Shown here in pieces: positions 1 through 64,000 of a DNA stretch of 64,000 nucleotides; position 1 is the first letter of the stretch, and every line of letters starts with the position of its first letter. The stretch spans positions 186,001 through 250,000 of the forward strand of contig CDRNVI010000054.1 of NCBI GenBank assembly GCA_977017575.1, written 5' to 3'. The notes under the pieces were generated by a model. That model ran no database searches, had not been told where the DNA came from, and saw only the letters and a list, made by a program, of their open reading frames with translations. This stretch comes from Paramoeba atlantica. Its lineage: Eukaryota; Protista; Discosea. The position numbers and the translations under genes were made by a program.

Positions 1-983
1 GAGCCGTAGGACTCCACGACCATCGCGGCAAATTTCATTTTCGCTACCTCGGCCCCTTCACGCTGCTTCACCTTGTTAGTGGTAGCGTACTGCTCCGCAA
101 ACGACCCCGCCGTCACCCAGTTAGCGTCACGGACTGTGTCCGTATATTTTTGTTGCTGGACATGGGTGACGGCGAAGTCGAGTACGAGAGGATGACCTAA
201 ACCACTATTCGTAAAGAAGACATCTCCGGGCCTAGTGAGGGTTCCCCCCGGGCCCTTGTTCCCTAGGTTCACCTCTCGCTTCGGCGCAAGCCCCGCTTTC
301 TTACATTCATCCGAAAATTGAGAAGCAAGCGCGTTGTGGCGAGAGGTGATGCCGTGGCCACTTTTGCACGACAGCGTATGGTCTCCTTCTGGACCGAGAG
401 GCTGCGTACATTTCTCCATGGGGCAGGGTCGGGGACCTGGGTATATATTTTCCCCGAGCCACCAACGCACCAGCGTCCGGAACTCCGTGGGCGTGTATGC
501 GAAGCCATCTTTCTTTGACAGCAGCACAAATGCCCATTCCGAAGCGCCTTCCCCAGTTTCAGAGATCCACCTGGCCCTGGTCCGTGGGTCAGTGTGTGCA
601 AGCGCATTCCTAAACTCATGTGAAGAGATGGCGTGACTGAGGTCTCGCTGTCGGGGCACTACTAGGTCGTCAACCGACTCGTCAGTTCCAATCGTGCGAA
701 ATGAGGGACGTTCTGATGAGACCCAACTTTTGGGTATTCTACCGGTTTCGCTGTCCACTATGCTCTGTCCAACGCGTCTGTTAACATCCCGCACAGCCCC
801 TTCAAAACCTTTTGCTTCAGTGGGGTCCCAACCGTCTCTTTCTGATGCGAAGGCGACTGAAGCCACATATGCTGATGTGGCATGCTCTTCCGCCGAACGA
901 AGCCCCAACCCACTAAACCGTTTGTCTCGTTGCGTTTGTCGCCGCGCCGTATCACTCAGTGGAAGGAAAAAAGTTTCTATGCT
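1..983 (-). mobile_element. CRE-clade non-LTR retroelement, 3' fragment (post-RT region, CCHC knuckle, restriction-like endonuclease); frame runs off the window start
   Basis: Manual translation of the - strand is open from 983 to 1: FSGLGLRSA...RWWLG...CPMEKC...DHTLSC...RHNAL...RPGDVFF...LDFAVTH...VESYG. Homologous to 38591-39646 and 9886-10215. Confidence 0.85.
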
Positions 984-1054
984 GGTCTGAACAGTGTCGT
1001 CTAGGCGCTGACATAGATCCCGTAGCTCCGATGTAGGTGTGGTTCGGAGTGCGT

Positions 1055-1077
1055 AATCCAATCCAATCCAATCCAAT
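1055..1077 (+). repeat. (AATCC)n microsatellite
   Basis: aatccaatccaatccaatccaat read directly. Confidence 0.9.
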
Positions 1078-1169
1078 AGACCGACATAAGTCGGTTAGAA
1101 TATATAACATTGTTCCCTCAAACTTATACTCTTCCACCTCCAAATTCAGAGGGGACGCGCTTTCACCAC

Positions 1170-1586
1170 TTCACCCCTCCCCGACTCACTCCCCTGGAGT
1201 GAGTGTGCTTCCCCCTCTCGGCTTTTTTTCGACTTGTCTTTTTCCTCTCCGAGAGGGCCATGCGTCACGGTGGCCTCCCTTGAGGACCACTAGACGTGTC
1301 CTCCGCCGACGAGACTCGGCTCTCTGCACCTGGCGGTCGTCCAGCTCTCCGCACCTCGGCTCTGTCGCAGCTCTCTGCACCCGGATTGCCCCCGAAACTG
1401 TAATATGGGGATTACGCATCCGGCTCTCTGCACCTGCACATGACAACCGAGCTCTCTGCACCTGGGACGCCAGCTCTCCGCACCCGCACACCTCCGGCGA
1501 GGACGAAACCTCACATGATCCACCCGTCGTATGCGGGATAAGGACATGGTGAGCAAATCTCTGCACTATAAGTGCATGATAAAACA
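1170..1586 (+). mobile_element. Short non-coding element related to the SL-headed element at 9319-9885
   Basis: Shares TCACCCCTCCCCG.CTCACTCC..GAGTGAGT, GGTGGCCTCCCTTGAGGACCACT and the 3' end GCATGATAAA(A)CA with the - strand of 9319-9725; internal CTCT(C/G)CGCACC/CTCTGCACC repeats. Confidence 0.6.
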
Positions 1587-2328
1587 CAGGGGGGTAAATC
1601 AGATCCTGCGGGGGGTCAAAAAATTGCAAAACCCTTCTAATTTTGGAAAATGATAGCGCATTCGAGAGCTCTCGCAGAGTTCTATGTTTTTGCGCTATTT
1701 TCACCCCCAAAAGAAAGCATTTGTGTTTATGGCATTTCTTTTAAAGTTTTTTTTCCCCTCTAAAATTTGCAGTTTTTCCCAAATTTGCTCATTTTTTCGT
1801 TTTTTCTCCATTTCGTCTCAGTTTTATGCCGCGAAAGCGATCCCGTTCTATGCAGAACAAAGGATCTCTCTCCGATAGATCTCGTTGTTTTGGACTTTCC
1901 CCCAAAATCCCCAGATCTTAACCCCATTGAAAACAATTGGGAAATTATGGATGCCTTTATTAAAAAAGGTACAAATCCAGAAAATAGGACTGAACTTTTG
2001 TTTTCTATTGAAAGAGCGGTTGATTACATTAAAACAGATGGTCATGAAATGCTCATTAACACTTTAAACAGCATGCCGCGGCGTTTCGACATGGTAGTAG
2101 AAAAAAAAGGAGAAAGTTGTAATTATTAGTCATCTAAAACACTTCTCACAATTTTTGCATTTTGACGTTTTTGGGCTTCTTGTCAGTTGAACATCCCCCT
2201 ATACCCCGGGAAACTGCCTTTTCTAAAACATAGAACTCTGCGAGAGCTCTCAAATGCGCTATCATTTTCCAAAATTGGAAAGGTTTTGCAATTTTTAGAG
2301 CCCCCGCAGCATCCAATTTACCCCCCTG
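1587..2328 (+). mobile_element. Non-autonomous Tc1/mariner element with ~104 bp TIRs and a C-terminal transposase remnant
   Basis: 1587-1690 is an imperfect reverse complement of 2225-2328 (termini CAGGGGGGTAAAT). TA follows the right end; the left flank is CA. ORF 1767-2129 ends with FPPKSPDLNPIENNW...SMPRRF. Confidence 0.85.
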
Positions 2329-2433
2329 TATGTGTACTACTCCTGAAAACACGCATTACCTTTCGTTAATCTTACAAATATTCCTCAGGGTACCCCAGGC
2401 CTACCAGCGGAGAACACTTCCGTCTTATCACAC

Positions 2434-5400
2434 CTACTCAGAGGGCTTCCTCTTGCCACCAGTTCTCGCTACTTTCCCTCGGGGTCTCCCTTTTGCCTCA
2501 GCCCCGCGCTTGGGTGCTGGCAAAGTTTTCGCCTTTCCCTTTTCTAAGGCTCTATTTTTAATCAGTTTTTGCAAAGATTTGTCTGTCTGAGACTCCTCGG
2601 TGTCTTCAGTTGTCTTTCTCCTTTTCTGTACAGGAGGTCGAGATATTTTTCGTGCTGCCATGAGTGCCAACCCATCCGCCTCCTCATTCCATTTGTTCCC
2701 ACAATGACTCTTTACCTTGCATATAAAAATTGAAAATGATTCATGTTTTAGTTCACGGAGTTTTCTGTCAAGTTCATAAAATAAATCTCCGTTTGTGATC
2801 CCCTTGTATCCAACAATGCGCCTCTGATGACGAAGAATGTGAAAAAATTCCCAAAGATAGTACGAATCTGTATGAAAAAGACATGCGCAAGGTTTTTCCG
2901 GGAGCTGATTACTTCGACTCGTTCAATTGTTTCAGATTCCAGAGTCACAGATATTCGTAGAGGTTTTAATCTAGGTTTTAATACTACAACTCCGATACCG
3001 CTTCGAATTTCATCCGTGCCCCGCATCGGCAATACTGAACCGTCTGTATAAATTTGCACAGTTTTATATGCTGGAAAAGGGATGTCTGACTCCTCAACGA
3101 ATTGTAACTCGGAAGGACTTTTGTGTTTTTTCGCCCTTGCCAGGGCATTTTTCCATCTAACGGACCCGCACTTTTCATATTGAATAATAGGCTCGAGCTC
3201 TCTTCGCAACTTTTCGGTTAGTTGATACCAATGTTCGCGGTCAGTTGCATACACCAAGGCTTGTTCAAGGGTGATGCCCAAATCCTTCAAGCAAGCCTCG
3301 CTTGGGGAAGGTTGTCGTGCGTTGGTCCGCTGTTTCCACTTGACGAGCTCTTGGAAATCAGATGAGTGACGAAGCATGTGTCCAACAAGCTTTTCTCTTT
3401 GTACCCTGTGAATTGTTGAAAATTTCTCCGTGCCAAGACATAAAGATGCATTCGGGTAACACATCCCAAATTCATCCAATTTGTCGCATTGACATGCAAT
3501 TCTCCTCATATTATTTACCTCAACGTCAATTCGTCGGAGCATTGTTTGCGATATTGAGAGGGCCCCCGTTCCGAAATTTAACACCGGATAAACAAGGGAA
3601 TCGTATAGTCTGAGCTTTGTCCCTGCACTCAAAGGCGACGACCAAATCCCGTTCAAACGAAAAAGAGAACCCCAAGCTAACTTTAAACGTTCCTTCATTG
3701 TTGATGTAAAGTCGTTTTCCCGGTGATGCCCTAAGTGTTTGTATGTTTGAACTTTCGGAATGCTCCCGACAACATTGCTTTGAATGTTGTCACTGTTCTT
3801 TGTTGATTTTCCGAACGTTAGCCAGGCTGTCTTCGTTACACCAACGGCTAACTGTAGATTTGCTTTGCTGGCTTCTGTGGCTACACTGTCTATCATATTG
3901 CTTAATCCGCTTTTTGTGTCGCTAAACAATGCTATATCGTCTGCATAGTCAATATCAGTGAGGCGTTTTTCATAAAGACCCCTTTTCCTAGTACCTCTCG
4001 AACTTAAAAGAACACCGTCGGAATTGTCGTCTAGTGCTTTGTTCAAAATACGATCCAATACCATTACAAAAAGATAAGGCGCTAAGACGTCGCCTTGAAG
4101 TATGCCCGTTGCAATAGGGAAAGGTTTGGTAGTGCCAAGCTGAGTTCGAACGGTGCCTTTCAAATTACTGTATATTGACATGATAGTTCTGGATAGACAA
4201 GGTCCCACACGGAATGCATCTAAGCTAGCTTTTATCGCTGCGAAGGAAACCGAGGGAAAAGCTTTCGCGAAATCTATGAAGGCTACCGAAAGGCCTTCTC
4301 CTCTGAATGCTTTAGTTTTGACTTCGTTCATGATGATCTGGGCGCCTACAGTAGCTCGGTTGGGTCGAAAACCATATTGGTTATCCCGAAGAGATTTTTC
4401 TATGCTAGGCCTAATGCGGGAAAGTATCATAATATGGTTCATAAGTTTCACTATACTGTTTACCACGCATATGGGCCTCCAATTTTCGATCTTTGTTAAA
4501 TCTCCCTTTTTTGGAATGGGAAAATCTGTAGCGTGATTCGCCAAGCTTCCTCAGTAACCCCCGTTGCATGGACTTGTTTTATGATTTCTAGGAGTTGTAA
4601 TCTGAGATCTGGGTGCCCTGATATTGCCTGTATGGCTTCCATTGGTATCCCGTCACTTCCTGGAGTTTTTCCTTTCTTGAAATGAGACAAAGAAGTGACC
4701 AATTCCTCGCCCGAAAATGGTTCGTCTGAAATTGGAACGAGCGGTGGCGGAAGCATCTCGAAGCTAATATCCGTATTTCCCGAGTCATAACCACTGAACC
4801 GCATGAAGTGATTTCGAATTTCTTGCAGCTTCTTGTTTCGTGAGCCCCCGCTTGTGTTAAATGTGTCTCTATACCGCCCACAAATTTGTCGAATAGTTCT
4901 CCACGGATTCGCATGATTTTTACGAAGTTGATTTTCAATCTCGACGCATTCGTTTGAAATAGTTTCTTCAATTTCTTCCTTATGCTCTTTTAATAGCGCA
5001 TTGAATGTGGTTTTATTTCTGCTTTTTTGATATAAACCGCGCAAGTCGTGTATCTTAAAGTCCTTTACCGATTCCTTATTCGCGGTTCGTTTCGAAGGTT
5101 TTTTAAAAGTTTTCACAGCACTCACCATACATTTTGCAAGTTCTCCCCATGTCGCTCCTGACTCAGCATTCGCTAAGCGCTGACAGTGAACGTTTTTGAC
5201 GAATTCCGTTCTAATATCACTGTTTCGAAGAAGAAACCACGAAAGCTGACTATTATTCGATTTATGGGCAGTAACTCGCCACTTTATCCTGATACTCGCA
5301 ATGCCACAACAATGAGTGGTAGGAATAGGTGCTTTAATCACTTTGTGTCTTTGAATTGCCGATGCGAATCTGCTACAAATGAAAATGTGATCTAATTGCC

Positions 5401-6055
5401 TCAGAGCTTTGTTCGGTAATTCACACGTCCACTTCCGGCTGCTTGGGCAAAGGCTATGTGCAGATTTGCAATCTATGGAACATGATAGACCTTTGAGTCG
5501 TGCGGCTGCAAGTGGATCCTGTTCCTTATTAGTTATGTGCGTTAGCGGTGCGTTGAAGTCTCCTATGACTATGAGAGGACGACGTGAATTGTTTTCTCGC
5601 ACTACCAGACAACAACGCTCTAATTCACCATAAAACTTTTTTATCTCGACGTCTGACGCGTCCCTTGTAGGAGAATAAACGTTGACAACTGTATCGACTC
5701 CATCCTCCATCTCAAATTCCCCAGACATTATCCTTTCACTGATCTTAGAAACCTTAGTCAAAGGAAGAGTGCTGACGAAACCCATACCATTGTATGCATC
5801 CCTTGCCCGTGCTGTAACGAGGTTTAAGTGATAATCCGTATTCCGGTAGCGCACTTTGCGGTAGAGTACATCCAATTTTTCGGAAGGAGAAAATCTGTAC
5901 CCCGTTTCCTGTAAGCCTAAGATATGTATTCCCTTCGTATCCATAAAATTAATTACTTCATAAAGGTGCCCACACTTTCGTACACTAAACTCATCCTCAC
6001 CCTTCAGCTTCAGAGTAGTTACATTTAAGGTTCCAACGCTAACGCGAACGGAGTG
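2434..6055 (-). mobile_element. RTE-like non-LTR retroelement: APE endonuclease + RT + RNase H, frameshifted
   Basis: APE motifs VGTLNV, GLQET, NVYSPT, GDFNA, LDHI (4496-5944). RT motifs DFAKAF, QGDVLAPYLF, YADD (2748-4544). RNase H motifs YTDGS, then after a frameshift HTDSYY...KVKSHCGNKWNEEADGLA. Confidence 0.9.
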
Positions 6056-8814
6056 CGTAAACCATTTGGCAAAACCCGGTGCAGTGCCGGATGAGACAAA
6101 GAGCTACCTGATGGTCCTCGATTTGAGTAATGGCTAAGAGCGATTCTTTTGCTATTTCGAGGGCGTTGTCAAGGAGGAATTTGTGGCAGAATTCAGCAGA
6201 CCCCAATGGACTACCTAAAATATCGAAATTACCCTCCATATTCTTATTCTGATCGGGGAGGTCGGGGAAAACAGAAGAACGATGAGAGGATGAGGGATGA
6301 GCGGCTAATTGACATTTTGCTGCGTTGAGGTGTAAACCCCATTGCGGGCCCTTCATTTCTAATACATCGAAAGCATGTCGCACATCACACGATGAGCCAG
6401 CCGGAGCGCCGTCGTCCAGGTACCAAAGATTTAAATCCAGCTTGGGAGCTACCGTGTGAATTTCAGCCGCGACTTCTCGTAAGACCAGGGAGAAGAGTAG
6501 AGGACCTAAGGGGTTGCCTTGTTGAACTCCTTCAGATGGCGAAATGGTGCGTGTGCCGAAAGGAAGTGAACTCTCTGAAGAGTAGCACCAATCTACGTAG
6601 TAGCTAAGGGCGGGAAAATGTTCGCGGGTCAAGGCGGTGATCCAGTCGCGTGAGACGCGGTTAAATGCGTTTTTAAGATCTATTTTGCATAAAACGAAGT
6701 CGGCGTCGTCGACGTGCTAGGCAAAGGTCTGTCTGCAGAGATGAATAACACGCTCAGATCCGGCTGGCGTTGCTACACCGTATTGGTGTCCTTTGAAAAG
6801 TTTACGTGCTCTTGTTTTGGCGGAGAAACAAGCGACTTTGCTCACCAGGCGGCGAAGCGTCTCTCCTGCGGCTATTGGGCGCCCGTCGCGGTCCCCTTTC
6901 TTCAAAGCGCATAGGCGGCCTCCGGCAAAGTAGCACTGGACTTCGAGTGGCATGTGTCCCGCAAGCATGTGGTTCGTGAATTTTGTCAGTGCCCAATGGG
7001 TCCGTATAAGCGTCATTGTGGTACTCAAGAGATGCTTGCAAGTGCTCAGGACGCAGGCCAAAGGCACCACCTGATGATCCCCGGTGAAAGGTTTTAAGAG
7101 CCGCCGCTACTTCTTCCTCCGTTGCTTTGAGAGGTTTTACGTCTACTTCCGGTGTGGAATTGAGTGTTGTGGACGATGCGGCTAATCGGGCCGGATGCTT
7201 CGCTTGGAGCTTGGCGTATGTGTCATCGTCATCCGGGGCCAGTGGCGCAGAAGTTAGTGCGGTCATGGCCCGGGAAAGTTCGCGATCGCGGACAAGTCTC
7301 TCAGCTCGTAGGGCTGCTTTTTTCTCTTCGTCTTCGGGGCTCTGTGCTTGTGCTGTGCGTTTTTTACTTTGGAGGCTCGATTTTGCTTCGTTCCAAAGAG
7401 ATAGAAATTCGTTCCGCGTCCACCGGGCGAGACATTTCCGAACATGTGAGGCATACGACAATTTTGCTCTGTTCCCCCCACGATGAGGTGCCGGTAACAC
7501 GCACTTCGGTAGCATGGCAAGAAGAGTCCAGGCTTCGATGGTATTTTCTCGTACGGCGGAAGAGAGACACTCGCAGAAGACTTTCGCCCACTCCTGCCGA
7601 CATCTATTGGGAATATCTTTAGATGTGTTGATCGGCAAAGAGCATATGGATGCCAGGGGCGGCAGGGGTCCGTCGACGGTTTGCACTTTATTGTGGCTTC
7701 CCGAGTTGCACACTACCTGGGGAGGTGCGGCGAAGGATGAGGGAGAAGAGCGGCGGAAAGGGCAATTTTCGGCATGAAACCCCTGCTGGCTTAAGTGGTA
7801 ATGTTTGTTACAATCGGTGCATCGGAAACGCCCCTCCTCGTTCCACTAGGTATCAGGAACCTCGTCCCTATGTCTGTGGGCCACGTGGTTATAAAAAGCT
7901 TGCCATTGGCCCCCGTGAGACACTGCTTTCCATGTACATCCCTTGAAAGGACATTCCCGTGTCTTTTCATTGTCGATAAGTGTATTTCCACGTGTCGTCT
8001 TTGGGGTTTGCGTAAGTTTCTCGTCTTTCATGGAGTCGCATGACCCAGGTTTCGACACCTGCTGGGGGCGCTTACGTTTACCCATGGATGAGTGCGGGTT
8101 CTGTTCCTTGTGAAGCAATTCTTCAGCCAGACTGTTAACACATTCGAGTGCAGGAGTGCGTGGTCCGGGTGAATTCGTACTGGGCTCTGTGTTGTCACGG
8201 TCTTCGCTGTCGGCCCCGGACTCATTGCTCAGCTGAGATAGAGCGATACCCTTGGGGCGCTTCTTCTTTTTCCGTCCTTTTCTGCATCCGTTCACAGAGA
8301 CGGTGAGGTCTTCAGGAGTGAGATCGGGGAAGAGCAATATCCTTTTTTCATAATCGTATTCGTTGTCGTGTGACCTCCGGATATGGCGTTCGCACTTCCC
8401 CTTCACAGCCTTATTTTTGGTTTTTGATAGGCTGAGTGAAGAAGATTCTGCCCCCGCAAATTGGAATTTGAAGTCCTCAGTCGGACGGACACTGGAGAAA
8501 AGTTCCTCTTCCGTGTTTGTCTTCTGGCGCCCTGTATCTGGGGTCTCACCTTCCCTAGAGTTCGCGATGCTGAGTACCATCGCGTCGGCTCGCCGTAAAG
8601 ATTCAGCTGAAGGATTAGGTGGGAGGGGTGTAGTGTATAGGTCTTCATTGTACGTACTCGTGCCTTTAACGAGGTCTTTGTTTGCGTCGAATTGATCCCA
8701 GCAGCCGAGTGTGTGTGCGTTCACCTCGCGTTCGAAGTTCGAGACCTGCTTAGCCTTAGATCGAGTTAAGACAACCATGGGACGTAAGAGTGAGATAAAG
8801 AAAAGAAAATAATT
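6039..8814 (-). mobile_element. CRE-clade retroelement (copy a): SL-headed, fragmented ORF, cut within RT by the RTE element
   Basis: ORFs 7846-8820, 6802-7713, 6717-7070 and 6039-6632 with LAMLPKCVL, RPIAAGETLRRLV, GVQQGNPLGP and WYLDDG; N-terminus closely similar to 48739-49140. Confidence 0.9.
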
Positions 8815-8850
8815 CAACAAGGTACAGAAACTGTATCTTTATCGTTAAAG
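8815..8850 (-). ncRNA. Spliced-leader exon DNA copy (36 nt)
   Basis: CTTTAACGATAAAGATACAGTTTCTGTACCTTGTTG; the core ACAGTTTCTGTAC matches the conserved kinetoplastid/diplonemid mini-exon. Confidence 0.85.
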
Positions 8851-8860
8851 ATATGTTTTT

Positions 8861-8950
8861 TCAACTTCAACTTACTTCAACTTCAACTTACTTCAACTTC
8901 AACTTCAACTTACTTCAACTTCAACTTACTTCAACTTCAACTTACTTCAA
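8861..8950 (-). repeat. (TTGAAG/TTGAAGTAAG)n tail at the 3' end of a CRE element
   Basis: Mixed 6/10-mer repeat lying between the RLE stop codon (8980) and the SL copy at 8850. Confidence 0.85.
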
Positions 8951-8979
8951 CAAACCTTACCCGTATCCCCTTTTTCTTA

Positions 8980-9318
8980 CTACAACGACGGGCAGAGGTC
9001 TTCAGCGGGCATGCGTGTGACCAGCATACGCGCTTGGGAGCGCATCAGTGTAATATTCATCTCCGTTAGCAGGAGACGAAGCGCTTTCTTGGGTGATTGC
9101 GTCCCCTGGGACGTTGCTGAGCGGTGTTCCGCGACCCTCCGGAGATTACCCATCGCGCTGTCCGACCAGGAGCCGAAGGATTCTACCGCCATGGCGGTGA
9201 ACTTGCATCCGGCGGCTTCCGCTTCCAGGCGCTCCGAAACTTTGTGGTCCGTGGCGTGCCACTCGGCGAAGCATCCTTCCTTACCCTCGTTAGCAACTCG
9301 GACTAAGTCCGTGTACTT
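8980..9318 (-). pseudogene. C-terminal RLE segment of CRE copy g
   Basis: KYTDLVRVAN...MAVESFGSW continues the THVQQ motif broken at 9886; the equivalent stretch THVQQQKYTDTVRDAN is contiguous in 1-983. Confidence 0.8.
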
Positions 9319-9885
9319 GTTTATCATGCGCTCTTTGGCGCAGAGATAATCCCCTTAATGCGACGGCCGATATCATCGGCACATAATCCGCCCACAACGG
9401 ATGTCGCCAAAGGGGGTTCGACGCGGACTCTGTCGGTAGAGAGGTCCAGGCAACTCGCCTCTCTTTACGCAGCCGGAGGGGCGTACTGCAACCGACTCGG
9501 TCCCAGTCGGTAGAGGTGGTCCACGCAACTCATCACCTCTTTACGCAGCCGGATGGGCGCACTGCGACCGACCGCTGCCTCGCGATAATGCGAGGCAGAG
9601 TCACGCCCAGTGGTCCTCAAGGGAGGCCACCATGGCGCATAGCTCCCGGGAAGAGACAGGCGCGAGAAGAAGAAAGCCGGGGAGGGAAGAAAACTCACTC
9701 AAGGAGTGAGCCGGGGAGGGGTGAAAAGTCGGAAGTACGTCCCCTACTTCCACGACAAAGAGGGACAGTTCCCGCTAGCCGTCAGCCGGAAACGGGCATT
9801 AAAAGGAAAATGTATGCCCGTTTCCGGAAAAAGAAAGGAAGGGCTAGCAAAATGTACCAACAAGGTACAGAAACTGTATCTTTAT
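9319..9885 (-). mobile_element. SL-headed short non-coding insertion (SL 3' 28 nt, then GTACATTTT)
   Basis: SL piece at 9858-9885; interrupts the RLE coding sequence between THVQQ and KYTD; perfect 14 bp hairpin (9786-9827); two 74 bp-period structured repeats (9432-9573). Confidence 0.75.
9858..9885 (-). ncRNA. SL exon 3' part followed by a GT dinucleotide (possible SL RNA gene remnant)
   Basis: ATAAAGATACAGTTTCTGTACCTTGTTG|GTACAT; the only SL copy in the window followed by a splice-donor-like GT. Confidence 0.7.
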
Positions 9886-12682
9886 GGTTTGCTGAACGTG
9901 GGTAACACAGAAGTCTAGCACCAGAACGGCCGCCAGGCCAGAGCTCGGAAGGAAGACATCTCCTGGCCTCGTGAGGCCGCCACCAGGGCCGCGGTTCCCA
10001 AGACTCTTTTAAAGTTGCGGAGCGAGATGTGTTTTACTGCACACCGTAATGAAGTGCTCCACTAGCGCGTTGTGCCGGGAGATAAGGCCATAGCCACTTT
10101 TACACACCAGGGCATGGTTCCCCTCGCGCCCGAGAGGCTGCGCACACTTGGTCATAGGACAGGGCCGAGATTCCACGTAGACGTCAGCTCCCAGCCACCA
10201 ACGGGTGAGAGCGCGTTGGGGGTGGTTCGGTGGCGAGGAATTCTGTCAAAAAGACGGGGCAGGGCAGGCGACAAGGGTGTTTATTTCGAAGCTTTGAGAG
10301 GGTTTCTGGGCTGTCTGGCGCCATCGGAGAGGCCGTAAGGGCTGCCATACCCCGGGAAAATTCGCCTTGTCGTGCGGGGAGCTCTGCGCGAATGGCTGCT
10401 CGCTTCTCGTCGTTGTGAAGGGTTTTCGGAGAACTATGTTGCTTGTTATTGAAGGAGGAAATTGCATCATACCATAGGTCAGCGTATTCGCGCGCTTGCC
10501 AACGCTCTAGGCACTTGAGAACGTGGTTGGCGTACGAAGTATGTCCTTTGCGCCCCCCACGATAAGGGGTAGGGAGGACGCACTTCGGGAGCATCGCTAA
10601 GAGGGTCAAAGCGCAAGTAGTGTTTTCCTTCGCCGCGGCAGCCATCGCCTCGGAAAGAGCCGACGCCCAAAGTTGACCCTTGTGCCCTCCAAGTGCATCC
10701 GTCCGCGGGACAAACACGAGATTCTGTGGGCATGAAGAGGGGAAGTGTGGTTGCGGAGAGATTATTGGAATGGAGAAGAAGCGATCGTCGTGCAGAGTAC
10801 GGGGTATCGGGTCCCGGATTCTGTTCCACTCCGCCTCGCACGAGTTCGTTTTTTACGCTCGCTTGGGTCCACCCGGTGCTGGTCTCTAGCTCTAGGGCAG
10901 GCGAGGTGAGGTTTTGCAATACGCGGGGAGGGCCTGGGTTCCACTCCACTCCCCCTCGTAAAAGACCGATATCTACCTGGGTCTTGCTCCACCCTGAGTT
11001 CGCGATAAGCTTCTCGCTGGGCGTGAAACACCAGTGCGGTCCTGAGGGGGAGGGCACTTCGCACCACGCGGGGGCGAATTCTGGGTCGATACCTAAATGT
11101 GAACATATAGCAACCGATAATTTGTTATTAGGCACGCTGGAGGGGACAGTGATGGACGTCTCACCTGTCGGGTATCCGTAAATGAGGACTCTGTTTCCTG
11201 ACGACTTTGCGGCGTTGTAAGGTATCCGAAGAGCAGTGCCTAAAGTGACTAGGGGTGATATGTTGCTGAGCTTCTCGGTTAAATCCATAGTGGCTCCGGT
11301 TGCTGAATCAACGAGTGTCACGAGCTCACTGCGGAGCCCCAAACAGAGCGCGATCTTGTCTCTAACTGAATCCAGATGGGTGTGAGACGGAACACCTGGG
11401 AAGGTGAGCTTTTCCCCAGGCGATGGGCAAAGAAGGAGACGAATTGTAACGTCGACGGTGCTGTCGTCATCTAGATCGTCATCCCAGCCCGGGCCGATCC
11501 AGTCCTCCAATTCAGTTTCCTTCATGTTTCTCTCGGCCTTTTGCATAAAAGGCGAGTTAGCAGACGGCGTTCTTGTGAGGGCTTGAAGTTCCCGGTGGAA
11601 GGTCTCTACTTTCTCTACAATCTCGGAGCTTTCCTCTAACAGGATACTTCTTTTGGCGTCCATAGCTTTGCGAAACGCAACCTTGATGTCGTGTTCAAGG
11701 TGTACTTTCTTGTGCTCAATCAGTTGGTCGGCAACCATCAGTTGCTTTGAACAGGTGTTGCAAACGTGTCCCTTTTTCTCTATAATGGAGAGCTTTCGGG
11801 CAAGAGCGAGATGCCACTCGCGTCTTGAGTTAAGGTTTTGGAGAAGGAGATTGTGTCTGGAGACGAGCTCCTGGGCGACTAATTGAACGAAGGAGAGTTC
11901 TTTTTCGGTTGAACGGATCTCGTGCTCTATGTCCGCTATGAAACCGTTTTCAGGGACCCGGTTTCTCTTTAGAGTGGAATGTGATTCTTTATTTAGCTTC
12001 TCAAACAGGGAAAAACGTTCCTCCAATGAAAGAATGTGTTTCGTCTTTCCCGTAGGGGTTTCGCTTTCGCTAGAGGAGAAGGGGTAGTTACTGCGCGTTA
12101 CCCCCTTTAGTGCTTGGACGAATGTTTTCTTCGGCCGTTCGGTGTGTGAAGCGAAGGAAGTTGCAGTTCTGGCAGGAGGGCGTGAGGGGAGCTTTGACGT
12201 TCCCATAAATCGGGGAAGCTTCGAGGACGGAGTTCCGGTGTGATCTCGTGGGGCATGAGGGGATTCGAAGTCGCACGCATCACAGCGATTGAAATAGGGG
12301 CGTTTAGGGCTGAAAGGGGACGAACACACTTCGCAGGGTTTAGTGAGACCCTGAGAAGTGTTTGAACAAGACAGTGCGCAGGACTCACACCACCGGAAGT
12401 AAGGCCTAGCGGGAAAGAACGGGGCGGAGCAAGCAGCACATGATTTTGAGTGCTGGGTGGGCTTGGAGGGTTCGTCGCCGCGCGTGGCTGGACGGAAGGG
12501 TACGAGCGAATGGTGGGATGTAATGGGGGCTGTGAGAATTTGGGCGAGCATTTCGCGCAAAATCGGTGGGCGGGGTTATGTGGGACAAAACGTGTGCCAG
12601 TGACAACACCAGAGCTTCCCCCCTGATCGAGGGTCATTCATTGGCGTATGTAAAGTCAATAGGAAAGAAAAGAGAAATAATT
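9886..12682 (-). mobile_element. CRE-clade retroelement (copy g): SL-headed, RT deleted; zinc ribbons, C2H2 finger, two 2A-like motifs
   Basis: ORFs 10479-12560 and 10184-10717 (LLAMLPKCVL...LRNKHP) join directly to RWWLG...CPMTKC...NHALVC...RPGDVF...LDFCVTH at about 10215; no RT motifs between them. Confidence 0.85.
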
Positions 12683-12701
12683 CAACAAGGTACAGAAACT
12701 G
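12683..12701 (-). ncRNA. SL exon, right half (CAGTTTCTGTACCTTGTTG)
   Basis: Abuts the 3' terminus of the YR element; the matching left half lies at 24770-24783. Confidence 0.85.
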
Positions 12702-12820
12702 AGGGTGTTGCCAATCCCTGGTCAGTAATCGGCCCAGGGACATAGCAACTCCCCATTATCTCGGGCGTAGTAAACACGCCTTGGCTTGCCTGGCACTGAG
12801 ATCAGCCATTGGAAAAAAAA
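12701..12820 (-). repeat. 3' terminal segment of the YR element
   Basis: The reverse complement of 12701-12812 is identical to 23279-23390 (112 nt), extending into a T-run. Confidence 0.92.
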
Positions 12821-13378
12821 CCCTTTTTTTTTCGTTAGAGGCCTCCTTTCTCAGCCCAGGGGCTTCCCACTTAAGGGGCCCGTTCCCACAACCAAGTGAT
12901 CTCCCCGGCAACACGATTTCATTCGTGCGTCAAGAAGGCTGGGCTATGGGACCAGGGAGCTCTAGAACAAGTGCAGCAACTTGTGAGCCTAATTCGACAT
13001 GAAATGATAGTAGGATTAAATTAGTTCATACTAAAACTAAATTATAAATTGCATGTACTGAAAACATAAAAAAGGAAAAATAACACGCGCATAGCTTATT
13101 ATGCGGTCTTAAAAGATTTTGTATTTCAAAATATTTACATGGTCATAAACAAAAATCCAGTAAAAGCAAATTACCTGTAAATTTTAGATTCTGCATTTTC
13201 TTATTATGTCTAATCATTCGACTCGAATGCTGACGGGGTTTCTACTCTCACTCTATGCGTGGACCTTAGACGAGTTGGCTACGGATTTTCCGTAACTGGA
13301 GCAATAGAGATGAATATACTGGTTCATTTTTTTTTAGGGTAGTCCATTCGCCTTCGCAGCTTCGTTTACTTGTCAATC

Positions 13379-15136
13379 TCAGATTATGATTGGGTCCATA
13401 TGTGAGAGAGCGATTTCGACTCCTCCGGGCAAAAGACCGTCTTTGACTCGGAATCCGAACTCTTCCCGCGTTAGGCCGTCTGCTGGATTCTCCTTAGATT
13501 TGAGATAAAAGATGCGAAACGATAGCCCACTCTTTCTCCTTTCTTCGATGTCTAGGAGATGCTGACAAATTGAATGTCGAACTGATGTGCGCTTTTGGAG
13601 TGCCCGCAGAACGTCCATATTATCGCATCCTAGAATCACATGGGGAGCAAGTTCCCACCCTTTGATTAAGGCGGCTTTTGCCGCAGAGAACTCCGCATCG
13701 TATATATCTCCCGATACAAGTATTGGAATACTTTCTTGCAGCAAAATTTCTCCCGATTGACGGAGTACGCATAAACCAGTGTGGGTCGAAGATGCGTCCG
13801 AAAAAGCAAGAACGAGATGGGAAATTGGAATTGGCGGTAATGCGCAACTTCTCTTGTCACTCAATATACGCACTACATGCATGCTCAAGAGCTTTAAGTC
13901 TTCGCTCTTCAATTTGTAAAAGCTTTCTTCGGATAGGTGCGATATCTCTTTCGCGATCATTCGAACATCATAAACTGAAGCAAAGGAGGATTGGGTGACC
14001 ATTGTATCCCACATGATCACACCTATCACCCTCTTTATGTCTCGCACGGTCGTAGGTGACACCGTTTCTAGTACTCTCCAACGAGCAATGTTAGATTCAG
14101 CGTGTTTCCAAAATAAATTGCCTATTTCCCAAGAGAACTCTATTCCTAAAAATAGGGCTTGATCACATGGGCCGTCGATATATTTCCATTCGACGTTGCA
14201 ACCCGTTGGCGGTCTCTTCATGCTTTTCATGAGTTGCGATCTTAACTGACTTAAAAAACCTTCGTTGCTAGATATGACCAACACATTGTCAATCCAAACA
14301 AATACTGCACCTTGTTTTGCTTTTGTCTTCTTATTTATCGCCCACGCGAATGCCGGAGGTGATTCAGATGTGTCTCGGACAGGTAACATCTCATAACCTG
14401 TAGTACAAGCCGCTAAAACAATTATCCATGCCAGACATTGGGCAAGATAAGGAGCCCAAGAGAACCCCATTGGGAGAACTCGCAACTCGAAAGTCTTGTC
14501 CTCGCATTTTATTGAGAATATGCGACCCAAGCCTGATGGGATTCGTATTTGATGAAAGAAATGACGAATGTCCGCAATCAAGAATTTTCCACCTGGAAAG
14601 CATGATAAGATGTGTGTGACTTCTGCGAGAGCTGGAAAGTTTAGCCTAGGGGGAGTAGCGCATCTATCGTTTATAGGGGTGCAATCTACGATGCTCCGAG
14701 ATGAAATTTCATCTTTTGGCACTTCAAAGTATCGTAAATAAAGGCGAAAATCATTACGAAAATCCTGAACTCTGCGCAGTACTTCATACGAACAAAGCTC
14801 AGCTAAGTGATCACACCATTTTGCTTCAGAATGTACCCCAAGTTTCCCACGAAAGCCTTCGAATTCCGTGAAAAGACGAAATGAGTGTTCATTAGTGAGT
14901 ATGGTAAGGCACTTTTTTCCCCACGTGTACGTGCTTCGAGATGCAATAGCGCATAGAGTATCGATATGAAGACGACCTGCAACCGAAATGGGATCAAGGG
15001 CCCGTTGCTTTAGTGTACAGGACTTTTGGAGGACTGCACCATATGCCGTTCCATATTCTAGGTTGTTCGCGGGTTCGTTCATTAATACTATATTATATCC
15101 CAATGTCAAAAGACGAATAAACCTACGTTTATTCAT
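13379..15136 (-). CDS. DIRS/VIPER-type reverse transcriptase + RNase H
   Basis: IADIRHFFHQI, LPMGFSWAP, VWIDNV; RNase H motifs FSDAS, AEF, GCDN, KENPADGLTR. Confidence 0.88.
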   Translation of the reverse strand: MNKRRFIRLLTLGYNIVLMNEPANNLEYGTAYGAVLQKSCTLKQRALDPISVAGRLHIDTLCAIASRSTYTWGKKCLTILTNEHSFRLFTEFEGFRGKLGVHSEAKWCDHLAELCSYEVLRRVQDFRNDFRLYLRYFEVPKDEISSRSIVDCTPINDRCATPPRLNFPALAEVTHILSCFPGGKFLIADIRHFFHQIRIPSGLGRIFSIKCEDKTFELRVLPMGFSWAPYLAQCLAWIIVLAACTTGYEMLPVRDTSESPPAFAWAINKKTKAKQGAVFVWIDNVLVISSNEGFLSQLRSQLMKSMKRPPTGCNVEWKYIDGPCDQALFLGIEFSWEIGNLFWKHAESNIARWRVLETVSPTTVRDIKRVIGVIMWDTMVTQSSFASVYDVRMIAKEISHLSEESFYKLKSEDLKLLSMHVVRILSDKRSCALPPIPISHLVLAFSDASSTHTGLCVLRQSGEILLQESIPILVSGDIYDAEFSAAKAALIKGWELAPHVILGCDNMDVLRALQKRTSVRHSICQHLLDIEERRKSGLSFRIFYLKSKENPADGLTREEFGFRVKDGLLPGGVEIALSHMDPIII

Positions 15137-15432
15137 TAGTAATCAAATGGCGGAATGCATAGCTGTGCGCCACATAAGAAATAATCGTTGTACAAGACAA
15201 ACTTGTACAAGACACGTATGATTTCACGTAGAGATTTAGGACATTATTGGAGGAAGGTCTCATAGTTGTAACACTCGATTTGTAACGACTCTCTTTTTTA
15301 TAGCTTCCAACTTCTTTCACTTAACGTTTCGACTTGAAAACCAAACTTTTAGTATCTTTAATTTAGTGAAACAAGTCTCCAAGGAACTAGTTTACATGGA
15401 ACTAACTATATTATGAACTAATTACGCAGAAG

Positions 15433-15457
15433 AAGATACAGTTTCTGTACCTTGTTG
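15433..15457 (+). ncRNA. SL exon 3' part (25 nt) heading RLE element c
   Basis: AAGATACAGTTTCTGTACCTTGTTG, then AATTATTTTC and an ATG at 15497. Confidence 0.85.
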
Positions 15458-18400
15458 AATTATTTTCAATTTTGTACTAAACTTATCTCTCGGAGCATGT
15501 CCTCCAATGTTATCACATCTGCTCCCGACGCGCACGACGGCCTTCCTCGAGGACCTGTCAGCGCGAAGCAACAGAATTTCCACTTCATCCAGAGTCGCGC
15601 GGTACCAGTGAAACTTCGACTCGCTTCAAGCGTTCAGTGGTCATATTTTCCGGATGCACACGCCGCGGCTGTCTTTTTTACCGATAAGAAGTTCTTCTCG
15701 AGTGTACACACTGCCGAAGCTTCCCTAAACAAGACTCTAAAAACAGAGAACAAAAGAAGTGACGGGCTAGTCGTCGGTAAATGCACAGTACAGAATGTTA
15801 TGGACCATGGTGCATGCGAATACCTGGAATATAAAGAGAAGAAACCACCTCACCGCACTTTCCGCCACGCCAGCTGGACGTCCGCTTTTCACGACTCGGA
15901 GATGTGTCTCGACTCGCATTATTCGTCTCCCCAAAACTTAAGCAAGGCAGTGATGAAAAAACTAAACGGCGACAATGTCCCTGGACTGTCCCAGTATGAA
16001 ATAAAACATATAGCGCGAAGCACTGAGTCCACAAGCGGGACTTGGCTACAACATCAAATCACCTACGATGCTGCATACAGGATTCGGGAACAGCCAACAG
16101 GACCGGAAACCTCATCACAACCTACAAAGCCACGTCAACCATGCAGCCACAAATGTCGCGACAAAAACTCATGCCTGCATGCGTGCTGTAAAGTCACCGC
16201 CGTGGTTAATCCGCCCGCAGAAGCTACCGCCGTGGGACCGAATAGTACGGAAAGGGAGGCACCACTTGTCACAACAACGAACTCCATCCGTCACCATACG
16301 AATACGGAGACGCGAAGACCTTGCAAGCACACCCGTCGCGACAAAACAAAATGTCTACACAGTTGTTGCAAAATTGGTGTGCTCGTATCCAAAGACGAAC
16401 TGATGGAACTTGCATTCCGCACAGCCTCCAATGGATCAACCGGTTACACATACGAACTTTACCCCTGCCCACTCGATCGATGCCCACCCCGATATGACGA
16501 CTATCACATGCACGAACACGGAAAATCGCATACACGCACATGTAATAGAAACTAACAGCTCGGAAAGGAGTCTCGCAAGACCAACACGACTTATGCCCCA
16601 CACACAACCACCGCCACAAGGGAGCAACAGCGATCCTAACGCAACAGAGACGGCCAACCGGGACAACTACCGTCCATGCAAGCATCAGTGTGGCAATAAG
16701 ACTCTATGTAAGCACAAATGTTGCAAGGAGGGAGTCCGCATCAGTCCAACGGCGAATAGAAACCACTCATGGTCATTGCGAAATCTAATTCCGTGGACAT
16801 CGGCTTCCACGGATGTAACCGAAATTCCCACAGCAGAGACGCCAACCACGCGAACGGAGACCACGGAAGGGACCATGGGAGAAATTCCACTTCCCAACAC
16901 CCAGCCTCCCGGCACCGCCCCCAACGAACCGTCCCCCAGTAACGAAAATGACGTATCACGAGACACAAGACCACGTCGTCCCTGCAAGCATAAGTGCAAA
17001 GATAAATCGCAATGCCAACACGCCTGCTGCCAAAAAGGCACGCTCGTGAGAGCTGGAGAAATCGCCTGCTCTGCAATATCCTGGACTGTACGAAACCTCC
17101 TTATACTCGATAGACCGACCCAACCGACCGCACTGCCTGCCCCCCAGGAAGTTCAACCATCCTCACAACCTGAGCCCCTCGCCGACCGCTTTCCAACAAC
17201 CCCCGTCGCAGATTCTCCCCCGCATCCTGCAAACGCCGCAATGTCTACTGAACGACGCCCAGATCCGATCTCAGACCGCTCATACCACAACGGTGCCCAC
17301 ACTATACTCCAACGAACCCCACGAACAAACGCATCGCATGCCACACCACCCTGTCCACGCTCGGAGCTCGAGAGCATGCTTGAAACATTCCGCACCATTC
17401 AAGGTGGACGTGCCCTGGTGCACTTTGACACTAGCCAATGGGATCTCACCATCTCAAGAATTGAAGGACGTTGCAATGCATTCATGCACCCTGCGCGAAG
17501 TAAAGAAGACGCGCTGTTCCAAGCTGAAGTCATTTTTGCCATCTTGGCTGTATCCGTCTACGAAACTGCGAAAGAGATTAACCCCACACGCGGGTTTCTA
17601 TTTCGAACCCGAACAGGCAGGTCCAAACGTAGCTCACGCCCCCTTGCCATCGACCGTACTCTCAAGTCATTAAATCTACACGTTCGTCAACTAAAACGGT
17701 CACTGACCTTTATGCACGGCCCAGAGCGAAATGCCCAAAGAGGGAGGATAAAAGAAGCACACAAAGCGCTAAAACTATACGAGGAAGAAGCACGCCTACA
17801 AAAAATGGAAATCGAACGACGGTGGGCTCAAACTCGATTTCAACGCAACCCGTGGACAGCTGCAGGGGAGTGCTTAGACCACCACGATGCAGATCGCGAC
17901 GGGAAAGACTCATTATATCCCACAGTGCCCATCCAGGAGGTCAAACGCTTCTTCGAGACATCCTTGACCAAACCGGACGGGACATTCAGCATCCCACCAG
18001 ATGAGTTTACCGAACCTAGACCACGTGGACACATGGAATGGGTCGAGATAGATGGACCCACCATTGCCGCAGCCATATCATCAAAACGTTCGGGGGCCGC
18101 CCCGGGGTCAGATACCATAACCAACATCTTGTTAAAGCGTTGCCCTTCCATCTACTCGGTCGTCGCGCAGGTATTCAACGACATACTCAAATTCGGCGTA
18201 TGCCCGCCGACATGGAAAACGGCCGTCACCCGACTGATCCACAAAGGAGGCGACACCAAACTCATGGAAAACTGGCGCCCAATTAGCCTTACCAGCTGTC
18301 TCGGGAAACTTTTTCACTCAATCATAAGTCATCGCATCCTCCACCACGCCCTCGATTCTCACGCCATAGACACGTCGATACAAAAAGGTTTTCTCCCCCA

Positions 18401-20316
18401 CATGAATGGTACTGTAGAGCGCACTCAAGTTGTATGTGAACTCCTCGAATACCAAAGATGCCACAAACGACAATACTGTCTAGCACAGTTCGACATCAAA
18501 AATGCTTTCGGGTCCGTACCCCATACTGTGCTGTTACAGGCTCTAAAATGGGCGCGCGTATCTCCAATTATCGTTCAATACATAGAACAACTCTACGAGA
18601 AAGCATCCATTCAAATCAAGTGCGCTGAAGGTCTTACAAAACCCATCCCGATAGATCGAGGTGTATTGCAGGGCGATACTGTCTCCCCCATACTATTCAA
18701 TCTTGCAATGGAGTTGGTTCTGCGTTTCGTTCGATCAAGCTGCCCACAATATGGGATCACATGGGATGACAAAGAGACCTTTCTCAAAGCCTTCGCCGAC
18801 GACCTTACCATCATTACGAATACCCCCAGGGAAATGCAAAATACCACCAATGTCCTTGTAAAAGGCCTTTCCGACATTGGGATGAACCTCAACGTTAAAA
18901 AGTGCCGAATTCAGCACATGTCAATGACGCAAGACTCGGGTTATATGACTCGGCGTCCTCAGCTCACAATCAATGGAGCTCCGATTCCCCAGATATGCGA
19001 CAAAGGAAGCACCTTCTTAGGGATGACGCTTGCTCCAGGTGCACAACAAAGCAAGATTCTCTTCCAGAAACTGCGAGCTCGTCTGCGCATGTGGCTACAA
19101 AATATTACGAATAGTGCCCATGACCTGCCCGCACGACTCTGGATATACAACCAGGGTGTCATCTCGCGTCTTCGTTATTCCCTTGTTGTGAATACCTGCC
19201 TCTCGTTCAACCACGTGCTTCGTCTTCAGAGGTACGCTACACAAGCGATCCGTAAATGGCTCAACCTCGCCAAAACAGCCACGAGTGAACTTCTCTACTC
19301 CGAACACGGGTGGAACCTCCTGAGCTTGTCTAAACTGTGGCTCTTATGCACAGCACAAACTACTCAGCAAATGGAGAAATCAAAGGATCCTGCTGTCAAG
19401 TATTCATTGCGCGAACGTATTCGTCGAGAACAAGCGAAGAGACAATCCGGGCACATTCGACCCTCAATTGACATTCAAAGCCTCCACGGCGGTAATGTCC
19501 GAAGAGTACTTGCAACTGAATATGAGCGTCACCTTTCCCAAGCTGTTCAACGACGTACGACCGTAGCTGGGCAATGGTTCAGGATGGCCACTGAGGCGGA
19601 TCTAGCGAGGGATTTTGCCGCTGCACTATGTAATCTGAAAAGCGAGAGCCTCTCAAGATTTACGGCATCAGTTATTACTCAGACCCCCCTTCCTACGAGG
19701 GCATCACTCCGCAAATGGGGCGTTTCAACCCACACCAGCGACAAGTGCCCGATATGCAGAACCGAAACGCAGACCACACGCCATATCCTCTCCGGGTGTG
19801 CAAAATCACTCGAACAGGGCTGATACACCCTGCGGCATGATCTAGTCCTCCAAACCCTAGCATACTGTGGCCAATTCTCCTGCAACAAGACTCGCGCACT
19901 TTGATCTTCCTCAGTTCCGCTCCACTCCGTCGTGGCTCACAAACTTGGACACTGAGCTCCGACCGGACGGCTGGGTGAAACTGGCGAACGGGGAAGAATA
20001 TATCATAGAGCTCACTTGCCCCTGGGAGGAGAACTTTGCTTACGCACATGAACGGAAAATGAACAAGTATACAAATATTTATCATTCCAGGAGGCTTGAG
20101 CACCCAGCCACCTTTCTTCTGGTGTTCGAAGTAGGCGCAAGAGGGAAGCTCCACAGCTCAGCTCGAGCTCTGAACTCTCTTTTTCTTGGAAACGATAGCC
20201 TCATCGAAGCATGCCGACAAAGTATGACCCAGAGCGCACTGCGAGGAAGTTTTCAAATTTTTCAGCACCGCGATGACGTAAACTGGATCTATGACCCAAA
20301 TTCAAACGTTGCTTGA
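15458..20316 (+). mobile_element. HERO/NeSL-like RLE non-LTR retroelement (copy c), pseudogenised, nested inside the YR element
   Basis: ORFs 15452-16555, 16410-19823 and 19867-20316: DIKNAFGSVPH, QGDTVSP, FADD, CPICRTETQTTRHILSGC, LRPDGW...IIELTCPWEE...KY. Premature TGA at 19821, where the paralog reads GRYTLRHD. Confidence 0.9.
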
Positions 20317-20458
20317 ACTAAAAGTGAATTAAACGCGTTGTGTGCGCGGATAACGGAATTATTTTCCGATATTCACTTTACCAAATCTCTGCAGATTAAC
20401 TGTATGATAATATGATAGGAGAAAATCACGCGAGTGGCTTTTTGTTTCTTTCCGTTCT

Positions 20459-21335
20459 CTAATCATGCACTTGAGAACGCGGTGCTAAGTAGTGCTTCTG
20501 TCTCACCTGTCTCGACATGCCCGACAGTGCACTGGACATCATGTCAGCGACGTTTTCTACTATGGCCCCAGTACCACCATGTCTCAGAGTGTGAGTTCCA
20601 TCAAAAGTCACTCCAGATGGCCATCCCAATTCGGTGGATGCTCTTTTTACAAGTTTACTCGTGGACCCTTTCTTGTACGCCGGAAACGCAAGGTCTCCAT
20701 GTGTTACGTCACGCAGGGCATTTCGCACTTCTTCGGTTGCAACATGAGTAAGAGGTTTGCACTTTTGCTTATCAGTTGAGTAACTCTTTGTTTTATCGTG
20801 GCGGATGAGAAGATGAGAACAAGAGCCTTCTACACGCAAATCCCCGCCACGTATCTTCTTCACAGGGTCGAAGAGCAGCGTAGTATTGCACGCGAAAAGC
20901 TCTTGCGAGCTGCGGCCCGTTAGCACGGGGTGTGACCCACCGTACAAGTTCGTGTAACATATTTTCTGATACATAGCCTCTGGGACATTTTTCTTGTCTA
21001 TGCTGCTCTGCCTCAATGGCAGCCCCGTCCACTGCCCGAAGTATGAGGCGGTCGCCTGCCCAGGGGCGTTCACCTGCTTCGAGGTCAAAGTTTTGACATT
21101 CCTGATAGAAGAGCAGGGCACTGCGGTAACCTTGAAAAGTCGATTTGGCGCATCCAACCGATGCGTGATGCCACAAAAAACATCCGAACGCTTCTTTCGT
21201 TATTTTTTCGAATCCTCGGTTCTTGCAAAACTTTCGTAAAGCAGCAAATCGGGCCTCGTACATCCTTCGCGTTCCGGGTGCAATCGACTTTAATGCCAGA
21301 GCTGCCAGATACCCTTCGCAAGAATCTTTCTGCAT
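20459..21335 (-). pseudogene. Tyrosine recombinase, frameshifted
   Basis: Two overlapping ORFs together give ALRPCE (R), HDKTK (K), GTHTLRHGG (HxxR) and KHYL (Y). Confidence 0.85.
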
Positions 21336-22035
21336 CTAAAAGTATGCAAAAATACTAAATGTGTGTGATTACATGGTTTATTTACATATACCGTATGCAA
21401 TCTCATATCTTCAACGGAATGGCCAGTTTAATATATTTAACTTTCCATGTGTAAAATAGCGGATGAAATAACAGACTGTTTTGTTGTAGACACACTTATT
21501 CATTCAGTTCATTTTGTCTTATGGTTTCCCCGATTTTCAAGGAGAAACTGCACCATATTATGACTTACTTTTAATCTGGATGCCACCCATTTGCCCCTTT
21601 TTGGTATTCCAACAAATTGTGCTTAATGATTAGGCACCTACGTACTAGATACACTGTATGTTAATCTGATGGGAATAATTATCACACTTTCCCTCACTAT
21701 ACATGTATTACTTAACGTCTAAGTAATGTGCAAAGCCCATTTTCTTTCCACAATGTCTATGCTGTATAAAGGCGTCTGTTGTGTGTGAGTGTCACTCGTT
21801 GTATGACAAATACACACAATCCTAATGATCTGCACAAGCAAATAATAATATTCGTGCTCTATGTTCAGCCCAAACATGAATCTGATTAAGAAAAACTAAA
21901 ACATACATCTATTGCCCCCAAGATCGGCAATCACGGCCCCTTTTCATGTTTATTCTTTCGATCGTTCATTTCCCGAGAAAACTTTTCTGGCCGTTCTAGG
22001 CCTTTGACGAACCCTTCTCGATTAGAACGATAAGA

Positions 22036-22974
22036 TCAAGGGGCATACAAATTTACTGGTCGCGGGCGGTTGAAATAACGCACATCCGGCCCAAATGTTC
22101 TTCTGTTGTTTTGGACCATGCCTCCCCGTCCATAGCCTGAAGTACTATTTTGGAAGGATTTCGCCTTCAAAAGAGTCTCCGGTATAGTTACGGAGTCGGT
22201 CTCTGGGAGCAATCCGACGTTCTTGCGGCAAAGAAGAAGAGATTCCTCTTTCTTTACGTCGTCAAAATCGGCGCGGAACACAAGAAAATGAGCAGCGAGT
22301 TCTAGAAGGAAATGGTTAGCTGCTATTGATACCGCCTTGTTTTCTTGTGCCGCCTTGGGGGATACACCTTTTCCTGCTTGCGTAAGCATCTCCTTGAAGA
22401 AAATAGCGTAGCGGGTTAGAAGAAAGCTTTCGGCCCATTTTTGAAACTTCGGGTTGTGCACTGCTTCCCACAGTTGCCCTCCAAGGTGAGGACGATTCTC
22501 CGTGCCTGTCCATACAGTAAGTTGCCCGTCCTCCTTTTCTCCTTCCCGTGCTTTCATTTTCTTTGGCTCCTTCGGGGGGTCCAGCATGAGGGAAACCAAA
22601 ATTCCTCGATGTTCTTCGTTTCCAATCAAATTCTCGAATTCGGAGACGTCCTGTGTTCGGCGGACACCCAAAAGTTTGGCTGTAAAACTTGCTTTTTCAC
22701 TGAGGGTTTCTCCCCCTAATACCTTTTCAACGAAATCCATGATTGCACTTGCGCATTCGTCTTCGCTGATTTCCGCCATAAATTTGACAAGGAGATTCAC
22801 ATCGACTGCGCGCTCAAAACGTAGAGAAATTTTTATGCTCGTTTTCGTCGAGCATGCCTGGTCGACTACGCTATCGACGTTTGCGTCAAAGTGGTGAGTG
22901 TGGCCGACTATAGGAACTGAGCGGCTTTGTGAAGCTTGGAGTGAGGTAGCTACGGAGGGTCGTTTCTTCGGCAT
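22036..22974 (-). CDS. Gag-like ORF1 of the YR retroelement
   Basis: 312 aa ORF with a helical-looking core and a basic RG-rich tail, upstream of YR on the same strand; assigned by position only. Confidence 0.55.
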   Translation of the reverse strand: MPKKRPSVATSLQASQSRSVPIVGHTHHFDANVDSVVDQACSTKTSIKISLRFERAVDVNLLVKFMAEISEDECASAIMDFVEKVLGGETLSEKASFTAKLLGVRRTQDVSEFENLIGNEEHRGILVSLMLDPPKEPKKMKAREGEKEDGQLTVWTGTENRPHLGGQLWEAVHNPKFQKWAESFLLTRYAIFFKEMLTQAGKGVSPKAAQENKAVSIAANHFLLELAAHFLVFRADFDDVKKEESLLLCRKNVGLLPETDSVTIPETLLKAKSFQNSTSGYGRGGMVQNNRRTFGPDVRYFNRPRPVNLYAP

Positions 22975-23270
22975 AAGAAATAAAATTTAGAGCAAGTTCC
23001 TATGCATGTTTTAATAGATTAGATACGGTTGTGACTTATCCTGGTCATCTTTGCTCTCTCATTCTATATTCACCCTTTCTGTATTTCCACCCTCACGCTC
23101 GCCAGAATATGGATACTTGCTGACTGCTTTATGTCAGCATATTCCTGTTTCTCTCTGTTTTCTCTCTCGCTCTTTTTCCTTACTACTTCAAGCAATCGGC
23201 GAAACTAATGTATTCATCTATACATACGCCTTCTGTATTTTTTTTTTCTGCTTTCTATTCTTTCGTCTTT

Positions 23271-23432
23271 GTTTTTTTCCAATGGCTGATCTCAGTGCCA
23301 GGCAAGCCAAGGCGTGTTTACTACGCCCGAGATAATGGGGAGTTGCTATGTCCCTGGGCCGATTACTGACCAGGGATTGGCAACACCCTCATTATCACAG
23401 GCTTCATAAGCACCTTGATACCGGGACCAAGC
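23271..23432 (+). repeat. Internal complementary region (inverted 3'-end + 5'-end junction copy) of the YR element
   Basis: 23271-23391 matches the element 3' end (12700-12820). 23390-23432 matches the 5' end (24727-24771; 19 nt identical, then a few mismatches). The halves join at CA (23390-23391). Confidence 0.88.
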
Positions 23433-23828
23433 CCAGTGACAGGAATACCCATTGGCACCGCAGATCAGCTCCCTCCTCCCCTTCTTGTCATCATTCTAGG
23501 TTTTCAAACGTGAGACAAAACTCTAAGGGGCGTGGAATCTGTTGAGCATCTTTTATTAGATACTTCACACAGATGCGTAGCCGTAAAGGCATTGCATTCG
23601 AAATCCGTGGAATAATGAACGCAGTGCAAAACTGACCCGACTGCGCAAGTCGTATAAGGTGCGTCACACTGGCAAATCCATTTTTTTTTCTTTCTATCCA
23701 TTTTTTTTCATTACTTCCAGTACCCTGGAAAGCAACACAGACAGCAGTGGTACTGTGTGATGATCAGCAATATTTGCTTACAATAATCATTAAATTTACG
23801 ACTACGAGAAGCCAATCCTCAATGATCA

Positions 23829-24343
23829 CTCGAAGTGAAGTGCCAACCGTCAGTCCTGAAGGACTTCGAGGCAAAGTGTAACCACCAACCGTCAGTTCCG
23901 AAGAACCCCGAGGTGAAGTGCCAACCGTCAGTCCCGAAGGACCTCGAGGCAAAGTATAACCACCAACCGTCAATTCCGAAGAACCTCGAGGCGAAGTGCC
24001 AACCGTCAGTCCCGAAGGACCTCGAGGCAAAGTATAACCACCAACCGTCAGTTCCGAAGAACCTCGAGGTGAAGTGCCAACCGTCAGTCCCGAAGGACCT
24101 CGAGGCAAAGTAAAACCACGAACCGTCAGTTCCGAAGAACCTCGAGGTGAAGTGCCAACCGTCAGTCCCGAAGGACCTCGAGGCAAAGTAAAACCACGAA
24201 CCGTCAGTTACGAAGAACCTCGAGGTGAAGTGCCAACCGTCAGTCCCGAAGGACCTCGAGGCAAAGTATAACCACCAACCGTCAGTTCCGAGGAACCTCA
24301 AGGTGAAGTGCCAACCGTCAGTCCCGAAAGACCTCGAGGCAAA
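23829..24343. repeat. 78 bp minisatellite (alternating 36 + 42 bp subunits, 13 subunits)
   Basis: Core AACCGTCAGT.CCGAAG.ACCTCGAGG recurring at alternating 36/42 bp spacing; gives 26 aa periodicity in the ORF track. Confidence 0.95.
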
Positions 24344-24769
24344 TAATAAATTGTTATTATAATAATAATAATCGTCGACCGTGAGTCACAAATTTCCTCG
24401 AAGTAGTTCATTTTGGCGCCGAACGGTATGTTTTCCCCGGTCAGGGCCAAAACGAACCGGAATAAAATCACTAATTTAGTGCCAGGCTCGGTTCCACATA
24501 GCATGTCAACATGTAAATAAAATTTATATCCTATCTTTGGGTCGGAACCAAGGATTATAGTGTGTATATTCAACAAACCTGTATGTTCAAATAAATCAGT
24601 ATGTTCAACATATCTGTATGTTTAACAAACGAAGAGATGGACAAATATATTAAAAAAAAAGTCGTACCTTATCGTACAATAAAACTCTTCACCCTCACAC
24701 TTCGTCTTGTTAAGAAGACGACGCCGGGCTTGGGACCGGTATCAAGCGTGTTTATGAAGCCTGTGATAA

Positions 24770-24783
24770 TGTATCTTTATCGT
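24770..24783 (-). ncRNA. SL exon, left half (ACGATAAAGATACA)
   Basis: 14 nt exact SL match directly abutting the YR element 5' terminus TTATCACAGGCTTCATAA. Confidence 0.8.
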
Positions 24784-25049
24784 CCAGGGCGCGACAGAGG
24801 TAGAAAGGGATGTTCCCTTCTGACATGTGGCCATCAGTTTGTAATACACCGTGCCCGGTGTCGTCATACACCAAGACGTGGGGGGCGTAGGACGACCCAT
24901 GGTGAGGGATTGAAAGCGATATCCAAATACTCTCGGTGGAGGCAAAGTCCTCCTGCGACTGTAGGTAGGGTTTGTTTGTTCATGAGTTATTATTGCATAA
25001 TAGCAGAGAGTTTTCAGGGTAAGGCCCGCATACAACGGGATAACCCTTT

Positions 25050-28000
25050 TTATTTAGCGTAGCAGTTCGGGTTCTCGATTCTGCGCTCGTGGGGAAGTGA
25101 GTTATACTTCTCTGACTTCCGCCGGTGTGCGTTTTCGCAGTTCTCCTCCCACGGGACAGTTAGCTCAATGATGAACTCGGTCCCGTTCCGTAGTTTGATC
25201 CAGCCATCCGGGCGCAGTAAACGGTCGCTACTGGTGTACCACGGGGGTGGGTTCCGTTCACCCGTGAGGTCAAAGTGGCAAGCTTCGGTGGCAGGGGATT
25301 GGCGTACGTGTCGTGCGAACTCGCGGAGAACCATGTCGTGTCTTAGTGTGTACCTCCCTTGTTGTAAGGATGTGTTGCATGATGAAAGGACGTGTCTTGT
25401 TGTTTGTGGTTTGTCTCGGCATATGGGACATTTTGTATCAGAGTGATAGTTGCGACCCCATTGTGCAAGGGATACTCGGGAGGGCAGGGGGGTTAGAGTC
25501 ATGACGGAGGACATGAATCGCGAGAGTTTCTCGTTTCGGATCCCATGGATGGCAGATGCAAATTCTTGTGCCATTTCTGGGTCTGACGGAAACTGCCACC
25601 AGAGGGCAGCAACAGGAGCACGTTGTCGTAGACGTGTAATCATTTGTTCTTCGTGGGCATCACGGAGTATTTGTCGTGCGCGCTGTGGGTCGTTAAGATG
25701 ATCGGTTATCTGTGCAGCTGGGCGGATTTGACCTTTCGCACGCTTCCTTTGCTCTTCCTGGATGCGGAAGCGCAATGCCTTGAGCACGTTCGGGTCTCGT
25801 GATTGATGCATTTGGGTAAGTGACGTTCCGGTGCACTCGTACCAGAGTTGTGTCAGACTTTTGAGATTCCAGCCGCGGCAGGAGTATAGTACTTCTGTGC
25901 TACCGGCACGAGCCATGTTAATCCATCGTCGAATGTGTGCTGTGACTCGCTTCTGAAGCCGCAGAACTGAGCTGAAAGAGATGCAGGGGTGGATGGTAAA
26001 CTGAAACCGAAGTCGGGAAATTATAGCGTGTCTGTAGATCCACAGCTTAGCCGGGAGATTATGGGCGCTGGCACTCGTGTTTTCGAGCCATCCCTTCAGC
26101 TTTGAGTTTAATTTCTTGAAAAGTTCGTTTAGCTGCTGAGATCCAGGGGCGAGGGTCATACCAAGAAATGAGCTTCCGGCGTCACAAATATGTGGAATTT
26201 TTTCTCCGTATGTGGTTACTGCAGGTCTTCTCGTCATGTACCCCGGGTGCTCTTCGCCTTTCCGCGTGCTCATACATTGGACTCGACTTTTTGTGACGTT
26301 GATTTTTAATCCGATTTTGGAGAGCACCGTGGTTAGTGCGTTCAGCGAAGTTTGCATGTCACGGTCACTTTCGGTCAGAATGGTTAAATCATCGGCATAC
26401 GCTTTCAAGAAGTTGTTATCGCCGTTGGGAAGGCGCATGCCAAAGGTTGGACACGAGAACCGAACGTATCGTAATACGATTTCCATGACTACTAAGAATA
26501 TAGTGGGAGAGAGTGTATCGCCTTGTAAGACTCCCTTCTTTACATGTATGGGACGCGTTAGACCTTCGTAACATTTAACTCGTATGTGTGCATCAGTGAG
26601 GCTGTCTTTGATGTAGTCGACAACGTTGCAGGGTATGCCTGCCCAACCTAGGGAAGCTAGTATAATGTTATACGGGATCGAACCAAAGGCGTTAGTGAGG
26701 TCCAATTGGGCAAGACAGTACTGTCGTTTATGTCGCTGGTAGTGCTGGAGGAGGGTGCATAGAGTTTGGGTGTGCTCCAATGTCCCATTGATTTCGGGAA
26801 GAAACCCTTTCTGTATTTCCGGGTCAATCACATTGTGTCCAATAAGATGTTGGGTCAGGCGATGCGATATGATTGTGTGAAACGCTTTACCAAGGGCGCT
26901 CGTCAGTGAAATGGGGCGCCAATTTTTGGGGTTTTCCGGTGCTCCGCTCTTATGTATCAGCCTAGTGATTGCAGTTTTCCATGATGGAGGGCAGGTCGAG
27001 AAAGTCATCAGATTATTGAATACCTTAGCAAATTGATCATGCATGGATGGACATTTCTTAAGAATCAGATTGGTGATCGTGTCTGCACCGGGTGAGCTGG
27101 AGTTCCGTTTCATATTGATGGCTGCTGTGACATCGTCTCGCGTGATTGGGTCCCAATGCATGGGTTGGGCGGCTCCTGGTCCGAGTACATCTGGAGGAGG
27201 CAGTTGGAAGAGTTCTTCACTGGGTTTAAAGCTTGACTCGAAGTATGTCTCTATGGTGTTCCGGTCGCAGGTCGGGTAAGTTGTATTCTGTACTTCATTA
27301 GCGTCAGGTTTGTCGATCGTTTCTGAAGCTGCTGTCCACGGATTTCTGGAAAATCGCTCGGAGGCCCAGCGCTGATCGATTTCTTCTCTTTGTTTCGTCG
27401 CTTCTTCCTCACGTATCCTGACTAGCTTTCGACATTCTTTGATTTGTGCTCGTAATTCGTCTCGTTCCGTCCTACTTCTCGTATAGCGTAGCGAAATTTT
27501 CAAGGTTGTGAGATGGTGTTTCAGTTCTTGTGCGACTCTCTCCGTGGCGAGTGGTCGATACCTTCGTCGGGCGTGTCCGGTGCTAGCTCTGATGAGGAAG
27601 CCCCTTGTCGGATTCGCTTCCGTCGCTATTTCGTAAGCAGATACGGCTAGGGCGGCGCTAAGAAGTTCCGCGTTACGTATAGTTGTCTTCCTGTCCGTTG
27701 TATCGCTTAGAAGTTCGTTGCAACGTGCACTTGCTCTCGCTTCAACCTGTCGCCATTGCTCTTCGCTGAGTCGTATGGTAACCTTCCCGCCAAGTATTGC
27801 ATTGTGCTTTTGCAGGAGTTCTACTGCTTTTTGACTTTGAGAGGCGTCAGATTGCACTGTCGGCGTGGAGGGTTCAACTTGGGAATGTATGTTATTGGGT
27901 ACTGTTGTTGGGGATTCACAACCGGTTTCGTTCCCTGGTGCATAGGGTGGCCCAAATACTTTGCAACATAGGTGTGCGCACTCAAGTTTGTTTCGACACG

Positions 28001-29903
28001 TGTGGCGGCATGGCTGTACAGTGCGCAGTGTCGGTGCACTACGGTTCTGTTGAATGCGACTCGGTGATGCTTCTCTGCGTGAGATACGTTCGTAACTGAC
28101 TTCTTCCGCTTCCTCCAGTCTTCGATGTACTGTAATGCGTAGATGTCTGAGATGTGGTATATCCATTCCGTTAAGCGCCTTCATGACTGCACGGCCTAGT
28201 GCTCCCGCTGTTGCATACTTCTCGTTGAGTTTAAGTGTATTATCTTGGAGAAGGGATGTCCAGCTGGCATGCCGACTGATGTGTTGACTATTTTGTTCTT
28301 CGATATGTATGTAGTCGCATCCGCGGTGGTCCATGAGTTCTTCAGTTGTGGAAGGCTCGACAACCAAGTCATGAGAGTTGCTTTTACCAGATAACATTTT
28401 CGAGAGTGCCGCTTGTGCTGCTTGGAGAGAGGTTATTCTAGCCCGGACGAGAGGAGATTCGCTGGCACTTCGAATATCTGGAAAGTATGTCCAGATCAGG
28501 TTTGCTACTGTTCGCACTTTCACGGGGCGGGCTCTGCTCTGGACAAAGTGAAGGTATTGCTTTTGCCGTGGTTCATGGTTTGTGTCAGGTGGTGCGGATT
28601 CGTCCCTGTTCTGTGTCGCGCTGCTTTGAAATACCCAGCCAGGGACTTCATCGTTTTCTCCTTCCTGTTCCCTGGGACAAGGCATGATTAATTCTTGCTT
28701 TTCCGTCAGCTTTTTCACCTCGTACATCTCATTGTGGTTAAGCGTGACTGTTGGGTTTGCTGGTAAATAGGGATTGCTTTCTTTCTCGACTGCAGTCGTG
28801 AATGGCTGGGATGATGTGCATAGTTTCGTGGGGCTTGTGGTTGCGGGTTCTGGTTTTCCGTCATTTTGTGGCATAGTGTCTACTTGTATATAGAAAAGCC
28901 TGATATACCAGAGAATTATTCGTTGTGCAAGTTTCATGATGTCAAGAGCGGTCATGCTCAGTGGTTGCTTTTTCAACCGTGCGACGTTTGAACAAAATTT
29001 CTCGTGCATTATTCGTATCCGGGGCAGTAAAAGCAGAGGCGATCGGAAAATGTCATACGTTTTTCTGCAAGAAGAAGTAATGAACCTGATGGTACTACCT
29101 GTGCACACATATACCATGTTCATACATTGGACAATGTGTAATGGGTTTGCTGCTTCAGAAAGCCAACCTGTTAATAGGGACAATAGGGTTTGAGTGTTCC
29201 TTGTGATGACTAGTAGTACGTGACCAAAGGGTCCATTGTTTGTTGGCACCATATTTATGACTTTCTTCTGGGAGTGTCGTATATGACGTTTGCAACAAGG
29301 GTGTTTGCAGGTGACTTTGTTCAGACAGATGTGCCTACACGGTTTTGTCGTGATACTTTGTGTGCCAACATTTCGACGGAAAGGATTGAGGGCGTTGGGT
29401 GACGGGATTGCGCGGATGGGTGCTACTAGGAGGTGAACGGCGAGGCTAGATATCCATCTGAAGACGTTAGATATGATGATGCCAATATTCCGCATGTTGT
29501 AGAGAGTTCTGAATACTAGTATAATTGATCGGGCCATGGCAAGCGGGGAGACTTCAAAATTCCTTCGTTTCTTTGACATAACGGTATGTGATGTTACGGT
29601 GTCGCTATCCGTTATACTTTGCGCAGTTAAGTGACGCTTGCAGCACAAGTGTAAGCATTCACGTTTATTCAGACACTTGTGCTTACAGGGTTCCGCTGGG
29701 GACGATGCGGTGGTATTCGCCGAATTGCCAGTCACATGCTCGGTTTGCGTGACGTTTAGCAGATTGTCGGGAGTACTTCCGTTCTCGTTGGAAGAGGCGT
29801 CAGGATGGGTGGGAGTTGCGCTTTGCTTGCGAACGCCGCGTGGTCCTCGTGTAAGGTCCTGCGGCGCATTCGAGTGGGATCGTTGCGCGCGGTGTCGCGC
29901 CAT
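25050..29903 (-). mobile_element. HERO/NeSL-like RLE retroelement (copy d): 1617 aa ORF, 3'-truncated within the RLE
   Basis: DLTNAFGSIP, QGDTLSP, YADD, CPICRDKPQTTRHVLSSC, LRPDGW...IIELTVPWEE...KSEKY; lacks the LLVFEVGARG tail present in copy c. Confidence 0.92.
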
Positions 29904-29930
29904 GTAGATTTAAACGATAAAGAAATAAAA

Positions 29931-29953
29931 CAACAAGGTACAGAAACTGTATC
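29931..29953 (-). ncRNA. SL exon 3' part (23 nt) heading element d
   Basis: GATACAGTTTCTGTACCTTGTTG, then a 27 nt leader and the ATG at 29903. Confidence 0.85.
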
Positions 29954-31430
29954 CCACTCGTACTGTATCCCACCAGGCCCACTCGTAAGGCAGATTCGAT
30001 GCATCGGTATCCCCAACGTGGCACCGATGATTTCGCCAAGTCTTTGGAAGGGGCAGTTCGCGGGGACCGGAACTTGAATTCTGCCTACGGCGTGAGGGCC
30101 TAGATGTAGGTTGAACACCATCGTTTGATCGTCACTTGGGTCCTGCGCGGGAGGCGGGCAAGTTTCTGCGGACCTGCTCACCTCCGGGTGGGTGAGATTT
30201 TCATTCCAAGGGGTATCTACCCTGGGGGGAGGAGGCTCGTCAACGTCACAGCCCCTGGCTTCAGAAGGCCTGGGGGAGGCGCCGAAGGTTAGCGCGATGT
30301 GCCGTAGCTCTTGGAACCAGGCGGAGTGGCCGGCTGCGCAAGAGGTCCACTGCTGCTTAAGTATTTCTGACACCCCCTTGCGGTGCTCCTGGAACAGTTT
30401 AATGGCAGCTGATCTGATTGCAGCCTGCTCGTGTATGGCTCTATGCTGCATGAGTTTCCTCTGGTCTGTGAAAACTTGGCCACACGTGTGACACAGGTGT
30501 GCCTTGTCCTCGACGAGTTGTTTTTCTCTGTGTGCTTGACGAGCGTCGTGACACATCAGGGAAAGCCACTCGTCAAAGATGGCATCGCGCTTCCCCACGT
30601 ATTGGGCCTCCAAGGCCCGGGCAGCGCTCGAAAATCTATGTGCCTCCACTTCATGTCGAAGTGCAGGTGGCACACCGTCCGTGCGCTCCTGCTTGAAGAC
30701 CGCAGCCAGGACCTCCGCGTTTCTTTGGGCGATGGTCGCAAGCTGCTCTTGGTGGGAGGGAACTTTGTCGGGGTTATGGATTGAGGTGGCCTGAAGGCCT
30801 TCTGTACCTTTGGGAGGAGGTAGATTGCTGTGGTAAGCCATAGTCTTGGCCATGCTTGCGACAGACGAGTTAGGTGAGACATTCGGCGCGAAGGAGACAC
30901 GCGAGCGGGATCTCGTGCGCGGTCCTTCGGCTGGACGGATGCTCGACGACCTAGCCGAGGGACGATTCTGCGCGGGGGCGCGGTCCGAGGTGCGGGATCG
31001 GGAAGCCGAACGAGCTCGGCGCCCTGGTGTGGGGTCCCGCCTGGGGGTTGGACGGGATGAGGGAAGGGGGTTTACTGAGCCCTGGCGCTGTGACCTGAGC
31101 TCGACACATTCCGGGCAGAGGCGATGGAAGGGTCGCCTGGGAGAGAAAGGCTTCGTGCAAAAATTGCACGGGGGATACTCGGGGACCGGAGAGAGGGTTG
31201 CACCCTGAGATAGAGCATTCTGCTTGTATCCGCCATTGGCGGGCCCAAGCGGTTGATGTTTATGTTTGTCCCTTTGGGATTGCGACGTAGATCGAGCGGT
31301 GTCGAAGCACTTTGCACACAGCCGATGGGAGGGGAGAAGGGGCTCGAATTTCGAGCCGCAGAGTGAGCAGAACAGTAAACCGTTGCGAGGTCTGTCTGCC
31401 ATGGAGTTAACGAAGAAAAAGAAAATAAGT
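29954..31430 (-). mobile_element. CRE-type ORF 5' part (copy e), paralog of copy g, cut by element d
   Basis: CxxC...F.P..P.HRLCxxC ribbons (x2), C2H2 finger CHTCGQVFTDQRKLMQHRAIH and a downstream segment similar to 10479-12560. Confidence 0.75.
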
Positions 31431-31469
31431 CAACAAGGTACAGAAACTGTATCTTTATCGTTAAAGTTT
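31431..31469 (-). ncRNA. Full-length SL exon copy (39 nt)
   Basis: AAACTTTAACGATAAAGATACAGTTTCTGTACCTTGTTG; longest SL match in the window and equal to the canonical mini-exon length. Confidence 0.85.
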
Positions 31470-31481
31470 CTTTTTTTCTTG

Positions 31482-32193
31482 TCTTTTTTTTTGCAAATAA
31501 TTGGGGGGAGTAGTATTGAGTCTAATGTTTTTATCTACTTTTCCAACTTTCCTACTCTCCACACTTACAATCCTTCACCCAAAAAGCTTTCACCCTACTT
31601 CCTTCCTTCCCCCACTTCCTGCCCCTCATCACACTTCCTTCCCTTCCTCCACTTACGCCCTACCCCACTGACCGACTCGTCCGCGCGGGGGCCCATGCGG
31701 TCCAGAGCCTCCGCTCCCACCCCGTTAGCAATATAAGATACTTTGTGTTGCTGTACGAGGGTGGGAGACGTGGAGGTGACCTCCGCTCCCACCCCGTTAG
31801 CAGTATCAGATACTTTAGGTTGCTGTACGAGGGTGGGAGACAAGGAGGAGACGAAGCGCAAAGACGCCGTCGCGCCAAGGGGGAAAAGCGAAAAGAGAGA
31901 CATGGCGGGACGGACGCGGAGACGAGGGGAAACAACGCCGCAGCCCAATCGGTCTGCCCCCACCCCGTGAGCAAGTATAGTATAATTTGGGCTGCTGGCA
32001 CGGGGGTGGGGGACGCAAGAGAGAAAGACAGAAGAACAACGAGCGCGCAGAGGAAGAGGTCGGGGGATACGACACCGGGGAATGATGGGACGAGAGAGGG
32101 AGGGGGGATGCCGACAATAGAGAGAAAATTTGAGGGGGGTGCCCTCCCATGGTTCGGAAGATGTTGTAGGAAAGAAAAGGAGAAAAAATAATT
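31482..32193 (-). mobile_element. SL-headed, A-tailed short non-coding element (f) with three hairpin repeats
   Basis: SL at 32194-32239; repeats at 31708-31770, 31780-31841 and 31953-32013; ends in GCAAAAAAAAAGA before the next SL copy; no credible ORF. Confidence 0.65.
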
Positions 32194-32239
32194 CAACAAG
32201 GTACAGAAACTGTATCATTATCGTTACTGTATCTTTATC
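32194..32239 (-). ncRNA. SL exon copy with a partial tandem duplication
   Basis: A9-GATAAAGATACAG-TAACGATAATGATACAGTTTCTGTACCTTGTTG. Confidence 0.8.
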
Positions 32240-32403
32240 TTTTTTTTTGCGATTAATAAGGGGGGAGAAGTATGAAACGCGGCATTGCCTCTATATTACC
32301 CAATACATGAACCATGAAGGTCCATTGGGGGGGGAATATGATTTTTTTTTGTTTCTTTGGGGTTGGGGGGGATTTTTTTTTTGTTATCCCCCCTGGGCAA
32401 ATT

Positions 32404-33420
32404 CTATTGACGGCTTATAGGATTCTTTCGTAGATACGTAATGTGGTTTCACTGCAATCCTTTGTTTCCGAATTATGTTCAATAATTGTTTAAGTTCTAT
32501 ATTAATACCGTCAGATTGTGTAGCCTTCTTTCGTATCGCAGCCAAACATGAAGTATTATCCACTATAGATCAACACAGGTATCTGTTTTGAAATGATGTA
32601 CTAAGCGTTCGAACGCAAGACGAACGTCCCTCGTCTCTGCTCGATTGACTTCGTACGGGAAATCATCTTCCCAGCGATCGCCTACACACACCACCTGACC
32701 ATAGTCCAAGTATAGTATACCTCCCCATCCAGTAGAAGATGCATCCGTGAAGAGAACATGCGAATGAGGAACCGTATCGGGATGCGGCGGAGGTTTGATC
32801 GGAACATTAGATATCAACCGGTTCTTCCACCGCGTAAGAGTAATAGCCGTATAAGGTGGGAGAGGGACTCGTAAGTTTGCCAAATCTGGGTTGTTATTCA
32901 AAGCATTTACCCTACGTCTTACAACCTTTAAAAGGGAAGTAATAGTCCGGTATTGGTTCCCCTAATACCGCCGAAGCATGTATAAGACGTCCCACGGCGG
33001 ACTCCAACTTGGCATATGTCGTATATCGGAAAGTATCTCGAGCCATTTTTTTGACTATCTTGGGTCCCATTTTTACCTTTCCTTCATGGCAATAGAACAC
33101 CCCATTGATTACATAATTTTTCATCGGCTCCGCGCCCGAATCTTTAAATGTTGCCCCTACTCTCTGAGCTCTATCCTCAATAAAATCAATATATTGAACT
33201 ACTTGTTCCTTCGTCCCAGCATACCGCAATCCATCCACGTACACGTCCGCCTTAAACCTTCCCGCAAAGGCCTCTCTTTCTAGACAGAATTCCGGATCCC
33301 CCGCAATTGTTGCCGTGATGGTATGCATGACCTCCGGCGCGCAACGATGTCCCATAGGCATCACCTTGAGCTCAAACAATTCGCCACACTTTGTTCTAAA
33401 TCGAAACTTTGCCCGAGATG
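32404..33420 (-). pseudogene. TATE-like RT/RNase H fragment
   Basis: VMPMGHRCAPE, DVYVDGLRY, LFTDASSTGWG, DNTSC; similar to 52072-52989. Confidence 0.85.
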
Positions 33421-33521
33421 TGTCCTACACTGGTGTAGAGTGTATATAAGTCCTACACACTGTATACAGTAGTCATAGTGACACCTGTGTCATACTAGTA
33501 GTATATCGACTAGATGTCAAA

Positions 33522-33818
33522 TTAGAGATCTTCGCTCAGCTGTTTTAAAGGATTTCCCTCGCTATTTACGATCTTCAGACCATTGACGACTTCTCCGCTG
33601 AACTTTGGTCGATCTTTTCTTTCTTCATCAAAGCACCCAAGTGCCCCATTCCCACGGGACCGTACTGACTTCTTGAGCATCTCATTCATGCGGTCAACAG
33701 TGTTGGTGTGCACCAAAGATCGTCGATGATTAACTGTCTCACGTCGCAAGTCGTTTCCCAGCGAGCGACTCGCTCGCCAGCAATCAGTGCGCGTTACGGT
33801 TCGGCTTCTAGCAGACAA
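33522..33818 (-). pseudogene. Possible Merlin/IS1595 transposase C-terminal remnant
   Basis: TVNHRRSLVHTNTVDRMNEMLKK resembles the VNH...HTNxIE...LK motif; short and degenerate. Confidence 0.4.
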
Positions 33819-34436
33819 CTTAATTAATTGTGTTGTTGTGCGCAGTTCATAATGATAAACCGAGAAAAAAGTTTGTATTTTTTAATAATCTGACACACTC
33901 TAAAAGAAAACATACTTGTTTTAAACCAATATTTGAAAAAAATAAAAATATTTTTTTTTGGCGCAATAATGCTTCACTTTCACCAGAAGAATTTATAAGG
34001 ATACAATATAATAGACTAAAGTGCCCCAAAGGGCCAAATCTTAAGTTCATATACTTAAGTGCCCCGAAGGGCCAGCCCATAAAAGTAAATGACCCTCGCC
34101 TAAATTTCATCTCGTAAAGTATTAGAAATTCACGGCGAGGGCTCACTGCAACATTATATGAAACGTCAAAGCTATATAAAAAGAATAAGTATTCAATATA
34201 AAAAGATGGAAATATAATTCATATTAATCAGTTTGAAGTTCTAATGCACCTAAATATCTCTAGAATGAAGAAAGAGACCTTGCGCGCTATAAAGTACTGT
34301 AGAATATAAATACATGTAGTACGAAGTGAAGGGGCATAGCCCTCCACACCCCGCAGCCTCCAAACCCGCTCACGCGTATACCGCCCGTTCGCTCGTATCA
34401 AATATTTTGAGAGAACCAAAAGGTGCGGATGACTGG

Positions 34437-35100
34437 TCACACACCTCTGCTTATAGGGTCAGCAGGATTATCCCTAATTGAAACGTATTGCGCTCGGATG
34501 CAGATCCCGCGCTTTTCGGCCCTCTGCAGTACCTTCGTTAACTCCTCAGCGATGCCGGCTGATTTACACATTCTGCGGTTAATAGCAGCCTCACAAGAAG
34601 TGTTGTCAATCCAAAGTTCGACGCAGCTCCCTCGTTCCAGCTTCGCTTGAAATTTTTCTAATGAGAGACGAACCGCCATCGCCTCAGCCTTGTTGACTTC
34701 GCATCGCCAGTTGGGCCCCCAACTACAATGGATACTTCACCGGTATCCAAATACAATATGTCTCCCCAGCCCTTCCCCGACGCATCGGTATAAAGCTTGT
34801 TTTTGTGCGGTGCAAAGTCCGGGTGCGGCAAAGCCTCTCGAGGCCTATTGTATACCAATTCGTTGCTCCATTCGCCCAGCTTTGCCCGAATTTTCATGGG
34901 CAAATCAACTTCCTTGTTTGCGATACCGGGGAATCGATTTAAGAGGTTAATCCGTCTTTGCGTCACCTTAATGGCGAAATGGTACTTCGGGATAACTACT
35001 CCAAGCACCGCAGAGCCGTACATGAGGCGCCATTGAAGCATCAAGGGATTGCAGTACAGGCAGAATACATTTGTATATTGCATCAAAAGAAAATCCTGCA
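34437..35100 (-). pseudogene. TATE-like RT/RNase H fragment
   Basis: LYTDASGKGWG, WIDNTSC, YVSIRDNPADPISR. Confidence 0.8.
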
Positions 35101-35419
35101 GATCCATATAGCAGAATGTGCGAAGAGAAAAAGCATTGATACAATCAATAACCAGGCAGAACGGATATTCGAGCGATTTTGATAAAAAAACGCACAGCAC
35201 AAGCACAGACCTCAAGTAAAACAAAAGAAAGCAACCATAAAGGTACTCACCCTAGTTATTTAGTACCTTGTTATATTCGGTACCGGGCAGTGCCATGTTT
35301 CATAAGCGTCGACGACTCTCCGTGGGGAGGGTTAGAAGACAATTGCATACAATATTTGATTAAAAACAATTTGTCGTAGATATTTCGTTTTCTGCAGTAC
35401 TGTGAATCGGCTTAGTGCA

Positions 35420-37777
35420 TCTTTATTGATGTATTCCACCTACCCAATTCGTCTCGGGAATGTAGTCTCGGAGCTGAGAAACCACCGTGTATGCAGATAA
35501 TTTCTCTATTTCCAATTGGAAAGCCTCTTTCACATTTTCAAACTTGAGGTTTGCCCGCTGTGCTAGTGACTTCAGCAGCATTTTCGTATCATTGTGTAAG
35601 AGGCCGCAATCTGATGCAGCCAGACAACGAAAAAAATCACTTTCAACGCCTTTCTCCGAAACGTACTTCTCCGCGACTCTGTGCTTTCTTCTGAGCTTTG
35701 TCGCCGCCGTTGAGATCTACCGGAGCGTTATTGGGTTTAGGTTGCTCTTCAATAGATCTATTAGCGGTTTCAAAGAAATATTTTTGCTTTAGAGACGAGG
35801 AAATCAGGCCTAAGCCACCAAGTTTCTGTGGAAGTGCCGCGAGTTTAAGGGCCTGTGCGTCTGCGCCACACCATTTTTCCAAGACCTTGTTCACTTGATC
35901 CTCAAACGATTGTGCGAAACGAAATGTAGCTCCTGGGCGATGTACTCTTAAATGATAATCATGTCGAGGAATCGTACAACGGCGTAAGATTGCAAGTGAG
36001 AGATTACTAGGGCCCATAAGCAGCAGCCGGCGGAAAAGACATTTATGTTTCTCCATCTTCTTGATGAGCAGGTTTTCCACCACTTGATCATTTCCAATGT
36101 AGGCTCCTAAAATCTTGATTGCGTCCGTGCAAAAGCTTACGCCCAGCTTTTCTAAGGGAAGTGGCTGGTCAGCGTTGGGAACATCCTTCTGGAACCACTC
36201 GCACTTCGAGAAGTTGATGTGCAGGTTGAATTCTTCAGTAACCTCTCGCAAGTACAGAAATGCTGCTTCCAGTGATTGTGCATTCTTGGGACTCAGAGTC
36301 ACGTCATCCTGGTACGCTCTAATTTTAACTTCGGGGTAGAGGGTCGAGACTTCTTTGAGCGGGCCCTGTAGAAGAGCACAAAAGTACATGGAGGAAAGTG
36401 CAGAACCTTGACGAATTCCAGATGAGCTTTTAATGGTAGCATGTAGCGCATTGTTGGCGAAGAACAGCAATTCAGAGGGCATCCCATATTCCAAGTAGAA
36501 TAGGCGCATAAAGGGCTTGAAAATGGGATCTCTTAGGAGTGCTTGAGCGATAGGGTTGCGCTGTGGGGTGTTGTACGCGTTCCGAAAGTCTACCGTAAGC
36601 AATGCATGTCCCTCCTCATATTCATTCAAAAGTTCGTGGACTATGGATTCGCAGGCGCTTTTTTTGCAGGATGCCTCGTTGAATTGGAGAAAAGAACTTT
36701 TTCAAAGCGCATTCGTGTCTTTGGAGTACGATGGAACCGCAGATCTTCAGAATAGTGTCTCCCATCGCAATCGGTCGTATCCCATTCTGGGGCTTTGCCA
36801 GCGCAATTATCCTACAACGAGTGAGTCGCTTACGCACGCTTAGGGGAATATCGCCATTGAGGACATCTCGAATCATATGGCAGAGTGAAAGGCATGATTC
36901 TTCGTCATCCACTATTAGTCGCAACATGCTTTCACTAAGTCCCGTTGGTCCCGGTGAGGCTCCTCTGGATAGTTTTTCAGTTGCTTGGCGAATCTCTGAC
37001 TTCTCGACAATTCCAATACGTGGAAAATCTGCTTCAGGGATTTGTATGGCATTGCCTTCAGGATGCAACTCGCGTAGTTTCTTGACTTTTTCATCAGGGG
37101 TCCTTGTACAAGTTGTCGAGAATTCGTGTAGCTTTCCCTAAATTACTTGCTCGCGCTGTCTGCAAAGCGTTCCGGATTGAGCGTCGATCAATCTCTAGTT
37201 CTGCCCGTTGCTCTGCGCTGAGATTGCAAACTTCGGAGAGCTCGTTGCTCTTACGCACATGTCCTGCTCGTTGCTTTCTTCGGGATATTTCACGGACGGT
37301 GGCAAGTGAGTCTAGTGGAGCATTTAGAAATTTGTGCCATATTGCTGCTTTTTCGGAATCGAGCTCAGCATTCGCATATCCGCGTATGATTGCGCGAAAA
37401 ATTGCTACTACGTGGACTGCGAATGAGGGGTCTATTTGGGACATGTGCGGAAGGGGATTCAGATCACTTTCTTCATCATCACATGAAATGATCTCCGCAT
37501 GATCGTCTAAACTTGGTGTAGCCGTCTCGATTTTAATCAACTTCGTAGCGTGGAGACTGCATATGCGAATCCTGTTCGATTGTGGAAGATGAAGGAAACC
37601 ACGTGGCCCGTCATGTCCAGGAGCTGGCTCGTAAGAAATTTTTATTTTGATATTTGATTTGCGCGCAATTCTACCAACGACAGTGCCCTTTGATGTGTAG
37701 TTTGCTTCACGCTGTCGAAAACCCCACTCAATCACACACTCCGTACCTTTGCCCCACTTCGAGACGGTGTTGTACAC
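35420..37777 (-). mobile_element. SLACS/CZAR-like CRE-clade RT element, frameshifted, internally deleted at the 3' end
   Basis: ASPGPTG, IRPIAMGD, VDFRNAYNT, GIRQGSALS, AYQDD, LPQKLGGLGL across ORFs 37094-37777, 36622-37068 and 35643-36629. Confidence 0.85.
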
Positions 37778-38109
37778 TTGGTCTGGTGATTTTTTTTTTG
37801 CTTATTTGCGTCTATAGAAAATCCTTTTATAGATAAAATATCTTTTTTTTCTTAGTTTTTCCTCCTTCTAAAAGCAATCAGCCCACCCCAAACTAGCAAA
37901 CAATTTCCCTCCACGAAGCCGCCTCCCTGAAGGGAAATGCAGTGAAAAAGTGACACCCGGAAGGTAAAAACACCCGGGGGGTTTTCCTACCCCCACACTG
38001 TGCCCTACCCCCCATAATTAAATCCCAGCTCGTACCGGTTGAGCTCGCGAGTAGAAAACCCATTTCGCATGAACATTACTCTTCGATTCCGTATCCATTA
38101 ATAATCGCG

Positions 38110-38460
38110 CCAGACCTTCGAAACTTCCTGAAACTAAATGAAACCAATAGAAAAACGTTTTTTTTGGTGAGCCCAAAACTAGCAATTGTATGTAAATTAT
38201 GCCGCTGAAAAACAATGAAAATTAAAACAGAGAAAAAGAATTATTCAATGCTACTGTGGATGCTGTAATGAGGAAAACTTTGCAATACGGTCCGATAGGA
38301 GTAAAGTTTCAATGGCGAATATCGAGAGGAAAAAATCACTTAGGTGAAACAGTTGGCGACACAGATACCCTCGGACGACCTGGTCCTATGGTCTGACAAA
38401 GAGGAAGAACTACAAAAAACGGTCAATACAGCAATCATAGTAACGAAGAGATGGGGTATA
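38110..38460 (+). repeat. Defective RTE RT fragment, near-identical to 49251-49600
   Basis: About 350 bp duplicate read directly (CCAGACCTTCGAAACTTCC...GAAGAGATGGGGTATA). Confidence 0.9.
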
Positions 38461-38590
38461 CAGTGTGCAAAAATGTTCGGCGAGGGTATTATGTCTGGTG
38501 ATTACCCCGTGGCCACACTTGCAGGCTAAAGCGTGGTCGCCTTCGGGGCCGAGCGGTAGGCGACAGTTTGGGACCGGACAATTACGGCCT

Positions 38591-39720
38591 TCAGGATAGA
38601 TGTTTTCCCCGAGCCACCACCGAATCAGAGTCCGGAACTCCGTGGCGGTGTACGCGTGACCGCAGAGAGCTGAGGGGATCGTGAAAGCCCAGTTTGAGGC
38701 CCCTTCCCCCGATTGGGAGATCCACCTGGCGCCACCTGCGGGGATCCGCAGAAGCGTAGGAGTTATCGAATTCTCTGGCGGAGTTTGCGTGACTTAAGTC
38801 GCGTTGTCGGAAAACGGCCAACTCTTGCGATAAGTCCATATACACAGAGGGCGCAAAAGGGCACGACTTTACGATTGATTCTTTGGGGATTTTTCCCGTA
38901 GATGTGTCCACCAGGTAACCCCCTACGCGACGGTTGATGTCTTCCGCAGCGGAAGAGAAGCCCTCAGCCTCAGTCGCATCCCATCGGTCCTTATTCGACG
39001 CGAATGCCACTGAAGCCACATATGCAGAGGTGGCGTGCATCTCCGCAGAGCGAAGGCCGAGACCGCCGAACCGTTTATCCGTTTGCGCTTGCCATCGTGC
39101 CATATCACTTTGTGGGCAAAAGAAGTTTTCCAATGCACGCTGAACGGCGTTGTCGAGTCTTCGGCATAGATCCATGAGTTCTTCCGTTGGTGTCGTGCGC
39201 AGGGAGTACACCATCTGGCAGAACCCTGTGCACTGCCTGATGAAAGACAGGGCGACCTGGGGGTCCTCCAGTTTCTCGATCGCTTCGAGGGACTCCTGTG
39301 CCTGCGAGATCGCGCCGTCGATGAAGAACTGGCGACGGTATGCGTTCGATCCGATCGGGCTTCCCAGGATGCTCAGATTGCCCTCTGTGTTGATGTTCAG
39401 TCCTGGAATGTCAGGAAAGTGGGAGACTTGCTGGGATGAGGACGGGTGAGTGATTATTTCGCACTTTGAGGGATTGAGATTGAGTCCCCATTTCGGACCT
39501 CCGATTTCGATGATGTCTATAGCATGGCGCACGTCAGAGGCCTTGCCTGCCAGGACACCATCATCAAGATACCAAAAATTAAGCTGAAGGTCGGGTGCCC
39601 CTGCCATTATTTCCGTAGCCATTTCTCGCCTAACAAGCGAGAACAAAAGGGGTCCGAGCGGGTCTCCCTGTTGGACCCCTTCAGAGGATAGGACGAAGCG
39701 TGGACCGAAAGTTAGGTGAC
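38591..39720 (-). pseudogene. CRE-clade RT fragment
   Basis: SEGVQQGDPLGPLLFSL, FWYLDDG, FGGLGLRSA. Confidence 0.88.
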
Positions 39721-39848
39721 TGGAAAGTTAGGAGACCTCGCGGAAACATGGAAGGCGCACGCGCTTGAGACAGCTGATCTTGCGGAAAATGCAGGTGTTG
39801 ATATTCTCGAAATCCAAGAATGCAGACTGCCAGGAGTAAATAAAATAC

Positions 39849-41110
39849 CGGGTACGTCCCGGGTTCGTTGAGTACTCAGTGAAGTGTACAACAGGTCGTT
39901 GAGTACTCAACGAAGTGTTCTACACTTCACTGAGTACTCAACGAGTATTTTTGTGCGTAATCGTGAGTATTCTTTTTACTTTTGGTAGGCCCAGGAAGTG
40001 CACATTTATATTAAATTTCAGAAGAAAATACTAGAAAACAAGAATAGCAAATATATTCAAGTTTAGCGTGTTTTCTTATCAACTATTCGCAAAAAAAATT
40101 AACGGTTCATGGCGCGCGACAACCCCAATCGAAATGAGGACGCGGAAGATTTGGTTCGCCGTTTTCTTTCTTATATTGATCGCCAGAATCGCAACAGTGA
40201 GCGCTTGAGTGGAAACAGTGAGCGCTTTAATCAGGGCGATGGTGATGTGCCTTGGGAAGATCAACGAGTTGAAATTCCAGCTACGCAAGTTGCTCGTCGC
40301 ACTTGTAGTGGATGTGTTGGGTTTGCGTGCGTGCGTTCGTGGAAAAACTTGCGCCACATTCCTCAAGACGAGTCCGCCATCGAATGGATGTTAAACCATC
40401 ATTTGCTTCGACACCCTCGTTGCGAAAAACATGGCTCTGACTACATGAGGGAAGTACGCGGAAGACCACACGTAGAAATACGTACGTATCGTGCTGACGA
40501 TGCTCGCAACCCATCGTGCGCGAGCGTTTAGATTCTCCCCTTTTTTGAACAGTCGCTCTGGGGTGGATATAGACACTCTTCTAATATTGGGGGACATCGC
40601 GAACAACCTCGCGACAGGGCAAATCAGTCGTAACCGTGGAGTGCGGCAATGCACTGTTACAAAGTTCCTTCACATGGTAACGCAGCGTTCCACCAACAAG
40701 AAAACACGGATTTTAACTTTTCCAAACTGCAAGTGGATGAAACATTCATAGGAAAACGGAAATATAACCGTGGGAAAAGGGTCCGAAAAATAGGATGGTG
40801 GTTCGTCACGGTGACAGAAATCGATGATCGGAAAATGGGCCGAACTCACTGGAAACTGGTAAAGCGCCGTGAAGTGGCTACGGCAAAGCAGCGCCGAAAA
40901 GCGTGGCAGACTCGGTTCATTAACATTCTCGAATGCATCTGCACTCATTACGGGTACGAAGCAAATGACGAGCAGTTGGATGTAAGCTACAGCCACTGCT
41001 CGTTCTACTTGAGCGAAGACGCATCAATTTCCAGCGAAGTCATACTAGGGAGTGATGAATCGGAATAAAAAGCAGTCGGGTACGTCCCGGGTTCGTTGAG
41101 TACTCAACGA
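39849..41110 (+). mobile_element. Defective Merlin (IS1595-like) transposon bounded by palindromic 30 bp direct repeats
   Basis: LQVDETFIGKRKYNRGKRV motif (40649-41068); repeats at 39849-39878 and 41077-41106. Confidence 0.75.
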
Positions 41111-41225
41111 GCGTTTTATTGAATGCATAATCCTGCGGAAGTGGCAAACATAGGTTCTCAGTGTGCGACCCGCGCGCTGGAGCACGCGGGTCGCCAAAGA
41201 ATATTATTATGTCCCAGGGCTACGG

Positions 41226-44200
41226 TCACAGTTGGGCCTTGCTCGCAAAAGGGGGCTTTTGCCTCCAGAAGTGGGCTTCGCTCACAGTTGCGAGTTCATG
41301 AATACCACCATACCGCCAAGTATCGTAGCGGTTTCTGCTCCAGGCATCCGCTTGATTATCTTTGGTTGTCACGTACTCAGGAAATATCGTAATGTGGTGC
41401 GCATTTAGGTATGAGAGCACTCGTCCCAAAACTTCAGATATGTTATACGACTCTGCCCACCTTTTGCGCAAGGCAGACTCTACGCTTGTGTTGTCGACAA
41501 ACATGCGTAAGAATTTTAAACATCCATCATACTCCACAAATTCTCAATCAAATTGAGATCAGGAGATTTCGAAGGCCAGTCAATAATTTTAATTCCTTCC
41601 AGCTTACCTATTCTCCGGGCTGCCCCGTGCCCTGGCGCATTGTCAAGGACAACAGCAGCCCCCGGCCGCCGATGCATCCAGTTAAAAAACCCATTTCGCT
41701 TCTTCATTGTTCTCAGAAAAACTTCGTTTGTTACGGTTTCATTCTGGGAAAACTCGTGGAAACACGCATCGGGTACTTCCCAACGCAGACTGGTTGCCAT
41801 GAATACATGCACTCCCTTCCCCCCGTACCACCTATCCATTTCTACTGGTGTTTCCTTGGGGGGGTCAGTGATTTTTGCAAGATATGTGATTTTTTTCCCA
41901 TGTGAACCACATCGGAAAATCTTCTCGTCACACCATACCACACGGGACAGCTGATCTGGACTCCATCCATCGAAGTAATCAGCAAGTTGTAATCGGGCAG
42001 CCTTGTGCTCAGCAGTTAAGAAAGGTTTGTGTGACATAGTCTTAATGACGTATCCCATCCTTTTCAAACTCCGTTTTACGGTGTTCAGACTACAAGGATA
42101 AAGTGTCTTGTCCACTCTCTTGTGTACCCATTTAAACCCCGGACACCCGAATGGCGTGTCTTTCTCATCATCAAGGGTACAGAGCATAGCACGGAATTCC
42201 TCCGTATCAACGGCATTATCGCGCGAGTAGCTCGCACGTGCCACGTCACCTGACTCATCAAAACGTGCCTTGTACCGATAGACAGAGCTCTCAGAACAGT
42301 TCATCATTCGTGCCGTGTCTTCAATACTTGTACCACGATGTCTTTCGTGTGCGCAAACAATGCGTATGGAATACGAAGACTGCTCTGGGGACAATTGGCA
42401 ACGGTTTAATCTATGCCGCTTGCCCATAGTGAAGAAAAAAGAAGAGAAAACCAACTTTTTTACTATTTTTTATGCTTTTTGCAAAATAAATCGTCTTAAA
42501 TTTCAGTATTTTCGAAATGCAAAATATCAGGTTTATACAAACGAGTTCTAAATAGCGTAGACACGATATTCAGAACGAGATCTCTCGTTTGCAACAAAAA
42601 TTAGCTCAAACGGCCTCACGAGGCTAAAATGCGAAGCTAGTCAGTTTTCGTGGCCCCCCCTGTATAGCGCGTTTTCAATTGCTAAGGCTTCGGCATGATT
42701 AATTTCCATTTTGGTTTGCCACGCTGCTCCGGTGCCAAAAACGGATCCATCCGGGCAAAATAATACGGCGCCCCAACCGTCAAGAGAGGCGTCTGTGTAA
42801 AGGGTCGCAAATCGCTCTGCTTGTGGTTCCATATAGCGCTGAGGATTGTTCTTTCTTATCTCCCTTGTCCATCTATTCAGTTGCGCGAAAACTACGTAGG
42901 AGAGCCTTACCGTGTCCGATTCGTGCATGATCCCTTTGTTCAATTTTGAAATTTGACGCCTAATAAATTTAATCGCCCAGTAATATTTGGGCATTACGAT
43001 TCCGAGCACTGCAGACGCATACACTAGCCTGGCGCATAAGGATTCAAATTCGTGTAATGGTGCGTGTGAAGCGACAGTTAAGGGTATTTTATGAAGGAAA
43101 CGCTGACTCAGTTTATACTCCTTTGCATTATGGTCGTAATCAACCCCAAGAAAGTTGTAGTTTGTGCCTTTTGAAGATTCTTCAGTTTTAAAGGTAATGT
43201 CTAATTTTTTGGCTCGATCGTCGACAAAAAGTTCGTAGGCCGAGACTTCATCTTCAGTTCCACAGTAACGTATGCCATCGAGGTAAATGTCCAGTTTAGA
43301 GGTATCAAAACCGTGTAAATCCATACTATCTTTACTGTATTCCACATGTCCCGCTAATGTTGACGTTATAATTTGTTGTATTTTGGGCGCACAGCAATGC
43401 CCCATTGGCATACGAGTCATTTCATAAGTAGCTGGTCCGCAGCGAAAACGATAATAACAACGCGCCTCACGGGTAACTCAACTTGAAAAAATCCAGCCTT
43501 CAAATCACGTTTCATAGCAGTTCCATGAATTATCTTGTTTACGTATGAAGCCGGCTGACCTATGGGTACATGGGCAATGTATTTGTTGTTGAGCGCTTGA
43601 TTCTGATGTTTTGGCCAACAGATAAAACGGCGACGAGGACCTTCTTCCCGTTCTTCATAAGTTGTGAATGGTATCACACAAGCACGCGTTGGACGGCGCT
43701 CGAATTCTTCGTAGGCTACTCGGTGAATAATTTCCGATTTAAGCAGATGGCTGATATCTTTTTCTGAAATAGTAGTTTTGCTAATTGGGGTTAGTTCATA
43801 CGCACGCTTGCGCATTGGGGACGTTAATAACGCCCACACTTCATCGAAACGATTTTTGGTTTCCGTTGTCATCCATTTTCGAATTTTTTCTAAATCAATA
43901 GAACGTATCGCTGGGGCATGTAAGGGCAAGCTCATTTGTTCATGAGTTGGCGGCTGAAGCGGGCGATGTGGACGAGACCACACGCGACGATTCGAAAATT
44001 TTGTGTCTCCATCTAACGTATCCCATGTCATACCCAAGTCAATGCTTGGTTTCAAAGAAGTCTCGTTGCTCTTTGGGTCCCCAATGCTCTGGCAGTGTTC
44101 TCGTTCACCCCAGAATACCGTAGGAGCGAAGGAAGCTGCCGATGATTTGCGAGTCGCATGACTTCCTCCAAAGAAATCTGGTCGGACGCCACACGCTCCA

Positions 44201-45707
44201 TCAAATGGTGTACGGCACCCCGTTTGAGAGAATGGGAGGTGTATCCCTTGCCCAAATGGCGCTGAAGGAAACGGGTAATGTGGAGTGACGTAAGGGTTGT
44301 GATATGGGAATGTGGGTTGAGCTTCTGTAGATAATGGTATAAACGGTTCGTGTACGCCCCCTCTATAACAACCATAGTGTCTGGGCGGAAAGGCTGCGAT
44401 TTCGTTGTCTTTGTCTTGTGGCCCCAGTACAGGATTATACAATGTGGACAAACAATTTTGAAGTCTTTGCGCGTAAGGAGCGAAACTTCCCCCGCACGCG
44501 ATGCCGTCTTGAAAGCGATAAGTACCGTTGCCGCCATTTCTTGCCTCATATATGGGACTATATGGTCGAGCTGTTCCTTTGTGATTGGCTTCGCTTGGTG
44601 CATGAGCAGTTGTGCTCCGCGACGAATCAAGGTCTTCAGTAGCAACCGGGAATGGTGCGCTGGTTTTCCGGTGTAGCCTATCATTGATATCAGATGCTTC
44701 AGATAAGTTGCTTTTGTTTGTATTGATAGTCTTGCTTTCGTGATGAATTTTATGATGTCGTCGTCTTCTAGCTTGAGGCGTTGAGTGTTCATAATACGCA
44801 ACAATCTTGCTCGCGTCATCCAAGTTGTTCTGGACCACAGTCCTTCCAAGACTTGTTGGGATGACCTCTTTTCTATCCCCATGACTTTCATCACCTGAAG
44901 AACGTCGTCGCGGTAAGATCGCGGTAGGAACATTTTTCTCATGTTTGATGAATTTGCTTGCATAATTCTATTTTATTGCCGTATTATTGGGGATGCTTTC
45001 TTCATAGGATTTTCCACTATTCGATTCATGCGAACTTTGCTTTTCTGATTTACAGGAGTTACCGAAAGGGTGCCGCTCTTTGGTAACCTTAGTGACTGAC
45101 TCTTCTGGTTTAAAATGAACTTGCTTAATTGTTTTTGTTTTGCTATTAACTTGCTCGACGGCTTTCGGCTTAAATTGAACTTGCTCGATAATGATAGTTC
45201 TAAACATTTTTTTGTATTTTTCGGATTTTGAATTATTATAGTACTGACTTTTGATATATTTACTGACTGGCTTTTTCCACGGGGGCGGACTGCGGAGAGT
45301 CAACTTCTCGGGCCAGTTCCCCGCCCTTGAAAACCCCCTCTAGAAATTTTTTTTCCTGCTGCACTGGGGAGAACATATCCACCTCAAAAAGGCGCTCGGT
45401 AAAACGTGGGATATCGGCCTCTATTTCGCATTCGACCCCGTGCTCCGTACGAAATACTCTGACGAATAGTATTACCTAGCGTATCATCACTGCGTTGATT
45501 TTCGTATCGGGTACTCACATAGGCAGAATCTGCCCCACGCCGAACCCCTTGCATAATTCGAAGTTTGTCGAGCGACTTTTGGCCAATGCTAACTTGGTGC
45601 AAATCTTCCGTTTCTATCCCTCCACGACGCGCTGCATCACGCATCCATTCTTTTAGCAAACTCCAGAGGAACGCGGCTTCTTCTGACATTACTGCCGGTA
45701 GCTCCAA
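41226..45707 (-). mobile_element. TATE-like YR retroelement (copy 1), RNase H interrupted by a Tc1 element
   Basis: YR 44052-44963 (SRAGE, HSLKRG, LLRY); overlapping ORF 43417-44838 (LPLHAPAI...RRRFICW); RT/RH 42641-43420 (IYLDG, YTDAS); RH tail 41226-41515 (VDNTS, NQADAWSR). Confidence 0.88.
41516..42662 (-). mobile_element. Tc1/mariner transposase (DD32E spacing); left TIR present, right end deleted
   Basis: WCDEK, LDNAPGH, WPSKSPDLNLIENLW; terminus TA|CAGGGGGGGCCACG at 42662 inside the TATE RNase H. Confidence 0.88.
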
Positions 45708-45779
45708 ATCTATCCGGATACGATGTTCAAGAAGGTCAGTACTGTGTTGATCACCCGAACGAAGATATCATACTCACCC

Positions 45780-47439
45780 GATTTTCATACTCAGAAGGCT
45801 TACTGAGGAAGCCCACAGAACAGGAACACAGCTCTATGTATTGTATATCGATCTTACGAAAGCATACGATCGCGTACCGAGAGAAGCCTTGTGGGAAGTA
45901 CTTCGGCAAATGGGTATCGGTGGACGGTTGGTAGAGTTAACAAAAGCCCTGTACGACGGAACCACGGCAGCAGTCAAAGCAGCTGACGGTACAGCTAGCT
46001 CCGAGTTCGAAATTGAGACAGGTGTAAAACAAAGGTGCTCCCTGAGTTGCATTCTCTTCAATGGTGTCCTAGACTGCATTATCAGAACTGCTTCTCAAAA
46101 GGCACGACCTGGTGTGAAAATAGGATGGAGATTGCCTAGAGGACGATCATGCAGAGGAGACCGAGTACAAGGCGAAGATATTATTGGCCTATCCGCTTAC
46201 GCAGACGATATTGCACAATGGAGCGACAATTTAAACGAATTGAGAGAATCTGCTAAAGTACTTGCCAAAACACTTGAACACTTGCAATTAATACATCAAA
46301 AACTAAGTTACAGGTTATCCAGCCAAAAAAATCTGGAAAATATCATACAGCTGACTTTATACTAAACGGTTCAAAAATAGAGCAGGTAAAACAATTTCCT
46401 TACCTAGGTACAGTTATCGACGACGATGCCTCGTTAGAGCCTGAAATTGGATTTCGTATCAAATCGGCACTGGCCAAAATACACGAATTAAAATCGATTT
46501 GGAAAAATAAATTCATCCCCAGGCACCGCAAGTCAGCTATATTTAAGATTTGTGTAACACCGAGACTGATGTACGGAAGCGCCTCCTGGGCGCTAACCAC
46601 TAGACTTCAAAATGCACTAGAAGTTCAATACCTATGCATGCTCAAAATGGTATTTAAATGTCGGCGGAACACGAATAGAAATCACAACTCAGAAAGAAAA
46701 CGCCTCAGTAACTCCGAGATACTGCGAATGTCAGGAATGGAACCTATCCAACTGATTCACGATCTAAGGGTTCTCAACTTTGCTGGGCACGTCGCACGAA
46801 TGGACGAGCACAGGCACCCCAATAAGACATTATTGGGGAGCTTGGTAAGCCACAACTCTCCTTGCACGAAATCTCCGTATGACCAAGCACTAGAAAAACT
46901 GTGTGTAAGGTCCGGGATACCTGCACATTCATGGAAATCGTTAGCCCAAAACAGAACCAAGTGGATTCAAGCAATAGAAGACTATAAGGAAGACTCAAAA
47001 CCAGCGCGAAAAAAGAAATGTAAAATGTCGTTAAAATGAAATAAATTCTATAAACGTGAAAGAAATCCACAGATACTGTCCGGCATCGGTTATAACAAGA
47101 TGCTAAGAAACTAGGACGGTGTTTGTGTAGGGATTTGATTTAGCAGGGATACTTTTCTCTTTTTTGCACAACCTTCTTTGAAGGCGCGCGGAGGACTGGT
47201 TGCCCCTCTCGTAGGGACCGCTGGTCAGTGTGTGGCCTAGCCTCACTGCGTCTCCGACTCCCGTCCTATGTGAAGTGCCAGCCGTGGCTTGCTACGGCTG
47301 GCTCGACCGCCGGTCCGCAAGGACCGGTCGTACGCATCGGTGAAATATCCGAGCCGTCGGGCCACCCTAGCGTGGACGGTAGAGGGCCCACAGCCTGCAA
47401 AGGCCAAATGGGTGCACCCATCATCATCATCATCATCAT
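45780..47439 (+). mobile_element. 5'-truncated RTE-like retroelement with a structured 3' UTR and (CAT)7 tail
   Basis: IDLTKAYDRVPR, GVKQRCSLS, YADD, YLGTVI, LMYGSASW, AGHVARM; (CAT)7 at 47419-47439 at the junction with CRE copy h. Confidence 0.85.
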
Positions 47440-49175
47440 GTCTTCTGCGGTGGCCGTGAGAGGTTTAATATCCGAAGGGAGTGTGGCGATCGGACTCGGG
47501 TCAAGAAGACGGGAGGGATGTTTCGCCTGCAGCTTGTGGAAGGTCGTATCATCGTTGGGGGCAAGTGGTTCAGAGGTTAGCGCGGTCATCGCGCGGGAAA
47601 GTTCTCCGTCCCTCACCAAGCGGACTGCTCGTAGCGCTGCTTTCCTATCCTCCTCTTCGATGCTCTGAATCTGTGGGGTGCTTTTGTGCTTGCGCTTCAT
47701 GCTTGCTGACGCCTCATTCCAGAGTGATTGATATTCCTTGTTTTTCCATCTGGTGAGGCATTTTCGGACAATGGAGGCGTGCGAAGCTTTGCCCTTGTCG
47801 CCACCACGGCGTGGTGCCGGAATCACGCATTTCGGTAACATGGCCAGAAGTGTCCACGCTTCAATGGTGTTGTCGTAGACGGCCGTCGCCATGCATTCGG
47901 TGAGTGCTTTCGCCCACTCGGCCTTACAAGTGTTAGGAATGTTCTTGCACGTATTTATAGGCTAGGCGGAGATTGAGGATAGGGTCGGGAGATCTTCCCC
48001 TGTTGGAGTGTCTCGCGCAGTACGCTCGTTGGGCTGTGCGTGTTCTTGTTCTAAATGAGTTGGCGATTGAATAAGTTCGTGGTTGGTGGTAATGTTACTG
48101 GATGATACGGTGGAGTCCTTAGCGTCGGCAAGATGGATATTTGGACATTGAGATGATTGTGAGTGGAACTTGCAATGCTTTTTGTGGTATTCTTGCTTAC
48201 ATATAGAGTAATGCCTGTTGCATCCCGAGCATCGGAATCGCCTTTCTCCTGCCCACCACGCTTCCGAAACTTCCTCCCCGTGTCTGCGGGCTACGTGATG
48301 GTAAAACACTTACCACTGATTGCCTTGTGACCCTGTTTGCCATGGACAATATTCCACAGGACATTTCCTGGTGCCATATTGGGCTTTAGTCGGCGTGCTT
48401 GCATGTGACTCGTCTTTTCCTGAGGCTGGGGGAACTCGATGGCGTTTGAGGTTTACCTCACTGGAATCGCAACTCTCTTGGGTTGATGTATGGTCTGTGG
48501 TCGTTTCATCGCTACTCTCGGAGCCCAAGTCCTTCCCTGGGGGTTTGGAGGTGACGTTCCGCTTGAGTCGTTTCTTTTTCTTGCGTTTCTGCGGATCGTT
48601 CGATACAGAAAAGTCCAGATTCGGAGGTGTGAGATCGGGAAACGCTAGGATACTGGAATCATATGTGTAGTGGTGACCTTCCGATTTCCGAAAATGACGC
48701 ATGCACTGCTCCTTCACAGCCTTGTTGGATGACTTTAACTAGCTGGGTGAAGGATCATCTGCTCCCAAGAATCGAAAACCTGAGGGGCAAGAAGACGAAG
48801 TAGAAGAGTCCGCTTCTTCAGACTGGACGTCGGATTGCTCGGTCGGACGGACTCTGGAGAAAAGTTGCTCCTCCGAGTTCGGTTGCGCGTGTCCAGTATC
48901 AGGAGTTGCACCTTCCCTAGAGTTTGTAATGCTGATCGCAATCTCGTCGGCGCGCTGCGTTGATTCGGGCGAAGGGTACGGTGGAAGAGGCGTCGTATAC
49001 AATTCTTCGGCGTACGTGCTCGCACCTTTTACGAGATCTTTGTTCGCCTGGAATTGATCCCATGACCCGAGTTTGTGGTCATTTGCCTCACGTTCAAAGC
49101 TCGAGTCCCGTTTTGTGTTAGATCGAGTAGAAACAACCATAGTGCGTGAAAGATATAAAGAAAAGGAAAATAGTT
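47440..49175 (-). mobile_element. CRE-clade retroelement (copy h), paralog of copy a, truncated before RT
   Basis: MVVSTRS...LGSWDQFQANKDLVKG (48739-49140); LLAMLPKCVI...LQAKHP (47266-47892). Confidence 0.88.
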
Positions 49176-49208
49176 CAAGGTACAGAAACTGTATCTTTAT
49201 CGTTAAAG
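49176..49208 (-). ncRNA. SL exon copy (33 nt, last TTG missing)
   Basis: CTTTAACGATAAAGATACAGTTTCTGTACCTTG, then AACTATTTTCC. Confidence 0.85.
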
Positions 49209-49250
49209 AGTAAAAAGTTTTCTTTTTTTTGGGAGAAAGTTAGAAGGTTA

Positions 49251-50317
49251 ACCAGACCTTCGAAACTTCCTGAAACTAAATGAAACCAATAGAAAAACGT
49301 TTTTTTTGGTGAGCCCAAAACTAGCAATTGTATGTAAATTATGCCGCTGAAAAACAATGAAAATTAAAACAGAGAAAAAGAATTATTCAATGCTACTATG
49401 GATGCTGTAATGAGGAAAACTTTGCAATACGGTCCGATAGGAGTAAAGTTTCAATGGCGAATATCGAGAGGAAAAAAACACTTAGGTGAAACAGTTGGCG
49501 ACACAGATACCCTCGGACGACCTGGTCCTATGGTCTGACAAAGAGGAAGAACTACAAAAAACGGTCAATACAGCAATCATAGTAACGAAGAGATGGGGTA
49601 TATGTATAAACGTTAACAAAACGAAAACCCAGGTAATCCAACCTACAGGGTGTGCGAGCTATCAGGAAATTCGCTTGGAAATGGACCACATTCCAATAGA
49701 ACGAGTACCCAGATTCAAGTATTTGGGCTCCATAATAGACGAAAACACAACGCTGGACTGGGAAATCACAAATCGAATCAAGAGCTCACAGTACTGCTTA
49801 AAAAATCTCACGTATATATGGCGGAATAAAGGAATCTCTAGGAAATCGAAAAAGATTGTATTCGAAGCAAGTGTCATCTCGCGCTTATTATATGGATGTG
49901 CTACCTGGAATCTAACGCCACAACTTTTTAAAAAAACTCAATAAAGATTATGTTAGAATGATCAAAACAGCCTTCAGAATACCATGTATAAAGCAAAACA
50001 ACAGCAAAGCCGCAGAAGGGATCAGATACATATCCCAAAAGGAAAGTCTCGCAATAGCAGACATGGAAAACCTAAGAACAAAGTTCGACATTAGAATGCT
50101 ACAATTTGCGGGACACATAGCGAGAATGGGGTCAGAAAGGACACGTAACAAAATACGTTTCGGAGAGTACTATCCAACAGAAGGAAATAATTTTGTGAAA
50201 AAGAAACGAAGTACATACCAAGACACACTACAAGCCGCCTTAGCAAGGTCGGGAATCCAAGATACAGTTAGCTGGAAATACAAGGCACAAAAAAAACAAA
50301 ATGGAGACACAAGATAG
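49251..50317 (+). pseudogene. RTE-like RT 3' fragment
   Basis: DDLVLW, FKYLGSII, LLYGCATW, FAGHIARM. Confidence 0.85.
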
Positions 50318-51942
50318 CATGCTACAAGGAAGAATCGCGAGATAGAGGAAAACGGCGGTAAAATATTTTCTTCTCATCTTTTTTTTTCTTATCGTTCTAT
50401 TCTACTATTTCTTTCCCTCGGATTCTGGATATATCCGAAATGCAATCTGAAGATGAGCCCCTAAGGGGAACTTGATACCGCATTTTTCGGGTCGGGTACC
50501 GCTCATCTACGGCTTGCAACTAGCCCATGATAACGGGGCTAGGGTCAGAATTCGGAGAGATACGAGCTCGTTGAAGCTGAGGTTTAGTCCTTTGAAGCTG
50601 AGGAGCCAAGTCCGCTCGAGGGTATAACACCCTAGAAAACTTGGTCCGTTGAAGCTGAAGAGTCCAGACCGTTGAAGCTGAGACTCGAGACTCCCAAACT
50701 ATGCCAGCAAGCCGTTCGAACAAATCTCTCCTTCGGGAGACGTGGGGCGTTCAGGACGAACTGGTGCAACACCCAGTTCGCCCCGAATAGCGGGAGCTCA
50801 GCTTCCCACGTGCCCGGGGAAGGATGTCCTTGGAACAGCGGAACAACGTACGTAGTCGCATCACTACGATTGCGTATGATATCCGAACGCGCAAGAGATC
50901 AGATGGTTCAGCGGCCAAGGCACACCTTCCCCCAAGCTACCTCGGCTTTATCCGGGGAGGCTACATCTCAAGTAGGGATAAATGCCTGTATTTCTATCTA
51001 TCTATTTAATGAACAAGAATAAATAAAATGAAACCAATTCCTAAATCATGTAATATCTTTCTTCATAAAGCAATTCAAAGAATTCAACTGCTTTAGTATC
51101 CTCACCACCTATCCATGAAAAGAAATAAAGGTACCTGGCCATTTCAATCAAACTTACAGTATTTCAAAGAAATCCACAACAAACTCCTTTACTTACGAAC
51201 GCGCATCCCGTCCGCCAACTCCGCGAACCAGTCCAATGAAAAGGTTAGAGAAGGAGTGTCACTATACCAAACTAAATAAATGAAATCTTTAAACAAAAAA
51301 AACAAATCATATCTCATAATATAAATATTATGTGCCCCGAAGGGTCATTATACTCCCCCTTTCATAATTCTTTGTAAGTTCAAACCGATGAGAATTGTTC
51401 ATCAGAAAATATTTCAAATTACAAGAAAAACGAAACTATAAATTGTATCACAGATGCATACAGGGGTGCGGGTCTAAAGGTGGGGGGGGTCTAAAATTCG
51501 TGCAATCGTTCAACTTCTCCAAGTTACAAAACAATCAATGATGAACTTGCACAGTATTACATCTCAATATTATATATGGGGCTCCATCACAAATAATTTT
51601 TCAACAAACAAATAAAGAAAATTTCTCCAATAGCTCCTCGAACTGACGAACGGGTAGTCGCACGCGGGGACCACCCAATCGCTAGTTCCACAAATATACC
51701 CAATCGCTCGTCATTAAACACATCCAAGGTGCCTACTCCTTGTACGTATCTAAGACATACTCACTCTCCTGTCCGCTAAAACTATAAATATTACTACTTT
51801 TTCCTTTGTTTCGGCGTCTCCTAGTTCCTGGCATAATATAGTTGGTCGTGGACGCGAAATGGGAAATAGGTAAAATAAAAGTTATGTATGTTTTTTTTTA
51901 TTTTAAAACAAACTTCCATGAACTCATCCAAATATAAATTTG

Positions 51943-54900
51943 TCAAAAATTCCTACTATACGGATCAGCTGGGTTGTCTTTAGAACGAATATACTCCGCC
52001 TTCACTGCTATCCCTTTCTTTCCAAGAAACCGCAAAAGTTGGCGCAGTTCTGCTGTGATCCCATCGGAGTTTCAAATCTTTCGATTAATCGCGGCGACGC
52101 ATGATGCATTGTAAACATAAAGATCAGCACAAGTATCCTTATGAAGATGCTTGTCATATTTTTCGAATGCGAGACGTACTGCGCGCGCCTCGGCTCGGTT
52201 GACCTCATACTGAAAATCAGTTGGCCATTGTGCCCCTGTACATAACATTTGGCCATAATCAAGATATAACACTGCCCCCCAGCCAGCAGAAGAAGCATCG
52301 GTAAATAATATATGTCGGTGGGGTACAGTGCCTGGATGCCGCGGTGGATCAACGGGGGATTTGTACAGAAGCGTGTCTCTCCATGTCATTAAAGCTACTC
52401 GCACGGCAGTTGGTAAAGGCACTTTGTCATCAAGAAAATTAGGTTCGCGATTCAATCTATTAAGGCGACGTCGAATTATTTTCAATTCAAAATGAAAATC
52501 TGGTATGATAACTCCCATAATAGCCGATGCAAAAATCAAACGTCCCACAACCGACTCCAAAGACGCGTATGTCGCAGCTGTGAAATCATCTCGTTGTAAA
52601 CGGCGTATCAGCTTTGGTCCTAGTCCAACTTGTCCTTTCCTGTGATAGTACGTGACTCCATTAAATGTGTAAAGTGTCGCTGGAGGAGACCCATAGTCTT
52701 TAAACTTTGCGTTTACACAACTTGCACGATGGTCTATAAAATCTCCATATTGTCGAACCAATTTGTCATCTCCAGCAAAACGAATTCCATCGATATAGAC
52801 ATCCAACCCCCCGTAGAGAAAACTTGTTTTGGGTTTGCAATACTCAGGATCTCCTGCAAGCGTTGCCATCAGGGAATGCATCAATTCGGGCGCACAACGA
52901 TGACCCATAGGCATCACGTTCAGTTCAAAAACATTTCCATCTATATCTTTGAAACGAAACTTCTGTCTATGCTCTAACGGAATACCCACTTGCCAAAACC
53001 CACATGCTAAATCCCGCTTAACAGCACATTGTTGTTTCGCTTGATGAAGATAATATGCCGCGTGACGTACCGGAACGTAAGGTGTATACAGTAGTTCTCC
53101 CGAATCCTATCTTTATCCTCACGTGTCCACGCGATAAAACGGCGCCTTTCAGTGTTGTCCTCCGCCGACTCCACCACCGTAAACGGTATTACCCAATCCA
53201 TTGACGGTCTGTTCTTCAACTCCTCCTTCCGAACTTGCGAAATAAAACCTGCTTGTGACAGGGCTTGAATGTCAGCTTTCGGTAGAAAGCTTTTCGTCGT
53301 CGGCTCCACCGACGGCGAATCGGGCAAACGGAGTAAAGTGGCCCATGTGTCATCAAATCGCCTAGCAGCATCCTGATTCATCATGCTCTTCAGTGCTTCG
53401 ATCTTCATTCTCGGTATTTCACTTTTAATATGCAAAGGTAGGTTATAATCCACCGGGAGGGCCACTTTCGATGTTCTACGAGTACGCGTTATAGTATGCC
53501 TGACTTTTTCGTGCGGTACGTCCTCTAAGTACTTGCTAAATATATCCTCTTCTCCCATCAGATTTGAAGTTTGCTGGTTGCTCTCTGCGTCCCGAGTGCC
53601 AGCGCTGTTGTCACAGGATCCGCGTTGTACCGGAGCAGTGATTCCAAGCTTTGGTGCTTCGCCAGGTGCTGGACGTCTTCCAGCCTGATAGTTCCCCTGG
53701 CCAGCTCTGCGAAGAGATGAGTTATTGCTCCGCGTTTGGCTGAATGTGTCCCGAAGCCCGATCCGAGAATCTCCCTTATTTTTACATCTATTTCCGATAC
53801 TGATGTGCGGGACATCGGTTACTGGGGTTTCAACTGCATGATAAACTCTGCTAGGCGGTCGGTCCCTGGACCATCGATGACTATGTACATCGAGGGCCGG
53901 TACGGGTTGAAACGGGATGTTTTTGTGTGCCGGCCCCACCATATCACTATTCTTGCCGGGGTCACGTTGACAAAACGATCCCGGGTCAGCGCTGCCGTCT
54001 CGGACCAGCGGCTTGCCGCCTTCCAACAGAGCAGCCAGGTATGTCCCTCGTTTCTGGGCAGATTGTTCCATAACCTTTTCAACAGTGCCGGTGTGAGCGG
54101 TTGCATTTGGCGATAAGGTTCCGACGCTCCCGCTGCCAAGAGCGACTTTACGTAAAACTTTAGCGGGTTTGTGTCTTTCCCCGCAAGGTTGAAAATGGAT
54201 GCGAGACTGCGTGCGTAGGTCAATTGGCCCTGTACCCTTATCGGCAGACTGGCTAAGAAAGCTACTGCGTGCATGGCCGTGATCTGAATTCCCTTCCACA
54301 GGCAAAAGGCGGTCAGTCTCTCCCATAACCGCGCCCTTGCCTGCCATGTCGATCCGCTCCACATTTCTGACATCGCATCCAAGGCTATTCGTATTTCCGG
54401 CGTTAAAAACCTTACCCTCAATATCAATTTCATTAAATTTTTCCTTGCAGGTGACGTCTGTTCCAAACTGAGTGTGCCGCCGTATAAATTCCCAGATGTG
54501 AGATATCTCCCCTCTAAGTTCATTACACTTGCCGCATTTAATTGCCTTGACTCTATCCTCCTTCTCTTCGGTACTTGTGTGATAAAAGTTGTTTGATTTC
54601 GCTTGAATTGTGTTGTAGTACTGGCCGTTCGGGTGGGAAGGTTTCATAAATTCTTGCTGCCTTAGGCAGGGCCAGCCACCCGCGAACGAAAATTCTGCTG
54701 GAATCGTTTCGGACAATTTCGCCAAATATGATCCGGGGCGCGACATCCGTAGCATAACAACGTATTCCGGTGCTGAGGCACGAAAACCGGTTTCGCATGA
54801 GATTGAAAATTTGCTTTCGTATAAGCAGGGGTTGAAGAAAAGGAACTGTTGTAGTGACGTGTATACTGTTTTTGTCGTTCTACTAATTGCTCACTTACAT

Positions 54901-55829
54901 GGTGATAAAACTTGTCGTTGGGACGGATATCTTTTTCCAGTTTTTGATGCACCAAATCGTCATCAATGCGTCGCGCTCTCCAATATGCATCTCGGAGTGT
55001 CTGAATTATAGTTCTTCCCATTTCGAGGTACACTCCTTGATCCCACCCTTGCGTCATACGTGCAAACAAAATCCACTTGCAGAACACAGTATCAAAGAAA
55101 CGCTCTTGTTGTTTGACAACGGATTTTTTCGGATCGGTCCGAAAAATACAAGTTGGGTCGTAAGCCAAATTCTGGGGCATCCCGCAATTCACGTATCAGG
55201 TCTCTTGTTCGAAACCCTCCGTCTTCAAGGACATTGATCCATGGACCGTATGTCAAAGGCTCGTGAGGTCAACATAAGATCTCTTCTATCCTGCATACCT
55301 TGCTCCTGTTCGGCTATTTGCGGATCAACAAGTGGAGGAGCGAAAAACGTATCCTGCGTCGCTGAAGTTGAAGAAGGTTGTTCAGTTTGATCAATAATGG
55401 GGATCTCAAAATAGTGTAACTCCGGGTGCGGAAAAGGATATTCCTTCGATGGTTCATCTTCCCATACGGCCCATAACTCGAGTCCTTCTACTCGATTCCT
55501 TCTTCCCTAATCTTCCCATGTACGGTCTTTGCTTCTCGTGTAGAAGAATCGTTTCGTCGAAATACCGCTCGCGCCGACAGAGCAGGGTTTTCTCCACGAA
55601 GGGTAATTAATTTTTGGCGTACTGACATTGCAACTCTGCTAAGTTCCTGCTGCGTCAGCGGCTCGGTAGGCTCAAGCTGCTGCGAAGCTGGCGATGCACT
55701 TCGGGATGATCTAAGGTTTCGGGTCGACGTGTGTTCAAGTTGCGTCATAAAATTTTTCTTGACGAATTTTTCTTGACGAATTTTTCTTGCGCGAATAATT
55801 AAAGTGCTTCGAACTATGACTAACATCAA
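51943..55829 (-). mobile_element. TATE-like YR retroelement (copy 2): gag with CCHC knuckle, YR overlapping the pol ORF, RT/RNase H
   Basis: CYGCRAPDHIWRNC (54662-55192); YR 53558-54523 with one in-frame TAA (SRWSE, HSAKRG, LLRY); overlapping ORF 53007-54755; RT/RH 52072-52989 (VYIDG, FTDAS), ending in DNPADPYSR. Confidence 0.9.
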
Positions 55830-55860
55830 ACCGTATTTTCACGTCACTGCTAAATACATA

Positions 55861-56785
55861 AACCCCCCACAGCGAAAAGTCACCCCCCTCTAACTTTTCA
55901 GCCAAGTGTCCGTTTGAGCTCATTTTTGTTGCATTTTGCCGTTCCCAACACAAAGACTTTGCGCGTTATAGCATGGAACCAAGGCTCTCAAATGCGTGCA
56001 TCCGATAGATGGATTATCACTTTCTTCACATTTTTCAAGAGACCAATTTCTCACACTTTAACAAAATTAATCTTCTCCTCCCATGAGAAATTCAATTATT
56101 TTTGTCCGTTTTTGCTGATTTTTGTTGCGAACGAGAGATCTCGTTCTCCTAGCAAAGATCTTTGCCGCTCTTTTTTAATATTGACCCACTTGTGCCGCCT
56201 GGCCGCGGAGTGTTTGTTTTCTTAAATTAGTGTGGTATGACGATGCAAAACAATAGAACCTAAAAACAATTTTCTTTTTCAGTTTCTAAAATGATCTAAA
56301 AATGGTGGGAACGTGTAGATCTCAAAATTTTGAACGAGAAAATGATATCTTAACCCCCTTAGGCCCCTTCAAACAAAAAGTAAAGGGGACAGGATAAAAA
56401 AGTTGATTTATCACCGTTTCAAGAAAGAACCAATCAAAGACAAATATTCCACCATGTGACAAATTGAATGTTTGTTATCTGTTTTTGATCATTTTTGTTG
56501 CAATCGAGAGATCTCGTTCCCCTAGCGAAGATCTGTGACACCATTTTCATGTTGACCCCCTTCTCCCACCATGGTCGAGTAACATGAGATTTTTCGGGTA
56601 ATATTGGCATGACTATGTAAAAACGTCATTAAAAAAATAAGTTTTAATTTCTTATCTGTGAAGAGGTCTAAAAACAGCGGGAACGTGCAGATCTCAAAAT
56701 TTTGAACGAAAAAGTGGTGCCGCAACCCCCCTAAGCCTCGTTGTACAAAAAAAAGAGGGGGGTGACTTATTCGCTGTGGGGGGTT
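55861..56785. mobile_element. MITE with ~31 bp TIRs and TA target duplication
   Basis: TA|AACCCCCCACAGCGAAAAGTCACCCCCCTCT...AGAGGGGGGTGACTTATTCGCTGTGGGGGGTT|TA; internal duplication with a period of about 370 bp; no coding capacity. Confidence 0.85.
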
Positions 56786-56935
56786 TATAACTGTATATTA
56801 AGAAAACAAGCGAAATCATCATTAGTATGACAAACCTGTCATTATCCTTTCGGGGCCAATACCCACACGTATAGGAAAACACTTTCCATATCTTCTTTGC
56901 CCAATTCTTGCCGTAAACTCTAAAGCTTTCTAGTT

Positions 56936-58801
56936 TTAGATAATTTTATATAAGCTAGAAAGCTCTCGAAAAGTTCTAGAAATAGTACTGGTAAAAACGG
57001 AGCACATAATTGTGGCGCAATATTTTTCGCTCCATCCATGGATGTATAGTCGCTGGCAGTATCTGCCGGTACCTGGACGTAATTTTTGAAAGCAAAAAAG
57101 GCCGTTTACAGACTCTCCAATGTTCCAGGGTCTGGGCAACATTTGTGGCCATTGGCTTACCTATCATGTCAGAAAATTTTTCAGGGCAGCATAGAGATCT
57201 TTGCATGAATCAAGGAAGCTGAGACATTCTCTTCGAAGCGCTTCTGTTCCGTGTTCTTCCAACAATACTTGGCAATGCCGAATAGATTTACCTACGTCGC
57301 ATGCTTCCACGGAATCTAAGTTCTCAGAAAGAATTTTCATACACGTGAACTTATCTTGACACCAACGTGTCACACCGCCTTTGGCGTAGCTACGGACTTT
57401 CTACTCTTTGCTAAATTCACCGCTTCCAGAACCATGGGTGCCCCCTGTACCAACAGTTCGTCTTTAGCTGCCCATTGAATATTCGGGACGGTCGATTTTT
57501 CTACGAGAGACCCTGCTTCTTGAGGCGCTACATTTTTTAACGTTTCAGGGCTTAATAATATCTTATGTTCAAGGACGGCTTTAAACCTCGTGGGAGTTGT
57601 TTCCTTTAATCCCCAGTAACCTTGCTTCAGAGACTTTTCGGCTTCAAGAACCTCTTCATCAAACTTTGCCAACCAAAATTCGAGTACTTGACCTCTGTAT
57701 TTTCCCTTTATAACACTGGATTTTCCCCCGGACCAAAAGGCGAGAGAAAAACTCTTTTTGAAGAGAAAGGAGGGCTTCGATTCATAAGATTTCAGGGATG
57801 ACTTGCAAACATTATTTAGCATATGCCCGATACACGACAACAGAGTTATTTTTGGAAATTGTCTCTCGATTTCTCTCTCGAAATTGGCAACGCCATGGTC
57901 TCCAACGGGATGTACTCTCTTAAGATATCCTTCCGAATACTCACGAGCAACATGGTTAACGGTACTGCCGTCGACCATTAAGAAACTTAGCTTCAGCAAC
58001 CTCTCTTCTCCTAGAACAACACGGAGACTTGTAATCAAACCTTCGGCGGTTGTTTTTCTATTGAAGGCCTGATGCTTCGGGGAGTATATCGGGGGGAGTA
58101 CATATTCTTTAGCTCCCACGTAAAGAACATTTAATTAAATATGTTCTGATTTGTTTCGATCGATTCCCGCGTCACATGCTATGCCAAAAAAAACATGACT
58201 GTCTATGTCAATGCGCAGCATACTCCACACCTCATCTGCGAGTCTGCCCTCGGCTGCATGCAATACAGCGGGACTTGAAGTGAATTGCTCAAGGAACTGA
58301 GTTGGTGTCATGCTACGGGGCCAGAGCTCCACAAGAGAACGCACAAACCAGATAAATTGAGATGAAGGTTGGCTCGTCAACGTATAAAGACATGGTAGAA
58401 CCTTCTGACAGAAAACATTTATTTGTAAAATTGAAATTCGGTTCGCGCTCGTTTGATCACTTTTTTGCTTTCGCTTTTCACACTCTTTTTTGTGGACTAG
58501 GTAGTTTTTTGATCGACAATGAGAAGACCATTTACATCCCTCTGTTTTGTATTCAAAGTGACATAACTGCCCCATGCCATGGTCAGTCATACTCGTGATC
58601 AGGCGTATACTCGTGATCGTGAGGACAGTCAGAAGCGCATTGAACAACTTTAAAAGAATCCGGGAGAGAATTTGCGGTCATTACGTAGCGCGACGCGAGC
58701 TCTCGGCGAGTTGCTGGTGACGGCTGAGTCGGTGAACCCGTATTAGCATCTGAATTGGGTGCAACTTCACTTGAAGCGCGTCGCTTTTTTAAACGACCCA
58801 T
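56936..58801 (-). pseudogene. hAT-like transposase, fragmented
   Basis: Cys/His-rich N-terminus, FGIACDAGID (first Asp), LMVDGSTVN (second Asp), SCIGHMLNNV (CxxH). Confidence 0.55.
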
Positions 58802-58988
58802 ATGATAGTGTTTGGATTAACTCTTAGAAAGAAAGAAAAACTACTAGTAGGATTAAGACGACTACATTATGTATAGTCAAGTTCTATATATTTACCATTT
58901 TTTGAGCGAGTACGGCGAGTACGGTACTCTAGTACCGTACTCACTTGCTCGCACAATGTATGTATATTACAATTCCTTTGCATACATC

Positions 58989-59094
58989 GTGCCAGGCTAG
59001 ACAAGGCGTTTACTACGCCGAGAAAACGGGACGTTACTCAGTCCCAAGTAGGATGCTCCTAATGGGAAGACGTAACGTCCTCATTTTTTCCCAG
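58989..59094 (+). other. Diverged homolog of the YR element junction/ICR hairpin
   Basis: GTGCCAGGC.AG.CAAGGCG..TTTACTACGCC.GAGA and CCTCATT are conserved with 23296-23393; stems show compensatory changes. Confidence 0.7.
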
Positions 59095-59216
59095 AACTGA
59101 CAAATACATGATGTAAGTAGGAGGGGGCGGTGACAATTATGTAGAGGGGGGACAGTGCATTGTAATACATGATTTAGAGAAATTATGAGGGTAATTCTGT
59201 GCATTAATTTTTATAC

Positions 59217-60053
59217 ATGTTAGACATTAATTCCTGGGAGCTTAGTTCTTTTACAGGAGCTTTTCACAACCGTGACGAGATTGACGAGGGAGGAAAAATA
59301 ATTCTCCCCAATTCTGTTATGGTCCGGTTGAGCGCGGCTCCTACTCTGCGCTCTCCAATGCTTTTTCGCATTGAGAATCTCCCTGCCTCAGACGGAAACG
59401 CCGACCCCGCGGTCTCTACAGACGCATGTGCCACGCACTGCGGAGTGCTTGAATTTACCGCAGAGGAGGGGACATGTACGATTCCGCTCTGGGTGTATAC
59501 GCAGCTGGGGTTGGGTGTCGGAGAAAATGTGCGCGTTACGCTAGTGGAACTTCAACATGGGAACTTTGTGCGATTACGTCCTCAGGAGAGTGAATTTCTT
59601 CGTCTGTCTAACCCTCGGATTGTGCTAGAGCGATTTCTTTCCCGTTTCAGCGCACTCACTGTGGGTGATGTTCTTCAGTTGAAGTACAACAAGAAACTGT
59701 ACCTATTGCACGTCGATGGGTTGACAGCTAAATACAAGGGACGGAATGTAGCACAGAATGCGGTGTGTATCGTGGAAACCGACGTTGAGGTGGAATTCCT
59801 TCCTGCGTTATTCGACTCCGAGGGTACGGCTAGTTCAGAGAAGATGGTTTCCACGTCCAGCACACAGGAGTCAAGAGACGCCGATGTGAATCCTGCGGGG
59901 CCCTCTTTTTCACACATAAATTTCCTTGCACCCTCGGAAAACGCACGAGCTGCTGCCTTCTACAAGTCGCAAACCATTCCAAACAAAACTGACTCATCAC
60001 CCGCAACGGAGGAACCAAAATTCCCAGGCCAAGGAAGAAAGCTATCGGACTAG
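59217..60053 (+). CDS. UFD1: Ubiquitin fusion degradation protein 1
   Basis: GGKIILPNS, PMLFRI, THCGVLEFTAEEG, RLRPQ, VETDVEVEF, C-terminal FPGQGRKL. Confidence 0.93.
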   Translation: MLDINSWELSSFTGAFHNRDEIDEGGKIILPNSVMVRLSAAPTLRSPMLFRIENLPASDGNADPAVSTDACATHCGVLEFTAEEGTCTIPLWVYTQLGLGVGENVRVTLVELQHGNFVRLRPQESEFLRLSNPRIVLERFLSRFSALTVGDVLQLKYNKKLYLLHVDGLTAKYKGRNVAQNAVCIVETDVEVEFLPALFDSEGTASSEKMVSTSSTQESRDADVNPAGPSFSHINFLAPSENARAAAFYKSQTIPNKTDSSPATEEPKFPGQGRKLSD

Positions 60054-60287
60054 AAAATACCTGCTCTACATTGGAAGCGTCAAATTAGAACTTTTCCTGT
60101 ATGTCACACGTCGGGGCTCATTCTTTTGCACAAAATCATGTTTTTAAGGGTTTTTATGAGATTTGAAGCGTATGATGATCATACGCTCGAATCATTGACT
60201 CGAAGACTCAGAAAAGTTCTATTGTTGTTTCTATTGTTTTTTCGACGCTTCTACTAAGCTTTTTAAGTTTTCGTATCCCATCTATGC

Positions 60288-60737
60288 ATGGCCGAGTCCA
60301 TCACCCACGATCAAATAGCAGAATTTAAGGAGGCGTTTTCCCTCTTTGATAAGGACGGAGATGGCATCATCAGTACCAAGGATCTTGGATCGGTGCTCCG
60401 GGCCGTGGGTCAGAACCTTGCTGAGGAAGAACTCCAGGACATGATCAAGGAGATCGACCACGACGGATCCCATACCATGGACTTTGCGGAATTCCTTACA
60501 TTAATGGCTCGCGCAATGTACAGCAACACCGCCGAAGAGAGACTTCTGCAAGCGTTTCAAGTGCTCGACGACAACCAAGATGGATACATTACCGCTGAGG
60601 AGTTACGCGAGGTGATGTCTTCGTTTGGGGAGACTCTCACGGAGGCGGAGGTGGAGTACATGATGAAGGAAGCCGATGTCGATGGGGATGGTAGAATCGA
60701 CTACAAAGAGTTCTGCGCAGTGATGCTTGCCAAATGA
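60288..60737 (+). CDS. CaM: Calmodulin-like protein (149 aa, four EF-hands)
   Basis: [15 protein letters not shown]...[17 protein letters not shown]...[14 protein letters not shown]; more divergent than canonical calmodulin. Confidence 0.9.
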
Positions 60738-61105
60738 GAATGTAGCTCTGCGATCGTGAAAAGTCTTCGATGATTGTGTTCAACCCCCTTTCTTGTAAAT
60801 GCTAACAACCCACCCATTGCTTTCTCACCTATGGAGCCTATCCCTCTCTATTTCAAATTACCCTCTGATTTCTTGTTCCCTACCCCTCTACATGTATTTA
60901 AAAACAAAATCCTGTTAAAGAGAACATAGCAAAGAAAATACGCTTGTACATACACTTATAAAAAACACTTGTACCCTACACTTGTAGAAACTCCACCAGT
61001 TCCCCAAGAAAATATACCCGTTCCCTTTATCCCCTTCCCACCCTCTCTCCACTTTTTCCCCTCTCCTCCCCTCTTCTCTTCTCCCCTCTCCTCTCCTCCC
61101 TCCCC

Positions 61106-61376
61106 ATGACCCTCCCCCCCACCCCTCTCCCCTCCCTTCCCCCCCACCCCCTCCCCCTCACCCCCCGTCCCCCACCCCCAGCCACCTCCCCCACCCCCTC
61201 CGGTGACCCACGCTACCACCACGAGCGTACCTCCTTCTGGAGCCCCCGGGACAACCCCCTCACCGGTCCCTCTATGGGGGGCACAACAACAACAACAACA
61301 ACCACTACTACTACTACTACTACCACAACAGTACCCCGTTGTCTTGTCTACTCCCCGTATCTCTCTACGACTACGG

Positions 61377-61409
<33 letters not shown>

Positions 61410-63124
61410 CTACGACGACGACACCCCCCGTACTCACCGTCGTCTATGACTACCACATCTGCTCCTACCCGATGGGGGGTACCGGTACGCACGGGAGTAG
61501 TGGTCGTAGGGGTAGTGGTGGTAGTGGTAGTAGTACCACTACGAGTACTCCTACCGGTTTCCGTGCCTCCTCCAGCACCCGCTACCACAGTCTACGCTAC
61601 CGCGACCCCGATGGGGGGCTGGTGGTGTACACCGTCGGGGGGAGGGGGCAGGTGAGTGTGGCACGGGCAGGGGGAGGGGGGGGAGTAGAAGGAGTACGCG
61701 GGGACACGAACCGTGCCCTGTCCACGGCCTCGGTGCCGTATGAGGGCGGGGGCACGGGCTCGGGTTCCTCCTGTGGGGTACTGCGGAACTGGTGGGTCCA
61801 TACAGGGGTGGTCGCGGGGGCGTGCTTTATGGCGAGCCGTACCACGGTGGCGTCGTGGGGGGCCCAGGACCGGGCTATGGTGTGGGGGGACGTGCCGACG
61901 GGGGAGGTGGTGGGGAGGGTGGCGGAGGCCCACGGGGAGCGGATCACGTGGGGGGATAACCACCCCGTCGAGGGGGGGGTGCTGGTGACGGGGGCCGCGG
62001 ATGGGGGGGTGAGGGTGTGGGATAGCCGCGTGGGCGGGGGGGAGTGGGGGAAAAGTGCAGCGGTGGCGAGCTGGGACGTAAGGGGGGGCGGGGAACGGAG
62101 GCGAGACGCGGGGGGGCTAGCGTTGGAGGGGGTACAGACCGTACAATATGGTATCGACCCGACGTACTTCTATGTAGGGACCTCTAGTGGGGTGGTGCAA
62201 AAGTTTGACACCCGGGTAGGAAGTTCAGCAGTGGTCCCGTTGGCGAATTCAGCGGGTTGTCCGATCGGGTGCGTTTCTCAGATCGCTGCGCATAGTAAAG
62301 CGATCACAGACATGCGTGTGTTCTGTGGGAAGGTTCCAGGGACCAGTACAGTGCTGCCACGGCTGCTTACGGTCGGGCTGGACCACCGGCTGTGTGTGTT
62401 GGACACGGACAACGACCTCGCGTTGGTGTTTGCCCCTCCCCGGTTTGAGTCCCCACTGTGCGCGGTGGCGATTGCCCCTGGGGGTGTGGAGATGGCACTC
62501 GGGATGCAGAATGGCACGTTACTCCGTCGGCCATTGGGAAACGCCTGTGAGGCTGACGAAGAGCGGGAGGAAGCTCAGGGAGCCGGGGGCATGCGGAAAA
62601 AAGCAAAGCATTGGACGGATGCTCTGGCGTGGGAGGGAAAACAAGCCGCCTCGGGGGTGAAGGAAAAGGCGTATGACCGTTTGTTGCGTAGTTTCTCCCA
62701 TCGCCAGGCTTTGTTGGAGGTATTGCGGCGGAGGAAGGAGAAAAATGTGCTGCGGAAGGAAAAGTCCGGACAGAGAACGAACCGTGCGCAATCGGCTGAG
62801 GGGAATGAAGACATGGTGTATGTGATGTTGGAGGAATTATTTCGTCGCGGGGCGCTACGCATTGCTCTGGCGGGGTGGGATGAGGATGAGCTCTTGTTGC
62901 TACTGGAGTATGCCAAAGGCAATGTTCGTCAGCGTGCGCAATCCACGCTCTTGCTTACTGTTCTGGAAGTAGTGAACGAGATTTACTGTGAAGAGCTTGT
63001 TCAGAGCACAAAACTTATGAGGGTCATGTTTCTATTGTTACAGGAACTGCAAAATCATACAAAGAACATATGTGAAATGGAGAGCGTGGCGGCTGCTTTG
63101 GATCTCGTTATGGAATCATCTTAG
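61106..63124 (+). CDS. UTP15: UTP15-like WD40 small-subunit processome protein; start codon uncertain
   Basis: WD40 repeats (LVTGAADGGVRVWD, AAHSKAIT); C-terminal YDRLLRSFSH...MLEELFRRGALRIALAGWDEDEL typical of UTP15_C. Confidence 0.82.
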
Positions 63125-63321
63125 TTTTATGTGACGATCTTAGTGTTTTACAACACATTTTTTTTGATCTTGAATACCAAGCCCTTTGAGTAAAGGTTTT
63201 AATCGAAGGTAAAAGAGGTTCATTATTTTGGCGCAATGTTGTTCAAATGATATTTTCTCCTTTTTTTGTTCTCGTTTTACGTTTTATCAACTACGATTTC
63301 TCCATACGAAGAGAAGTTCTC

Positions 63322-64000
63322 ATGACCCTCCTCAGTTATTATCCGTCTGTCATCGTTGTTCGCACGGCAGAGTTCGACCCCCCTTCCCAACGCGCATCAA
63401 AGGTACGTGGAATGGCTTTGCCCCAGGAATATGACTTATCGCGTGTGGTCCGTGAAATTGAAAACCGGCACTCTACCTGGACGACAGACACCCCGGTGTG
63501 TGAGTGGGCGGGAGTGAGTTGCAACGATCTACAAACCAAGGCTTTTTTTATCAATTGGGTGCAAATCTACAACCTTTCTGGAGGTATTCACCTTGAATAT
63601 TCCCCTCCCAGTCTTATTCGTTTCTTCGTCTCATGGAATCAGCTTTCAGGAGAAGCCAACTTTGCGCATTTACCACCCATGCTAATGGAACTCGATCTCG
63701 CACACAATCACATGGTGGGGCGCCCAGATTTGACACAACTTCCCCAAACGATCAATGTTTTGCGACTGAATGACAACAGATTCAGCGGCGAGATCTGCCT
63801 AACCAAGCTCCCGCCGTACCTTACAAATCTTCTACTGGACCAAAACTCTTTCAGTGGTACTCCAGATTTGGAATTGTTACCTGTAACATTGCGGTACCTC
63901 CATTTGGACGGCAATAAATTTTCCGGCACTGCGAAGTTGAACCATCCACGGTTGACACTGGTCTACAGTGATAATGATGGGCTTGAGATTGAGTTCGACA
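63322..64000 (+). CDS. Leucine-rich repeat protein, 3' end outside the window
   Basis: Manual translation is open from ATG 63322: WTTDTPVCEWAGVSC cap, then repeats of the form LPxxLxxLxLxxNxFSG. Confidence 0.88.
   Translation, partial: MTLLSYYPSVIVVRTAEFDPPSQRASKVRGMALPQEYDLSRVVREIENRHSTWTTDTPVCEWAGVSCNDLQTKAFFINWVQIYNLSGGIHLEYSPPSLIRFFVSWNQLSGEANFAHLPPMLMELDLAHNHMVGRPDLTQLPQTINVLRLNDNRFSGEICLTKLPPYLTNLLLDQNSFSGTPDLELLPVTLRYLHLDGNKFSGTAKLNHPRLTLVYSDNDGLEIEFD

Follow-up and report, generated by a model that had tools for sequence, protein, structure and literature searches.

In a kinetoplastid-type protist, insertion into the spliced-leader (SL) sequence is a property of a family of DIRS-like retroelements that carry a tyrosine recombinase (YR), the same junction being found at about 12 loci. 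No report of an SL-targeting YR element was found in the literature searched, and this is probably the first recombinase-based mobile element seen homing to the SL. One copy was analyzed in a window of 64,000 nt of Paramoeba atlantica DNA (assembly GCA_977017575.1, contig CDRNVI010000054.1, positions 186,001-250,000, forward strand), to which the coordinates below refer.

Structure of the element and of its insertion site

The window copy is an element of 12,070 bp on the - strand (24769 to 12700), which interrupts an SL copy between GATACA and GTTTCTG. At the left junction (- strand, 24783-24760), the 14-nt SL 5' half (ACGATAAAGATACA, 24770..24783), a 14-mer found at the 5' end at 9 of 10 loci, is followed by the element start, TTATCACAGG. 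At the right junction (- strand, 12712-12683), the 17-nt SL 3' half (GTTTCTGTACCTTGTTG, 12683..12699) comes directly after the element end, ...CACCCTCA. Joining the two flanks yields an exact 31-mer SL without duplication or loss of the target, and only CA is common. An inverted internal copy of the junction, CACCCTCA-TTATCACAGG, lies on the + strand (23384-23401), and each of the two terminal 18-mers has two occurrences in the window, where none is expected. The first-pass annotation had quoted these junction and internal-copy strings and had claimed that removal of the element restores an SL exon; both points held, all strings being in place and the 31-mer SL being recovered. Upstream of the left SL half lies the 3' end of a different LINE (ORF 25050-29903), and the right SL half is continued by the LINE copy that had its leader interrupted, with its 5' UTR and its ORF (10479-12560).

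The 5' terminus A1 comprises about 46 nt (24724..24769, - strand), the first 18 of which are repeated in the internal junction copy, while the remainder matches it imperfectly. Between this terminus and the internal copy there is an array of 78-nt tandem repeats (23751..24374, - strand), whose length differs from copy to copy. The internal complementary region (ICR; 23272..23437, + strand) reproduces the circle junction in inverted form and is composed of 120 nt of the 3' end (23272-23391, 98% complementary to 12700-12819) and of the 5' end (23392-23437); it is located 1.36 kb from the 5' end of the element, upstream of gag. The 3' terminus B (120 nt, 12700..12819, - strand) ends in ...GGCAACACCCTCA and holds a conserved terminal stem-loop that is present both in the terminus and in the ICR. 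The element has no poly(A). Rfam returned no family in the window at gathering score and none in the 3' end at E up to 10; therefore, no known ribozyme was found.

Three genes are encoded on the - strand. A gag-like ORF1 (22036..22974) is shorter in the window copy (312 aa) than in the C19 and C30 copies (347 aa), and a Pfam search of it gave no match. The YR gene (20459..21335) is split into two overlapping frames in the window copy by a short indel near 20857; the frame is intact, at 293 aa, in C19/C43 and C30. The reverse transcriptase (RT)/RNase H ORF (13379..15136, 585 aa) stops 680 nt short of the element end. Between the YR and RT genes lies a nested SL-headed non-LTR retrotransposon (15432..20415, + strand) with RT and zinc-knuckle ORFs; this 5-kb LINE is foreign to the element, being absent from the C19 and C30 copies, and contigs of uninterrupted copies part from the window sequence at its border, 20416. 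Intact copies of the family are about 6.95 kb long, with the gene order gag-YR-RT/RNase H.

The encoded recombinase and RT/RNase H

The encoded protein is a tyrosine recombinase and not a DDE integrase. In an alignment of 40 homologues, residues R156, K183, H250, R253, H254, and Y284 (R-K-H-x-x-R-H-Y) are invariant, and a profile search matched XerD, XerC, XerH, and Cre; Pfam matches obtained from single sequences fall under the curated cut-offs. A Cre-like fold is predicted by the AlphaFold model (pLDDT 94.4), for which Foldseek gave Cre as the best structural match (probability 1.00). The RVT_1 match of the RT is weak (E 7.9e-5, under the cut-off); in the alignment, the motif A Asp, LPMGxSWxP, and motif C with D-N are all invariant, as are the D-E-D-D positions of the RNase H. 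These results uphold the earlier identification of the element as a YR retroelement. The Atlas clusters nearest to the RT/RNase H ORF are euglenozoan RT/RNase H proteins, and none of the nearest protein relatives found carries a VIPER or TATE name. No ORF of the element gave a Pfam match to a methyltransferase domain.

Two related families were also observed, each represented by a single copy, which is not located in an SL: family 2 (C21/L090), with a YR 52% identical, and family 3 (C29/C16), with a YR 60% identical.

Genome-wide distribution of the termini

A search of the 45.7 Mb genome located ends of the element family at about 14 loci, about 12 of which have SL halves in identical position and orientation. 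Of 10 loci with a 5' end, 9 are preceded by an SL 5' part, and the sequences farther upstream are all different; similarly, 8 of 10 3' ends continue into the SL 3' half and then into at least seven different sequences. Overall, at least nine different sequences precede the SL at occupied sites, where the SL 5' parts are variant or truncated (e.g., AAATAAAG, AAGGTACA, ATAAGATACA). The copies form four subfamilies (A to D), every one of them found in the SL, and subfamily-specific changes in the terminus recur in the ICR. At some loci only the 3' part of the element is present. No flipped or permuted copies, as integration via the inverted junction would give, were seen among the autonomous copies. 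The copy comparison left out the C51/C60 copies and the C87 interior. Junction patterns with 2 mismatches gave chance matches (the C53 match is unrelated DNA), and all matches at that level were dropped.

Two loci lie outside the SL: an old fragment on C65 and the C19/C43 copy. The latter shares 98% identity and the same exact ends with the window copy, recurs in a separate ENA assembly, and is located outside any SL; its site, AACTATCA followed by GTTTATGG, has in common with the SL only CA/GTTTnTG (the slash marks the insertion point).

The first-pass annotation had proposed an SL-specific YR retrotransposon from what it regarded as a single event. The table of flanks of all copies supports the proposal, with about 12 of about 14 loci in the SL and varied outer flanks, and the single event is superseded by insertion at about a dozen independent loci. 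Copies flanked by unrelated sequence sharing only CA, without SL preference, had been named as the refuting outcome; at most one young copy is of this kind, and it shares CAGTTTnTG with the SL. The symmetry GATAA-7-TTATC that had been indicated at the left junction is present, but its role as a feature of a YR site is not supported: the arms are only 5 nt long, they occur only at the hybrid left junction, and they are absent at the off-target copy.

The spliced-leader target

The 31-mer SL is present in at least 648 copies in 45.7 Mb (up to 2 mismatches), and its 19-nt core is found 7 times in the window, where none is expected; CAGTTTCTG is a segment of the SL sequence. In the absence of RNA data, we take this sequence to be the leader of the organism from its kinetoplastid-type sequence and its place at the heads of retroposons; no public RNA run contains the stretch. 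From the insertion point, 17 nt of the exon remain to its end; in a leader of 39 nt, the position would correspond to nt 22/23. The claim that an SL exon is the target needs refinement, since the struck copies are mostly retro-copied leaders heading LINEs and SINEs and have not been shown to be SL RNA genes. The SL copies offer an abundant landing site that is probably harmless.

Support for the junctions from reads and from empty sites is incomplete. Among contigs from four public runs, none reaches across the window junction with 31 nt on each side; because the contigs stop at repeat borders, the read confirmation that had been called for is only partial. As for empty sites, paralogous LINE copies with an intact SL represent them, and no allelic ones were identified when the flanks of three C30 insertions, which consist of young repeats, were searched.

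Proposed mechanism of integration

We consider it likely that the YR integrates a circular DNA intermediate at a shared CA into SL DNA, mostly into the retro-copied leaders of LINEs and SINEs. The RNA of the element would be reverse-transcribed to cDNA, and both ends of the single-stranded cDNA would pair adjacently on the ICR (18-46 nt of the 5' end and 120 nt of the 3' end). The paired ends would be joined, as in the Cappello model for DIRS-1, and the circle would then become double-stranded. Strand exchange by the YR between the circle junction (...CCCTCA/TTATC...) and the SL (...GATACA/GTTTC...) at the shared CA would yield both hybrid junctions without duplication or loss, in one orientation and site-specifically. 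A reciprocal crossover between a circle and the SL exon at a shared CA core, as had been suggested, is supported as the best reading; the anatomy, the integrity of the YR and RT/RNase H in the family, the repeated junction, the off-target site with a partial match, and the co-variation of terminus and ICR are shown, and the circle, the position of strand exchange, and the recognition of the SL by the protein are inferred, no circle, cDNA, or RNA having been observed. The circle junction and the SL have little common sequence beyond CA.

A bolder reading, which we regard as doubtful when its two parts are taken together, is that the YR is a true sequence-specific integrase for an SL site of roughly 10-20 bp, convergent with the CRE/SLACS LINEs, and that it may in addition act on a folded single strand. 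By analogy with the attC hairpins of integron integrases, the conserved 3'-end stem-loop would then be the recombination partner. Such an action would agree with the single-stranded cDNA intermediates reported for DIRS-1.

Alternative explanations

A first alternative, which we judge very improbable, is that one or a few genuine insertions took place in an SL RNA gene and that LINE machinery then spread them: SL RNA carrying the element between its 5' and 3' halves would be trans-spliced, as a giant leader, onto LINE or SINE RNAs, and retroposition of the chimeras would follow, so that the many contexts would not be independent YR integrations. In its favor, the downstream contexts begin exactly where the SL exon ends, the upstream contexts resemble LINE 5' junctions with poly(A) or SL stutter, the loci with only the 3' part of the element are those expected from LINE 5' truncation, and no allele was found that has the LINE and lacks the element. 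However, it requires repeated full-length retroposition of chimeras of 8-12 kb, and trans-splicing by an SL RNA with a 3-7 kb insert containing many T runs. It also demands a separate source gene for each of the four subfamilies, which in itself implies SL targeting. In addition, full-length copies are no rarer than truncated ones, and the C19/C43 copy, which belongs to a young subfamily, is a YR-type insertion at an SL-like core outside the SL.

A second possibility is that the element spread among SL copies without the YR, the 14-nt and 17-nt SL flanks serving as homology for ectopic gene conversion or homologous recombination. The identical junctions of all SL-borne copies and the very large number of SL copies would fit this explanation; nevertheless, the homology is very short, where the element is inserted the SL 5' parts are variants or truncated, the off-target copy has the same ends without SL homology, an intact YR is kept, and the ICR co-varies with the terminus. 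We therefore hold this alternative to be very unlikely as well. Finally, the view that the SL halves are the element's own termini, inserted at unrelated sites, rests on their presence on almost every copy and is all but excluded, being already contradicted by the ICR junction copy and the C19/C43 copy, neither of which has them, by the 5' UTRs of known LINE/SINE families that lie beyond the SL 3' half and elsewhere follow an intact SL, and by SL 5' parts that differ in length, as at other retroposon heads.

Relationship to known elements

We place the family in the DIRS order (YR retrotransposons), as a further form of the DIRS/VIPER/TATE kind. It has a YR together with RT and RNase H, no target-site duplication, and ends related to an internal junction copy. 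Like DIRS-1 of Dictyostelium discoideum, it carries an ICR in which the joined outer ends are copied in inverted form (33 + 55 nt in DIRS-1, 18-46 + 120 nt here); in DIRS-1 the ICR is essential, and, as here, there is no target duplication and only very few nucleotides are common to circle junction and target (PMC7192593). In contrast, the narrow DIRS1-like definition is not met: neither terminus is an inverted repeat of the other, the ICR is upstream of gag, behind a 1.3-kb tandem-repeat segment, instead of beside the right end, the gene order is gag-YR-RT/RH, and no methyltransferase domain was found. Moreover, DIRS-1 favors its own copies, whereas the present family homes to one SL position.

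With the VIPER and TATE elements of kinetoplastids, the family shares a euglenozoan host, the order gag-like ORF, YR, and RT/RNase H, the absence of target duplication, and short non-autonomous derivatives comparable to SIRE (PMC12278014, PMC6681497). Those elements are described as having split direct repeats (A1 ... B1-A2-B2), whereas here no directly repeated termini were found and the ends have a single internal copy, which is inverted and lies near the 5' end; no SL targeting has been reported for VIPER/TATE, and TATE was named for its telomere association.

SLACS, CZAR, CRE1, and CRE2 also occupy one fixed SL position in kinetoplastids (PMC12278014). Their site is in SL RNA genes, after nt 11 of the SL exon and before nt 12. 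They integrate by means of a restriction-like endonuclease and target-primed reverse transcription and have a poly(A) end, unlike the present YR family, which does not belong to the CRE clade and has only the choice of target in common with it. Compared with Cre-loxP, Xer-dif, and the phage integrases, the likeness lies in the predicted YR fold, the catalytic residues, and the proposed conservative and oriented recombination of a circle with the chromosome; the differences are that the partner sites share only CA and scattered bases, without obvious inverted arms around an identical overlap of 6-8 bp, and that the enzyme is borne by a retroelement.

Implications

The circle junction and the 31-nt SL constitute a natural, defined pair of sites, for which the genome also supplies a dozen independent products, an informative site off target, and YR genes that are naturally intact. 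The inverted junction copy near the 5' end represents a third terminal architecture for the DIRS order, beside the two known ones. Only endonuclease-based LINEs had been known to home to the SL in euglenozoans, and here an unrelated machinery has converged on the same target at a different position. The retro-copied leaders that head LINEs and SINEs are new landing pads for another element, and their use as targets helps to explain the nested transposon clusters of this genome.

Junctions of the Element and Its Genomic Flanks

The tyrosine recombinase (YR) retroelement lies on the − strand between two parts of a spliced leader (SL): the SL 5′ half (24783-24770) is directly followed by the element start (TTATCACAGG..., from 24769), and the element end (...GGCAACACCCTCA, ending at 12700) directly precedes the SL 3′ half (12699-12683). 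Both halves and both termini were thus confirmed where the first-pass annotation had placed them. Rejoined, the halves form a 31-nt leader sequence, which occurs 648 times (≤ 2 mismatches, both strands, many contigs) in the 45.7-Mb genome; its 19-nt core is found seven times in the window versus none expected. The terminal 18-mers of the element each have one further occurrence, joined and inverted, at 23374-23409.

Both termini and both junction types were gathered genome-wide and their flanks were read. Near-identical contig pairs (e.g., C4/C9, C19/C43, C45/C54, C44/C70, C3/C30) were counted once; given these pairs, the assembly seemingly holds two haplotypes. The SL 5′ part, ending in GATACA or a one-base variant, preceded the 5′ end in nine of ten loci, and the sequences upstream of it were different in all nine (LINE 3′ end, poly(A), SL stutter, full CTTTA-extended leader, and truncated leaders, among others). 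The SL 3′ half followed the 3′ end in eight of ten loci, in one of them degenerate, and beyond it we observed at least seven different sequences, identified as 5′ UTRs from distinct LINE and SINE families. The SL preference proposed by the first-pass annotation therefore held when all termini were tabulated. The orientation was constant, the element 5′ end adjoining the SL 5′ half in every case. SL copies represent ~0.05% of the genome, and the chance that even a single insertion would fall at one given bond and in one orientation is near 1e-5. We conclude that the split-SL insertion is real and well supported.

In most SL copies (loci L057-L086, window 8843 and 31459), CTTTA precedes the SL, often with poly(A) before it, so the leader may be at least 36 nt long. 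At these loci, LINE copies are frequently arranged head to tail.

No allele without the element was found in searches with the insertion flanks, because all flanks are young repeats. Paralogous empty sites do exist: at least eight copies (97-99% identity) of the LINE behind the insertion at C30:931519 run through an intact SL, and the LINE behind C30:384526 is of the same family as the window copy at 31449, where the SL is intact. In four DNA runs from one study, where the stretch is stored as contigs, contig ends fall precisely at 24783/24784, at the outer boundary of the SL half. Run X4 has one contig spanning 24578-24783, and in run X3 one contig leads from the 5′ terminus and SL half into sequence flanking the C4/C9 copy. 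This pattern fits a junction common to several loci, but under the bridging rule applied it does not count as a formal bridge.

Copies Outside the SL

The copy on C19/C43, which is young and was found again in a separate ENA assembly, lies between AACTATCA and GTTTATGG, without an SL, and has exactly the same ends as the SL-borne copies; therefore, the SL halves do not belong to the element itself. Its site has CA/GTTTnTG in common with the SL (slash, junction), as would be expected for an off-target site of a sequence-reading enzyme. At C19:74868 and C43:222663 (L052, L054), the flank contains, 6 nt past the crossover, the sequence GGTGTTGCC. This sequence is an exact inverted complement of GGCAACACC, located near the element 3′ end, and may represent a second half-site or a coincidence. 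C65 carries an old 240-nt 3′ fragment with a non-SL flank.

Two related families (YR 52% and 60% identical, families 2 and 3) have one copy each in the genome, neither in an SL. At C29:400700-402300 (L098), the family with the 60% identical YR ends in ...AACACGCTCA, followed by TTATTTACATAGC, a sequence similar to the window family's 5′ terminus; this copy might be an insertion into a relative's junction.

Organization and Variants of the Element

On the − strand, the order of parts is 5′ terminus, 78-nt repeat array, internal complementary region (ICR), gag-like ORF, YR, RT/RNase H, and 3′ terminus. The ICR matches the element 3′ end in inverted orientation over 120-125 nt (98%), and the 5′ end exactly over 18 nt and imperfectly up to ~46 nt. 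Between the YR and RT genes of the window copy, a 4,984 bp SL-headed non-LTR element lies on the opposite (+) strand (15432-20415). The copies at C30:377587-384526 and C19:74868-81806, 98% identical to the window copy, lack it and measure ~6.95 kb. The nested element is headed by a 5′-truncated SL (GATACAG...) and displaced 6 nt of the YR element that are present in uninterrupted copies; its position within the YR element shows that SL-headed LINEs can also insert elsewhere than in SL sequences.

The terminal 55 nt of the element are predicted by folding to form a stem-loop (z = −4.0, computed for the 161-nt end) that is retained across all subfamilies and in family 2, with two-sided changes at only two pairs. 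Inferred from sequence alone, it could act in priming or as a folded recombination site.

The collected copies comprise four subfamilies: A, the autonomous window type; B, non-autonomous, in which the 78-nt and 83-nt arrays vary in size; C, with CACGG; and D, on C87, with changes in both arms of the terminal stem. C4:136818-143956 (L087) and C9:613571-616580 carry the same insertion on presumed haplotypes, and their ~4 kb size difference is due to expansion of an 83-nt tandem array located between the 5′ end and the ICR. At C30:384509 and 384951 (L036, L037), the right junction is present twice, 442 nt apart; the duplication comprises the terminal ~35 nt of the element together with the SL 3′ half and the initial 390 nt of the LINE. 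In the rearranged copy at C237:8885-8968 (L051), the 3′ end is joined head to head with the ICR via the terminal hairpin, forming a palindrome that adjoins an SL 3′ half. C30 holds five or six loci of the family, whereas its presumed partner C3 gave no match to the terminus patterns; the C30 insertions may be hemizygous, or the corresponding part of C3 may be missing.

YR and RT/RNase H Proteins

In the window copy, a short indel disrupts the YR gene, leaving two frames; the frame is unbroken (293 codons) in the C19/C43 and C30 copies. An exhaustive HMMER search recovered 221 YR relatives, and R156, K183, H250, R253, H254, and Y284 are fully or almost fully conserved in a 40-sequence alignment. 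Profile matches included XerD, XerC-like, XerH, and Cre/Tre chains, and the best structural matches of the AlphaFold model (pLDDT 94.4) were Cre-loxP structures. The RT/RNase H ORF matched RVT_1 weakly; its polymerase and RNase H catalytic positions are invariant with respect to its relatives. Motif C of the RT (ORF 13379-15136, −) reads D-N instead of the usual D-D in the window ORF and in 5/5 aligned relatives, and because of this invariance in all six sequences we infer that such an RT is probably functional.

Proposed Mechanism and Alternatives

In DIRS-1, retrotransposition requires the ICR, which is believed to act as a splint for joining the cDNA ends, the resulting circle being integrated by the YR; other DIRS elements are flanked by short junction nucleotides common to the target (PMC7192593). 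The ICR described here is likewise an inverted copy of the joined element ends; by analogy, it would splint the cDNA ends, and the YR would integrate the circle so formed into SL DNA. The putative circle junction (...CCCTCA/TTATC) and the SL (...GATACA/GTTTC) have CA in common, and the left and right junctions are the reciprocal products of an exchange between them. The crossover at a CA core suggested by the first-pass annotation held in this respect; the circle itself, the exact cleavage points, and SL recognition by the protein are inferred. Subfamily-specific differences in the 3′ terminus recur identically in its ICR copy, as predicted if one is copied from the other at each cycle.

Three alternatives, unlikely even jointly, were considered. 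In the first, an interrupted SL RNA acts as a giant leader that is trans-spliced onto LINE RNAs, the chimeras being retroposed. This would mimic independent hits; however, chimeras of 8-12 kb would have to be copied in full time and again, the SL RNA would have to work with kilobases inserted in it, and each subfamily would still need SL-directed integration. Gene conversion through the 14-nt and 17-nt SL flanks is improbable and leaves the off-target copy unexplained. Both the ICR and the C19/C43 copy contradict the view that the SL halves are the element's own ends, and this view is all but excluded.

Relationship to Known Elements

In full-text literature searches for YR elements with SL, SL RNA, or target specificity, no report of a YR element homing to the SL was found. 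The gene order is that of VIPER/TATE, which, unlike this element, are described with split direct repeats. The ICR principle is common to DIRS-1; however, the element lacks inverted terminal repeats and its ICR lies near the 5′ end. SL homing is shared with the CRE clade of LINEs, whereas the enzyme and SL position differ. The SL-splitting YR element thus appears to be previously unreported, while its gene order, ICR principle, and SL homing are each known in other elements.
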